Origin: Thermodesulfobacteriota bacterium
GTDB taxonomy: Bacteria > Desulfobacterota_D > UBA1144 > Nemesobacterales > UBA2774
Assembly: GCA_963422265.1 (NCBI GenBank)
Contig: OY729416.1
Location: 928,001-992,000 of the forward strand
Length of the DNA stretch: 64,000 nt
Reading direction: 5' to 3'
The translations under genes were made by a program, and so were the position numbers. Below, one piece after another: positions 1-64,000 of the stretch (position 1 is its first letter; each line of letters starts with the position of its first letter). The notes beneath the pieces were generated by a model that searched no databases, was not told where the DNA came from, and worked only from the letters and a program-made list of their open reading frames with translations.

Positions 1-622
1 TTTTAGCCATTTCCAAATTGTGAGTAACTATAATTGAAGTCATACCATATTCGCCGTTCAACTTTAAGAATAAATCCAGAATAGAAGCACCTGTATATAA
101 ATCCAAGTTTCCAGTAGGCTCATCGGCTAATATAACTTTAGGGCTCAGGACAACTGCTCTAGCAATAGCCACCCTTTGTTGCTCCCCTCCCGAAAGCTCT
201 CCGGGTCTATGATCCAGTCTATCCTTCAAACCCACCCTGTTAAGAACGTTAATTGCCATTTCCTTAGCCTGATCCACGCTAAGCCCGTTTATTAAACAAG
301 GCATCATAACGTTTTCAAGCGCAGTAAACTCGGGTAGGAGATAGTGAAATTGAAAAATGAATCCTATCTCACGGTTTCTAAAGAATGAGATATTACCATC
401 TTTTTGAAAAAACACGTTTTTTTCATCATAATACACCTCTCCATAAGTAGGGCGATCTAAAGTGCCAACTATGTGTAAGAGCGTGCTTTTCCCCGACCCT
501 GAGACCCCTATTATTCCAAGCACCTCGCTGTTTTTAACGTCAAGATCAATTCCCCTTAGAGCTTCGACCTTTCCACCGACGGTGTAGAAGACCTTCCACA
601 AGTCCTGGACTTTAATCTGCAT
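1..622 (-). CDS. lolD: Lipoprotein-releasing ABC transporter ATP-binding subunit (3' end outside the window)
   Basis: Manual translation from ATG 622: MQIKVQDLWKVFYTVGGKVEALRGIDLDV...GVSGSGKST (Walker A), later LSGGEQQRVAIARA and ADEPTGNLD. Lies directly downstream of lolC/E. Confidence 0.9.
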   Translation of the reverse strand, partial: MQIKVQDLWKVFYTVGGKVEALRGIDLDVKNSEVLGIIGVSGSGKSTLLHIVGTLDRPTYGEVYYDEKNVFFQKDGNISFFRNREIGFIFQFHYLLPEFTALENVMMPCLINGLSVDQAKEMAINVLNRVGLKDRLDHRPGELSGGEQQRVAIARAVVLSPKVILADEPTGNLDLYTGASILDLFLKLNGEYGMTSIIVTHNLEMAK

Positions 623-625
623 TAT

Positions 626-1936
626 TTATCCACACCTAATTGCTTCTACTGGATCTTCACGGGATGCCCGAAACGACGGATACAAAGTAGCAACGAAACA
701 TACGATTATACTGGAAAAAGCAACCGTCAAGAAGTAAGCAAGCTCTATTCTAACTGGAAAGTCAGAAATAGGATAGACTTCGGGATCAAAAGGTATTACC
801 TTTCTCACAGCCTCATTCATTTTTAGCAAATAACATATCGCAAGTCCGGTGGCTGTTCCGAGCAAGGTTCCTACAGTTCCGATTACCATACCCTCTGTCA
901 GAAAGATTCTTAAAATCCCCTGTCTTGTTGCTCCCATAGCCCTTAAAATCGCTATATCCTTTCCTTTCTCCATCACCACCATGGTAATAGTGCTAATTAT
1001 ATTCAGAGCTGCCACAAGGATTATAAGTCCGAGTATTATGGCTATGGCAAGTCGCTCTATTCTAAGAGCCTTAAATAAACTTTTATTCGCCTCTTCCCAG
1101 TTTCGCGTGTAATACGGAAAACCCAATATAGAACTCAATTTATTGGAAATATGACTAGCCTGATATATGTCACTGACTTTTAACTCTACGCCCGAGACCT
1201 CTTTATTCATACCGAAAAACCTCATCGCGTCCTTAAGGTCAACATAGGCTATAGACGAATCATACTCTATCATTCCGTAATCAAATATGCTAATCACCTC
1301 AAACCCTTTTACCTTAGCAGTAGCTCCAAAGGGTCCCATTTTCCCAAATGGAGAGACCAAACTGACCGAGTCACCTTCGATAACGCTGAGACTAGCAGCT
1401 AACTCTTTACCAATAATTATCGGGGGACTTCCAGACTCCGTATCCTTACTCAGCCTTTTCAGTATTTCTCCCCCAATCTCTTTAACCTTCTCATCCTTCA
1501 GTTTTCTCTCATCTCTACTCAGCCTGAGGGCGCCCCTTCCAATAGCCTCTTCTATGTTGGTTACTGTGCCGGCAGTTTGTGGGTCAATCCCTCTGATTAC
1601 CGAACCCATCACACCCCCTCCTTCGCTAGCAATCATACCCTGTCCGTAAATAAATGGACTTGCCCCCTCTACCCCAGAAAAATCAAGAGCCTTATCTTTG
1701 ATCTCAGCGTAGCCTTTTATAGGTCCGTCGTAATTAAGCACTACGATGTGGGAACTAACTCCTAATATTTTTTCCCTAAGCTCCTCTTCAAACCCCCCCA
1801 TAACGGCAAGAACAACGTTTAGAGCCATAACCCCTATAAAGACACCCAGAATGGAAATCAATCCTATAACAGAAGTAATCTTTTGCTTTCCCCTCGAGCT
1901 GAGGTATCTAAATCCTATAAAGAATTCGTATCTCAT
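626..1936 (-). CDS. Lipoprotein-releasing ABC transporter permease, LolC/E family
   Basis: RYL N-terminus, [15 protein letters not shown], periplasmic domain, [14 protein letters not shown] and C-terminal [16 protein letters not shown]; followed by lolD. Confidence 0.9.
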
Positions 1937-3417
1937 TCGGGTCTAAGATGCGGGAAAAATATTACTTCTCTTATTGATGGGGAATCTGTAAACAGCATAA
2001 CTAAGCGATCTATACCAATACCAGCACCAGCCGTAGGTGGCATGCCATGCTCAAGCGCCTCTACATAATCCTCGTCCATCTCGTGCGCTTCATCCTCACC
2101 CTTGCTCTTTAGCTCGAGCTGTCTCTGAAATCTCTCCTTTTGGTCAATCGGATCATTAAGCTCTGAAAAGGCATTAGCTATTTCTCGCCCGCAAATATAT
2201 AGCTCGAACCGATCCGTAATATCCGCATCAAGGTCGTTCTTTCTCGCAAGAGGAGACACTTCAAGCGGAAATCCGTAAACAAAAGTGGGATTCATCAACT
2301 CACTGCCGATCACGTTTTCAAAAATCTCCATAATTGCTTTACCCCTTATTCCATTATGTCCAAGCCCCATTGCATTAGCTTTTTCGAAAAGCTTGAACTC
2401 ATCCCTAACTACATCCTCGCCCAAGCTTTCCTCAAGCGACTTGATGACATTGATCCTTCTCCAGGGAGGAGTTAAGTCAATCTCCATATCCTGATACATA
2501 AACCTAAAAGAGCCTTTTATCTCCTGAGCCAGAAAACAGATCAACTCCTCGGTTAATTCCATTAGGTCTTCATAAGTAGCATAAGCCTGGTAAAGCTCAA
2601 TCATCGTAAATTCAGGATTGTGCTGAGTAGAGATTCCCTCGTTTCTAAAGGTTCTCCCAATCTCATATACCCTTTCTATCCCACCTACCACGAGCCTCTT
2701 TAGATAAAGCTCCGGAGCTATCCTCAAATAAAAATCCATATCAAGAGCATTATGATGAGTTTTGAAAGGGCGCGCCGTCGCACCACCCGCTATAGGGTGC
2801 AATATAGGAGTTTCAACTTCGATGTAGTCCTTTTCTCCAAAAAATTTTCTAATTAGCCTTATGATCCTACTCCTTGTTAAGAAAACGCCCTTAATATCCG
2901 AACTAGAAATTAGGTCTAAATAACGCTGTCTATATCTAACCTCCACGTCCTTTAGTCCATGCCACTTTTCAGGTAATGGTCGAAGTGATTTCGTCAATAA
3001 TGAAAATTCCTTAACGTTGACCGTCAACTCCCCGGTTCTTGTCTTGAACAAATTCCCTTTAACCCCTATAAAATCTCCTAAATCAATATACTTCTTAAAT
3101 AACTTAAGCTCTCCCTCACCTAATACGTCCCTTTTCACGTAGCCCTGAACTTTTCCACTTCTATCAGAAATATGAAAGAATGCGCTCTTCCCAAAATCTC
3201 TTATGGCGACAATCCTACCAGCCAAGGAGAATTCTTCCGTCACCTCGTCCAAATCCTCCGGGGAGAGTTCATCGTATTTCGACTTTAGTTGAGAAGCTAG
3301 ATGATCAGGCTTGTAATTATTAGTAAAGGGATTAATTCCTAAAGCTCGCAGTTCCTCTAATTTCTCTTTTCTCTGCTCAAATTGCTCGTTTTCCATAATC
3401 AAACGCAAGGGCTCCAT
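1933..3417 (-). CDS. lysS: Lysine--tRNA ligase (class II)
   Basis: [46 protein letters not shown] motifs. Confidence 0.97.
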
Positions 3418-3486
3418 AAACTAAAGTGAGAATTAACGTCTAGCGATTATTAGGTAGCCATTTTTGATTTTTTAAGTCATATAAGT

Positions 3487-3894
3487 TCAACGACTCTTAT
3501 GTTCATCAATAATAATATACGTTGCTATAGCCTTAGCAACAAGTTTGCCCTCGTTATAAACGTCAACCTCCGCAGGCACTATTCGCCCTTCCCTTAAAAC
3601 CTTAGCCCGGGCTTCTATAATACCTTCAACTACAGGCGCAAGATAGTTTATTTTCATTTCAATTGTCAAAAAACGCTTCCCCTCCTCAACCATTGCGTAG
3701 ATCGCAACGGCGACGGCAGAATCAGCAAGCGCAAACAACGCCCCACCGTGCACCATTCCGTAAGGCTGCGTTATCTTCTCATCAAACTTCATATTAAGAT
3801 TAGCGTATCCTGGCTTCATTTCCACAATCTCGATACCCAACAAATCCCATATTGGCACATTCAAAAAGTCCACCTTATCCTTATTGCGTTTCAT
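3487..3894 (-). CDS. PaaI-family hotdog-fold thioesterase
   Basis: GMVHGGALFALAD motif and TIEMKINYLAP. Confidence 0.85.
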   Translation of the reverse strand: MKRNKDKVDFLNVPIWDLLGIEIVEMKPGYANLNMKFDEKITQPYGMVHGGALFALADSAVAVAIYAMVEEGKRFLTIEMKINYLAPVVEGIIEARAKVLREGRIVPAEVDVYNEGKLVAKAIATYIIIDEHKSR

Positions 3895-3967
3895 TGTAAC
3901 CCTCCTTAACCGTCAACTTAGAGCAAGCTACCAATAACTATCTATAATTAAAAGCGACTTGCTCATA

Positions 3968-5167
3968 TTATCTTGATTCAGGAACACTCCGCCCACCCCA
4001 AAAAATAAATGCCAAAAATCCGACTAAACATACAATCCCTGCAAACCCAAACATCGCGTTAAATCCCCAGAGTTCAGCCGCCACGCCGTAAGCAAATACC
4101 CCTAGCGTTCCACCTAGGGTAAAGGCAACGCTACATATTGATATAGCCTTACCCCTATCAATCTCAGGAGAAATATCTATAACTAGCGCATATATGGCGG
4201 GGTAGAAAACCCCGTGCCCAATACCCAATAGTATCCCGGACATTATCAGAGTGGACCCACCCGACGCTAGGCTTAGTCCAAATACGCCCAGCGCAAATAG
4301 AAGTAATGCAGGGACCCCTGCTCTCTTTCTACCGTATTTGTCGGGTATCCATCCACCAAAGATTCTTACGACAAGAACGGCAATCGTGTAGGTTATAAAG
4401 AAAAACTCAAACGCTTCTACCCCAATCCTTCTTGCAAACACGGGGACGAAAGTAAATACGGTTATGAAACCGCTACCTGCAACCATTAGCGTAAATGCTG
4501 AAACTAATACGCCCCTTCCGAAAAGTACCTTAAAAAAACCGCGCCCCTGAGTATCACTCTCAATGCGTCTCTCGGGTTCTTTTATAAACAGAGCTACCAC
4601 AAAAGCCAATAATCCAAATGCAAAATCAAACACAAAAAAATTGGAAAAACTATACATATCCACGATGACTTTTCCCACAAAAGGGGCAACCGCGACGTTT
4701 ATTATGCTACAAATACCGAATACCCCCATAGCCTGACTCCTCTTTAGCGGAGAAGACACGTCAGCTATAAGCGTCCCTGCAGAAATAAAACAAAGAGACA
4801 AGGCTGCACCGTGTAACACGCGGAGGACAGGAAATAGTAGATTTAACGTATGAAAATACGCAAAAGGCAGGGTGGCTATAGCCATAAGCAAGCCTCCAGA
4901 CACCAAGAACCACTTTCTTCCAAAACGATCCACGGATATCCCAGCCATCGGGGTGGTTATAACCGTTGCCATTGTCGCCGCTCCCATGATAAACCCGATT
5001 GTGGACTCATCCCCGCCAAGCTCCTCTATTCTCACTGGTAGTAAAATAAAGGAGTGATAGGTGAAGAAGAATGCAAATGATGAGAGGGTAATTAAAATAA
5101 AGTCTCTATTCAAAAGAGGTTTTAGCTCGTTGTTAAATTCTTTTGAGTTATATGTGTTCTGAGACAT
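3968..5167 (-). CDS. MFS transporter
   Basis: About 12 hydrophobic segments; motif A in both halves (DRFGRK, DKYGRK). Confidence 0.9.
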   Translation of the reverse strand: MSQNTYNSKEFNNELKPLLNRDFILITLSSFAFFFTYHSFILLPVRIEELGGDESTIGFIMGAATMATVITTPMAGISVDRFGRKWFLVSGGLLMAIATLPFAYFHTLNLLFPVLRVLHGAALSLCFISAGTLIADVSSPLKRSQAMGVFGICSIINVAVAPFVGKVIVDMYSFSNFFVFDFAFGLLAFVVALFIKEPERRIESDTQGRGFFKVLFGRGVLVSAFTLMVAGSGFITVFTFVPVFARRIGVEAFEFFFITYTIAVLVVRIFGGWIPDKYGRKRAGVPALLLFALGVFGLSLASGGSTLIMSGILLGIGHGVFYPAIYALVIDISPEIDRGKAISICSVAFTLGGTLGVFAYGVAAELWGFNAMFGFAGIVCLVGFLAFIFWGGRSVPESR

Positions 5168-5255
5168 TACCGTAAGGGCTGAAATATAAACCCATATTAA
5201 GAAAACAAATGGTTCGGGTTATTTCCCCCGGGAATAATATCTAGACTGAGCAGCT

Positions 5256-6539
5256 CTAAGCTGAAAAAACTACTTTCCCGTTTACAATCGTGTATAGAAC
5301 TGCCCCTAATATTTCCCATCCATGAAAAGGGGTGTTTCTTGCCTTAGAACGGAATTCCTCTCTGTTTACAGTAACGTTTTTATTGGCGTCAAAAACCACC
5401 ACGTCTGCCTCTGCACCGAGCTTTAGTGTTCCTTTTCTTAGGTTAAGAATCCGCGAGGGCTCATCTGTGAGTTTGCCGATCATTTCATTAACCGTGAGAA
5501 CGCCGTCATGAACAAGCCTAAGAGAAAGGGGCAAAGCGGTCTCAAGGCCTACTATGCCAAATGGAGCAAGATCAAATTCTGCCTTCTTTTCATCCTCACT
5601 ATGGGGTGCGTGATCAGTCGCTATTGCGTCTATTGTTCCATCCTTAAGTCCTTCTATCACGGCGTCTCTATCCAGTTCACCTCTGAGCGGGGGGTTCATC
5701 TTTGCATTCGTATCGTATCCTTTCACCGACTTGTCCGTTAATGTAAAATGATGAGGCGTCACCTCAGCCGTAACGTTTACTCCCCTGGCTTTGGCAGCCC
5801 TTATCAATCTAACGGCACCCTCGGTTGAGACATGACACACGTGAAGGCGGGACCCCGTAAGTTCGGCGACCATTATATCACGCGACACCATAACGTCCTC
5901 TGAAGCACACGGAATGCCTTCTAAACCAAGAAGTGTAGACGCTTCACCTTCGTTAATCACTCCCTTGCCAGATAGATTCTTGTCCTCCGCATGAGAAATC
6001 ACTGGTATATTAAAAGCCTTTACGTATTCCATAGCGTGGCGCATTACCTTAGAATTCATCACTGGCATACCGTCATCGGACACGCCTACGCATCCGGCGT
6101 CATACATCTCACCTATCTGAGCCAGAGTCTCGCCTCCTTGAGCCTTTGTAATCGCCCCTATAGGAAAAACATTTACAACTCCCTCCGTGCGCGCCTTTAA
6201 GAGAATATATTCGGTTACGGAAGCGTTATCATTTACAGGACTAGTGTTGGGCATACAAACTATAGAAGTAAATCCCCCAGCGGCGGCGGCTTCACAACCC
6301 GTCCGAATAGTTTCTTTATGCTCGTATCCCGGCTCACGCAGATGAACGTGCATATCTACAAAACCGGGTGATACGATTTTACCTCTAGCATCTATCACCC
6401 TTACGTCGGTGTTCTGCTCTAACCTGCGGGTACTAGAAGGATACGATTTAATTATCCCTTCTTCTACAAAAACGTTACCGATTCTATCAATTCCCTGAGA
6501 GGGATCTATTATACGCCCCTCCCTGATTAGTATGCTCAA
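5256..6539 (-). CDS. pyrC: Dihydroorotase
   Basis: [28 protein letters not shown]; in operon with pyrB. Confidence 0.95.
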
Positions 6540-7474
6540 TTCCCCCTCCCCGCTGAAGCGACTAGAACAAACATTGCCATCCTGACTGCGATCCCATTCG
6601 ATACCTGATCAAGAATTACCGAACCAGCGTGATCGGCGATATCCGAAGAGAGTTCAACACCCCTGTTTATAGGTCCAGGGTGCATGACCGTAACATTTTT
6701 ATCGGCGAGTTGTAGCCTTTCCCGAGTGAGTCCGTAGAATCTGGAATACTCTCTAAGGGATGGGAAATACTCAGAGTTCTGGCGCTCCAACTGAATCCGC
6801 AGCATAATAACAACGTCCACACCCTGCATCGCCTCGTCCAAATTATAGTAAGTCCGCACGCCCACGTTTTCAACATAGGTTGGGATTAGCGTAGGCGGAC
6901 CAACTACCCTTACCTCGGCTCCAAGTTTTATCAAGCCCCAGATGTTAGATCTGGCAACTCGGCTATGAAGAATATCTCCTACAATAGCCACTTTAAGACC
7001 TCCAATCCCTCCTTTTATTTTCCTAATTGTATAAAGATCAAGAAGCGCTTGGCTTGGATGCTCATGAGATCCGTCTCCCGCATTAATAATTGAAGAGTCT
7101 AACTCCTTAGCCAGCAACCACGGAGCGCCTGATATCGGGTGCCGTATAACGATTATGCTTGCGCCCATAGCCTCCAGGTTTCTTGCAGTATCAAGCAAAT
7201 TCTCTCCCTTTACAACACTGCTATGAGACAACGTAAAATTAAGCACGTCCGCGCTTAGTCTTTTTTCGGCAATTTCAAAAGATGACCTTGTCCTTGTACT
7301 CGGTTCATAGAATAGATTGCAAACCGTAATACCTCGAAGCGTCGGGACTTTTTTAATGTCTCGCTCGGTTATTTCCTTCATAGATTCCGCAGTATCCAGG
7401 ACGAGCGTTATCTCCTCTGTAGTTAATTCTTCAAGTCCCAATATGTGTTTACGATTGAACGTCATGCTATCCAT
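6536..7474 (-). CDS. pyrB: Aspartate carbamoyltransferase catalytic subunit
   Basis: [38 protein letters not shown]. Confidence 0.97.
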
Positions 7475-8000
7475 TGCTTATTACTACTTCATCCCGCTTG
7501 TCAGTCTCTTTTACACGCACCCTGACTTTTTCGGTAGCCGAAGTGCTTACAACGCAACCAACGTAATCAGGCTGGATCGGAAGCTCCCTGTGTCCCCTGT
7601 CAACCAGTGCTACGAGCTGTATTGAAGATGGTCTCCCAAAATCCATTATTTCCTCAAGTGCAGCCCTGGTCGTCCTACCGGTATATACCACGTCATCAAC
7701 GAGTATTACCTCCTTGCCTTCTACGGAAAACGGTATCTCGGTTTTTTCTACCTTAGGCCACTCCGTTTTTCGTCTAAAATCATCCCTATAAAGCGTTATA
7801 TCCAAAGTTCCGAGCCGTGGTCTTACACCTTCAAGCACCTCAACCCTATCCGCTATCCTCTTAGCTACATGAACGCCTCTTGTTCTTATCCCTATAATCA
7901 CAACGTTCTTGGCGCCTTTATTTCTCTTGAGTATTTCATCCGTGATTCTGTATAAAGTTTGGTTTATTGAGTAAGAATCCATAATAATTTTATTAGGCAT
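7467..8000 (-). CDS. pyrR: Pyrimidine regulatory protein / uracil phosphoribosyltransferase
   Basis: [41 protein letters not shown]; first gene of pyrR-pyrB-pyrC. Confidence 0.95.
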
Positions 8001-8273
8001 AATAAGATTTCACTGATAAATCTACTTAGAGTTACATTTCAATAGTCAATAGCATTTCGCTTAATTACAAGTGAACTCAGAAAAGACTCCCTTTTGGCTA
8101 CACTACACCACCTGAATAGTCACCCAGAATTCATTAATGAGTTCAGAATGACGCGAGAACATATCAAATTCTCCCACTAGACTTTTATCTTCGACAAAAC
8201 ACTTGGGGATGTGCCTACATAATCTGCAGACATAAGAATGAAGGAAAATGATGCCCTCCCTCAATTCATCCAT

Positions 8274-9239
8274 CTAATTAATACTCGACAGAATCCTATG
8301 CCACCTTACTTTGTTAAATATAGATGGGTTACCAAAATCCCACGACCAATGAACAATAAACGCCTTACCTGCAATATTTTCTATCGGGACAAAGCCCCAG
8401 AACCTGCTGTCCTGACTGTTGTCTCTATTATCGCCCATTACAAACACGCTACCCTCAGGCACGATTGCGGGAATCCTATTCCCCTTGTTAGTATATTCTC
8501 TACCTTGTCTAAAGATCACGGTATGATTTTCGCCGAAAAGATTCTCCCTGTATTCATCGAATCTCCCGCTATTTCTTTCATCAACATAGGAACCCATGAA
8601 TTCCAGCGTTACTTTATTTGCATTTACATATAAATGCCTACCCTGTAAATCAACTCGATCTCCGGCGACGCCTATAACCCTCTTTATGTAGTAAGTGCCT
8701 CTTTTCGATGGATCTCCTTCATTGTTAGGATAAGTAAACACTATCACATCCCCTCGCTTTATCTCGTCAATTGGAAAGAACACGCTGTCTGTAAAAGGAA
8801 TCTTAGTGCCGTAAACGAACTTATTGACAAACAGGTGGTCACCTACGAGAAGAGTTGGGATCATAGAGCTAGATGGGATCTTAAAAGGCTGTAAAACAAA
8901 AGTTCTGATAACAAGAGCGAGAGCCAATGCAAAAACAAGCGCCTCAACGTTTTGCCTTAGTTTTGATTTCATAAATTTAGAGAGATAATCATCGGAGAAG
9001 CTCTCAAGATCAGCCGTTTTCCTAATAATCTCTTCCACGTCGTCCCCCGACATAGCCAATTCTAACTTGTCTATTCCGCGCTTTATCACGGATGCTGACG
9101 CAGGGTTTATATTAGAACTGTTTTTTTTTAAAACTACTTTTGTCCGAGAGATAACCCGTTTGGCTTTTTCCCTTACCTTAGAAGCTTTTGACGATGAAAT
9201 TAGCATAATAGAACTTGAGTATAAACGGCGATCTAGCAC
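8274..9239 (-). CDS. lepB: Signal peptidase I with N-terminal helical extension (exact start uncertain)
   Basis: IPSSSMIPTL (catalytic Ser), YIKRVIG (catalytic Lys), GDNRDNSQDSRFWG. Confidence 0.93.
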   Translation of the reverse strand: MLDRRLYSSSIMLISSSKASKVREKAKRVISRTKVVLKKNSSNINPASASVIKRGIDKLELAMSGDDVEEIIRKTADLESFSDDYLSKFMKSKLRQNVEALVFALALALVIRTFVLQPFKIPSSSMIPTLLVGDHLFVNKFVYGTKIPFTDSVFFPIDEIKRGDVIVFTYPNNEGDPSKRGTYYIKRVIGVAGDRVDLQGRHLYVNANKVTLEFMGSYVDERNSGRFDEYRENLFGENHTVIFRQGREYTNKGNRIPAIVPEGSVFVMGDNRDNSQDSRFWGFVPIENIAGKAFIVHWSWDFGNPSIFNKVRWHRILSSIN

Positions 9240-9306
9240 GTTTCAATACTTTTGGACAGGTTCACAATACGCACCGAGAAAAACCCGTCCGAACTTTTAC
9301 AATTAA

Positions 9307-11469
9307 CTACCTGTTTTCCAACTCCTGCATTCTGACTACGGATTTCACGCCTTTTACCCGCTTTATGGATTTGATAACGCGCTCGAGCTGGGTTAAGCCA
9401 GACACCACCACGTCAAAAGTGCCTATAGCATCATCTAAATCGGTCGAATGCATCTCAGCCTTAGAGATATTGACGTCCAAAGAAGTGAACGAGTCCGTAA
9501 TGTTAGATAGAATACCGGGACGATCAATGCCCTTGACCAACAACCTCGCTGGTCTGGCGCCTTTGAAATCTCCATCCCACTTAACGTCTATTCTCCTCTC
9601 GTGATCTACTTCAAGAAGTTTAGGGCAATTGTTTTTATGTACGGTTATTCCCTTTCCCCTCGTTATGTAACCTACTATGTCCTCTTCAGGCAAAGGAGAG
9701 CAACATCTACCAAATTTTATCATAACGTCGCTATAGCCACTTATAAGCACACCGTCGTCGCTCGAACTGGTAATAGTGTTTATTATCTTCTCTATCCTAG
9801 AATCTCTCTCGGAAGGAGAATTAGCCTTATCAACGGGAGCGACTCTTTTGAAAAGATCCGTCGCCGATACTTTTCCGAAACCCACCGCTAGATAAAAATC
9901 CTTGACGTCCTTATATCTTAGAGCCTCCAACGCGGATTCAAGACTACCCTCTCTCAACATGGACTGAAAATCAAGCCCATGCCGCTTAAACTTCCTTTCA
10001 CAGATAGATTTTCCAACAATCTCAGACTGACTTCTTTCCCGATCCCTAAGCCACGAGCGGATTTTCGTTTTGGATCCAGAGGTAACGACGAATTTCAACC
10101 AATCCCTGCTAGGATGACGGTTAGCGGAGGTTACTATTTCAACCTTGTCTCCAGTATTTAACTGATGATTTAGCGGCACAAGCTTGCCATTTACCAGCGC
10201 TCTAGCACAGGTATTTCCTACTTCAGTATGAACTGAATACGCAAAATCAACCGGCGTTGCGCCACTGGGAAGCTCTTTAAGATCGCCCCTTGGAGTAAAA
10301 ACGTAAACTACGTTCGGTATCAGTTCTCCTTTTATCGCTTCCATATACTCAGTCGGATCCTTAATATCTTTCCACTCAAGAAGCTGCCTAAGGGTAGAAT
10401 AAACCTCATACGAGGCACTACTCTCAATTCCATCCTCTTTGTATTTCCAGTGAGAAGCAACGCCGTATTCCGCCACTTCGTGCATAGCTCGAGTCCTAAT
10501 CTGCACTTCCATTCTGTGACCGAAGGGACCCAATACGGTCGTATGCAGCGATTGGTAACCATTTCCCTTGGGAAGGGCAATGTAATCCTTGAAACGCCCG
10601 GGTACCGGCTTCCATGAAGAATGCACGGCGCCTAGGGCTTGGTAGCATTCTTTTACCGAACTGATAATGACCCTAAACGCTATAATGTCATGGACGTTAT
10701 CAAACTCAAGGTTCTGTGCGTGCATTTTCTGATAAACCCCGTAAAGATGCTTGAACCTTCCTGTAACTTCAGAGTTAATGTCAAATTCCATAAGCTTTTC
10801 GGCGATAATTCTTTTAGTCTCATCTACGTGTCTTCCCCATTCCTTTTTCTTTTCGGTTATTAGTTTAGAAAGCCCTTGATAGTCTTCAGGATGTAGAAAA
10901 CAGAACGATAAATCTTCAAGATCGTTAGTAACCCAATTGATACTAAGTCTATGCGACAGCGGTGCGTATATATCTAAAGTCTCACTAGCTATCTTCTTTC
11001 GACTGTCAGCGGAAAGGTACTCAAGAGTGCGCATATTATGAAGCCGGTCGGCAAGCTTAACCAGCACTACCCTTATATCCTTCGCGGTCGCCAATATCAA
11101 TTTCCTGAATCCTTCGGCTTGGCGCTCTATATTAGAGGAATGAGGCAATTGGCTTATTTTTGTTACGCCGTCAACCAAAAAAGCAATCTCACTACCGAAT
11201 AAAGATTCAATTTCTTCAATCGTCGCAAGCGTGTCCTCAACGGTGTCGTGAAGTAACCCGGTTACAATAGATGAAATATCAAGCTTCATTAGAGCGAGTA
11301 TGCCGCTTACTTCTAGAGGATGGTTCAGATATGGCTCGCCTGATCTACGCTTCTGTCCAGCGTGAACCTTTGCAGAATAGACGTAAGCCTTATTTATAAG
11401 GTCTTTATCACTTTTGCTTAGATGAAGATACGAATTAGCCTGCTCTATAATATCGTTAAGCCTAATCAC
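9307..11469 (-). CDS. Bifunctional (p)ppGpp synthetase/hydrolase, long RelA/SpoT homologue
   Basis: Intact HD motif (LLHDTVEDT), KLADRLHNMRT, RFKDYIA, YQSLHT, TGS domain (DFAYSVHT), C-terminal ACT domain. Confidence 0.95.
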   Translation of the reverse strand: MIRLNDIIEQANSYLHLSKSDKDLINKAYVYSAKVHAGQKRRSGEPYLNHPLEVSGILALMKLDISSIVTGLLHDTVEDTLATIEEIESLFGSEIAFLVDGVTKISQLPHSSNIERQAEGFRKLILATAKDIRVVLVKLADRLHNMRTLEYLSADSRKKIASETLDIYAPLSHRLSINWVTNDLEDLSFCFLHPEDYQGLSKLITEKKKEWGRHVDETKRIIAEKLMEFDINSEVTGRFKHLYGVYQKMHAQNLEFDNVHDIIAFRVIISSVKECYQALGAVHSSWKPVPGRFKDYIALPKGNGYQSLHTTVLGPFGHRMEVQIRTRAMHEVAEYGVASHWKYKEDGIESSASYEVYSTLRQLLEWKDIKDPTEYMEAIKGELIPNVVYVFTPRGDLKELPSGATPVDFAYSVHTEVGNTCARALVNGKLVPLNHQLNTGDKVEIVTSANRHPSRDWLKFVVTSGSKTKIRSWLRDRERSQSEIVGKSICERKFKRHGLDFQSMLREGSLESALEALRYKDVKDFYLAVGFGKVSATDLFKRVAPVDKANSPSERDSRIEKIINTITSSSDDGVLISGYSDVMIKFGRCCSPLPEEDIVGYITRGKGITVHKNNCPKLLEVDHERRIDVKWDGDFKGARPARLLVKGIDRPGILSNITDSFTSLDVNISKAEMHSTDLDDAIGTFDVVVSGLTQLERVIKSIKRVKGVKSVVRMQELENR

Positions 11470-11478
11470 TACTTTTCC

Positions 11479-12111
11479 CTAAGGTTTGGAAGCTTCTCCA
11501 AAAAATTTTCTCCAGACAATATCCGAAACCCTATTGGCTTCGCATCTCGCGGATACTATTATCGACGATAGGGTATCAGCCGTTTTATCCAAGTCGTCGT
11601 TCACTATAATATAATCATATTTATGTACATCTCGCATTTCCTGACGCACCTTTGAAAGACGCCTATTGATTTCCGCGTCGTTGTCGCTCCCTCGCTCTAC
11701 AAGCCTTTCTCTCAAAATCTCAAAAGACGAAGGCAATATAAAACAAAGAACCGCCAAACTGTAGTTCTTTCTTATTTGTCTCGCCCCCTGCACGTCTATG
11801 TCAAGCAGTAGATCAATCCCTGTTGACTTTGCCATACCAAATTGTTCTAAAGGGGTTCCATAATAATTGTTATGCACTTTAGCGTATTCAACAAAATAAT
11901 TGTCTTTTACCATCCTACCAAACTCCGTCTCGGAAACAAATCTATAATCCTTTCCGTCCACCTCCCCCTCTCTTGGAATCCGAGTTGTATATGAAACGGA
12001 GAAGCTGAGGTTACTGTGCCTTTCAAGGGCTCTCTGGGCAAGCGTAGTCTTACCACCACCAGAGGGACCCGAAAGCACAAATATAATTCCTTCTCGCACG
12101 TTGTTTATCAT
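11479..12111 (-). CDS. gmk: Guanylate kinase
   Basis: GPSGGGKTT, SYTTRIPREGEVDGKDY, LDIDVQGA. Confidence 0.95.
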   Translation of the reverse strand: MINNVREGIIFVLSGPSGGGKTTLAQRALERHSNLSFSVSYTTRIPREGEVDGKDYRFVSETEFGRMVKDNYFVEYAKVHNNYYGTPLEQFGMAKSTGIDLLLDIDVQGARQIRKNYSLAVLCFILPSSFEILRERLVERGSDNDAEINRRLSKVRQEMRDVHKYDYIIVNDDLDKTADTLSSIIVSARCEANRVSDIVWRKFFGEASKP

Positions 12112-12186
12112 CTCTACCTGATCCCTACTTAAAAGTGTGCAGGAACGTGACTTTCATATAGCCCGTCCTTTCACCAACGACATTAC

Positions 12187-13296
12187 TCAGGAGCATGACT
12201 TATCAAGCTCTTCAACCACTTTCTTTACTTGTTGAGAACTATCTTTATTCAGAATCAAGACAGCATCCTTCGTGTCCACCACTACTAAATTCTCAACCCC
12301 TACTAGGGCAATTATTCTCTTGCCCGATGAAGCTTGGGGGCATGCCTGACCGAAGACTGAACACCCCGATGATTCAATCGAGATGGACTCTCCACGTATT
12401 ATATTCTTACCATCTTCTCTCCTTAAGAATAAATCTAACGCCTTCCAATTACCTAAGTCACTCCAAGGGAAGCTGATGGGTATCACAACAGTGTTAGGCG
12501 AACGCTCTAAGATCAATTTGTCAATAGAACCCGAATCTATATCCGTATAGAACTGTGAGACCGCTTTCTGCTCAGATGAAGTGCCTATAGCAATTGAGAC
12601 CCCATCAAAATACCCATGCCAACTAGGAAGGAGTTTAGAAAAAGCAGATAGTATAGAAGACGTTTTCCATATAAATATACCGCTATTCCAATAGTAACTA
12701 CCCTCCTTGAGAAATTCGGCGGCAGTATTGAAATCAGGTTTCTCGGTAAATTCCCCAACCTTAAAAGCCTTGAATAAATCCGAAGACGCAACTTTCTTAT
12801 TGCTTTTCTTTATATAGCCGTATCCGGTCTCAGGCATCGTCGGGGTTACACCAAGCGTTATAAGGGGCGACCAGCCGCTATCCAAAAGCTCCATTTGAGC
12901 TACCTCAAACGCAAATACTAGCACCTGCCTAAAAGCCTCGCCATCCAATATCGCATGATCGGCAGGGAGAACCACGGCCGTTGACTCGGCATGCCTTTTT
13001 TCTATAGTTAGCATGCCATAAGCTAGACAAGGCGCAGTATTCTTGCCCTCGGGCTCAAGGATTAGATTACTCTCTGGAAGTTCAGGCACGTGGCTTAACG
13101 TTTCCTGAGCATATTGTTCAACGGTAACGATGTAAACCTTTTCTATCGGTATAAGTGGCAATACCCTATCTACAGTCTGTCTTAGAAGAGACTTTTTCCC
13201 AACAAGAGAAAGAAACTGTTTTGGTTTATCCTTAGTACTTAGGGGCCAGAACCTTTTACCCTCACCCCCTGCCATTACAAGAGCGGTCATTCCCAT
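12187..13296 (-). CDS. manC: Mannose-1-phosphate guanylyltransferase (no C-terminal PMI cupin)
   Basis: MAGGEGKRFWPLS...PKQF, EPEGKNTA, PADH, ETGYGYI, FTEKP, WNSG, WSDLG. Confidence 0.9.
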   Translation of the reverse strand: MGMTALVMAGGEGKRFWPLSTKDKPKQFLSLVGKKSLLRQTVDRVLPLIPIEKVYIVTVEQYAQETLSHVPELPESNLILEPEGKNTAPCLAYGMLTIEKRHAESTAVVLPADHAILDGEAFRQVLVFAFEVAQMELLDSGWSPLITLGVTPTMPETGYGYIKKSNKKVASSDLFKAFKVGEFTEKPDFNTAAEFLKEGSYYWNSGIFIWKTSSILSAFSKLLPSWHGYFDGVSIAIGTSSEQKAVSQFYTDIDSGSIDKLILERSPNTVVIPISFPWSDLGNWKALDLFLRREDGKNIIRGESISIESSGCSVFGQACPQASSGKRIIALVGVENLVVVDTKDAVLILNKDSSQQVKKVVEELDKSCS

Positions 13297-13366
13297 GCCT
13301 AAATACTAATGGATATTGGAATATTTCTCAAATTCCCCTTATCTTTTTGGAGAAGAAAAACGAGTG

Positions 13367-14044
13367 CTAAACTTGGATAAGATCGTGCAACTTGATCCCG
13401 TCTAGGCTTTCTATGACTAGGTTTGCTTCAGAAAGCCTTTCCATAGGATAAGAATTTGTTACCGCAATACATTTCATGCCGGCAGAACGGGCTGCCCTAA
13501 CCCCAGAGATAGAATCCTCAATTACCAAGCATTCTTTGAGTAACACTACATCCTCAGGCAACGACTGGACGTTAAGCCTTCTGTGCACTTCCAAATAAAC
13601 GTCGGGAGCGGGCTTACATTTTTCTACGTCTTCGGCTCCCACTATAAATTCAAAATCCTTCCTGATCCCAGCAAAGTTTAATATATGCTCTATTTCCTGC
13701 CTTAGAGCGCCGGAGCCTATAGCTAATCGGACCCTGCCTCTAACCTCGCTAATCAACTCCAAAACTCCGGGAAAAAGTTCAACATTCCCCGTTATAAGCC
13801 TATTATAATGCAGGGATTTTCTTGTTACTAGTCGAGAAATATAATCATCACTATGGTTAACCGCCCTATCTTCAAGTAATTTTTTGAAAAAAGTTTTGTC
13901 ATCATAGGCAAGGTACCTTTCATAATACTGCTCTTCTGAAAGCGATATGCGCTCTTCCTCAAGGACGATCTGGAACGCTTGTAAGTGAATAGGTTCGGTG
14001 TGGGCTATTACACCGTCAAAATCGAATATTATCGCCTTTAACAT
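13367..14044 (-). CDS. HAD-family phosphatase
   Basis: Start moved to ATG 14044 (MLKAIIFDFDGV); KPAPD and VIEDSISG motifs. Confidence 0.88.
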   Translation of the reverse strand: MLKAIIFDFDGVIAHTEPIHLQAFQIVLEEERISLSEEQYYERYLAYDDKTFFKKLLEDRAVNHSDDYISRLVTRKSLHYNRLITGNVELFPGVLELISEVRGRVRLAIGSGALRQEIEHILNFAGIRKDFEFIVGAEDVEKCKPAPDVYLEVHRRLNVQSLPEDVVLLKECLVIEDSISGVRAARSAGMKCIAVTNSYPMERLSEANLVIESLDGIKLHDLIQV

Positions 14045-14090
14045 AGGATTACGATATATTTCTACCTGAATCTTGGTTAAAGTTAAAGAA

Positions 14091-15071
14091 ATGAGATATA
14101 GCTTTTCTAAAATCCTTCGCAACAGTAAATTGACGCTGCGCCCGATTAAGATCGAGACTTTACAGGTTAACGTTACCAAACTATGCAATCAAACGTGTCT
14201 CCATTGCCACGTTGACGCTTCCCCAAAAAGAACGGAACAGATGGAATTAAAATCGGTTGACAAATGCCTAGAAATACTAAGAGAGAATGAATCTATAAAA
14301 AACCTTGATATAACGGGCGGGGCACCCGAGCTTAATCCTCATTTTGACCATTTCGTAAAAGAAGCCAGAAAACTCAATAAGCACGTGATGGTAAGACATA
14401 ACTTGACCGTTACGCTAGACGGCAACCCCGTTACGGGAGAGAGGAAAGCTTACCTGCCAGAATTTTATGCCGAACACCACATTGAAGTTATTTCTTCTCT
14501 GCCCTGTTACACCTCGCATTCCACGGATAAACAACGCGGGAAAGGGGCGTTTGAAAAGAGCATAGAGTCAATATTACTTCTAAATAAACGCGGATATGGC
14601 AAAGAAGGCACGAGACTTAATCTGAATCTTGTCTATAATCCCGTAGGAGCCTTTTTGCCCGCGCCTCAGAAAACTCTGGAAGCCGATTTCAAGAGAGAAC
14701 TCTATAAAAAATACGGGATAGTCTTCAACTCCTTATTCGTTATGACTAACCTGCCTATAAACAGGTTTGAGCGGCAGCTAAAGCAATCGGGCACTTATCA
14801 AGAGTATATGACAACGCTAGTGAGGGCATTTAACCCCAAGGCCGCAGAGGCTGTTATGTGTCGCTTTTTGGTTAGCGTAAGCTACGATGGCGGAATCTTT
14901 GACTGTGATTTTAATCAAATGTTAAAGAGAGATGTAGTCGTTGAGGATGAGCCAATGACAATATTTAATTTTGACTATCAAAAACTTATCAGACGAAGGA
15001 TAACGTTTGGCTCTCATTGCTTTGGATGCACGGCTGGCTCTGGCAGTAGTTGCAGCGGGGCTATAGCATAA
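14091..15071 (+). CDS. arsS: Radical SAM protein of the arsenosugar-biosynthesis ArsS family (Cys form)
   Basis: CNQTCLHCHVDA radical SAM motif, DITGGAPELNP, LNLVYNPVGAFLP, DCDFNQM, C-terminal HCFGCTAGSGSSC. Adjacent to a TIGR04282-type transferase. Start ATG 14091 preferred. Confidence 0.8.
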   Translation: MRYSFSKILRNSKLTLRPIKIETLQVNVTKLCNQTCLHCHVDASPKRTEQMELKSVDKCLEILRENESIKNLDITGGAPELNPHFDHFVKEARKLNKHVMVRHNLTVTLDGNPVTGERKAYLPEFYAEHHIEVISSLPCYTSHSTDKQRGKGAFEKSIESILLLNKRGYGKEGTRLNLNLVYNPVGAFLPAPQKTLEADFKRELYKKYGIVFNSLFVMTNLPINRFERQLKQSGTYQEYMTTLVRAFNPKAAEAVMCRFLVSVSYDGGIFDCDFNQMLKRDVVVEDEPMTIFNFDYQKLIRRRITFGSHCFGCTAGSGSSCSGAIA

Positions 15072-15096
15072 ACTCCAACGCTTAAGTTACTATAAC

Positions 15097-15744
15097 ATGA
15101 CCGAAAACAAACAAAAAAACACCTTAATAGTATTCGTTAAATATCCCAATCCCGGAAAAGTAAAAACCCGACTAGCGAAGAAAATCGGTAACGAGAGAGC
15201 CACCTATTATTACTCACTAATGGCTAAGCAAATAATAGACCAAGTGTCTCAATCTGATAATTATTCAACTACTATTTTTTTTGATCCCCCGGAAAAAGAA
15301 AAAAAGGTGATCAGATGGCTCGGAAACGGCATCAAGAAATTCATGCCCCAATCAGGAGCTAACCTAGGAAAGAAGATCGCCAACTCATTTGAGCAGGTTA
15401 TATCTTCAGGCGCAAGACGGTCTATAATTATCGGAACCGACTGTGTGGAAGTTACGAAGGAGATTGTGAACAGAGCTTTTGAGCTACTTGGAAGAGCGGA
15501 CGTCATTTTGGGTCCTACTGAGGACGGGGGGTACTACCTGTTGGGGCTTAAGTGTTTTGCACCTGAGCTTTTTGAAAACATAGACTGGAGCACGGAGCGC
15601 GTGCTCAATCAAACCCTCGACCGAATAAATGAGAAGAATCTAAGCTATGAACTATTGGAGAAATTAAAAGACATTGATACCGTGAACGACCTTGCCGAAC
15701 TGCAAAGGAGCCTTAACAATGAACCCGATAGACGTCCAAGTTAG
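15097..15744 (+). CDS. DUF2064/TIGR04282-family (CofC-like) transferase, arsenosugar-associated
   Basis: FVKYPNPGKVKTRLA, QSGANLGKKI, IIGTDC, GPTEDGGYYLLG, IDWST, DIDT. Confidence 0.85.
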   Translation: MTENKQKNTLIVFVKYPNPGKVKTRLAKKIGNERATYYYSLMAKQIIDQVSQSDNYSTTIFFDPPEKEKKVIRWLGNGIKKFMPQSGANLGKKIANSFEQVISSGARRSIIIGTDCVEVTKEIVNRAFELLGRADVILGPTEDGGYYLLGLKCFAPELFENIDWSTERVLNQTLDRINEKNLSYELLEKLKDIDTVNDLAELQRSLNNEPDRRPS

Positions 15745-16477
15745 CTGGTTTTTCGCTTTCCTAGCGGGACTAGTATCCTTTCTTTCCCCATGCGTTTTGC
15801 CCTTAATACCCGGCTATATATCAATGGTCTCTAAGACTTCATTTGAGGAATTGAGCAAAGGAAACACCGAAGGGAAAGTGAGCCGAATAGTTATTCCTAG
15901 TATCCTGTTCGTGCTAGGCTTTGCACTCGTATTCGTCGCATTGGGGGCTTCTGCCTCCTTGATAGGAGCGATTCTCCAACAAAACAAAAGCCTCTTGTTA
16001 AGAATATCAGGTGTAATTATTATACTCTTTGGACTCTTTTCAATGGATATACTCAAAATTCCACTTCTGAGTAGGGAAAGGCGTTTTCTAAGTGTGCAAG
16101 TAGGCAGCCTAGGGCTAATCGGGACGTTCCTTCTGGGCGTAGCATTTGGATTCGGCTGGACTCCCTGCGTAGGTCCAATTCTTGCCTCAATACTGCTTGT
16201 TGCAAGCACGGCAGAAGGAGCCGGCAGAGGGGCAGCTCTCTTACTCGTTTATTCAATAGGGCTTGGACTACCGTTTATCATAACAGGGCTAATACTGTCC
16301 AAAGCCCTTACGGCATTTGATTGGATAAAGCGTAACTATGGAATCTATAAAGTAATGGTGGGCGGCACGCTACTTGTCATAGGAATACTAATGCTCACCC
16401 ATAATCTCTTTTATCTAAACGTTTTGGGACAAAAAGCACTTGATTTCATGGGGATAGATTTCTGGAAGAGCTTTTGA
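15719..16477 (+). CDS. ccdA: Cytochrome c biogenesis / thiol-disulfide transporter CcdA
   Basis: SFLSPCVLPLIPGY and GWTPCVGPIL; ATG 15719 preceded by AAGGAG. Confidence 0.9.
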   Translation: MNPIDVQVSWFFAFLAGLVSFLSPCVLPLIPGYISMVSKTSFEELSKGNTEGKVSRIVIPSILFVLGFALVFVALGASASLIGAILQQNKSLLLRISGVIIILFGLFSMDILKIPLLSRERRFLSVQVGSLGLIGTFLLGVAFGFGWTPCVGPILASILLVASTAEGAGRGAALLLVYSIGLGLPFIITGLILSKALTAFDWIKRNYGIYKVMVGGTLLVIGILMLTHNLFYLNVLGQKALDFMGIDFWKSF

Positions 16478-16504
16478 CTAAATCCACGCTTGCGCATTGT
16501 TTAA

Positions 16505-17254
16505 GTGATGAAAGAAAAGAGCCATGCATGGCAAACTTGTTGTTCGCCCCCTACGCTGCGTGAAAGCGATGTTCACGTCTGGCAAAGCCGCTTGAACCTC
16601 ACGAGGAAAAAGCTAGATAGGCTCTATAAAACCCTTTGTAAAGAGGAGAAATTAAAAGCCAATCGCTTCAGGTTTCAGGAAGACTGTCTGCGCTACGTTA
16701 CAGCTCACGGATTGCTAAGAGAAATTATAAGCGGGTACCTAAATCTGAATCCCGAAGATCTGGAATTCTTACAAAACAAATATGGTAAGCCTTATCTAAA
16801 AGACCCCACCCGCCATAACTTGGAATTCAATTTGTCTCACTCCAGCGATGTAGTTCTACTTATATTCTCCTCGAATAGGAAAGTGGGAATAGACGTTGAA
16901 AGAGTAAGGGTTGTGAAGAAGTCCCAAAAAATAATAGATCGCTTCTTTGGAGAGACCGATAGAAATTTCTATAATTTACAAGAGGCAAGCAATAAAGAGA
17001 GAGCGTTCTTTAAGCTCTGGACTCGTAAAGAAGCCTATACAAAAGCTATTGGCGTCGGGCTGAAGTTACAGCCGAAACAGTTTGAAGCGCCGTCGGCGCT
17101 AGAAAACGTGCCGCTGACATCCGGGTCTAGACTGAGGCGCGTTAGCGGTTGTTTACTATCTGAGATAAAAGTTGACCCTGAGTATGCTGCGACTCTGGTA
17201 ACAGAAGGGTCAGATTATCAGATTGTATTTATTCAATATAGCGAACGTAGTTAA
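16505..17254 (+). CDS. Sfp-type 4'-phosphopantetheinyl transferase
   Basis: KYGKP, FNLSHS, VGIDVE, WTRKEAYTKA. Confidence 0.9.
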   Translation: MMKEKSHAWQTCCSPPTLRESDVHVWQSRLNLTRKKLDRLYKTLCKEEKLKANRFRFQEDCLRYVTAHGLLREIISGYLNLNPEDLEFLQNKYGKPYLKDPTRHNLEFNLSHSSDVVLLIFSSNRKVGIDVERVRVVKKSQKIIDRFFGETDRNFYNLQEASNKERAFFKLWTRKEAYTKAIGVGLKLQPKQFEAPSALENVPLTSGSRLRRVSGCLLSEIKVDPEYAATLVTEGSDYQIVFIQYSERS

Positions 17255-17375
17255 AAACTTCAATAAACCTTTCTTAACACACCCCGCTCTAACAGTTATA
17301 CTAGTTTGTTTAACAGATTAAATCCTGGCTCACACGTCAAGCGATAAAGTGAAGCTAATGGAGGAGCGTAGTTAA

Positions 17376-18692
17376 ATGTCGAAACTGCCTGACAATGAAA
17401 AAGAGATGAAGAAAGCCGCGCTTGAATACCACAGCGTTGGACAAAAGGGAAAAATTGAAGTTGTGCCTACAAAACCCTGTCTTACCCAGCGGGATCTTTC
17501 TTTGGCTTACTCTCCGGGCGTGGCTGAGCCTTGCTTAGAGATAGAAAAAAATCAAGATTTAGCTTATGAATATACGAATAAAGGAAATCTAGTAGGGGTA
17601 ATTTCCAATGGCACGGCAGTGCTCGGACTCGGGAACATAGGGGCGCTCTCAGGAAAGCCAGTAATGGAAGGCAAGAGCGTCCTATTTAAGCGCTTTGCCG
17701 GCATAGACGCGTTTGACATAGAACTAAACACTGAAGACCCTGACGAAATAATCAAAACAGTTAAATACTTGGAGCCCACATTCGGTGGAATAAACCTTGA
17801 GGATATAAAAGCCCCTGAATGCTTTTACATAGAAGAGGAGCTCAAAAGACAGACTAACATACCCGTATTCCATGATGACCAGCACGGAACGGCGATAATC
17901 TCAGGAGCAGGCTTACTAAACGCGTGCGAGCTTGTGAATAAGGACGTCTGCGAGCTTGTAATGGCCTTTAACGGTGCTGGCGCCTCGGCTATTGCCTGTG
18001 CGGAGTTCTTTATAAGGCTCGGCGCCAAGAGAGAACGTATAATAATGTGCGACAGCAGGGGCGTAATATACAAAGGCAGGCAGGAAAATATGAATCCCCA
18101 AAAAGAAAGGTTCGCAGCTGACACAAGTGCGAGGACACTGGAAGAAGCAATAAGGGGAGCGGACGCGTTCGTCGGCTTATCATCTGGCGGAGCAGTTACG
18201 CAAGAAATGGTAAAGACAATGGCGGACAAACCTATAATATTCGCTATGGCTAACCCTGATCCAGAAATTTCATATCCCGATGCAATGTCAGCCAGAAGCG
18301 ACGTAATTATGGCTACGGGTAGATCTGACTATCCAAACCAAGTGAACAATGTGTTAGGATTCCCCTTTATTTTCAGAGGTGCCCTTGACGTCAGGGCTAA
18401 GGCTATAACGGAAGAGATGAAGGTAGCCGCTGCTTACTCATTAGCCGATCTCGCTAAAACTGGCGCCGATGAGCAGGTTGCAAAAGCTTATGGAGAAAGA
18501 AGCTTTGACTTCGGTCCTGAATACATAGTTCCCAAACCGTTTGATCCAAGAGTCTTGCTATGGGAATCCGTAGCAGTCGCTTCGGCAGCTATGGAAGCAG
18601 GTGTTTCCCGCATACAAATAAACATCGACGAATACAAAGAAGAGCTACAAAGGAAAGTTGCAGAAAAGCTAAAAAGGTGGAGCCTCAAGTAA
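17376..18692 (+). CDS. NAD(P)-dependent malic enzyme (MaeB-like catalytic part, no PTA domain)
   Basis: [48 protein letters not shown]. Confidence 0.93.
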
Positions 18693-19378
18693 AACAACAA
18701 TCAGATTGTGCATCAGGAATAAGAGCGGTCATCTTTGATATGGATGGGGTTATGATTGACAGCGAGCCTCTTTGGGAAAAAACGGAGAGGGCTTTGCTAG
18801 CCCGAAGGGGCATAGATTACGAACCCGAATACAGAGACCAAATCGTTGGTTTGAACCAAAATGATTCTGGCAAGCTGCTTGTAGAGACGTTTAAACTTAA
18901 AGAATCGGTAGAAGAAATAATATCTGAAAGGGTGGAAATTCTAACCGCCCTATATGAAAAGGAGTTGGAGCTTATGCCTGGATTGTTGCCGCTTCTAAGC
19001 GAGCTCCGCCGTGATAACTACCTCCTAGCAGTCGCCTCGAGCTCGCCTCTTCGCGTAATCAACTTTGTCCTAGATATGTTCTCTCTCAACGATTATTTTC
19101 CGTCCGTAGTATCTGGTGAATGCACAGTGAAGGGAAAGCCACACCCGGACATCTATCTACACACGGCAAAGATGCTTGGAGTAGCACCCTCTGAATGCGT
19201 CGCAATTGAGGACTCTATAAACGGCGTTAAATCTGCTAAATCCGCAGGTATGCTCTGCATAGCCATTCCCGACAGGCGACTAAGCCAGCAGGCGTTTTGT
19301 GACGCAGACCTAATAGTTGATGATATGGAAAAGCTAAACGCCGAAGTGATAGAAAGCATGCAAACTACTATGTTATAA
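18677..19378 (+). CDS. HAD-family phosphatase
   Basis: [33 protein letters not shown] 18677 is a more plausible start than 18560, which overlaps the malic enzyme deeply. Confidence 0.85.
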
Positions 19379-19699
19379 AGGGGATGATCGATACTTAGCG
19401 TTAAAATCTTCATCGTTCATAGTAAGGTAGATAATCCCCTCTATAAAACCAACGAGAGAGGGAACTAATGTCCAGCAGAAAATCAGATAAACTATCCCCC
19501 ACCCTACCCTGCCTAGATAAAATTTGTGTATCCCAAGACCACCCAATAGCAAGCCAAAAACACCTGCTATGACACGGCTTCTCTCACAGACGACAGACTG
19601 TCTAACACCACACTTAGGACAGATTTCAGCTCGCGGATCAATTTGAGACCCGCAATTGGAACAAAACTTTTTGTGAACCCCCTGCTGTTCTACTTGCAC
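19373..19699 (-). CDS. TM2-domain membrane protein with N-terminal zinc ribbon
   Basis: FCSNCG...CPKCG ribbon, then LLGGLGIHKFYLG TM2 motif; GTG 19699 follows AGAGG. Confidence 0.85.
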   Translation of the reverse strand: MQVEQQGVHKKFCSNCGSQIDPRAEICPKCGVRQSVVCERSRVIAGVFGLLLGGLGIHKFYLGRVGWGIVYLIFCWTLVPSLVGFIEGIIYLTMNDEDFNAKYRSSPL

Positions 19700-19860
19700 T
19701 TTGATATTACCTCTGTAATTTTTTTCTATATATTCTCGTATAGTATAGATAACAGTAACGCCGGAAGATAGCGTATCATAATTAGAGGGTCTCATCAACG
19801 TTGCATATATGTTCACGGCATATGAGACAAGGAGGAAGGTTCTCGTTCCCCATCTCCCCG

Positions 19861-19899
19861 TCAAATCCCCCTATATCCCCCTTTTCTAAAGGGGGGAAT
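19861..19899. repeat. REP-like C/G hairpin repeat, copy 1
   Basis: AAATCCCCCTATATCCCCCTTTTCTAAAGGGGGGAAT; related copies at 29151-29191 (inverted) and 35699-35716. Confidence 0.7.
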
Positions 19900-20027
19900 A
19901 TGTATGTAGGAGACGAGACTCATCCGTTATTCCAAATGGAGATAAGAGAAAAAGAAGGCGAGCAATTAGTCATTACTAACTAACCACTCACCCTTAGTAT
20001 TCGTTATTTGAAGAACGTCATATCCAG

Positions 20028-22015
20028 CTAGGAGCTTGGATTCGCAGCAATGCTAAGAACGTCAGTGGTTGCCCTAGACCAAGCATTGCCATCATCTTTA
20101 TCCGTGTAGTAAACGTAAGCGCGCAGATACTTGCCCACGTCCCCTTGCCCTTGCACAGGTGTATATGCGTCACTAGCCCCTTCGGGAAATACGTATTCAC
20201 AGTTAGTTGACATCTCCGCGTCATCACAACGCTCCCACCGCCAGTAACTGCGATGCACCGGAGTATTTACAGAATCCCCACGATTACCAGCATCCCAATC
20301 ACCATCATTTACCTCTACCCGTATTACTTGTCCAACCCGCGGAGAAGTATGACCTGAATGAAAAACAGCAGCTGACGCGCTGGTATCAGTGGACGTTCTG
20401 TTTGCTTTTGCCCTTATCACTATGGCATTAGTGTAAACCTTTTCTTCCTTACCATTGTCCACAATCGTCACGTATGCCCTTAGAAAATAATTCGCATCTC
20501 CAGATTCCGGGATAAGTAGGTAGCTTCTATTGTTATTTGCTAGACTTCTACTAGAAATGTCCTCCCAGCCACTAACGCCGTTAGGTGAACGTTCCCATTT
20601 CCAATTCCCTGCACCGTCTCCATTACTACTAGCCTTGCGTTTACCCCTCAGGTTCCCAATCAGCCCAACTGTTACAGGCTCGCCCACTATTGCGGAATTC
20701 CAATGGTCAGGATGAATAAATGCTCTGCGTTGCCCCGGCACACCCTTTATTGTCGGATACTGACGCGACCCACCAAAGTCCCATGGGTCATCTATATTCC
20801 AACCCGCATAAATCCCATCGTAGTCTTTGTAGTCTTTAGGTATTTGAAGATCTCGCGTGGTCTTACCTAGAACACTTGTATTTATATGATCCCCGCGGTA
20901 GCCTTCCATGGAAGTTGATATATCCCAGTATGCTCTATTTATTCTAGGAGACCAATAACCAGGCGCCTCTACCCCAATCAGCCCACCGCGACTTCCTGCC
21001 GTCCTCCTTACCCTGCCGATAGAGTAAACGGAATCTATGATACCCTCTGAAACCCCTCCGACCAGCCCACCAACACGGTATCCCCCTTGCGCGCTACCGG
21101 TGGCATAGGCGACTTGGATGGTGGCGCGCCGGGAGAACCCAACCAGCCCACCAACAACACCTCCCCCTCGCACATTGGCTGTGGAGTAGCTTTTAGTAAT
21201 TTTACCTTTGCTAAGGTTTTGGCCAACTAACCCCCCTAGCCTAATGACTAGAGCACCTTTCGCCACCCCAGTTTGCTTTACTTCACCAGTAACATAGCAA
21301 CTAGTTATAGTTCCCTCGTTCCTCCCAGCCAGCCCACCGATCTCGGAGCTATTATATTTGTTGTTAATATGTTGAGTTATCTTGACGTTTTTCAAGCCCA
21401 AGTTTTGCACTTTACCTAAGGTGCCCACTATGCCGAATAGCCCTAAGTTGAGAGTTCTTGTGGTCTCGATCGGCGTAGTAAAGTTGATGAATAGATTAGA
21501 GATAGTATTTCCGTTGCCCTCGAAGGTCGCGTTAAAATGGCTACGGCTAGAAAAGATGGGTATCCAGCCACGGCCGCCGTTCCAATAAGTAGGATCACCC
21601 GTTTCTGTAATAGTACCATCGTCGTCCTCGTCAAAGTCTAAGTCTGTGGTCAGTTCATAGCCAATGCATCCGGAAGAGGGGCAACCCATAGAGGCTTATG
21701 CGTCGGGGAAGGCAGTAGTGTAGGACGCGCTATTACTAGAACTATCTACCTGTCCATCTCCGTCTAGGTCCCAGCGAATAGCGTTGAGTTGAGCAAGGTT
21801 AGATATTTCTATAAGTTGGTCATCATCAGTGTCGTAGTCAGTAGTAGTTTGGGCGAGTGCAGTATGCGAGAAGAGAGCAGATAAAGCAAAGAAGACTGTA
21901 GATAGTATAGGTGTTAATAGAGAATAAGGTTTCTCATATCGTGGAAAATGGGGGGGGGGGGGGGGGGGGGGGTAGAAGAGATGGTTAGTTTATTGATAAC
22001 AAAGCTATGTTTCAT
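20028..22015 (-). pseudogene. Secreted GLUG-motif/Ig-like surface protein gene, out of frame at a C23 tract and with an in-frame TAA
   Basis: Extended -10 and SD precede ATG 22015 (MKHSFVINKLTISST-P7...). The signal peptide (...VFFALSALFSHTALA|QTTTDYDTDDDQLIEISNLAQLNAIRWDLDGDG) is in the frame of ORF 20028-21689 but separated from it by TAA 21696-21698. The body has GGLAG/GGLVG repeats and two WERx...YLRAYV Ig-like modules. Confidence 0.8.
21950..21972 (-). repeat. Homopolymer G23 (C23 on coding strand)
   Basis: Counted directly; starts in codon 15 after ATG 22015. Confidence 0.9.
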
Positions 22016-22021
22016 AACTAT

Positions 22022-22056
22022 TACCTCCTTGAATTTTACTAAGCATCATTATAGCA
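22022..22056 (-). promoter_or_regulatory. Extended -10 promoter (TGCTATAAT) and Shine-Dalgarno (AAGGAGGT) for the 22015 start
   Basis: Reverse complement of ATTATAGCA 22048-22056 and ACCTCCTT 22023-22030. Confidence 0.65.
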
Positions 22057-22203
22057 CATCTTTTAGCAATTCTATAAAATTCTACTAAAAACCTACCATA
22101 AAATAATAGCTATATATAATCAAGCTACTTAAAATTGAGGGCTTGAGATAAGGGTGAATTTTCCTTACACGTCATTCCCACCCCGTCCATCACTTCGTAT
22201 AAG

Positions 22204-23199
22204 CTAATCGGGTCTATGCTCTGGTGGAGCCATAAACTCGGGTCCGACATGATCCTTAATTGTTTCATCAAGGATACCGTCAATAGTCTTTAAGTCTGAG
22301 GCGCTTAGTGACCATCCGAACACTTCGTGAAACGGTTTAAGTTGTTCGGGACGCCTAGCGCCCCAAAGGGCGACATGAGAAGGAGCCTTATCTAGAACCC
22401 ATCTCAAGGCAAGGTGAACTACACGTTTTCCATAGTTTTCCTGAGCGAATCTGTCCAGCCTTTGCACGGCGTCTAAATACTGCTCAAATCTAGGCTGATT
22501 GAATTTCGGATCGAAGTTACGTATATCGTCACCATCAAACTTCGTATCAACGCTCATTCTACCACTTAATAAACCGCGGCAAATAACGCCGTATAGAAGC
22601 ATAGTGACTCCGTGCTTCTCGCAATACAGCATTATTTCCCTCTCTACCCCACGCTCAAATAGATTATAGGGGGGTTGAGACGTATGAAGAGGAGCTACTT
22701 GTCTGAATATATCCTTGTGCTCCACAGTATAATTGCTCACCCCTATAGCCCTTATTTTGCCGTCTTTATAAAGGTATCGCATAGCCTCGGCGGCTTCCTC
22801 AATAGGCGTATCGTAATCGGGCCAGTGTATTTGATATAGGTCAACGTAATCCGTCCGAAGGCGTCTTAGCGAATCATCAATCTCTTTCTTGATCCGCTGT
22901 GCCATGGAATTACGGTAAACCTTTCCGCTTGCCCAGTCAAGTCCCGCTTTCGTGGCTATAATTACTTTATCCCTGCCACCACGCTCAGAAAGGGCTTTTC
23001 CCACTATCTCTTCGGACCGACCAAAGCCATATATAGGCGCCGTATCTACTAGAGTAATTCCATTGTCAAAGGCAGCGTGAATAGTGCGTATGGACTCTCT
23101 CTCGTCGCTCCCTCCCCAAAGCCATCCCCCTATCGCCCAAGCCCCCAACCCTATTCGGGGGACGTCAATATCGGCGCCTTTAACGTTTACGTATTCCAT
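22204..23199 (-). CDS. Aldo/keto reductase
   Basis: GLGAWAIGG, DTAPIYG, ATK, DLYQIHWPD, GKIRAIGVSN, QPPYNL. Confidence 0.93.
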   Translation of the reverse strand: MEYVNVKGADIDVPRIGLGAWAIGGWLWGGSDERESIRTIHAAFDNGITLVDTAPIYGFGRSEEIVGKALSERGGRDKVIIATKAGLDWASGKVYRNSMAQRIKKEIDDSLRRLRTDYVDLYQIHWPDYDTPIEEAAEAMRYLYKDGKIRAIGVSNYTVEHKDIFRQVAPLHTSQPPYNLFERGVEREIMLYCEKHGVTMLLYGVICRGLLSGRMSVDTKFDGDDIRNFDPKFNQPRFEQYLDAVQRLDRFAQENYGKRVVHLALRWVLDKAPSHVALWGARRPEQLKPFHEVFGWSLSASDLKTIDGILDETIKDHVGPEFMAPPEHRPD

Positions 23200-23247
23200 C
23201 TCATTGCTTCCTCCGTATTATTAACTTTCATCTCGTTCACAGAGACG

Positions 23248-25884
23248 TTACAGATTCCGCTGGTAAGCCAGATAGTAAAACCCACCATTAAATCCAAATG
23301 GAGCGGATCTTCTTGAATAGGTGAAGACGCCCTCGGAGTCAACTATTACGTTACCATCCGTATCTATGATCTTGCCGCCACGGGCTTGCCCTATCTCGTT
23401 TTTATCGGGTTTTACGTCAAACAGGTTGTTAGCCCCGACTTTCACTGTTCCGAGCCATCCTAGGTTGCAGCTTAGCTGAACGTCGGTAAGGAACTCAGCC
23501 TCATATTTCTGTTCTTGCCCGTCTAGAACTTTGTACTCACCATAACGATGAAGCGCCAGCCAGACTGCAAATCTATCAATTGCGTAATCCGCTGAAAGCC
23601 TAAAGTGGCTATCAGGTTGCCAATCCTCTAATATAGAGCGGTCTTGGTCTGTGTATAGAGACCCGGGAAGACCCGCCGGAAGGTTTACAGACGTTATTTT
23701 GGTGTCAGATATCGTGCCAGCGAATTCTAAGGATAGCGCCCCCCTGCTCACAAATGGAACGTTCCATGAAGAGACCACGTCAACACCCTTTGTTCTCGTA
23801 TCGGCTGCGTTCATAAAAAACTGCGCCCTTCCAACTCCCTCAGCATTAAGAGCCTTCTGCACCACTTCAGTTAGAATACCTTTGCCATTTCTCTCTAATT
23901 GGCCGCTTATGATAATTCTGTCATCCACGGTTACATGATAGAAATCAGTAGCTACGGAGAAGTTGGGTGAAGGCTTAAACACAAAACCACCGCTCCAGCT
24001 TATTGAGGTTTCCTCCTTCAGTTCGGGTATCCCTATAGCTTTTGCTATATTGCTATCGTTTCTGAATGTTCCTACCTCAAAAGCAACCTGCTCGCCATCT
24101 TGGTCATTAAATTGAGTGCTCACGTTGTTAAAGTAAAGCTGCTGCATGGAAGGCGCTCTGAACCCAGAGCTCACAGAACCTCTGAGGGTGAGCATCTCGG
24201 AAATATCTATCTTAGAGGAGATTTTGCCGTTCAGGCTGTTTCCAAAGTCGCTGTATCTCTCGTAGCGCAAGGCAGGGCTTATCAACCAACGGCTGTATGG
24301 CGTCCAGCTCGCCTCAGAATATACGGAGAAGGCATGTCTTGACTCGTCAACCTCATCCTCAGGTTTGAATCCGGGAAAAACCTGTATTCCCCCAGTCCCT
24401 CCGCCAGTGGTGATACCATCGTAATCCGCGTAGGAATAAGGCTCTCCAGCTTTGATTTTGTGGTTGTCTCTTTTGTATTCCCCTCCCCACGCCAGCTCGA
24501 TGGTTTCCCCGAGCGGCATTGAGAAGTTCAGATTAACAGTGGTGAGATATAGCTCAAGGTCTCCAGCGTCTGCGGAAGTCGGTGTTGCGCCGGTAAAGTC
24601 TGTTTGTGCGAACGGATCATTTTCTTTGCCAAAAGACTGGGGATTGAGCTTGCGATAGGACCAAGAGGCGTTGTGGGAATTTTTCACCTTAAAGTTAAAG
24701 ACGTTTCCTCCGTGCGTCACTCCGAGATCAGTGCTGAGCCCATTGTCAAAATCGTGAGTTATCCCCGCACCAATGGAGAAGTCCCAAACTTTGGTATCAA
24801 TCAATGGAAGGAATCCGTCTGGATAACCTGAACCCTCGGGGTTTCTGTCTAACTGATTTGCCCTTCTATAAAAACCGCCGCTCGTGTTTTCCCTTCTTGA
24901 AAAAGAGCCAAATGAGTATAGACCAGACCTGCTTCCTATAGGTTTGTCAAAATTAAACACGCCGCTTATCTGCTCTGAATCGGCATCGCCAATGCGGAAC
25001 GCGTTACGGTTGATATTTCTCTCTTTGTTTTCGGGATCTTTGAGAATGACAACGGCGTTTGGTGAATGTTGCCGTAGCAAAGCCTCCTTGTTTGTTAGCT
25101 GTCCACCGGGACACTCTCCAAGCTTGCATGTCTTAGTGTCAGGGTATTGTATATCACCCATTAGTCCTGCGCGGTTTGTGCGCTGTCTGTCGCGAAATTC
25201 TACCGCCACGTGAAGGGAACCATCATCTCCTATCTTGAAACCTTTATTTAGGTTCGTGATAAAATGAGCGCCGTCTCCTTCGTAGGTCTCACCGTAGGAG
25301 GTTGTGAAAGCACCACCTTCATAATCATCTTTTAAGATTATGTTTATGACTCCAGCTATCGCGTCCGAGCCATACAGAGCCGATGCCCCATCTCTCAACA
25401 CTTCTATACGCTTAACTGCGCTGATTGGTATAGCGTTGATGTCGTAGCCAGCCGTGCCTCGTCCTACAGAAGTGTTGACGTGTATAAGCGCGCTTCCATG
25501 TCGGCGCTTACCGTTTATTAACAGTAAGACTTGGTCTGGACCCATTCCCCTTAAAGTCGCGGGACGCACAGAATCCGTCCCGTCGCTTATGGTGGAGCTT
25601 GAAAAGTTGAATGACGGGATCAACGTTTGAATGACGCGTCCAAGCTCGTTGTGCCCCGTTTTGAGTATTTCCTCCTCATCTACAATATCCACGGGAGTCG
25701 GTGAATCAGCAACGTCCAGACCCTCTGCGGTTACTACCAAAGTTCCAAGCCTGAATATTGATTTGCTGAGGTCAGACGCTTTTTCTTCAGCCAAGATGGG
25801 TTGAGCAAGAACGCAGGACAGCAGGGCATAAAATGCAAATCGGAAATTTTTACAAAACATCTTTCCTCTCTCCTTTTGAACCAT
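23248..25884 (-). CDS. TonB-dependent receptor, substrate unknown
   Basis: Signal peptide, TLVVTA TonB-box-like segment, plug motif LRGMGPDQVLLLINGKR...RIEVLRDGASALYGSDAIAGVINI, GFRAPS, GANNLFD. Confidence 0.92.
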   Translation of the reverse strand: MVQKERGKMFCKNFRFAFYALLSCVLAQPILAEEKASDLSKSIFRLGTLVVTAEGLDVADSPTPVDIVDEEEILKTGHNELGRVIQTLIPSFNFSSSTISDGTDSVRPATLRGMGPDQVLLLINGKRRHGSALIHVNTSVGRGTAGYDINAIPISAVKRIEVLRDGASALYGSDAIAGVINIILKDDYEGGAFTTSYGETYEGDGAHFITNLNKGFKIGDDGSLHVAVEFRDRQRTNRAGLMGDIQYPDTKTCKLGECPGGQLTNKEALLRQHSPNAVVILKDPENKERNINRNAFRIGDADSEQISGVFNFDKPIGSRSGLYSFGSFSRRENTSGGFYRRANQLDRNPEGSGYPDGFLPLIDTKVWDFSIGAGITHDFDNGLSTDLGVTHGGNVFNFKVKNSHNASWSYRKLNPQSFGKENDPFAQTDFTGATPTSADAGDLELYLTTVNLNFSMPLGETIELAWGGEYKRDNHKIKAGEPYSYADYDGITTGGGTGGIQVFPGFKPEDEVDESRHAFSVYSEASWTPYSRWLISPALRYERYSDFGNSLNGKISSKIDISEMLTLRGSVSSGFRAPSMQQLYFNNVSTQFNDQDGEQVAFEVGTFRNDSNIAKAIGIPELKEETSISWSGGFVFKPSPNFSVATDFYHVTVDDRIIISGQLERNGKGILTEVVQKALNAEGVGRAQFFMNAADTRTKGVDVVSSWNVPFVSRGALSLEFAGTISDTKITSVNLPAGLPGSLYTDQDRSILEDWQPDSHFRLSADYAIDRFAVWLALHRYGEYKVLDGQEQKYEAEFLTDVQLSCNLGWLGTVKVGANNLFDVKPDKNEIGQARGGKIIDTDGNVIVDSEGVFTYSRRSAPFGFNGGFYYLAYQRNL

Positions 25885-25946
25885 ATTGAACTTAAATATG
25901 TTAAGATAGATTACTTAAACTACTATTGCAAGGGGGTTAATAAAGT

Positions 25947-28001
25947 ATGAAGTTGTCACATACCCATTTTGATCATACCTATTCAATAATCAGATTAACG
26001 GTGCTCATTTTAATCACCTTTGCGGTTTCGTTTTTGTTCATAGGCGAGGCGCACGCGGAGATAAAAGAATACGATCTGACGGTAGATTATAAAGAGGTGA
26101 ACTTGACGGGCAAACAAGAAATAGCAATGGCAATCAACGGCTCCATTCCAGGCCCGATTTTATATTTCAATGAAGGAGACACAGCAAGGATCAACGTCAC
26201 GAACAATATGGACATTAGGACTTCTATACACTGGCACGGGATTCTTGTGCCAAATAGAGAAGACGGCGTTCCTTACCTCACGACTCCACCTATAGAGCCG
26301 GGAGCTACTTATACATACGAATTTCTAATAAAACACTCTGGCACCTACTGGTATCACTCGCACACGGGTCTGCAGGAGCAGGTAGGGGTCTATGGTTCTA
26401 TAGTAATAAGCCCAAAAGAGAAAAGAGAAGACATCGAGGAGCCTTACGCCGATTACGCCCTAGTTCTATCCGACTGGACGGATGAAAGCCCGAACGAGGT
26501 GTTAAGAGACTTAAAACGCGGAAGCGAATATCAATCATTTAAGAAGAAAACTATGCAGACGCTCTATGGTGTTTTCAAAGCTAAGGCGGTAACTGAAAGC
26601 CTTAAACGCTCATTCCATCGTATGCCACCCATGGATATATCGGACGTAGCCTATGACCTATTCCTTATTAACGGCAAGCCCACTTCAACCCTGGATTTGC
26701 CAGCGGGAACAAAAGTGCGCCTTAGGGTAATAAACGCCGGAGCCTCCACGTATTTTTATCTGAACTACGCAGGCGGCAAAATGAAGGTAATTTCAGCAGA
26801 CGGCATGAACGTGAAACCTACGGAAATGAACCGCATTTTGATAGCCATCGGTGAGACTTACGACGTTTTGATTACCATTCCTGAAGGCGGCGCATATGAA
26901 TTCCGCGCAACCGCCCAGGACGGTTCGGGACACGCATCATTATTTATGGGCAAGGGAGACCGTGCATTCGCTGCGGACGTTCCTAGACCAAATCTATACA
27001 GAATGAAACACGAGCACTCAATGAAGCATCACAAGAATATGAAAACCTCTAACGACCATAGACCCCTACCACCATACGCGAAACTCAAGTCGCTAGAGCG
27101 AACCGAACTTGCCCCTGGAAATAAAACTAGGGAGATCACGCTTAACCTTACCGGAGACATGGAGCGATACGTCTGGACAATAAATAACAAAACGCTGAGC
27201 GAGGCAGACAAAATTCTAATCCGCAAGGGAGAGAACGTCAGGTTCATATTGGTGAATAAAACGATGATGCACCACCCTATGCACCTACACGGACACTTTT
27301 TTCGCGTGCTTAATGGACACGGAGACTACTCTCCCCTCAAACATACGGTTGACGTCCCACCACTGAGTAAAAAAACTATAATGGAGTTTGAAGCCAACGA
27401 AGAGAAAGACTGGTTCTTCCACTGCCACGTTCTTTATCATATGATGTCGGGGATGTCCCGAATCGTTAGCTACGAAGGGTCGGTTATAGACCCTGATATA
27501 AAAGAAATGAGGCCTAATCTTTACAAAGACCCAATTTATTATTGGGCGGACGTTACGGCGTTAAGCAACATGACAGAAGGCGGTATAAACATGTCTAATA
27601 CTCGAAACACTTTGAGTGCCGAATGGGAAGCTGGATTTCGGGAAGAAGAATATGAAGTAGAGTTGACCTATAACAGATATTTGGACCGCTTTATTACGGT
27701 ATTAGCGGGAGCTTCTCTTGCCGACGACCACAAAAGAGGAGTGCTGGGAATAAAATACCTGCTACCGTTTTTAATAGATGGCACAGCATGGATAGACACG
27801 GAGGCAGAGTTGAGGGTTACGTTAGAGAAAGAAATACATCTTACCGAACGCCTAAGCACCTTTGGCGAAACGCATTACGACACGGAAAGCAAATGGGAGT
27901 GGAAAGCAGGGGGAGCCATAATGATGGGTAAAAAGATATCTCTAGTTGGTCAATATCACTCCGAGTTTGGCGGGGGAGGGGGTATCTTAGTAAAATTCTG
28001 A
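25947..28001 (+). CDS. Multicopper oxidase (CopA/PcoA-like) with C-terminal CopB-like beta-barrel region
   Basis: HWHG, WYHSH, HPMHLHGH, HCHVLYHM copper ligands; His/Met-rich linker; C-terminal beta-strand-rich region ending in Phe. Confidence 0.88.
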   Translation: MKLSHTHFDHTYSIIRLTVLILITFAVSFLFIGEAHAEIKEYDLTVDYKEVNLTGKQEIAMAINGSIPGPILYFNEGDTARINVTNNMDIRTSIHWHGILVPNREDGVPYLTTPPIEPGATYTYEFLIKHSGTYWYHSHTGLQEQVGVYGSIVISPKEKREDIEEPYADYALVLSDWTDESPNEVLRDLKRGSEYQSFKKKTMQTLYGVFKAKAVTESLKRSFHRMPPMDISDVAYDLFLINGKPTSTLDLPAGTKVRLRVINAGASTYFYLNYAGGKMKVISADGMNVKPTEMNRILIAIGETYDVLITIPEGGAYEFRATAQDGSGHASLFMGKGDRAFAADVPRPNLYRMKHEHSMKHHKNMKTSNDHRPLPPYAKLKSLERTELAPGNKTREITLNLTGDMERYVWTINNKTLSEADKILIRKGENVRFILVNKTMMHHPMHLHGHFFRVLNGHGDYSPLKHTVDVPPLSKKTIMEFEANEEKDWFFHCHVLYHMMSGMSRIVSYEGSVIDPDIKEMRPNLYKDPIYYWADVTALSNMTEGGINMSNTRNTLSAEWEAGFREEEYEVELTYNRYLDRFITVLAGASLADDHKRGVLGIKYLLPFLIDGTAWIDTEAELRVTLEKEIHLTERLSTFGETHYDTESKWEWKAGGAIMMGKKISLVGQYHSEFGGGGGILVKF

Positions 28002-28086
28002 AGATTCTAACTATGAACGTTGATTAAACTGGGTTAATATATTTTCAAAACCTAAACCTTTAAGCGAGAACTTCGGAGGCTTAACA

Positions 28087-28653
28087 TTGAAATTCATTAA
28101 GACTTTCATATTTACGCTCATCCTTATTGTAGTGGGTATAGCCGCATATATATATTCGGGTAATTACGACGTCGCCGCGACTAGACCTGATTCTATAGTG
28201 GTAAAGTGGACCCTTGACTTTGCCAAGCATCGTTCGATAAAAAAACACTCATACGGGATTGAGAGACCGAGGCTCAATGACGGTGAGCTTGTAGAAATCG
28301 GATTTCACCATTACGAGAATATGTGCATAGGGTGCCATGGTTCCCCCAACGCAGAGCCTGCAAAAGGGTTTAATCCAAGCCCTCCCAGACTTGCAAAAGA
28401 GGCTGAGGAACTAAGCTCTTCAGAGCTTTTCTGGATAACCAAGAATGGAATAAAAATGACCGGGATGCCAGCTTTCGGGATTGATCACAGCGACGAAGAC
28501 ATCTGGGCAATCGTAGCGTTCCTCAAACGCCTGTCCGATTTAAGTCCTGAAGAATATCAGCTTATGAAAAATAGCAACATGCTATCGGGTATGGAGGGAA
28601 AGTCTGACGTGGATGATTTTGAGCATGATGAGCATGAGCATTATGGGCATTGA
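28087..28653 (+). CDS. Monoheme c-type cytochrome with His-rich tail
   Basis: N-terminal TM anchor, CIGCH, GIKMTGMPAF, C-terminal HDEHEHYGH. Confidence 0.85.
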   Translation: MKFIKTFIFTLILIVVGIAAYIYSGNYDVAATRPDSIVVKWTLDFAKHRSIKKHSYGIERPRLNDGELVEIGFHHYENMCIGCHGSPNAEPAKGFNPSPPRLAKEAEELSSSELFWITKNGIKMTGMPAFGIDHSDEDIWAIVAFLKRLSDLSPEEYQLMKNSNMLSGMEGKSDVDDFEHDEHEHYGH

Positions 28654-29084
28654 TTGTCCGGAGAAAAGCTTGGTTAGTAATAAGCGGTCACAGTATCCCT
28701 TATCACTAAACACTTGATAAGGCGTTTTAATTACTTGCGTATATACAGAAAGTCTGCCGAAGATGCTTTTAATCTCCTCTTAAACTCCAATTAGTCCTCA
28801 ATTAGTGACGTCATATTTACCACCCAAGAGCGCTTAAATTATTATGAGGACCTGCCTCATAGAGACGTGGTTACCACGTTAAAGAAAAGAGATAAAAAGG
28901 ATAGAAAATGAATAGAAAAGTTAAAGAAAAGTGCCGAGAAAGTAACAGAAAAAGATGGAAAATGAAAGAGAATAGCTAGTTCTAACAGCTTTTAATACCA
29001 GTAATCCACTCCGCCTAAACTCCCCCAGATTGTCATGATAAACTTGTTTAAGACTATCCCCTCCCGTCATTACCAACTTACCCA

Positions 29085-29111
29085 TCATTCCCAGCTCGAC
29101 TAGGAATCCAG
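29085..29111. repeat. TCATTCCC...GGAATCCAG palindromic element (left copy)
   Basis: TCATTCCCAGCTCGACTAGGAATCCAG; inverted related copy at 35803-35831. Confidence 0.6.
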
Positions 29112-29150
29112 ATAGAGCATCGGGGGACACGAGAGTTCATTCCCTACACA

Positions 29151-29191
29151 ATCCCCCCTTTTGTAAAGGGGGGATATAGCGGGGGATTTAA
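29151..29191. repeat. REP-like C/G hairpin repeat, copy 2 (inverted relative to copy 1); may also act as terminator of the adhesin gene
   Basis: ATCCCCCCTTTTGTAAAGGGGGGATATAGCGGGGGATTTAA, about 70 bp after the stop at 29260. Confidence 0.7.
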
Positions 29192-29259
29192 TCTTTATTC
29201 TTTTAATCATAGCACATCACTCAATCCTAAAAATTACAGTTCAGACTTTCTTCTCCCCC

Positions 29260-32200
29260 CTACAATAACAGCTTCCACCATAATAGTATTCCGTGATCCA
29301 CAACTCCACTAGAAACCTCTCGACGCTCCCCCTCCAAACTTATATCCATCCACTCTCCTACACCTACCTTGCCACCCAACCTATACTCGCGCTCCCCCTC
29401 CCCCATAATAGATATGCCACTGTATGGCGTTACAAGCCACCCACTACCTCGCGTCTCCATACCATATCCAACATCAAACTTCACACGCCCAGAAGATAAA
29501 CCCCGCTTCCCTACTCCTAACCCACTCTCTACCTCACCTCGCCACATTCGCTCTACTCCACTCGCTACCTCTCCCCACTCAGGCTCAAACATCAACCACA
29601 ATCCACGTCCCCGAACCCCATCACCCATCCGCAATGAAAAACTACCTCCCCAATCCTCAAACTCAGACTCCTCATGAAACAACAAATACCTCCCTCGAAC
29701 CTCCACGCTCAAACCCAAACCTCTATGAACATACTCTATACCTCCGCCTACCTCCATACCTACTCCACTATCCGCATCTCCGCCGTCCCATCGCCCCCCT
29801 ATCTCCACACTTGGTAGCAACAAAGAATCTCCTGTCACATACACGTCACGGCTCATCTCTAAACCTAATCGCAAACGACGCGCTACTCCACTAACACCAG
29901 AAAGACCTTCCACCCCCTCTGTCTTTAACTGCACTGCAAAACCATCACTCTTTAACCCAAAATCTATATCTCCCCATCTAGCCAACTCCTGCCGCACTCC
30001 CAACGCTACCATCAGCATATTTACGTCCGCCTCCACTTCTCCTGCTGCATCTTTCAACTCTACCTCACCTATTCCACCCCCTACCAAACCCCATATACTA
30101 AGACCAGGACGTATAGTGTAGTGCGCATATGGAAGAACGCTTGTCAACTCCAAATCTACCTCCCCTCGGATACTACCTGTCTCTCCACTCATAAGATAAA
30201 AGCTACCATCCACCTCATACTCCACCTCTCCAACACTACGAGATATCGCTACGCCCGCCAAACCCCTATTACCAAACCTATAGTCCAATCCCATGTAGCC
30301 CGTATACAACTCACCCTCTGTATCTATATCTCCATCCAAATTACTACCAGAAAATCCACTACCCGCACCACTGCCCCATAACGTCCACCCTCGCATCACT
30401 CCCCCCATATCATCACCACTACTACTCAAAGGAATAGAAAATTCGCTCTGCGCAAACAAATCCCTCCCAGAAACACGCCGTAACTCAACAGGCTCTAGAT
30501 CTAAACCCTCCAACAATTCAATATCTGAACCACCACTCAGACCCAACACCCCATCCACAGCTCCTGCCACAGAACGAGTGTCAAACGATGTCATAGAAAC
30601 ACCACCCAATGTCAATTTAGGACTACCTGCCAGAGAAGAAGAAGAAACAAAACGTTCACCTATTACGTCCACCGCTCCGGTTGCAGCTGCCCGTCCAAAA
30701 GAAGCTAACACTACAGAAAGAACACGCGCTCGCTCCTTTTCCTCGGCTGCACGAACCGTTATGCTAAATGACAACTCACTTGTATCGCCATCTACGTCCT
30801 CAGCCTTGTAGGTGAACTTCGTCTTAGCTAACGCCTCAGTCGGCTTGCCAGTGATAGCGCGAGGAGAATCATCATTAAACTTAAGATCCAATGGTAGAGA
30901 CGGTCTCAGACTGTAGGTAATAACACCGTCACCACCAGTAGCCTCAGGTAGAACAACATCAACAACTTCCACACCAACCGTCCAGACATAGTCCCCAATG
31001 GATTCTGAACCGAAAGTCGGCTTTGGCGAACCCAATACAAAAGTAGAAAAACTACTCGTTTTACCGCATACATAACCGCTGGGCACCGATGCAGGCGACG
31101 GCAGCTTCCTCCACCCCGCACCTTCTACATCGGCAAGATGATATACCGATAGATTACCTGACAGCTCTTCGGGCTCCTCCAGACAGACGATGGCACTTGA
31201 TGATGACGAGAGCTCCACGTCCAGATCTATATCCACGTAAGACGGTTTACCCCCAAAGCTCACGCCCGACGGCTCAGTAACAGTGGGCGCCGCCGGTGAA
31301 AACTCAATCTCCGTCACGCCGTGTCCAGATGGCAGCGTCAGCTTCACAGCCGTCTCGTCAACCGTTGCCGTGATGATGCTGCGACCACCGTCCTCTACTA
31401 CATCAATAATCGTGCCAGAGTCAGCACCGCTGATGTTAATCACCTTCGCAGTGGCAGTCGAGGTAAGAGATTCCGATGCCCCACCAGCGTCCGTCCAACT
31501 CACTACTACTGTGATCACAGAACCTACGTCCGCCTGTGTCAGAACGTAGGTGCTAGTAGTGGCGCCGCTGATGTCAGTCCCGCCTCGCTTCCATTGATAG
31601 CTGAACGTCAGATTACTCGGACCGTCTGGGTCAACAATCGTGCCGGTATCCGCGGTCAGTGTCTGGCCCTGGGTCGCCGTCCCCGTAATGGTTACCGCAC
31701 CAGTCGGCGAGTCGTTTACGTTCGCTACACTTGCTGTAGCAGCAGAGGTCAGAGATTCCACTGTACTACCGCTGTCCGTCCAACTCACTACTACTGTGAT
31801 CACAGAACCGACGTCCGCCTGTGTCATAATGTAGGTGCTACTGGTCGCCCCGTTGATATCAGTCCCGCCTCGCTTCCATTGATAGCTGAACGTCAGACTG
31901 CTCGGACCGTCTGGATCAACGATCGTGCCGGTATCCGCTGTAAGCGTCTGCCCCTGGGTTGCCGTCCCCGTAATGGTTACCGCACCAGTCGGCAAGTCGT
32001 TTACGTTCGCTACACTTGCTGTAGCAGCAGAGGTGAGGGATTCCGATGTCCCACCAGCGTCCGTCCAACTCACTACTACTGTGATCACAGAACCGACGTC
32101 CGCCTGTGTCAGAATGTAGGTGCTACTGGTCGCCCCGCTGATGTCAGTCCCACCCCGCTTCCATTGATAGCTGAACGTCAGATTACTCGGACCGTCTGGG

Positions 32201-35200
32201 TCAACAATCGTGCTGGTATCCGCGGTCAGTGTCTGGCCCTGGGTTGCCGTCCCCGTAATGGTTACCGCACCAGTCGGCAAGTCGTTTACGTTCGCTACAC
32301 TTGCTGTAGCAGCAGAGGTGAGGGTCTCCGCAGTGCCGCCCCCGTCAGTCCAGCTCACAGTGACGGTGATTGCCGCCCCGACGTCCGCCTGTGTCAGAAT
32401 GTAGGTGCTACTGGTCGCCCCGCTGATGTCAGTCCCACCCCGCTTCCATTGATAGCTGAACGTCAGATTACTCGGGCCGTCTGGATCAACGATCGTGCTG
32501 GTATCCGCGGTCAGTGTCTGGCCCTGGGTCGCCGTGCCGGTGATGGTGACTGCACCAGTCGGCGAGTCGTTTACGTTCGCTACACTTGCTGTAGCAGCAG
32601 AGGTAAGAGTCTCCACTGTACTACCGCTGTCCGTCCAACTCACGGTGACGGTGATGACAGACCCGACGTCTGCCTGTGTCAGAACGTAGGTGCTACTGGT
32701 CGCCCCACTGATGTCAGTCCCACCTCGCTTCCACTGATAGCTGAACGTCAGACTACTCGGACCGTCAGGGTCGGAGATGCCGGAGGTATCCGCGGTCAGT
32801 GTCTGGCCCTGGTTTGGGGTGCCGGTGATGGTGACGCTGCCGGTCGGTGGGTCGTTAGCGTTGGTTACGCTCGCTGTCGCAGTCGAGGTAAGAGTTTCGG
32901 CAGCACCGCCGCTGTCGGTCCAGCTCACTACTACTGTGATCGCAGAACCTACGTCTGCCTGTTTCAGAACGTAGGTGTTACTGGTCGCCCCACTGATGTC
33001 AGTCCCACCTCGCTTCCATTGGTAGCTGAAGGTCAGACTGCTCGGGCCGTCAGGGTCGGAGACGCCGGAGGTGTCCGCAGTCAGTGTCTGGCCCTGGGTC
33101 GCCGTGCCGGTGATGGTTACCGCACCAGTCGGCGGATCGTTAGCGTTGGTTACACTTGCTGTCGCAACAGAGGTGAGAGATTCCGCCGTGCCGCCCCCGT
33201 CGGTCCAACTCACTACTACTGTGATCGCAGAACCTACGTCCGCCTGTGTCAGAACGTAGGTGTTACTGGTCGCCCCACTGATGTCAGTCCCACCTCGCTT
33301 CCATTGGTAGCTAAATACCAAATTACTCGGCCCGTCCGGGTCGGAGATCGCGCTGGTCACCGCGGTCAGTGTCTGGCCCTGGGTCGCCGTCCCGGTGATG
33401 GTTACCGAACCCGTCGGCGAGTCGTTTAGGTTCGCTACGTTCGCTGTCGCCGCCGAGGTGAGGGTCTCCACGATGCTGCCGCTGTCCGTCCAACTCACTA
33501 CTACTGTGATGACAGAACCTACGTCCGCCTGTTTCAGAACGTAGGTTCTACTGGTCGCCCCGCTGATGTCAGTCCCACCTCGCTTCCATTGGTAGCTGAA
33601 GGTTAGACTGGCCGGGCCGTCCGGGTCGGAGATCGCGCTGGTCACCGCGGTCAGTGTCTGGCCCTGGGTCGCCGTCCCGGTGATGGTGACTGCCCCGGTC
33701 GGTGAGTCGTTTAGGTTCGCTACGTTCGCGGTCGTAGCAGAGGTAAGAGTTTCGGCAGTGCCGCCATCATCGGTCCAGCTCACGGTGACGCTGATGGCCG
33801 ACCCGACGTCGGCTTGCGTCAGGGTATACGACGCCTGGTTGGCGCCGCTGATGGCGGTGCCATCGCGTTTCCATTGGTAGGTGAAGGTTAGATTACTCGG
33901 ACCGTCAGGGTCAACGATCGTGCTGGTATCCGCTGTAAGCGTCTGCCCCTGCGTCATCGTACCCATGATGGTTACCAAACCAGTCAGGGTGACGACCACG
34001 AAATCGGACTCCACCCCCGTAACACTGCCGGCCACCGCACGGATGCGAAATCTATATATAGTGCCGTTGGTCAGACCCGTCACCGTGTGTGTGATCGGGT
34101 CCTTCCCACTCCCCGATATGTCAACCCAGTTGCCAGGGTTAGGCTCGGTATTGCCAGTCCACTGCTTATACTGATACTTGGTGATGACGGGATTGTTCGG
34201 ATCACTCCAGCTTAACGTTACTTCACCATCACCGGTACTGGCACTGAGGTCGGGCTTGCCTGGGACCACCATGGGGATCACTACTGCGGTGTAAGGGGAC
34301 TGCGACCCCGTAACACTGCCGGCCACCGCCCGAATACGGAAACTATACTCAACGCCGTTGGTCAGACCCGTCACCCCGTAGCGAACAGTGTCCTTATCAC
34401 TGGGATTAATGTCCACCCAATTACCCCAACTGCCTCGCTCGCCACCGCCCGTCCATTGCCTGATCTGATATTTGGTGATGTCGGCGTTATTTGGATTATT
34501 CCAGCTTAACGCTATTTCACCGTCACCTGCCACTACCTTGGGGCGGGTGGGACTTCTTGGAGGCGCGGCCACCGGCGTCGCCCGGACAACATTCGACTCC
34601 GTTACTACAACGCCGTTGGTCAACCCGCGAATACGGAAGCTATACGTCACGCTGTTGGTCAGACCCGTCACCCTGTATTCAATGAGCGTGGTTGATATGG
34701 TGGCTGAAATATCGCGCCAATCCCCCGTCTCGCTACTGCCCGTCCATTGCCTGATCTGGTACTTGGTGATGGTGGTATCCTTCTGATCAGACAGATTCGG
34801 ATCACGCCAGATCAGCTCGATTTGTTTGTACCGGGCCTGCGCACTGATTTTAGTAGGCGCTGCCTGTACCGGCGGTGCCGCTACCAGCTTGACAACGGTG
34901 ACAGTGGACGCCGGCCCATAGGCGGCGGGCCCATGGGCATAGTCGCCAGCCACGGCCCGAATGCGGAAGTAGTATTTGACGCCGGTGGGTAAACCGGTCA
35001 CTACGTGGCTGATGGTGTCTTTGTCGCTGCCCGGGATGTCGCCCCAGTCATTCCAGTCGCCGGTCTTGCTCCCGTCTTGTGCAGTCCGTACGTCGCGTCG
35101 CCGGATCTGGTATTTGATGATGTCAGTATTGTTGGGATTACTCCAGTTTAACGTTATTTGTCTGTCGCCGGGTACCGGTGGTACCACGGTGACGTTAGGC

Positions 35201-35651
35201 CTTGCGGTAGGCGCGGTCGGAATGGGCCCGGGGGTCACGGTAATAACGTCGGACGGCGCTCCTGTAACATTGCCGGCGGCTACCGCACGAATGCGGAAGT
35301 GATACTTAACACCGTCACGCAGACCCCGCACCGAGACGCTCTGCGCGCTAATAGTACCTGCAAAGTTAAACCAGCCAAACGGCTCGGTATCGCCATCAAT
35401 CCATTGCTTATACTGATACTTGGTGATGGCGGCATTATCCGGATTATCCCAGCGGAACTTTACCTGACGGATGCTCGCCACCGCCTTGAGACCAGTGAGC
35501 TTAGTGGGGGGGGGGGGCTACCTGCGCCTGAACAACGGCGGGCAGCAACAGAAACAGAGCGACAGCAACACCAAGTAAAGAGAGAGAAAGAAGACGTTGC
35601 ATCATATCTCTTTCGGGGGGGGGGGGGGGGGGGGGTAACTTTTATAATCAT
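29260..35651 (-). CDS. Giant autotransporter-like adhesin (about 5 FN3 domains, 9 Ig-like repeats, further Ig-like domain, C-terminal beta-barrel); 5' end interrupted by two poly-C frameshifts
   Basis: ORF 29260-35481 (2073 aa) has no signal peptide. A signal peptide MMQRLLSLSLLGVAVALFLLLPAVVQA is encoded from ATG 35605 in another frame, and a leader MIIKVT-Pn from ATG 35651 in the third frame. Confidence 0.85.
31420..33984 (-). repeat. Nine tandem 285-bp (95-aa) Ig-like coding repeats
   Basis: Unit TGAVTITGTATQGQTLTADTS...YQWKRGGTDISGATSSTY...QADVG...SWTD...ND counted nine times; shadow ORFs recur at 285-bp spacing. Confidence 0.95.
35506..35517 (-). repeat. Homopolymer G12 (C12 on coding strand), just after the signal peptide
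   Basis: Counted directly. Confidence 0.9.
35615..35635 (-). repeat. Homopolymer G21 (C21 on coding strand), before the signal peptide
   Basis: Counted directly. Confidence 0.9.
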
Positions 35652-35698
35652 AATACCTTTCACTTTAATAACTTTCTAATGTCTTTGTCAACAGGACA

Positions 35699-35716
35699 CC
35701 CCTTTTCTAAAGGAGG
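35699..35716. repeat. REP-like C/G hairpin repeat, partial copy 3
   Basis: CCCCTTTTCTAAAGGAGG matches the core of copy 1. Confidence 0.55.
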
Positions 35717-35802
35717 AAACAAATGGGGTGCATGACCGGACTTTAACTAATGACGTGGTTTTAGCAAAGAACGGAGTGATAACTCGTTCTACAACCCCAT
35801 TT

Positions 35803-35831
35803 CTGGATTCCCGCCCCCGAGCGGGAATGAC
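35803..35831. repeat. GTCATTCCC...GGGAATCCAG palindromic element (right copy, inverted)
   Basis: CTGGATTCCCGCCCCCGAGCGGGAATGAC with stem ATTCCCGC/GCGGGAAT. Confidence 0.7.
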
Positions 35832-35889
35832 GGATGGGGGAATAGATACCTGTTCAAGGTAGTAATGACAAAGGACGCGACCCTACGCA

Positions 35890-36669
35890 TCACATAACAG
35901 GCTTAATCGCTGAGAAAAATATACGTTGGTAAATATAGAAGATTGGACTTTTGGGATATAACTTGCGAAGTTCCTCACGGTATCTATCTACAAATTTCTC
36001 ATGTAACTCATCGGGCAAACGCTCAAAGTAAGGTAAAAAGGCAGTGCCTGAAAGCCAGTCTATTATCGAATCAACGTCTTTAAGAACGTGAATATAAACC
36101 TTTTCAAATACGTCTATATTCGTGGCTTGGCACTCATACAGCAATCTAGCATACTGCCCTGTAGATAGCACGGACAAACCCCTCTGCCAACCATCTAAAG
36201 CCCCCTTATAAGGCTTTTCATTAGCAACTTGAGCAATTAACCTTTGGGTTGGATGGTTATGATTAGCGGGAAGCTGCACTGCAATCTGCCCCCCACTATG
36301 AAGTAATGAAAACAGCCTTGGTATTAACTCGTTATGGTTTTCCACCCATTGTATCGCCGCGTTTGAGAATATCAGATCCCACCGACCTGATAACTCTTGA
36401 ATTGAAAGCAACTTAAAATCAAGCCCGCGGTGCTTTCTCTCGCTCGCCCCCTCAAGCATGTTAGGGGAGGTATCAATGCCAAGCACCTTGCTATTGGGGA
36501 GTATATTTGAAACCAATTCGGTCAACTCGCCAGTGCCGCAGCCTAAATCTATCGCGTTTAAACCTTCTCTGATCAAGATTAGGTTAATCAAGTCTTGAAA
36601 AGGCGCGAACCGCTCTTTCTGAAATTTATGATACAATGCAGGATTCCATGACATTTGACTCTGCGACAT
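35890..36669 (-). CDS. SAM-dependent methyltransferase, trans-aconitate methyltransferase-like
   Basis: WNPALY..ER..PF.DL, DLGCGTG, IFSNAAIQW, IAVQLP. Confidence 0.85.
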   Translation of the reverse strand: MSQSQMSWNPALYHKFQKERFAPFQDLINLILIREGLNAIDLGCGTGELTELVSNILPNSKVLGIDTSPNMLEGASERKHRGLDFKLLSIQELSGRWDLIFSNAAIQWVENHNELIPRLFSLLHSGGQIAVQLPANHNHPTQRLIAQVANEKPYKGALDGWQRGLSVLSTGQYARLLYECQATNIDVFEKVYIHVLKDVDSIIDWLSGTAFLPYFERLPDELHEKFVDRYREELRKLYPKSPIFYIYQRIFFSAIKPVM

Positions 36670-36783
36670 TAGGCTCTACCGATCCTAAGTAGAGGGACAA
36701 ACCCACAGGTTTTCTCCTCATCTACGGATTTCTTTGGGGGAGACATTGCCCTATGTTATAATGTAACATCTCACCAAAATTCT

Positions 36784-37248
36784 ATGAGGTTCAAGGGAAT
36801 GAAAATAGCTGTCGGCAGCGACGAGAAAAATCATCTTACTGATTTTGTAATTGAAGAACTTAGAAAAAGGGGACTTGACCTAGAGCTTCACGGACCATTA
36901 AAGGGAAAGAATATTGAATGGACGGAAGTAGCTCAGAACGTTGCGGAGAGGGTCGCAGAGAGGGCTTGCCATCAGGGCATGCTGTTTTGCTGGACAGGAA
37001 CGGGGGTGAGCATAGCAGCAAACAAGGTGCCCGGCATAAGAGCTGCTTTATGCTGCGACGCCCGGACGGCGGAAGGCGCAAGGAAATGGAACGACGCAAA
37101 CGTGCTTGCTATGAGTCTTAGGACAACTTCACCCACTGTGGCTAAGGAAATAATAGACGCATGGTTTCGCTCGACCCCTGATGAGGACGAAAGATGTAAC
37201 ATTGATAAAGTCAGTGAGATTGAGAATAAGTACTGTGGAAACGCCTAA
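36784..37248 (+). CDS. rpiB: RpiB/LacA/LacB-family sugar-phosphate isomerase
   Basis: IAVGSD, CWTGTGVSIAANKVPGIRAA, WNDANVL. Confidence 0.85.
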   Translation: MRFKGMKIAVGSDEKNHLTDFVIEELRKRGLDLELHGPLKGKNIEWTEVAQNVAERVAERACHQGMLFCWTGTGVSIAANKVPGIRAALCCDARTAEGARKWNDANVLAMSLRTTSPTVAKEIIDAWFRSTPDEDERCNIDKVSEIENKYCGNA

Positions 37249-38300
37249 TGGTTTTGGCTAAGAATTCGGAGGAGAGGATGAAAAGCAAGGGGTATAACGT
37301 CGCTATAGTTGGAGCTACAGGGGCGGTAGGCCAGGAGATCATAGACATAATTAGGGAAAGGGATTTTCCAATAAACGAGATCAGGTTGCTTGCCTCTAAA
37401 AGATCAGCAGGTAAAAAACTAGAATTTAAGAACGATAGTATCCCCGTCCTGGAGCTCGATGAGAACTCTTTTTCAAATATAGACCTTGCCCTATTTTCCG
37501 CCGGGGGAGCAACAAGTAAACAATTCGCCCCGATTGCATCGGACAAAGGTGCCGTCGTCGTGGATAATAGCTCGGCTTTTCGTATGGAAAAAGACGTGCC
37601 TCTGGTTATACCGGAAATCAACCCTAGTTCACTAGCAGGATATAAAAACAAGGGAATCGTAGCCAACCCAAATTGCACAACGGCAATCGTCGTAATGGCC
37701 CTTAAACCCCTCCACGACGTAGCCAAGATCAAGCGCGTTATAGCGTCAAGCTATCAAGCCGTATCAGGCGCAGGTGCTCAAGCTATTGAAGAGCTTAGAA
37801 ACCAAACTTCGGCATTGATAAACTCGGGTGAAATAAGAACTGAAGCTTTCCCACGCCAAATTGCGTTTAATCTGCTGCCCCACATAGACAGCTTCCTTGA
37901 AAATGGCTATACAAAGGAGGAAATGAAACTTCATGACGAGACTAGAAAAATACTTGAAGACGACTCTATCTCGGTAACCGCAACCACGGTTAGAGTGCCT
38001 GTTTTTAGAGCTCACTCTATATCAGTTAACGTTGAGACAGAAGTGCCTATATCCGTAACCGAGGCAAAAGACGCGCTAAACAATTTTCAGGGCGTGCGGG
38101 TTGTTGATGATCCGCAGAATTTCAAATACCCTACACCTATTGACGCATCCGGAGTGGATGATTGCTTAGTCGGTAGAATTAGGACAGATTACACAGTGCC
38201 TTCGGGGCTTAGCTTTTGGGTCGTTGGAGACCAGTTGAGAAAAGGCGCCGCCCTCAATGCTGTTCAGATTGCAGAGCTGCTAATAAAAGACTACTTATGA
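37248..38300 (+). CDS. asd: Aspartate-semialdehyde dehydrogenase
   Basis: GATGAVG, DNSSAFRM, ANPNCTT, SYQAVSGAG, DQLRKGAALNAVQI. Start could also be ATG 37278. Confidence 0.96.
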   Translation: MVLAKNSEERMKSKGYNVAIVGATGAVGQEIIDIIRERDFPINEIRLLASKRSAGKKLEFKNDSIPVLELDENSFSNIDLALFSAGGATSKQFAPIASDKGAVVVDNSSAFRMEKDVPLVIPEINPSSLAGYKNKGIVANPNCTTAIVVMALKPLHDVAKIKRVIASSYQAVSGAGAQAIEELRNQTSALINSGEIRTEAFPRQIAFNLLPHIDSFLENGYTKEEMKLHDETRKILEDDSISVTATTVRVPVFRAHSISVNVETEVPISVTEAKDALNNFQGVRVVDDPQNFKYPTPIDASGVDDCLVGRIRTDYTVPSGLSFWVVGDQLRKGAALNAVQIAELLIKDYL

Positions 38301-38845
38301 TGCGAATAACTGACCTTATAAAAAACGCTTTTAGCCCTCTTGTCACCCGCAATTACACGGAGCTTCCCAATAAGGTAAAGGCAGGAGTTGATAAATATCT
38401 GACGGATGGCGAGGTAATTTTGCTTACGCTTCGCAACCATAGGGCTATACACAAAGCACCTATATGGCTTGATAGTAATACTTTTTTTAACTCTTGGTTT
38501 ATCCTTACGAACTATAGGATTATCATTGCTAGAAGCTCCTCAGAATTCAAACGGTTTAGGGACATACCCCTTAACGAAATCTCGCAGATATCCTATGAGT
38601 TAGATAACCAGGATCCTAAAATTTCAATAACGTCCCCCGGTAAGGAAGACGTAATAGAGTTCACAAAAGGAGCATCTTTGCACTGTGAAGGCATGGATAC
38701 GAAACTAAATGAAGCCATGAGGGACGCAAAGAAATTACGAAATCCCTCAACTAAAGATTCCGTCGTATGTAACAAATGCGCCAGCAAAATACCGAGCACG
38801 AGCAAGTTCTGCCCCGAATGTGGATCTAGAATAGGGAGTTTCTAA
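38297..38845 (+). CDS. Hypothetical protein, bacterial PH-like domain plus C-terminal zinc ribbon
   Basis: ATGA overlap with the asd stop; ILTNYRII and DIPLNEISQI; CNKC...FCPECG. Confidence 0.7.
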   Translation: MMRITDLIKNAFSPLVTRNYTELPNKVKAGVDKYLTDGEVILLTLRNHRAIHKAPIWLDSNTFFNSWFILTNYRIIIARSSSEFKRFRDIPLNEISQISYELDNQDPKISITSPGKEDVIEFTKGASLHCEGMDTKLNEAMRDAKKLRNPSTKDSVVCNKCASKIPSTSKFCPECGSRIGSF

Positions 38846-38886
38846 ACAAACGCATTGACGTCCCATAGACCCTATATTTCTTGATT

Positions 38887-38895
38887 TGCTATAAT
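38887..38895 (+). promoter_or_regulatory. Extended -10 element upstream of dapA
   Basis: TGCTATAAT about 75 bp before the ATG, with a GAGGAGG SD downstream. Confidence 0.5.
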
Positions 38896-38967
38896 GCTTA
38901 AATATAATGAAGTTAAGCTCTTGAAATCACTTCCCCAACCACGATTGGGAAAAGAGGAGGTCTCTAG

Positions 38968-39846
38968 ATGATTCACGGATCCCTTGTCGCCATAGTAACG
39001 CCGTTTAAGAATGGAGAAATTGACGAAGACGCTCTAAGAAATCTAATAGAATTTCAGATTGAAAATGGAACACACGGAATAGTGCCATGCGGCACAACGG
39101 GGGAATCTCCCACGCTATCCCATGAAGAGCATGAATACGTTATTGACATTACTGTCAACACGGTCAACAAAAGAGTGCCTGTAATAGCGGGAACAGGTTC
39201 TAACAGCACTAAAGAAGCCATAAGGCTTACCCGTTTCGCGGAAAAAGCAGGGGTAGATGGATCGCTTTTAGTAACACCCTATTACAACAAACCTACGCAA
39301 GAGGGGCTTTACCTACACTTTAAGCAAATCGCTTCACAGGTAGATATACCGATCATACTATACAACATACCTGGAAGATCCGTGGTCAATATATTGCCTG
39401 AGACGATGGCAAAACTAGCGCGCGACTGTAGCAATATAGTAGGGGTTAAAGAAGCCTCAGGATCTCTCCCTCAGGCAGGCAGGATTATTCAACTTTGCGG
39501 CGAAGATTTCATAGTGCTGTCCGGAGAAGACTCAATTAATTTCCCACTTCTCGCCGTGGGAGCTAGGGGATTTATCACTGTAACGGCAAATATAGTGCCA
39601 AAAGACGTAGCGAACCTCTATAACCTATTTAATGAGGGCAAGTTTGAACTGGCGAGAGAGATTCATTATAAGCTTCTCCCGTTAAACGAAGCGCTATTTC
39701 TTGAGACAAACCCGATTCCAGTAAAGGCAGCCCTTAGCATGATGGGTAAGGTCAATTATGAATACAGGTATCCCCTTTGCCAAATGTCGGAAAAGAACTA
39801 CAAAGGGCTTAAAAAGGCGCTATCAAATTATGGAATAATAAACTGA
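38968..39846 (+). CDS. dapA: 4-hydroxy-tetrahydrodipicolinate synthase
   Basis: GTTGES, PYYNKP, LYNIPGRS, GVKEAS, ETNPIPVK. Confidence 0.97.
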   Translation: MIHGSLVAIVTPFKNGEIDEDALRNLIEFQIENGTHGIVPCGTTGESPTLSHEEHEYVIDITVNTVNKRVPVIAGTGSNSTKEAIRLTRFAEKAGVDGSLLVTPYYNKPTQEGLYLHFKQIASQVDIPIILYNIPGRSVVNILPETMAKLARDCSNIVGVKEASGSLPQAGRIIQLCGEDFIVLSGEDSINFPLLAVGARGFITVTANIVPKDVANLYNLFNEGKFELAREIHYKLLPLNEALFLETNPIPVKAALSMMGKVNYEYRYPLCQMSEKNYKGLKKALSNYGIIN

Positions 39847-39901
39847 AGGGTCTTTAACCCACGCCTAGAAGCGTGATTAGCAACTGGGCTTGGGAAGTTA
39901 A

Positions 39902-40531
39902 ATGAGTCCCCCCAATCTAATATACGAACAGGAATTATGGGCTTTAGGACAAATCCCCGCTGGAGTAGATGAAGCGGGTAGAGGACCCCTTGCGGGCCCA
40001 GTCGTTGCCGCGTCCGTAATTCTACCTAAAGACGTTAAAATCCGCGGGATTGATGACTCCAAAAAACTATCTGATGGGAAGAGAAGGCTTATATTTGAGG
40101 AAATCAAAAAAACCGCCCTCTCAATCGCAGTTGGGATTGTAGATTCTGAAGAGATAGATAAAACGAATATACTCAGGGCTGCTCTCCTAGCTATGGAGAT
40201 AGCCGTTCAGAAGTTGGGTAAGACGCCAGACTACCTCCTTATTGACGGCAATCAAAAGACATCTCTGACAATACCTCAGAAGGCAATACCAAAGGGCGAC
40301 TCTAAATCTTCTTCAATAGCGGCCGCATCTATAGTCGCTAAGGTTACAAGAGATAACATCATGGAGGAATACCACCTCGCTTACCCCAAATATAACTTTA
40401 AGAGGCACAAGGGCTATCCGACGAAAGAGCACCTGGAATCGATAAAAATACTCGGACCCTGCCCTATACATAGGAGAAGCTTTAGAGGCGTTATTCAGGC
40501 GGTTGAATCGCAGTGGCGGACTCAATCGTAA
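39902..40531 (+). CDS. rnhB: Ribonuclease HII
   Basis: [50 protein letters not shown]. Confidence 0.96.
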
Positions 40532-41153
40532 TGGTTTCCCGCGGCACGTCGCCGGATCCGGTGCTCACCCTCGCAATCTCATCTACCACTTCCATTCCTT
40601 CTACAACTCTCCCGAACACCGCGTAGCCATAGTCTCTAGTACCATGATCTAAAAATCCATTGTCGGCGTGATTTATAAAAAACTGCGAAGTAGCGCTGTC
40701 AACTACACCCGTGCGCGCCATTGCTATAGTTCCTCTTTCATTTTTAAGCCCGTTGTTAGCCTCGTTTTTAATGGGCTCCCTAGTTGGCTTCTGCCTCATA
40801 TCGCTGGTCATGCCACCACCCTGTATCATAAAATTGTTGATAACACGATGGAAAATCGTTCCGTCATAAAAACCGTCCTCAACATAAGCCAGGAAATTAT
40901 CCACTGTAACGGGGGATTCATCCTTGTAAAGCTCAAATTTAATGTTGCCCTTTGAGGTTTTTAGTATAACCATCTTAGTGCCGCCTCCTTTATCTCCTTT
41001 CTCATTCTGGCTCTTCTGCTGGTTCTGATTCCTTTGTTTCTTGTTATCCTGATCCACCCTATTACGGTTGCAGCCTAAGACAAAGACCATAATGGGTATT
41101 AGCACCAATACGATAATAAACTTAACGACCTTAGAGCATACGACGTATCTCAC
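40491..41153 (-). CDS. Cyclophilin-type peptidyl-prolyl isomerase with lipoprotein-like N-terminus
   Basis: [38 protein letters not shown] 41153 follows GGAGG; hydrophobic stretch ends in VLGC. Confidence 0.9.
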
Positions 41154-41352
41154 TGTGAAATACCTCCCTGATACTACACTTGTGCTCAATAACCTATAGC
41201 GATACTGACCAAGTGTCAATAAACCGTCAGGCATCGTAAGGAATGATGGGAAACGCTTCCGCGTAATTTGCATAGTTACGCGTATTTTTTTACTTTAATT
41301 CTATACAATTTTATGTATCATACTGTGCTGTTCTTAATGGTAGTAGATTAAA

Positions 41353-41397
41353 TTTGAATTTAGATTGTCTATTGTTTGAATCTTAGATTGTCTATTG
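41353..41397 (+). repeat. Tandem 22/23-bp duplication just before an SD
   Basis: TTTGAAT-TTAGATTGTCTATTG then TTTGAATCTTAGATTGTCTATTG. Confidence 0.85.
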
Positions 41398-41408
41398 GAG
41401 GTGTTAAT

Positions 41409-41798
41409 ATGAAGCTTTTATCTTTTGTTTTTATAATTCTTGTTTCTTTATCTTCTTGCGCTGAAAGGCCTATAGATCCTGTTTCTAAAGGTGTTGGGGT
41501 TGGTTCCGCCGTAGGAGCCGCCGCTGGAGCTATACTTGACAAGGAGAATAGATGGCGGGGTGGCGTAATTGGTGGCGCTCTTGGCGCTATTTTCGGGGGC
41601 GCTATGTCTGACATAGCTGTCCGCGCTTCTACTGAGGCTGCGAGAGAGAATCGCACTGTAGTTTATGAATCAAATGATGGTTTTCGTAGGGTGGAAGCTA
41701 CTCCTGAGACTGTAAAGAACAATTGCACTATAGTTCGTGAGAAAACTTACTCTGACGGAGAGCTGGTATCCGATACAACTCGTGAGGTTTGCTCATAA
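41409..41798 (+). CDS. Glycine-zipper lipoprotein
   Basis: GGAGG SD; lipobox LSSC; GVGVGSAVGAAAGA...GGVIGGALGAIFGG. Confidence 0.85.
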   Translation: MKLLSFVFIILVSLSSCAERPIDPVSKGVGVGSAVGAAAGAILDKENRWRGGVIGGALGAIFGGAMSDIAVRASTEAARENRTVVYESNDGFRRVEATPETVKNNCTIVREKTYSDGELVSDTTREVCS

Positions 41799-41909
41799 CC
41801 CCCTCCCCCGATAGCCGCGCAGGCATCAGGAAGATAGTCTTGCATCACGGGTTATATCCGATATAGTGATACGCTTCACTTCTCATACGCCGGCTTAGGA
41901 TTAGGCCGG

Positions 41910-42269
41910 CTATGACTCCGTTTTTGGCTTTGATAATGCTTTGAGGGATCCGAGCGATTTTTGCGTGTTCTCGTGAAGAAGCCTGAGCTTTTCTTCGCAC
42001 ACAGCTACATCATCCTCAATAGCGTTAATCTGGCCGCATTTTTCCAGAATGGAACCCTCGTTTATCCTTCCCGCATGCTTAAAAGTCCTATAAATAGCGC
42101 TGCCCATTTCCAGAGTTGCATCTGCTTTCTTTTTTCTTAAACGCCTTATCTCATTTTTTATCTTTAAGCCATCGTAGGCTTCCCTTGATCGTATATGGAC
42201 GATTCTTAGCCCCTTGTTCACCTCGCCTCTCAGTCTCGTCAAGAAGTCCCTGGTATCTATCTCAGTCAT
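41910..42269 (-). CDS. Hypothetical coiled-coil protein
   Basis: 119-aa ORF with GGAGG SD and charged helical composition. Confidence 0.65.
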   Translation of the reverse strand: MTEIDTRDFLTRLRGEVNKGLRIVHIRSREAYDGLKIKNEIRRLRKKKADATLEMGSAIYRTFKHAGRINEGSILEKCGQINAIEDDVAVCEEKLRLLHENTQKSLGSLKALSKPKTES

Positions 42270-42547
42270 TGCACCTCCCCTGTGATTGGATTCTAATTAG
42301 CCGCGACATATTAGGCCTGGTCTTGGTAAAAAAGCCACTTGGGTTAATAAAGAAATCTGCAGATTACGGCTCCCTTTGCAAGCTCAGAGACTATGCCTGG
42401 TAATTGTCATACTGAACCAAGCCCATAGCGACAGAGGTCTACCTTTGGGTATAATACATTCTCTTTTTACATACTCAAAATTTTAAACCCTATTAAGACG
42501 CGTTAGCACGTAGTCAGTGCAAGTTTTCCAAAAAACCAGGAGGCAGG

Positions 42548-43780
42548 ATGTTTGGCAAAAAGATATTTTACGGATGGTATATAGTAGTAGCTTCGCTATT
42601 TATAATAATTCTTGATGGCTTGCTTCTCTACTCTTTCGGCGTATTTCTGCCTTATATAAACGAGGAGTTCGGCATGTCTCGGGCATTAGGCTCCTCGCTC
42701 TTTTCATTCCGCTCACTTATCCTAGCGCCCGGCTTTATTATCGCAGGCAGACTCATAGACAAATACGACCCTAGAATTGTAATTTTCGGCGGAGGCTCAA
42801 TAGCAGCTTTGGGGATGATACTTTCGGGCTTTGCCAGCAACGTATGGGAGCTGTTTATCTTCTACGGATTGTTCGTTGGTTTAGGGGACACCGTTCTCTA
42901 CATAACCTGCGTCGCGGTCATAAGCAGGTGGTTCGTGAAAAAACGCACCCTTGCAATAGGGATTATCACAACCGGAGTGCCACTTAGCGGACTGATAACA
43001 AATCCTCTCACGGCATCGTTAATTAACAACTTGGGCTTTAGGTCCGCCCTTATAACGCTTGGAGTCATAATGCTTATCACTCTCCTATCGTCATTCGTCC
43101 TAAGGGGTTATCCAAAGGACGTTGGGCTTAGCCCTTACGGAGAAGAAAATGACGGAACGCAGGAAGATGGATGGGGCGGAAATAAAAGCAACGGAGAATG
43201 GACGGCCACTGAGGCTATCTCTACTCCTAATTACTGGATTATGTATTTGATGTTCGTCTTTGGTTTCATAGCGTTCTTAACAATAGTTACGCAGTTTTAT
43301 AACTTCGAGATTGATCTTAACATTCCAGCGGTGGCAGCAGCCGGTCCACCCGCGGCGATAGGGCTAGGAAGTATCCTGGGAAGAACCATCCTAACGTCAC
43401 TATTCGCAGAATCGCTAGACTACCATAAAGTCCTATTTGTATGCCTCTTAATGCAGGGAAGCTCTATAATTATTCTTTTGACATTTGATAGTATTTGGGC
43501 TTTTTACACATTTGGATTGATGTTCGGCTTTTTTTACAGTGGATGCATACCCATATTCCCCACCCTCCTCGCGAAGTTCTACGGATTAAAGGCGCTGGGG
43601 ACGATCTACGGTATATTCGGCACTGCTTATTCAATCGCGGCTATCGGTGCGCCTATCCTTGCAGGCTACGTCTTTGATATAACAGGGAGCTATTACTACC
43701 CATTCCTGTTCTCAGTATTCTGCTGCTATCTAGCTGCAATCGGTGCTTTTTTGATAAAAACGCCGGTAAAGAAAACATAA
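42548..43780 (+). CDS. MFS transporter (OFA/MCT-like)
   Basis: FYGWYIV, GRLIDKYDPR, SRWFVKKR, about 12 TM segments. Confidence 0.9.
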   Translation: MFGKKIFYGWYIVVASLFIIILDGLLLYSFGVFLPYINEEFGMSRALGSSLFSFRSLILAPGFIIAGRLIDKYDPRIVIFGGGSIAALGMILSGFASNVWELFIFYGLFVGLGDTVLYITCVAVISRWFVKKRTLAIGIITTGVPLSGLITNPLTASLINNLGFRSALITLGVIMLITLLSSFVLRGYPKDVGLSPYGEENDGTQEDGWGGNKSNGEWTATEAISTPNYWIMYLMFVFGFIAFLTIVTQFYNFEIDLNIPAVAAAGPPAAIGLGSILGRTILTSLFAESLDYHKVLFVCLLMQGSSIIILLTFDSIWAFYTFGLMFGFFYSGCIPIFPTLLAKFYGLKALGTIYGIFGTAYSIAAIGAPILAGYVFDITGSYYYPFLFSVFCCYLAAIGAFLIKTPVKKT

Positions 43781-43831
43781 TGGGCAAAGCAAACATCTGC
43801 CTAATAACAGAGCTAATCCGGGGCTCTCAAG

Positions 43832-44827
43832 TTATGGATTCAATATCAACTTGCCAAACTGGTTTCTATCCTCAAGCCTTTTATGAGCTTGAGCCGCTTC
43901 TGACAAATGAAATTTTTCGTCTATAACGGGGTGGAGCCTGCCTAATGAGACAAGGTTGATAACGTTTGTCAAATTCTTGCGAGGAGAGTTAAAAACCGTA
44001 ACCCCTATTATAGAAAGGTCTCTCATAATTATCGGTCCGAAATTCATCTCGGCTTTTCCCCCGCCCACAACACCAACGAGAAGCATACGTCCCCCAGCTT
44101 TTAATGATTTAAGATTCTTTTCCCATACTGAGGCGCCAATTTGATCAAAGATCAAGTCAACTCCTTTTCCATCCGTCACTTTCTTCACCTCGTCGGCAAA
44201 ATCAGAGGCGTTGTAATTAATGGTAGCATCCGCCCCTATCTCCTTTACTTTTTTGAGCTTCTCGTCGCTTCCCGCAGTCGCAATCACGGTTGCCCCACCC
44301 TCTTTCGCAATCTGCACCGCCGCGCTGCCCGTCCCACTACCCGCGGCGTGGACAAGCACCGTCTCGTCCGACCGCATACCCCCCCTGTCAAATAGACCAT
44401 ACCAAGCCGTAACGTAGCAAACCGGAAGAGTAGAAGCATCATCATAAGAAACTTCATCAGGTATAGGCACCACGTTGTGGGCTGGGACAGCTACGTAGTC
44501 CGCGTAGCCACCGTAGAAATTAACGCCGACAACGCTAGGTCCCTTGTCCGTCTTTACCGTAGGATCAACAACGACGCGGGTTCCCTTGTCTAAATTCTTT
44601 ACGCTCCCACCTACTTCTTCTACGTCACCCGCAATATCCACCCCGCCTATATGAGGTAGATCCACTGGTCTAGGAGACTTTCCCGACCTAAGGCGCAAAT
44701 CCAGATGGTTTATTGAGGTTGCCTTCACGCGCACCAAAACCTCCTCGTCTCCTACGCTAGGTTTCTCTACGTCCTCATATTTCAATACTTCAACTTCGCC
44801 AAACTCATGATAACGAATCGCTTTCAT
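43832..44827 (-). CDS. NADPH:quinone oxidoreductase-like MDR-family dehydrogenase
   Basis: PHIGGVDIAG, GGYADY, HAAGSGTG, QFGKLIL. Confidence 0.88.
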   Translation of the reverse strand: MKAIRYHEFGEVEVLKYEDVEKPSVGDEEVLVRVKATSINHLDLRLRSGKSPRPVDLPHIGGVDIAGDVEEVGGSVKNLDKGTRVVVDPTVKTDKGPSVVGVNFYGGYADYVAVPAHNVVPIPDEVSYDDASTLPVCYVTAWYGLFDRGGMRSDETVLVHAAGSGTGSAAVQIAKEGGATVIATAGSDEKLKKVKEIGADATINYNASDFADEVKKVTDGKGVDLIFDQIGASVWEKNLKSLKAGGRMLLVGVVGGGKAEMNFGPIIMRDLSIIGVTVFNSPRKNLTNVINLVSLGRLHPVIDEKFHLSEAAQAHKRLEDRNQFGKLILNP

Positions 44828-45002
44828 CTTTAGTCTCCTTAAAATTAATTCAACATTTTATTTTTACATTTGTTTATTCTAATCTATTGAGAGAAAAATG
44901 TTAAACTACTGCATGCCTAGTTTATATATTTTGTTGAAGACTTATAGCCGATAAGGTAGCTTGTGAGGCAAGGCATTAATAAATGAAGCGTATGAACCGA
45001 CT

Positions 45003-45227
45003 ATGTTTGGAATAGGCACAGGTGAGATATTAGTAATACTGCTTATAGCCCTTTTGATACTTGGACCAAAAGAAATTCCCAAGCTAGCGAGGACACTAGG
45101 AAGGGGGATGAGGGAAATTGAACGCACTAAAGACGAGCTGAAGCAGTCCATCAACTTTGAAGAAGACGACAAAGGGAGAAATAAAAAGTCCACAGAGGAA
45201 AACAATCAGCTTACAAAGGGCAGTTAG
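45003..45227 (+). CDS. tatA: Twin-arginine translocase TatA/TatB-family subunit
   Basis: MFGIGTGEILVILLIALLILGPKEIPKLARTLG. Confidence 0.8.
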   Translation: MFGIGTGEILVILLIALLILGPKEIPKLARTLGRGMREIERTKDELKQSINFEEDDKGRNKKSTEENNQLTKGS

Positions 45228-45252
45228 CCCTATTATTCAGAAAGTTATGAAC

Positions 45253-47103
45253 TTAAAAAGCCTGCCCTATGCTTAAAAAGAACCGGAAATTTCTAGTCTC
45301 GGATCCGGAATTTAGAGCATAACCAACATCAAATCCTAAGGGACCTATACGCGTATTATATCTTAGCCCTAGTCCCGGTGCATATTTTAATTGATCAAGA
45401 GGGAGTTCCCACCCCTTCTGGTACACGTTACCGTAATCAAAGAATGCTACTCCACTGAAACTACCGCGTAAGGGAAATCTTAACTCAAGGCTCCCCGTGA
45501 GAAGTGAGTTGCCCCCAAGCGGATCACCGTCCTCATCAAGAGCACCCAACTTCTGGAAGGAAAACCCCCTCATGCTAGAACTACCGCCCGCAAAAAACCT
45601 CTTGAATATAGGCACGTCAAACGTGCTGGTCGAGCCAAATGGTTGTATAACGCCCACACTAAGCCTTTTCGCTAAGACTAAGCGGCGCAGCTTCTTATAC
45701 CTTCTTAACTCGAGGGTGCCTTTTAGGTAGTTAACCTCGGACGCTAGAGCCCTGAATGAAGATTCAAGGCTTGATGAAACCACGGTTCCTCTGGAAGGAT
45801 TCAAAATACTGTCCGTCGTATTCCTCTCAATAACAGTATTGAAGAAAGTAAGAAAGAAATTCTCATGGCGTTTGTAATCGAGGGTCCCTGTCGTTTTGTC
45901 CCGCACGTTTGAAAATTGGACGTTGAAGGAGCCAGACCACAAGTAATTTTTGTAAAAACCTTTTTGCACCCTTCCAGCAACCAAAAAGCCTCTACTCTCA
46001 AAGCTCGACACATTGTTCCTTTCAAAATTGAGAAACCCTGAGACCTCAGAGTCTTTTCCAAGGATAAAAGGCTGCGCTAGGCTAGTCTCTACCTTTTGAG
46101 TAATAAAAGAGAACTTGCCAGATGCCCCTAATCTTCTACTACCCCCGAGAAAGTTGCTATGAGTCCAGACGACCTGAGCCCTGAGTTTATCTTCAGTGCC
46201 AAAGCCACCTCCCACCTTTACGGATCCGTGTTTTCTTTCTTTGACAACCATTTTCACGTTGGCGACCCTATCTTCGTCATTAAATACTGGATCAACTACA
46301 ACTAGCCTGAATAAGCCAAGTTGCAGAATACTAGTCTGCGTATCATTGAGTTTTTCCAGTGAATACGATTCACCCTCCTCGAAATCCGCCTCCCTTTCAA
46401 TTATATGGCTCTCAATATCGTCATTGCCTTCTACCCTTATAGTTCCGAATTTATAAATAGCAACCGGGTCTATAACGAATCTCACACGCGCCCATCTCTC
46501 CCTTCTATTTACAAGCGCCTCACCTTCAACCTCAGCCTTAGGATATCCGTTATTTGAAAGAACCTCTGATATTGCCTGCCTCAACCGCCGGTATGCGATT
46601 ATGGAAAAGACATCGCCAGTCTCCAGGGACAAAGCCCGGCTGACCTCTTTTTTTATTTCGTTACTTAGATTCCATTTATATGCTATATCAAACTCAGTTA
46701 GTATGACCGGTCGTCCTTCCTCTATATTGATAGTAATATTGACGCGCTTTCGGTCCTCACTATAGCTAAGTTCATAAGCAGATTGCACATCGTGGTAACC
46801 GTGATGCGCATAAAGACTTTTTATCCTAGCCATATCATTCTTTAAGATTTCTTCATCTAGCGCAGGTCTCTGCAGCCAGAATTTGGACGAGGGGAACTCA
46901 GTCCGCATATTTCGCTCTATCTCTCGCTCGCCAAGCGCTTTAGCTCCTTTTATCGTTATCTTGGAAATGCGGGCTGAACCCCCTGAGTCTTTCGCTTCCT
47001 GAGCCAAATCTTGAGCTTCTTGGGAGAAAGCGGTGGTTGAATAGCTAAGAGGCATCCCACATAAAGCAAGGCAAAAAAAGATTCCGATTACAAGTCTGGT
47101 CAT
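45253..47103 (-). CDS. Omp85-family outer-membrane protein, TamA-like (three POTRA-like domains plus barrel)
   Basis: Signal peptide, GY motifs in POTRA segments, FFAGGSSSMRGF, terminal IGQAF. Confidence 0.88.
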   Translation of the reverse strand: MTRLVIGIFFCLALCGMPLSYSTTAFSQEAQDLAQEAKDSGGSARISKITIKGAKALGEREIERNMRTEFPSSKFWLQRPALDEEILKNDMARIKSLYAHHGYHDVQSAYELSYSEDRKRVNITINIEEGRPVILTEFDIAYKWNLSNEIKKEVSRALSLETGDVFSIIAYRRLRQAISEVLSNNGYPKAEVEGEALVNRRERWARVRFVIDPVAIYKFGTIRVEGNDDIESHIIEREADFEEGESYSLEKLNDTQTSILQLGLFRLVVVDPVFNDEDRVANVKMVVKERKHGSVKVGGGFGTEDKLRAQVVWTHSNFLGGSRRLGASGKFSFITQKVETSLAQPFILGKDSEVSGFLNFERNNVSSFESRGFLVAGRVQKGFYKNYLWSGSFNVQFSNVRDKTTGTLDYKRHENFFLTFFNTVIERNTTDSILNPSRGTVVSSSLESSFRALASEVNYLKGTLELRRYKKLRRLVLAKRLSVGVIQPFGSTSTFDVPIFKRFFAGGSSSMRGFSFQKLGALDEDGDPLGGNSLLTGSLELRFPLRGSFSGVAFFDYGNVYQKGWELPLDQLKYAPGLGLRYNTRIGPLGFDVGYALNSGSETRNFRFFLSIGQAF

Positions 47104-47324
47104 TGCGCTGATTGAATCAGGTGGCTACTAACCTGAGGAGAGGCGCTTGCTAAAAAAAACTAGCCGTCTTTTTTTAAGACTTTCTTAATATACAACCCTA
47201 ATGCGCTTATCGGGAGACGTTAAGGAAGGGAACAGCTTTTGCTGCCTTTCTCTCTGGATTCACATAGTTATGGGAACGGCGTCCCCGAATACGCCAGCCG
47301 TTAATAACCCGTTAACCTCATCTA

Positions 47325-48836
47325 TCATTTCTTCTCGCTATCCTTTCCAGAACCTTCAACCCTGATAGTCATATAAAAGGTGCTTTCTCCCCTTCGTATT
47401 AAGAAAAGGGCAGTTCCACCGCTCTTGACGCTATCTATAGCGGACGCGTAATTCTTCAGATTTTCAATAGGTTTTTTATCTATCTCAAGTATCACGTCAC
47501 CGGGTCTGATACCAGCATACGCCGCTATACTTCCCCGCTCGACCCCTGCTACTATAACCCCTCTAGTATCGCTGAGATTGAAACGCTCAGCAATATTCGG
47601 AGTTATCTCTCTAACGGTAAGACCAATTCTCTCCTTGTTTTCTAACTGCGTCTGCGCCTCTCGCTCGTCTTCAGGTAGTTTGCCGAGTTTGACTCTGACG
47701 TTCTTCATTTTGCCGTTGCTAATGAGTTTAACGTTGACCTCGGTCTCGGGTGACGTAGAGGCAGCCATTGTCCTAACGTCAGTCACGTCTTTAACCTTAT
47801 TCCCGTTAAATTCAATAATAACGTTTCCCCTCTCTATACCAGCCTTCTCAGCCGGGCTACCGGTCATCACGTCGCTTACAAGAGCGCCTTCATTCTCTTT
47901 AATCCCAAAACTTGCGGCAATATCAGGCGTAAGAGGCTGAACGTAAATCCCTAGCCAACCCCTTACTACGCTCCCTTTATTCTTTAGTTGCTCTATTACG
48001 GATTCAGCCATGCTTACGGGTATAGAGAATCCTATACCCTGTCCATGCCTTGCAATAGCCGTATTAATGCCTACAACGTCTCCGTTGAGATTAAAAAGCG
48101 GTCCCCCACTATTACCCGGGTTGAGGGAAGCGTCCGTCTGAATGAAATCTTCGTAATCACTAAGCCCTAGAGAACGTCCCTTAGCGCTTACTATACCGGT
48201 CGTTACGGTGTAGCCGAAACCAAGTGGATTGCCTATAGCTATCACCCAGTCACCTATTCTTAGCTTATCAGAATCCCCAAATCTGACAGCATGCAGTTCT
48301 TTATCAGGCTCAATTTTAAGCACGGCTAAATCTGTTTTGGGATCCTTCCCTATTATTTTCGCTTTATATTTGTCGCCGCTTTGCAAAACTACCTCTATAT
48401 CTTCGGCATTCTGGATCACGTGATTATTGGTAACAACGTAGCCGTCGCTGCTAATGACAAAACCAGAGCCTAAACCCCGATGCCTATACTCCCTCTCTCC
48501 AAAAAACCTCTTGAAAAAATCATCAAAGGGGTGATTCTCGCCAAATGGACTCCTCGGCATCCCATCAAATGGGCCTCTTTGACTAATTACCCCAGTCGTG
48601 CTTATATTCACTACCGACGGTTTGAGACTTTCTATTAAATCCGCAAAGGAAGGAAACTTCTGGGTAACTATTTTCGTATGTGCTTTCCCTTCATCCCTCT
48701 TATTCTCCTCAGCAGACCGCTCCTTCGCGATTGAGTTCTTATTTGATAAGATGGATTTGTCAATATTCTCACAACCAGCCGCCGTGAAAGAAACAGCTAA
48801 CAGGATAATAAGCAACAAACTGAACGATAATCTCAT
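47325..48836 (-). CDS. degP: DegP/DegQ (HtrA) serine protease with two PDZ domains
   Basis: VTNNHV, DPKTDLAV, NPGNSGGPL, RGWLGI; lipobox-like AAGC. Confidence 0.93.
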   Translation of the reverse strand: MRLSFSLLLIILLAVSFTAAGCENIDKSILSNKNSIAKERSAEENKRDEGKAHTKIVTQKFPSFADLIESLKPSVVNISTTGVISQRGPFDGMPRSPFGENHPFDDFFKRFFGEREYRHRGLGSGFVISSDGYVVTNNHVIQNAEDIEVVLQSGDKYKAKIIGKDPKTDLAVLKIEPDKELHAVRFGDSDKLRIGDWVIAIGNPLGFGYTVTTGIVSAKGRSLGLSDYEDFIQTDASLNPGNSGGPLFNLNGDVVGINTAIARHGQGIGFSIPVSMAESVIEQLKNKGSVVRGWLGIYVQPLTPDIAASFGIKENEGALVSDVMTGSPAEKAGIERGNVIIEFNGNKVKDVTDVRTMAASTSPETEVNVKLISNGKMKNVRVKLGKLPEDEREAQTQLENKERIGLTVREITPNIAERFNLSDTRGVIVAGVERGSIAAYAGIRPGDVILEIDKKPIENLKNYASAIDSVKSGGTALFLIRRGESTFYMTIRVEGSGKDSEKK

Positions 48837-48977
48837 TACTCCCTCCTTGAGTTTCTTTTAACAGGGATAATATAGCAGTGAATACCATATAGGCAAGCGC
48901 CTTACCTTTATGTTGCCGACTCACCTTGCTACGGTAATTATTATGAGATTTCAAAGAGTTCTTTAGGGAAAGGGACA

Positions 48978-51365
48978 TTGATCAAGCTCATTGAAAGATA
49001 TATGAAATGGCTTCATACGCAGTGGCCTGCAGGCGCCTGTGAGAAGCTACCCGAAGTCAATAGCGACTACTCAACAAATATTCCAGGTCTATATGTAGTA
49101 GGAGACCTAACTGGAATACCTCTGCTAAAATTCTCCTCTGATTCAGGAGCTAAAGCCGTTAAGTCTATCCTCTCTGATAACAGCTTTCGCAGTAAACGCT
49201 CGCAAAATCAGAGTCCCGATATACTTGACCTAGTTATAATCGGCGCTGGCGTATCAGGTATGGCAGCCGCCCTTGAGGCGAGAAAAAACGACCTTAATTT
49301 TGAAATACTAGAGGCTACGGAACCCCTCTCAACCATTGTGAATTTCCCTAAGGGGAAACCAATATACGCTTACCCAACCGACATGTCACCTGAGGGTGAC
49401 CTTCAGTTTACGCAGGAGGTAAAGGAGCCACTTGTTGAAGAAATAAAAGACCAGACTTTGAGTAAAGGGATTACGCCTAAAATAGCTAGGGCTGAAAAAG
49501 TTGAACTCAAAGGGGATTATTTTGAGATAACGATCCCTGATGGAGAAAATCTAAAGGCGAGGCGCATTATTGTCGGCATAGGTCGCTCAGGCAACTTCAG
49601 GAAATTAGGAGTGCGGGGAGAAGATAGAAATAAGGTATTCAATCGCCTTCACGATCCAAAGGACTTTGAGGGGAAAAACGTTTTGGTGATAGGGGGCGGC
49701 GATAGCGCGCTAGAGACGTCTATCGCAATAGCCAAGGCGGGTGGACTGGTTACGCACTCCTATAGAAGAGAAGAATTCTCTCGCCCTAAATCAAACAATA
49801 TAGAAGCTATCAATGCTCTTATGACTGACCCGATGGCGGACGTATCAATAGAGACCCCCTCTTCAGAACGCGTTACAACCTGCACGGGGAAGTTTACCTC
49901 AGATGAGCATAAACCCGGAAAGATGAACCTTCTAATGAAAAGCCAGGTTAAGGAAATTGGAGAACAAGGCGTAACGCTGATTGACAAGAATGGAAATGAG
50001 CTGACTATTGCGAATGACGTCGTGTTTACCATGATAGGGCGCGAGGCGCCGCTTGATTTTTTCCGCAGGAGTAAGGTGAAAATAAGCGGTGAGATTGGAG
50101 TTAAGGGAATAATCGGATTAGCAATCTCGCTTATATTTTTCACGTTTATCTATAACTGGAAGGCTGGCGGTTCTCTTACAAAACTCTTTCAGATGAATGA
50201 ATGGTTCCCATACAACCTACCAACGCTACTTAAGAGCATGAGCGAGCCTGTTAGCCAACAAGTTAACGATCCCGCTACATTGATAGGGAATCTATCAATC
50301 ACGCTCGAAGAACCGGGATTCTACTATTCATTTCTATATACCCTAATCATTATCATTTTTGGCATTCTAAGGATTAGAAGGCGTAAAACGCCATATATTA
50401 CAGCGCAAACAATATCGCTTATCTTAGTGCAGGTTATACCCCTTTTTCTTTTGCCGTATTTCACCTTACCCTTACTAGGCGCTAACGGCTTTTTTGACTC
50501 AGGAATGCCGAAGGTAGTAGCCGATTCCTTATTTCCCGAAGCTAACTACGGACACGGGCGGGAATATTGGCGGGCATTTGGACTCATCCTCGCCTGGCCA
50601 CTATTTGTATGGAACGTTTTCAGTCATCAGCCACTTTGGGGATGGCTTGTTATAAGCGTGATACAAACGTTCGCTATCATTCCGGCTATTATCTACTTTT
50701 GGGGAAAGGGGGCATACTGTGGATGGATATGCTCTTGCGGGGCTATGGCTGAGACGCTTGGGGACGCGCATCGCCACAAAATGCCGCACGGCGCCAAGTG
50801 GAATCGGGCGAATATGCTCGGGCAGGTAATTTTAGCGATTGCTTTCATAATACTCTTTACGCGAATAATTAGTTGGGCAACACCTAACAGTAGTATTGGA
50901 CAAACCTTCAATAATCTTTATGTAGGTATGCTTTACGGATGGACGCCACTCGGAATACAACTCAATTATAAATGGGTGGTGGATATACTTTTAGCTGGCA
51001 TAATAGGCTATGGGCTCTACTTTTGGTATAGCGGCAGGGTATGGTGCAGGTTTGCGTGTCCCCTTGCAGCTCTTATGCACGTCTATACACGATTTAGCCG
51101 TTTTAGAATAATAGCAGACAAAAAGAAATGTATCTCCTGTAACCTGTGCACGTCGGTTTGTCACCAGGGAATAGACGTTATGAACTTTGCCAACAAAGGG
51201 CTGCCTATGAACGACCCTGAGTGCGTGCGATGCAGCGCCTGCGTTCAATCCTGCCCTACGGGGGTGCTCCAATTTGGGCAGATCAACAAGGAGACCGGTA
51301 AAGTAATTAAGATTGACAGCCTAGAGGCCTCTCCAGTTATTATGAGGGAAAGTATCAAGCAATGA
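48978..51365 (+). CDS. FAD/NAD(P)H oxidoreductase fused to a polytopic membrane 4Fe-4S (NapH/CcoG-like) domain
   Basis: GAGVSG, GGGDSA, GLYVVGD; TM region; YCGWICSCG, WCRFACP; CISCNLCTSVC and CVRCSACVQSCP. Confidence 0.85.
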   Translation: MIKLIERYMKWLHTQWPAGACEKLPEVNSDYSTNIPGLYVVGDLTGIPLLKFSSDSGAKAVKSILSDNSFRSKRSQNQSPDILDLVIIGAGVSGMAAALEARKNDLNFEILEATEPLSTIVNFPKGKPIYAYPTDMSPEGDLQFTQEVKEPLVEEIKDQTLSKGITPKIARAEKVELKGDYFEITIPDGENLKARRIIVGIGRSGNFRKLGVRGEDRNKVFNRLHDPKDFEGKNVLVIGGGDSALETSIAIAKAGGLVTHSYRREEFSRPKSNNIEAINALMTDPMADVSIETPSSERVTTCTGKFTSDEHKPGKMNLLMKSQVKEIGEQGVTLIDKNGNELTIANDVVFTMIGREAPLDFFRRSKVKISGEIGVKGIIGLAISLIFFTFIYNWKAGGSLTKLFQMNEWFPYNLPTLLKSMSEPVSQQVNDPATLIGNLSITLEEPGFYYSFLYTLIIIIFGILRIRRRKTPYITAQTISLILVQVIPLFLLPYFTLPLLGANGFFDSGMPKVVADSLFPEANYGHGREYWRAFGLILAWPLFVWNVFSHQPLWGWLVISVIQTFAIIPAIIYFWGKGAYCGWICSCGAMAETLGDAHRHKMPHGAKWNRANMLGQVILAIAFIILFTRIISWATPNSSIGQTFNNLYVGMLYGWTPLGIQLNYKWVVDILLAGIIGYGLYFWYSGRVWCRFACPLAALMHVYTRFSRFRIIADKKKCISCNLCTSVCHQGIDVMNFANKGLPMNDPECVRCSACVQSCPTGVLQFGQINKETGKVIKIDSLEASPVIMRESIKQ

Positions 51366-52057
51366 AAAAGAAAACATTAGTAATAATCCCTGCGTTTAAT
51401 GAAGAAGACTCCATTGAGAAAGTAATAGGAGATATTCCTCACAATCTAGTAAACGAGGTTGTAGTAGTCAACAACGGCTCGATGGATAAGACTGAAGAAA
51501 AGGCTAGGAACGCGGGAGCAACAGTGGTTAGAGAACACAGAAAGGGATATGGCTATGCCTGTCTTAAAGGGATTGAATACGCAAAGTTTAAACCGGCAAA
51601 TGAACACCCTGACTTTATAGTCTTTCTTGACGGTGATTATTCTGATTACCCTGAGGAGATGGAAAGGCTCGTAACGCCAATAATAAAAGAGAATTATGAC
51701 ATGGTCATAGGTTCCAGAAAACTCGGCAATTCTGAAAAAGGTGCTATGCTACCCCAGCAAGTATTTGGAAACGCCCTTGCCACAACCTTAATAAAGCTCT
51801 TATACGGCGCCGCTTTTACAGACCTAGGACCCTTCAGGGCTATAAAGCTGGATAAGCTGCTGGAGCTTGGCATGGAGGACAAAACCTATGGGTGGACTGC
51901 CGAAATGCAGGTTAAGGCAGCTAAAAAAGGGTATAAATACCTTGAAGTTCCCGTTGGTTATCGCAAAAGAATTGGGAAGTCAAAAATAACAGGCACGCTC
52001 AAAGGCTCAATCAAAGCGGGTTATAAGATTATTTGGACGATATTTAGGTGTTTGTGA
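51362..52057 (+). CDS. Family 2 glycosyltransferase
   Basis: IIPAFNEE, VNNGSMD, GYGYAC, FLDGD, TDLGPFRA; ATGA overlap with the upstream gene. Confidence 0.9.
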   Translation: MKKKTLVIIPAFNEEDSIEKVIGDIPHNLVNEVVVVNNGSMDKTEEKARNAGATVVREHRKGYGYACLKGIEYAKFKPANEHPDFIVFLDGDYSDYPEEMERLVTPIIKENYDMVIGSRKLGNSEKGAMLPQQVFGNALATTLIKLLYGAAFTDLGPFRAIKLDKLLELGMEDKTYGWTAEMQVKAAKKGYKYLEVPVGYRKRIGKSKITGTLKGSIKAGYKIIWTIFRCL

Positions 52058-52096
52058 GGGGTGGCGGGTTGGGACGCATTAGATTTTTCTAAGCTC

Positions 52097-52339
52097 TCAA
52101 TTCCCCGCCTGCTTTTTACGGAAGGAGGAAATAATCTCATCTAATTCTTGCTCACCGATGCCGCCAACGCTGGCAGAATTATCTTTCTCATTAGCATTCT
52201 CCTTGTATGGTAACTCAGAAGCAATAGCCTTAGACGCTACTCGCAGCAAAAGAAAAAAGGAAATAATAGAAAGATCCAAGGCAATCGAAAAAGAAATCCA
52301 AACAACAACACTAAAAGAATTGCTAAACTTCCAACTCAA
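52097..52339 (-). pseudogene. Possible 3' fragment of a membrane-protein gene at the island edge
   Basis: Hydrophobic stretch plus charged tail; the frame extends to a stop at 52397-52399 with no ATG. Confidence 0.25.
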
Positions 52340-52652
52340 TGACCCTAAAAATTGAAAACCCCCTGTATAAACTCCAACAGGGGAGAGCGGGGGAGATCAA
52401 AGGACCGCCTGTATCTCTGTCTTAGCACGATTTAAGCTCACTTAGAAAGCTTTTTAAGGGGCAGATAAATACCCATTAAAATTAAGCTGATTACTTAAAT
52501 TTAGCCGCGTTAGGACAAAGAACCTGTTCCACTTTTTGCCAAAACATCTGTCCAGTTATACTTTTCATGTCTTAATTGCTCTTAAGACTTATTTCTATAC
52601 TTCATACTTCTGAACTCAATTTCTGATTCCTCAGTTAGAAGGGGGTAACCAA

Positions 52653-55295
52653 ATGGAAGCATTGGCTGAATTTTTTCGGAACGCAGGGTGGGAAACTGTT
52701 CACTCTTTTGAGACTCCAGAACGTGAGGCAAAGTATAAAGACCAAGCTTCTCTTAAATTATCAGTGGCTTCAAACTCGGTACTATCACAATTTAAGGAAG
52801 GGATTTATGAACATCAATGGTTAGCAATCAATGAATTTCTCAAAGGAGTAAATATCTTTATATCAACCAGCACATCATCAGGAAAAACGTTGATATTTCA
52901 GATTTGCGGTCTTGAAATTATAAATAAAAACCCTAAAGCTAAAATTTTAGCCATTTATCCTCTAAAAGCTTTAGGCACAGAACAAGAGTCAAGATGGAGA
53001 GAAGTTATTTCAAAATCTGGGATCACCCATCAAGTCGGAAGGATTGATGGTGCGGTAGCACAATCTGAAAGAGAACAAATAATAAAAAACTCAGGCATTG
53101 TTATTATGACGCCTGATATAATACATGCTTGGCTTTTATCCAAGGTGTCAAACCCGTCGGTAATAGCTTTCCTCAAAAATGTAAAACTTCTTGTAATTGA
53201 TGAGGTTCATACATATTCGGGAGTTTTTGGGAGCAATAGCGCATTCCTTTATCGTAGGTTGCAACATCTTATATCTATCGCAGGTGGTAATTATCAGATT
53301 ATAGCAGCATCAGCAACAATCAAAAATCCATCCGAGCATCTTGAAAAACTAACGGGAGTAGGATTTAAAGTTATTGATGATAAACATGAAACTTCACCAA
53401 AGAAAAAAGTTAATACTATGCTTGTTAATGCACCGCAAACTAGTGATCTACTAACATCCCTCAATCTCTTAATGCAGTTCTTGGTAAATGAGACAAAATA
53501 TCAGTTTATAACATTCGTGGATAGTAGAAAGCAGACGGAATACATTGCTAATATGTCTTCTCGAAAGAGTGAAAAAGAGAATGAAATAGAATCCGAGGCT
53601 ATTGATCCTGATCCTGTTAAGAATTTATCTATATACCCTTATAGAGCTGGCTATGAAGAAATAGATAGAAATCAAATACAGGACAAGTTGTCCAAAGGGG
53701 ACATAAGGGGCGTCATTAGTACAAGCGCTTTAGAAATGGGCATAGACATACCATATCTTAATCTTGGCATATTAGTTGGCGTTCCTACTTCAGCTACAAG
53801 CTATTATCAGCGTATTGGGCGTATCGGCAGACATCAAGATGGTATTATCGTTATTGTAAATAATGGATCCATTCAAACTGAGTCTGTATTTAGAAAACCT
53901 GAGAGATTACAAAAAATCCCTTTATCTGAAAGCGCCTTGTATCTGGAAAACCCTCGCATTCAGTATATACACACCCTATGTCTTGCCCGTCAAGGTGGAG
54001 AAGACGAATCTTTAAGGGTAACACTTGGTTTAGATAGCGAGGATTTTATTCCAAATGCCAGTTTTCCTGAGCCATTTATAGAACTGTGTAATTCAGAAAG
54101 AATTGGCGAAATTTCAACGGAGTTTCAAACAATGAAGGCGCAGGCAGGAGAAGATCCCAATCATGTTTACCCTTTAAGAGACATAGATGTTCAATACAAA
54201 GTTGCATATAAGCGAGGACCAACAAGGCGCCCTTTAGGTTCTCTCAACTTTAACCAAGTAATGAGGGAAGCCTACCCCGGGGCAGTCTATTATTATCAAA
54301 CAGAAACATTTAGAGTTTTCCGTGTCAATAATCACGAGCGTTCAATTGAAGTCAGACCAGAAAAAAAATACATAACCAGACCAACGATGCTACCAACACT
54401 GATCTTCCCCAATCTATCGGAGGGTAACGTTATTCAATCGAAAAAATTTGGTGATTTAACCATTGTGGAATGCAACCTTCAGATTCGTGAGTCTATAGAT
54501 GGTTTTAAAGAGAAAAGAGGTCCAAATGAGTTCAACATTCAGTATCCACTGGATAAGTTGCTAGGACTGTATTTTGACATGAAGAGGTTCACTAAAAACT
54601 ATTTCACCTCTGGGATCATAGTAAATCATCCATCACTCAACCAAAATGTAAAAGGCTTATTGTTAGCAGAAATGATCTACGAAGCTTTCTTAATGGTTAT
54701 ACCGTTTGAGCGACGAGATATTAGCTACGGTTCTGATAGTCACAGAGCAGAAAGGAAAGATTTTAGCAAAGGAGACAAATTTATATCCATTTTTGATCAA
54801 ACTTACGGGAGCTTGAGGCTAACAAGTAAGTTTCTTAATTATGACGTAATAGAAAAAGTGTTTTCTTATGCTATAGAAATTGCTGAAAACGACCCTAGAT
54901 ACAATTGCTATCAGGAGGAAATAGATACTATAAAAAGTATCAGGGTAGATTTAAGTAATAATTCTGAGGAGAATCTATTTATTGCAAATGAAGATAATCT
55001 ATCAGCGGATGATAATCACGAGAAGGTTATTCTCCCAGAATCTGTTGGGTTAGATATAAAGAAAGGAAATGAAGAATTCTTTGTAGAAGGCGTATTTTAT
55101 GACCCTAAACTCGGTCTTTCATATAGAGGACGTCATCTATCTGAGACGAGCGACAAATGGACAAAATCAACAAGGAAAGCAAGCCCTCCCGTGATAATTA
55201 TTCCAGTATCTAGGTTACGCGAAGTGCCAGGGTACAGTAAAATGGGGCTTTATAATTATGGAACGGGAGTGATTGTTAAAAGTGATATTTCATAA
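52653..55295 (+). CDS. DEAD/DEAH-box SF2 helicase, YprA/MrfA-like
   Basis: TSTSSGKT, IYPLKAL, DEVH, SATIKNP, YRAGY, TSALEMGID, QRIGRIGR, EAYPGAVY. Confidence 0.85.
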   Translation: MEALAEFFRNAGWETVHSFETPEREAKYKDQASLKLSVASNSVLSQFKEGIYEHQWLAINEFLKGVNIFISTSTSSGKTLIFQICGLEIINKNPKAKILAIYPLKALGTEQESRWREVISKSGITHQVGRIDGAVAQSEREQIIKNSGIVIMTPDIIHAWLLSKVSNPSVIAFLKNVKLLVIDEVHTYSGVFGSNSAFLYRRLQHLISIAGGNYQIIAASATIKNPSEHLEKLTGVGFKVIDDKHETSPKKKVNTMLVNAPQTSDLLTSLNLLMQFLVNETKYQFITFVDSRKQTEYIANMSSRKSEKENEIESEAIDPDPVKNLSIYPYRAGYEEIDRNQIQDKLSKGDIRGVISTSALEMGIDIPYLNLGILVGVPTSATSYYQRIGRIGRHQDGIIVIVNNGSIQTESVFRKPERLQKIPLSESALYLENPRIQYIHTLCLARQGGEDESLRVTLGLDSEDFIPNASFPEPFIELCNSERIGEISTEFQTMKAQAGEDPNHVYPLRDIDVQYKVAYKRGPTRRPLGSLNFNQVMREAYPGAVYYYQTETFRVFRVNNHERSIEVRPEKKYITRPTMLPTLIFPNLSEGNVIQSKKFGDLTIVECNLQIRESIDGFKEKRGPNEFNIQYPLDKLLGLYFDMKRFTKNYFTSGIIVNHPSLNQNVKGLLLAEMIYEAFLMVIPFERRDISYGSDSHRAERKDFSKGDKFISIFDQTYGSLRLTSKFLNYDVIEKVFSYAIEIAENDPRYNCYQEEIDTIKSIRVDLSNNSEENLFIANEDNLSADDNHEKVILPESVGLDIKKGNEEFFVEGVFYDPKLGLSYRGRHLSETSDKWTKSTRKASPPVIIIPVSRLREVPGYSKMGLYNYGTGVIVKSDIS

Positions 55296-55342
55296 CAATA
55301 TAGTGCAGCGTTCAGAGAAGAATCTTAGGTGAACACTGAGTT

Positions 55343-55509
55343 GCTCAAGCATGTCTCGTATCTCTCCCGAATGCTTCGCATCATCCGTATCGGTCTGCCT
55401 TCCTTTAGTTTCAAGCACAAGAAAGTCACCACTTACCAGTCGGACGAGAAAATCCGAGCGGTATCTTCCGACCGTACCATTGTAAACGTAAAGAACGTCA
55501 AAACCTAGA
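55343..55509 (-). pseudogene. Degenerate copy of the 3' end of the type III res gene
   Basis: Aligns to 60652-60896 with a 78-bp deletion; translates LGFDVLYVYNGTVGRYRSDFLVRLVSGDFLVLETKGRQTDTDDAKH|SGEIRDMLE. Confidence 0.85.
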
Positions 55510-55717
55510 CATTGGATAGAGTCGTTGATGCCGCTTTGGTGCGTATTGGTGGTCATGGGCTTGACAATAAAGTTGAGCTAAGGATTTTGAAGCCTATCCC
55601 TACGAAAGTCACTTGAGGTAAAAACTGAAGGAGTCGTTTAATGTGTCGATCCATGCAGAAGTAATAAACGGGGGTGAATAACAACTCCTGTTATAATCAG
55701 GATAGGTCACTGCTGGG

Positions 55718-58005
55718 CTACTCGGGGACATGAATATTGAACTCCGCCTTCCATAGCTGCCCTTCGGCGGTGTATTGGCCGGTTGTCACCCGGGCGATCA
55801 GATAGTCCGGCAACCCGCGCACCGCCACACAGCGACCATCGTCCACAAATCCATAGTGGTCAAAGTAGAAGTCCATGTTGTCGAAATCGTATCTCCTGCG
55901 AAATTTGGGAAGATCCCCTTGATCCACTGGGAAGACGTGCAGGAAGAAGGGTCGCACGGTGTCTGTCTCTGTGCACTGTTCCTTCACATACACCAATCGT
56001 CCCTCGTCAGCATATACATCGAAGCCAGATCGGATAATCGGCTCGCCGGTCATGAGTTTCTCATACGACGAACGGAGCTCGGCTACCTCTAACAAGAAAC
56101 TTGCCTCCCATATCGTTTTCGATACCCCGCTTTTGTGGATGTACTGGCCGGTGCTGATTTGGGCAATAGGGTAGTCGGGAAGGTCGCGCGCCACGACGCA
56201 GACGGCTACCCCTTCTCTTTCTCCGCGATCCATCCGCCGCAAGAAATTGAAGTCCAGGTTGTCAAAACCGAATTGCTTGCGGTCGCTGGAAAGGTCACCC
56301 AGATTAACCGGGTGCAGGTGCAGGAAAATATTTGGAGCTGTGTTATCATTGCCGCACTCTTCTGTGACATAGATCAATTTATCCTCATCATAATAGACCT
56401 CGAATCTTTGCTGGACAATTGGATCGCCAATATCCTGAGATCGGGCTATAAGCGACTCGGCATCGTAGTCGCGATCCACCCAAAGATTCGTCGGCGGGTT
56501 GTGCAGATGCAGCGCGATCGCGAAGGCAAGCAGAGCAATACCGGCCGCGTAGCGCCAGTTGATGCTTTGCCTGAGACGGCTAAGCCACGGGTGTCTGTCC
56601 GCGGCGCTGGAGACCCATTGCGGGATTTGGCTGTACGTAATCGCAAGGATGAAGCACGACCAGCAAAAGGCTAAGGGCACGAACATGAATCGCGCAGTAC
56701 GGAAAGGATGGTTTGTAGGCAGTACAAAGTGGACGCAGGCCAGCAGCATAACGCCGACGAGCCACAGAATATTCCAGACAAGCTCAGGCCGCCCGCGCCG
56801 GGAGCGAAAGCTGGCGAATAATACCGCCCCGAGCAAAGCCAGCGCGGAAAGGATGGTTATAGCAATTCCCACAACCGGGCTGATTGACAACAGTTCCCAG
56901 AAAGTACCTATGTCGCGACCAGATGCATCTGTGGCCTCCGGGGAGATTACCCTGCCTAAATGGTAAGATGATTGGGCAAAGAAACTCTCTGCTACACCCT
57001 TGCCCGGATGAGCAGGTTTGCCGGCAATATCCTCGTCATAATGGTAGTAGATCCCGTCGGCGGCAGCTTGTTCATGAACGATTAGTTTGACAACCTGACC
57101 TGACATAAAGCAAAGAACAAACCCGATGATGTAAAGCGCCATGTAGCCACCTACCCGCCAGGCCCGGTTGATCACGTTCAGACCTTCGTGTCCCAACCAG
57201 CCAATCAGTCCAATCAGGGTAATGGACAGGAAGTTGTGGCCGTCGAACATCCACAGATAGGACGACACCATGCCAGCAACGAAGCAAAACAGCGGCACCG
57301 CCCGCGCGCCACCCCGCCACCTCAGCAGCAAAGCCAGAATGGCCGCCGCTAGCACTGCCCACATATGGGGGAGTCCATTCTCCACACCCGAAAAATACCG
57401 GATGCCGGAGAAGAAAGACCCGAACACAATCAGAGGAGAAGCAACCAGCAACGCCCGCCATCCCAACGGCAGCAAAGCACCGGCGAGCAGCAGATAAGCG
57501 CCATAGGTGGCAAACTGGATGAAGTGAAAGCAATCAACAACAGACACCCAGCGCAGCGCAATAGCGAAGAGCGCCTTGCTGCCCCACCAGTACCGAGGCT
57601 TCAGCCTGGCGGTGTCTGTCACCGTCCCAAAGGACGTGCCCCTTAGTTCAACGCAATAGTCACCACTGGGTACGAATTCTCTTCTGAATGTCAGCGGCAG
57701 CACGGCATCCACCAAAGACCGTTTTTCGCCGGCGACTTCTTCCCCCAACGCACCCGCTATCACCGACAACGACGCTTGACAGTATGCCCACGAAGATGAA
57801 TAGCCCGAGGCGTATCCTACGTAGCTCTCCAGCAGGCTGGCCGCGATGTCGTCGGAGAATCTTTGCTTCGCCTGCCCGTAAGGAAGCTGATTGCCGAGAT
57901 GATGCAGAAAGAAAAAGAAAGCTGTGCCTAGTATGAGGACTTTAGCGTATATCCCAAGAGAGCGACACGTCGAATCCAGGGACTTACCGTCAAGCCGTGG
58001 CAGCG

Positions 58006-58009
<4 letters not shown>
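55718..58009 (-). CDS. Polytopic membrane protein with a duplicated C-terminal soluble domain; putative GT-C-like glycosyltransferase
   Basis: Many TM segments, YWWG motif, two copies of F(E/D)VY...L(I/V)YV.E.C...FLH..PV...DL...FDN(L/M)DF...C..(V/A)R.LPDY.IA...TGQY; GTGA overlap with the upstream GT2. Confidence 0.7.
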
Positions 58010-59283
<1,274 letters not shown>

Positions 59284-59366
59284 TACTCCTTTTTATACTT
59301 GTATACGGTTTTACATTTATATGATTGTGAATAATTTATCGTTACTAAATTCAGAGTTATTATAAT

Positions 59367-59657
59367 CTAAAAACTGAAGTCATCGTGAGGTTTGTAAAGA
59401 TATGTGCCACCAAGAGAGATCGGAGATATGGTAAACCAGTCAGGATGCCCGCTAATATAAGATTCTACCTCCTCATAAGATAATTGGGAATCTCGTCCAA
59501 TGCCACCTATGGAACACCACTCATCCCCATCTTCCCCAAACGCGAGGAGAATTTTTTTGCCAATGCCGTCGCTGAAAGGGCTGCTCACCATATCCAACCT
59601 CTTTATAAACTTATCTTGTTTCTTACTTTTTGAAACAATCTTCTCTAATGTTTTCAC
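59367..59657 (-). CDS. Hypothetical protein
   Basis: 96-aa ORF in island, no recognised motif. Confidence 0.45.
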   Translation of the reverse strand: MKTLEKIVSKSKKQDKFIKRLDMVSSPFSDGIGKKILLAFGEDGDEWCSIGGIGRDSQLSYEEVESYISGHPDWFTISPISLGGTYLYKPHDDFSF

Positions 59658-59829
59658 TTAAGATATCCACATATTTTATCCTCAAAACCTTTCCCCTTCA
59701 ATTTTTTCTTCACAGTATAAGGACGAGCAACCTTGGGAACAGTATTATGAAGCTCGAACGATACGCCTCCTCCGGAATTCGGATTTAGACTTGAAACGGA
59801 ACAGAAATGGTTTTAAGATTTAGATTGAG

Positions 59830-60474
59830 ATGATACTTTCTACCCTGCTCACTGTTCATATCGTAGCGGGATCCGTGTCGCTGCTGATGGCATTGGCTGC
59901 CTTGATCGCAACCAAAGGAAAACGTATCCACATCATATCCGGACGAATTTATGCATCGGCGATGACTTTGGTATTTTTTACGTCCCTGCCTCTATCCATA
60001 TATGAAGGCAACGTGTTTCTGTTGCTGATTGCTTTGTTCAGCTTTTATCTGGTTTTTGCTGGATGGCGTTTTGCTCGCAACCGCCGGGGACATCCTCATT
60101 GGGTGGACTGGACAGCTATGTTCCTTATGGGGTTTACTGGATTGGGGATGTGGATTTACAGCATAATTATGTTGACTCGCGGAGAGGATCAATGGGTAAC
60201 GATGCTTGTGTTTGGGTGTATCAGTATGGGGCTGACTCTTGCAGACGGCAGGTTTTATCTGCGTTCGGCAAAGGGACGCAGCCCTGTGCAGTGGCAACGC
60301 ATCCAGCGGCATCTGACTGGCATGATGGCTGGAACTATCGCTACGGTTACAGCCGTGATGGTGGTTAACGTCGATCTTGGTCCCGTGTGGCTGCCGTGGC
60401 TGTTGTCTACTATAGTTATCTCACCGCTGATAGTATGGTGGAACGTGCGTATTGCGCTGAAAGCTCGCCGTTAG
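59830..60474 (+). CDS. DUF2306-like membrane protein
   Basis: About six TM segments with HIVAG...KGKRIHIISGRIY and HLTGM. Confidence 0.65.
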   Translation: MILSTLLTVHIVAGSVSLLMALAALIATKGKRIHIISGRIYASAMTLVFFTSLPLSIYEGNVFLLLIALFSFYLVFAGWRFARNRRGHPHWVDWTAMFLMGFTGLGMWIYSIIMLTRGEDQWVTMLVFGCISMGLTLADGRFYLRSAKGRSPVQWQRIQRHLTGMMAGTIATVTAVMVVNVDLGPVWLPWLLSTIVISPLIVWWNVRIALKARR

Positions 60475-60640
60475 CTTTGAGGAACTCAGGATAATCCAAC
60501 CTACACCACGTCGCATTGTCGTAACTACCCTGAAAAAACGTTCAAGGAGAAAACAGATCTGCCATATAAACACAATGAAAAAGCTTGTCCGTAAACTGAG
60601 GAGTCGACGTCCTTACATGCCTGCAATCTAACAAGAGAGA

Positions 60641-63418
60641 TTATATTAACCGCTCAAGCACGTCCCTTATCTCTCCTGGATGCCTTACCACGTCGAACCT
60701 CCACTGTCCAAAACCGCCGTGAGCACTTACGGCTTTGACCCACTCTTTCATATATTCATGCTTTGCATCGTCCGCGTTGGTCTGCTGCCCTTTTGTTTCA
60801 AGCACAAGAAAGTCGCCATTTGCCAGTCGGATGAGAAAATCGGGACGGTATCTTCTGACCACGCCATTGTAAATATAAAGAACGTCAAAACCTAGATGAT
60901 CGTTTTTGACCCATGCAGCAACCGCTTCATTGTTATCTAGCTGAAAAGAGTCGGAAGATTCCCACGGGCTGTCAAATACGCAATAGTTGATATGGCTTTT
61001 TTTCGTCCATTCGCAAGGTTTTCCCGTTCCCCAAGGACGCATATCGCCAGTAGATCTAATAGGGTGGCCAGTATCAAAAATAATTTCCATTTTCTCAGTG
61101 TTGTTAAACTCTATAGCACGCCAAAAATGATTGATAACTTTCGACATGTTTAACTTTATTACAAGCTGTCTCCTCCTTTTATCTCTATTGAAAAGCTCAG
61201 GAGATATTTGAATTCTATCTGAATCTATATACTGCTCTGTGAGGCGTACAAGTTCCGCCATCAGCACGGACGGAGAAGCCTGCCAAGTAGGTTTCATCTT
61301 TTGCCAGATGGATTGAGCCGCTTTGAAAATAGCCGTCTGTTTGCGCAGCCTCTTCATCAACTCTTCAACGTCTATGTCCTTGATTTTGGAAACGTCTGGA
61401 TTATTATCAATTGTTGGAGCAATTTCTACTATTTGCACAGTTTTTGAGGCATTAAGTTCTAACGACCTGACCTTACTCCAATCGACGGAAAGCTCCGGCT
61501 TGTATGTCCTATCTATTCTTATGACGTTGGGCCATTTGATGAAGAATTCTTTTTTCTCTTCAAAGGGTTTGACAACTATTTTAGGCGACGGAGGTGGTGC
61601 ATCTACACCGCCCTCCTCGTGAGGAAGAAAACTGAACGGCACGCCGAATACGTTGACGTATTCCGCATCAAATAGTCCAGTATTTTCGTTAATTTCATAA
61701 GAGGCGCGTCTGAGACCGCGCCCGACTACCTGTTCACAGAGAAGTTGACTTGTGAAGGCACGCAATCCCATGATTTGTGTAACCGTTCGCGCGTCCCAAC
61801 CTTCGGACAACATCCCAACGGAGATAACGTTCTGTATCTTTTCTCCCAGCTCACCGAGTTGTCCAACCGTATTGACTTGCTTTCTGAGTATCTCGGACTG
61901 CTCTTTCTGCGTAATTTTTTGTCCTTTGGTCCCTTCACTATCCGCTGACTTCACCGCTTGTTGTAGCTCCGGTTCATTTTGCTCAGCCTGTTTCAATACT
62001 TTTGAGTCTATGTGCAAAATGCCTTCGGGGGCGCACAGCGAGTCAACCATTATGTCCTTGTTGTCAAACGCGTGCTTGATCCTAGCCGCCGTTTCAGTGC
62101 GGTTGGCAACCGTAATTATCACTGGAGGGGTTTCACGCCCGTCCCAATTCTCTTTTGTTCTTTGCCAGTCCGAACCCAACAAAGCGTAGGCGTTTATTAC
62201 AAGATCGGGTAACGGCTCGTGAGTTTCCGCCCTGCGGTTTAGATCGTCTTTGACTTCGGGGTCGTTGTAAATGTGGTAGAGGCGGGATTTATAGGTTGTG
62301 GCGTCCGGCGCGGCGTCATCGCGCACAACGATGCGCGGCGTTTTGACGAGACCTGATTCAATGGCGTCATTTAGTCCAAAGTCGCTGACGGTCCATCCAA
62401 ACAACGCTTCTTCTGACGTTTTCCTTCCACTCGGCACAAAAGGGGTGGCGGAAAAATCAAAACAGTTCAAAATCCCCCGCGTTTTATGTATGCGGTCAAG
62501 CCCGCCAATCCACTTCGTAGCTTCTTCTATTTCCTCTTTTTTAACGCCTTTTATCTTTGACCCGGCGGGAACGCGCCAAGCATGATGCGCCTCGTCATTG
62601 ATAACAACCAGCTTATGGGAGGTTGCCATATCCCCTAACACTTCACGGACATATGCTTCATCACTTTTTGCACCTCGTTTATCAACACCTTTCTTCTTTC
62701 TTATTCTTTCCTCAGTTTCCCAATTTAGGATGTGCCAGTTTCGTATAAGAATCTTTGCCTGTAAGAGCTTCTCTCTCAAAGACAGCGGGACAACGCCAAA
62801 TTCGTCGTAGTAGCTTGTTTTTGAAGGGATAAGGACGGAAAGGCGTTCCCTGACCGTGAGATTGGGGGCTACAATAAAAATATTCTGAGAAAAACGCCCG
62901 TCCCTTGGGTAGGTTGCGCGGTTAATTGCCTGCCACACAATCAGCATCGCCATAACAACGGTTTTCCCTGTTCCAGTGGCGAGTTTGCAGCACAAGCGGC
63001 GAAACTCTCCTCCGTCAGTTGGAATATCCATACCCGCCTTTTCGGAATCAGGAGATTCAATAAGCCATATCAGCGTTTCAATCGCCTCTATCTGGCAGAA
63101 GAAAAACGGATAACCCCTCTGCTCGTTATCTTTCCAGTGTTCAAGCAGTGTTTTTGTAATGCCGGTAATTCCCGGGTAGCCCGCGTCGCGCCAAGCGTCA
63201 ACGCGCTGGCGTATTTGATTTACAAGCGGCAGTTCAACAAAGACTCCCCAATCCTGATAGGGATTCACCGTAGGATCGGCAATCATATACCCAGCCTTGC
63301 GACGCCCTTGTTTAAGCTCAAGAGGCCTTCCTTCCTCAACAAATTGCCAGTGTTTGGAAGGTTCAGTATATGGGGAGTTGATGATGAGGGTGGAATGGTG
63401 GTAGTTGTCTTTCTTCAT
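60641..63418 (-). CDS. res: Type III restriction enzyme Res subunit (helicase plus PD-(D/E)xK nuclease)
   Basis: KLATGTGKT, NDEAHH, FSATP, MLSEGWD, EQVVGRGLRR, C-terminal YRPDF...LETKG. Confidence 0.9.
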   Translation of the reverse strand: MKKDNYHHSTLIINSPYTEPSKHWQFVEEGRPLELKQGRRKAGYMIADPTVNPYQDWGVFVELPLVNQIRQRVDAWRDAGYPGITGITKTLLEHWKDNEQRGYPFFFCQIEAIETLIWLIESPDSEKAGMDIPTDGGEFRRLCCKLATGTGKTVVMAMLIVWQAINRATYPRDGRFSQNIFIVAPNLTVRERLSVLIPSKTSYYDEFGVVPLSLREKLLQAKILIRNWHILNWETEERIRKKKGVDKRGAKSDEAYVREVLGDMATSHKLVVINDEAHHAWRVPAGSKIKGVKKEEIEEATKWIGGLDRIHKTRGILNCFDFSATPFVPSGRKTSEEALFGWTVSDFGLNDAIESGLVKTPRIVVRDDAAPDATTYKSRLYHIYNDPEVKDDLNRRAETHEPLPDLVINAYALLGSDWQRTKENWDGRETPPVIITVANRTETAARIKHAFDNKDIMVDSLCAPEGILHIDSKVLKQAEQNEPELQQAVKSADSEGTKGQKITQKEQSEILRKQVNTVGQLGELGEKIQNVISVGMLSEGWDARTVTQIMGLRAFTSQLLCEQVVGRGLRRASYEINENTGLFDAEYVNVFGVPFSFLPHEEGGVDAPPPSPKIVVKPFEEKKEFFIKWPNVIRIDRTYKPELSVDWSKVRSLELNASKTVQIVEIAPTIDNNPDVSKIKDIDVEELMKRLRKQTAIFKAAQSIWQKMKPTWQASPSVLMAELVRLTEQYIDSDRIQISPELFNRDKRRRQLVIKLNMSKVINHFWRAIEFNNTEKMEIIFDTGHPIRSTGDMRPWGTGKPCEWTKKSHINYCVFDSPWESSDSFQLDNNEAVAAWVKNDHLGFDVLYIYNGVVRRYRPDFLIRLANGDFLVLETKGQQTNADDAKHEYMKEWVKAVSAHGGFGQWRFDVVRHPGEIRDVLERLI

Positions 63419-63424
63419 CAGAAT

Positions 63425-63898
63425 TTACGCTCGGCCTTTTACTTCACTCCACGACAACGACTTATCACATTTAACGTGTGTAATTCTCGCTTTTTTGCCA
63501 TTATAACGTATTTTAATCTTCTGAAATTCCCTGCTGGACTTTCCGTGTCCGAGACTTTGAGAGACTAATACCGGATAACACATAAATTGTTTGTTGTGGT
63601 GCTTCTTAAAAAAGTCAATCCCCCCATTCAACTGTTTTTTCACTTCACTCGGCTTCACCCACTTACTTTTAAACTCTACAGGAAGAAGAAATATAGAAGC
63701 GCCCTCCTTAACTACAATTATGTAGTCGCACCTCTTACTTTTAATTTGAGCTAGTTCTTGTTCGGTAACGCGATCAATATCCAGAATAACCTTTTCGCTT
63801 GGAAAGGCATCCAGATTGAGCTTGCATTCCTGTTTTTTGCAAGAGTTGCAGGTGCATTCACCAAATTTGTTTTTCAGGTAGGAGACAATGGAACTCAT
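63425..63898 (-). CDS. Hypothetical protein with a possible PD-(D/E)xK-like motif
   Basis: RCDYII...VEFKS; Cys cluster at the N-terminus; ATGA-coupled to the upstream partial gene. Confidence 0.6.
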   Translation of the reverse strand: MSSIVSYLKNKFGECTCNSCKKQECKLNLDAFPSEKVILDIDRVTEQELAQIKSKRCDYIIVVKEGASIFLLPVEFKSKWVKPSEVKKQLNGGIDFFKKHHNKQFMCYPVLVSQSLGHGKSSREFQKIKIRYNGKKARITHVKCDKSLSWSEVKGRA

Positions 63899-64000
63899 CC
63901 TTGATGTTCTATATTATCAAGTTTCTCCAAAATCCCTATGCTTTCGTTGTATAAATCTGAAGAGACCTCGTCGTGGTCCTCAGAGAATAGACCGTTTTCC
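63895..64000 (-). CDS. C-terminus of a gene running in from outside the window (possibly an AAA/ABC-type ATPase)
   Basis: Translates ...ENGLFSEDHDEVSSDLYNESIGILEKLDNIEHQG*; its TGA overlaps the next ATG. The family guess is weak. Confidence 0.5.
   Translation of the reverse strand, partial: ENGLFSEDHDEVSSDLYNESIGILEKLDNIEHQG

Follow-up and report, generated by a model that had tools for sequence, protein, structure and literature searches.

The gene for a giant protein on the minus strand of the 64,000-nt stretch of DNA that was analysed (the window) is probably a contingency, or phase-variable, locus, in which a switch made of two poly-C tracts in series would control a Sec-exported protein anchored in the outer membrane. 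According to this model, a portable cassette would provide the promoter, the SD sequence and the start codon ATG 35651, which opens the leader MIIKVT. The first tract (tract 1, C21) would be translated as prolines within an extended signal peptide and would decide whether the ribosomes that started at ATG 35651 enter the signal-peptide frame. The second tract (tract 2, C12), placed at a proline linker just behind the predicted cleavage site, would decide whether the signal peptide is joined to the passenger and its barrel, and slipped-strand mispairing would alter each tract independently of the other. Judging from the reading frames, export would have to find tract 2 at 11 or 14 bases and would most probably also need tract 1 at 20 or 23. 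Three elements of the model are what we infer, namely that the tract lengths vary, that ATG 35651 is used and that tract 1 gates expression rather than only modulating it.

All coordinates are window positions unless marked as genome positions, the gene being read from the minus strand, on which every coordinate given by the first-pass annotation was found again. An SD-like AAAGG (35660-35656) is followed by a 4-nt spacer (TATT) and by ATG 35651 (35651-35649), from which the codons ATG ATT ATA AAA GTT A.. read MIIKVT; the segment holding the SD-like motif and the leader (35636..35660) is the same in copies at genome 303,9xx and 871,3xx. The leader leads directly into tract 1 (C21, G21 on the plus strand; 35615..35635), and the order of AAAGG, ATG 35651, MIIKVT and C21 noted in the first pass was therefore confirmed on the sequence. 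Next comes a signal-peptide module of 97 nt (35518..35614), composed of GAAAGAGAT, ATG 35605, ATG 35602, a hydrophobic core and VVQA|QVA, whose ATGATG (35605-35600) opens MMQRLLSLSLLGVAVALFLLLPAVVQA|QVA in a second frame. When the frame arithmetic was recomputed, tract 1 was again out of frame with the signal peptide, which requires C20 or C23, as had been stated. The signal-peptide frame then enters tract 2 (C12; 35506..35517), behind which the sequence continues with ACT AAG CTC..., and at the current C12 it closes at the TAA at 35501..35503, also as first described. The passenger lies in the third frame (TKLTGLKAVASIRQVKFRWDNP...), open from tract 2 to the stop codon at 29262-29260, and the claim that it needs C11 or C14 proved correct both by arithmetic and by comparison with the homologous junction described below. 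In the assembly, both tracts are out of frame, and C21 and C12 both fall within the first 150 nt of the gene. The leader frame itself spans the two tracts at their current lengths (C21/C12) and reaches its stop at 35460..35462, giving 63 aa from ATG 35651 and 67 aa from GTG 35663; the earlier statement that a 67-aa leader frame passes both tracts stop-free holds from the GTG. By its sequence, the putative signal peptide shows a basic n-region, a hydrophobic core of ~20 residues and VQA ahead of the junction, and the gene thus appears to possess the N-terminal Sec signal peptide that type Va autotransporters call for.

Base composition predicts 0.02 C-runs and 0.02 G-runs of at least 12 in the whole genome, and about 2-3e-8 runs of at least 21 for each of C and G. 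Because 14 G/C runs of at least 12 are present, against 0.02 expected of each base, a chance origin of the tracts is excluded. Two properties by which contingency loci are recognised were found here: the 5' coding region of a surface-related gene contains a long repeat, and adding or removing one unit switches an otherwise intact frame between open and closed, as seen both in a computed table of frame states and at the homologous junction.

Behind tract 2 the frame remains unbroken for 2,081-2,085 codons, and 29260..35505 holds the passenger and its anchor (2,081 codons and a stop codon). The passenger comprises five Fn3 domains, about 9-11 Ig-like repeats of 95 aa, a He_PIG-like domain (a weak match) and a C-terminal barrel. 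A tandem array of 285-nt units in 8.9 copies (31460..33985) encodes the Ig-like repeats, which match Pfam AIR9 A9. The C-terminal 400 aa (29263..30462) correspond to an outer-membrane beta-barrel that is 90-98% identical in four other paralogues and has 6,954 relatives at E <= 0.001, almost always at the C-terminus of large proteins. Against these last 400 aa, the autotransporter beta-domain PF03797 scored 25.1 bits (E 1.8e-5), with a cut-off of 26, and it was matched by 8 of 26 aligned relatives at E <= 0.001, the best at 3.2e-10. The AlphaFold2 model of the C-terminal domain (pLDDT 83.6) is a beta-barrel of ~18 strands with no long helix; the classical type Va criterion is a 12-stranded barrel with an alpha-helical linker in the pore. 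Foldseek matched the model to the beta-domains of BrkA, Hbp, EspP and NalP (TM by target 0.50-0.59), and 22- to 26-stranded receptors and LptD scored as well as these autotransporter beta-domains, while the best PDB hit for the sequence of the last 546 aa had an E of only 0.12. On the basis of the near-cut-off PF03797 score, the matches of the relatives and the predicted barrel fold, the product is called an autotransporter-like, outer-membrane-anchored Fn3/Ig-repeat protein. The adhesin label of the first pass is a presumption, the product being an Fn3/Ig-repeat protein with a C-terminal outer-membrane barrel. Among 150 representatives of the barrel family, 4 carried a P or G run of at least 5 in their first 90 aa and 2 of those resembled a leader-run-signal peptide arrangement; at 2 of 150, a count that off-state genes would escape, this layout was rejected as a general trait of the family. 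The window also contains an Omp85-family gene of 616 aa (45253-47103, minus strand), which scores just above the BamA cut-off and also matches the autotransporter assembly factor TamA, and a BPTD_3080-family restriction endonuclease gene (60641-63418, minus strand).

The genome, a single contig of 1.78 Mb with 44% G+C, carries five paralogous giant genes that share the barrel domain at 90-98% identity, and all five start with a short leader ORF running into a poly-C tract. The MIIKVT leader precedes C21 in this gene, C22 at genome 303901 and C37 at genome 871285, a MNQP... leader precedes C15 at genome 21106 and C56 at genome 1040423, and a third leader family (MKHSFVINKLTISST) precedes C24, C23 and C40 in other exported proteins. 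Leaders ahead of the tracts have 6-29 codons and the tracts range from C15 to C56. Only this gene and the 1040423 paralogue are unbroken behind the tract, the other three giant genes carrying extra frame breaks, and only this gene has a second tract. Two of the nine leader-type tracts in the genome, a G35 run in a glycosyltransferase gene included, are in frame with long ORFs and seven are out. Tract lengths differ widely among paralogues and homologues (C15-C56, G17-G25), which speaks for instability over evolutionary time only. Since MutS and MutL are intact, the loss of mismatch repair was ruled out as a cause of the long tracts.

Upstream of tract 1, ~60 nt are common to all three MIIKVT copies and consist of a promoter-like site, the SD-like AAGG and the six leader codons; the identity runs on through the tract to GAAA, and there this gene departs from its paralogues. 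The promoter, MIIKVT leader and poly-C tract thus make up a cassette that is present in three copies in the 1.78-Mb genome. Its promoter-like site (TTGACA-18 nt-TAAAGT; 35662..35691, minus strand) has 10/12 matches and is conserved in 3/3 cassette copies, and its use would leave a 5' UTR of merely about 3-5 nt. Including a second and weaker one, 2 promoter-like sites were found, compared with 0.8 +/- 1.0 in shuffles. Upstream of the cassette lies a remnant resembling the 3' end of a tRNA-His (35724..35748, minus strand), and because an intact tRNA-His adjoins the copy at genome 871k, the sequence suggests that the cassette was copied along with its flank. A search of kin genomes with the 401-nt 5' region matched 3 of 41 genomes including its own, the other two through the tRNA-like remnant only (27-37 nt, E about 4e-4), and the MNQP cassette matched 2 of 101 genomes of the order, again including its own, the other match being 30 nt long (E 0.002). 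By sequence search, the promoter-leader cassettes were therefore not found in the 41 and 101 kin genomes. Small REP-like hairpin repeats of the CCCCC-TTTAGAAAA-GGGGG and CCTCC-TTTACAAAA-GGAGG types are strewn through the intergenic DNA (window 35700-35730; genome 134600-134800, 1662760-1663420, 1773250-1773700 and many more), often beside short C8-C11 runs, and one of them lies just upstream of the -35 hexamer of the cassette. Two close pairs of short tracts, at genome 1662922/1663160 and 1773371/1773542, were rejected as further two-tract genes because they sit in such repeats.

Long tracts were also observed elsewhere. A G23 run at 21950-21972 goes with the ORF at 20028-21689 (minus strand), which encodes an exported GLUG-motif protein; the leader MKHSFVINKLTISST enters this C23 out of frame with the protein. 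This copy also has TAA where the in-frame paralogue at genome 134996 (C24) has CAA, and it may be broken twice. A G35 run (59155-59189, equal to genome 987155) is located in a family-2 glycosyltransferase ORF (58006-59283, minus strand), 94 nt after the ATG; it keeps the frame, and its translation would be a stretch of about 12 prolines. A similar layout, with C36 in frame ahead of a glycosyltransferase-like gene, was seen in the metagenome-assembled genome (MAG) OY730442.1 (L055). Two giant paralogues have a C9 run 20-70 nt past their stop codon (genome 323317-323325 and 855881-855889). Just upstream of the 21106 paralogue, genome 20175-20570 contains a 27-aa barrel piece and an N-terminal piece of MutS with two stops, and this region seems to have been rearranged repeatedly.

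The architecture of the 5' region recurs in a second genome. In the species collection, cassette matches were found only in OY730442.1, a MAG labelled Arenicellales that has about 60% G+C at those loci and is rich in tracts of 14-36 bases. One of its genes (L024 770-950) carries a MNQP-type promoter, SD and leader of nearly the same DNA, followed by C18. Compared with genome 1040290-1040422, the DNA of this locus is nearly identical over the promoter, the SD and the 3' half of the leader, synonymous positions included, which suggests, across genomes of 44% and ~60% G+C, either a recent transfer or a constraint at the DNA or RNA level. An in-frame 6-nt indel separates the MNQP leaders of the same two loci and argues for translation of the leader. 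Two further MAG genes, at 547k and 2439k, carry homologues of the signal-peptide module of the gene studied here. At 547k, a strong SD and an ATG are followed by a leader of 15 codons, G17, the signal peptide (..MLFLLLPTVVQA) and Fn3, all in a single uninterrupted reading frame, and 2439k has the same layout with G25, out of frame. The order of leader, homopolymer and signal peptide is thus a conserved architecture with the leader ATG as start; by analogy, tract 1 is probably intragenic, and leader, tract 1 and signal peptide would together form an extended signal peptide of ~43 residues. At the place of tract 2, the 2439k homologue reads GTA GCC CCC GCT CAG CCC ACC GGT (QVAPAQPTG), with C5 and in frame, and the 547k homologue has no C run. 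As the junction VVQA|QVAP..PTGLKAV is conserved between this gene and the MAG homologues, the open state of tract 2 is fixed at 11 or 14, and the role of tract 2 as an obligatory frame gate gained support from homologues in another genome that read straight through the same junction. Because the MAG homologues have C5 or no run there, tract 2 is a lineage-specific expansion of a run of proline codons, in the type of linker found ahead of the Fn3 domains of these proteins. The first pass had named tract-free homologues with a matching N-terminus as evidence against the switch, and this was found by half: the homologues keep a tract before the signal peptide and have none after it.

The computed state table made explicit what each combination of tract lengths would yield. 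C20/23 fuses the leader to the signal peptide and C11/14 fuses the signal peptide to the passenger, and starting from ATG 35651 the signal peptide and the passenger are joined solely when C20/23 is combined with C11/14. When C18/21/24 is combined with C10/13, the passenger would be made but lack the signal peptide, which bears out the earlier proposal that compensating changes could have this effect. With C19/22/25, a leader peptide of 15-17 aa ends at a TGA nested inside the ATGATG, a stop/start overlap at which re-initiation could occur. From the internal ATG 35605 or 35602, tract 2 alone matters.

The choice of start codon therefore bears on the role of tract 1. ATG 35651 is a credible start by analogy, because the leader ATGs of homologous genes and sister cassettes are real starts: strong SDs precede them in the sister cassette families, several cassette copies have no other possible start, and at three loci (genome 134996, genome 987155 and MAG 547k) the leader ATG is in frame with a long ORF. 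Counting against a leader start are the SD in front of MIIKVT, which is weaker than in the other leader families, and the very short 5' UTR that the stronger promoter-like site would leave. We consider it somewhat unlikely, though it is the main alternative, that the real start is instead ATG 35605 or 35602. The MIIKVT-proline stretch would then be an upstream ORF or 5' leader, by which tract 1 only tunes expression: C19/22/25 would turn the gene on by coupled re-initiation, at C21 the leader ribosomes would occlude the start and C20/23 would give the fused form, with on and off set by tract 2 alone and tract 1 acting as a three-level dimmer. Apart from the short leader peptides and the A[TGA]TG overlap, GAAAGAG is found 2 and 5 nt ahead of the two internal ATGs. 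The second promoter-like site (TAGAAA-17-TATTAT; 35678-35650, minus strand) would place the transcript start after ATG 35651 and thereby leave the leader ATG out of the transcript. In the copies that carry another post-tract module with an internal in-frame NTG (TTG at 303k, GTG at 871k and in MAG L024), a TGA overlaps each NTG, in 3/3 cases in exactly the frame state that stops there, and AGGA or GGAG precedes the NTG by 7 nt in the 303k and MAG L024 copies; however, an NTG followed by A makes TGA ~30% of the time by itself, and the three copies are homologous rather than independent cases. The barrel-family representative P0029 also has a Met directly after a G6 run, whereas the g1040, g21 and MKHS-family copies are devoid of an internal start and in the MAG 547k homologue the ORF runs unbroken from the leader ATG. 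A loose contig end in sequencing run X2 (single contig, 30 letters) also speaks against an internal start, since there a variant n-region of the signal peptide has other codons in place of both in-frame ATGs. As a precedent for leader-peptide control, the pil1 pilus locus of S. gallolyticus is described as carrying a repeat that alters the length of a leader peptide and changes downstream expression in an attenuation-like manner (PMC3894217). A leader-peptide attenuation switch of the pil1 type calls for a terminator between the repeat-bearing leader ORF and the gene, and no terminator-like site was detected here between 35651 and 35500, and the sole one in 35300-36000 (35891-35874) is upstream of the promoter-like site. 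The claim that the leader start and both tracts are needed for export thus held as to the credibility of ATG 35651, but the internal ATGs with the nested TGA could bypass tract 1, and a strict AND gate is plausible at slightly less than an even chance.

A search for an on-state protein bearing this signal peptide was made with a 46-aa stop-to-stop translation; it gave 1,277 candidates among longer proteins and 0 at E <= 1. In metagenome contigs, 0 exact matches were obtained for a 22-nt stretch of the signal-peptide module and likewise for one of the passenger start. The lack of an on-state protein is weak evidence against the switch.

Parts of the stretch were present in seven sequencing runs, none of them recorded as RNA. 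The four runs that were examined consist of contigs, which drop rare variants and in which the tracts are not phased on single reads. Tract 2 was C12 in the contigs of three runs of a single study, possibly with the source sample among them, with no gap or difference over 35013/35049-35579, and C12 is the dominant length in those three runs. No contig bridged C21, and breaks at this tract are uninformative because its flank is a repeat in three copies. In runs X2, X3 and X5, a strain with 8-9 differences in 545-587 nt upstream (35714/35756-36300) was detected. One X2 contig end was identical over 27 letters to the MAG 547k module, from which both organisms seem to share a sample, a setting that would fit an exchange of cassettes between them.

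The uniform C12 would also be expected if the gene were dead or dying, or if the tract lengths were assembly errors, that is, ordinary frameshifts or miscalls in a decaying paralogue family in which nothing switches. The extra breaks of the other giant genes point the same way, as three of the four carry several of them away from any homopolymer, and so do the gene fragments at genome 1040124 and 20175-20570 and the seven out-of-frame leader-type tracts out of nine. However, an open frame of 2,081-2,085 codons behind tract 2 is unexpected in a long-dead gene, both breaks fall exactly in long homopolymers, where mutations are most easily reversed, the second genome of about 60% G+C keeps this architecture with one copy in frame, and with MutS and MutL intact the tracts are no by-product of lost mismatch repair. 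We therefore regard decay or error as improbable. A systematic homopolymer over-call is a residual concern, both tracts being one base longer than their open lengths.

Slippage of RNA polymerase or of the ribosome might alternatively produce a fixed in-frame minority in every DNA state, the tracts then serving as attenuators. Tracts of 21-56 C are far longer than a frame switch needs, and RNA polymerase slippage on long homopolymers is established for A/T runs. But C/G runs slip less in transcription than A/T runs, and C12 is short for such a mechanism, which makes this explanation very improbable.

The junction sequence behind tract 2 occurs twice in the genome, here and in a 170-nt fragment at genome 1040124. 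The fragment (1040124-1040290) passes from the cassette end AAAGTTA through C9 to the start of the Fn3 passenger without the signal-peptide module, and it stops after about 55 codons, exactly at the MNQP promoter cassette of the next gene; it looks like the relic of a deletion or exchange between two tracts. In a wider reading, which we think unlikely, the tracts would combine a multi-state translational logic with a function as universal recombination joints. Tract 1 could then give rise to a fused extended signal peptide, to coupled re-initiation or to an out-of-frame leader that occludes the start, and tract 2 could be a binary gate behind the cleavage site, so that one gene could be expressed at graded levels and also be switched off completely. 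As joints, the tracts could allow paralogues, and even two unrelated bacteria living together (44% and about 60% G+C), to exchange promoter-leader cassettes, signal-peptide modules and passengers, and the 1040124 fragment would be a fossil of such an exchange or of a deletion between two tracts.

The two-tract switch, which is the reading we favour, can be placed among known systems. Frame switching by homopolymer slippage in surface-protein genes is textbook knowledge for a few host-adapted pathogens. In pilC and opa of Neisseria and hopZ of Helicobacter, a repeat tract in the signal-peptide coding region gates the frame. In Helicobacter sabA and Neisseria porA, a promoter tract and a coding tract together produce more than two expression states; the present gene likewise has two independent repeats, but both lie downstream of a start codon, whereas the promoter tract of sabA and porA sets the level of transcription. 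A slippage-prone repeat in the 5' coding region is also described as gating the frame of Helicobacter oipA (PMC10564699) and Gardnerella nanH3 (10.1101/2020.09.16.300947). Whereas pilC, opa, oipA, hopZ and nanH3 each contain a single tract, the tract of the present gene is preceded by a leader and joined by a second tract behind the cleavage site. The closest parallel in layout is the Bordetella pertussis autotransporter gene bapC (BP2738), which in Tohama I is described as having G11 in its 5' coding part with C14 upstream; the G11 allele yields a truncated protein, and the length of the tract was found to differ within individual cultures (PMC1891110). Like bapC as it is described there, this autotransporter-like surface-protein gene carries a pair of G/C homopolymers in the 5' portion of its coding sequence. 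In the present gene the two tracts lie on either side of the signal peptide, tract 1 is part of a portable promoter-leader cassette that paralogues have in common, and the genome contains tracts of up to C56. On the evidence of these accounts, two tracts in one autotransporter gene, repeats in signal-peptide regions and leader-peptide repeats were already known. A non-exhaustive search of the literature found no description of a signal peptide bracketed by two tracts, and this arrangement, the portable promoter-leader cassettes, tracts of up to C56 and a design shared by two genomes that differ in composition appear to be new.

Altogether, these results describe an unusually developed layout of the phase-variation type in an uncultured bacterium with a genome of 1.78 Mb and intact mismatch repair, where tracts of 15 to 56 bases stand behind portable promoter-leader cassettes on all five giant surface-protein genes. 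In annotation, such genes would be called truncated or devoid of a signal peptide. If both tracts switch, ~1/9 of the length states would give an exported protein, compared with 1/3 for a single tract, and switching would take place on two time scales. The locus could thus be well suited to studying the influence of repeats in series on bet-hedging.
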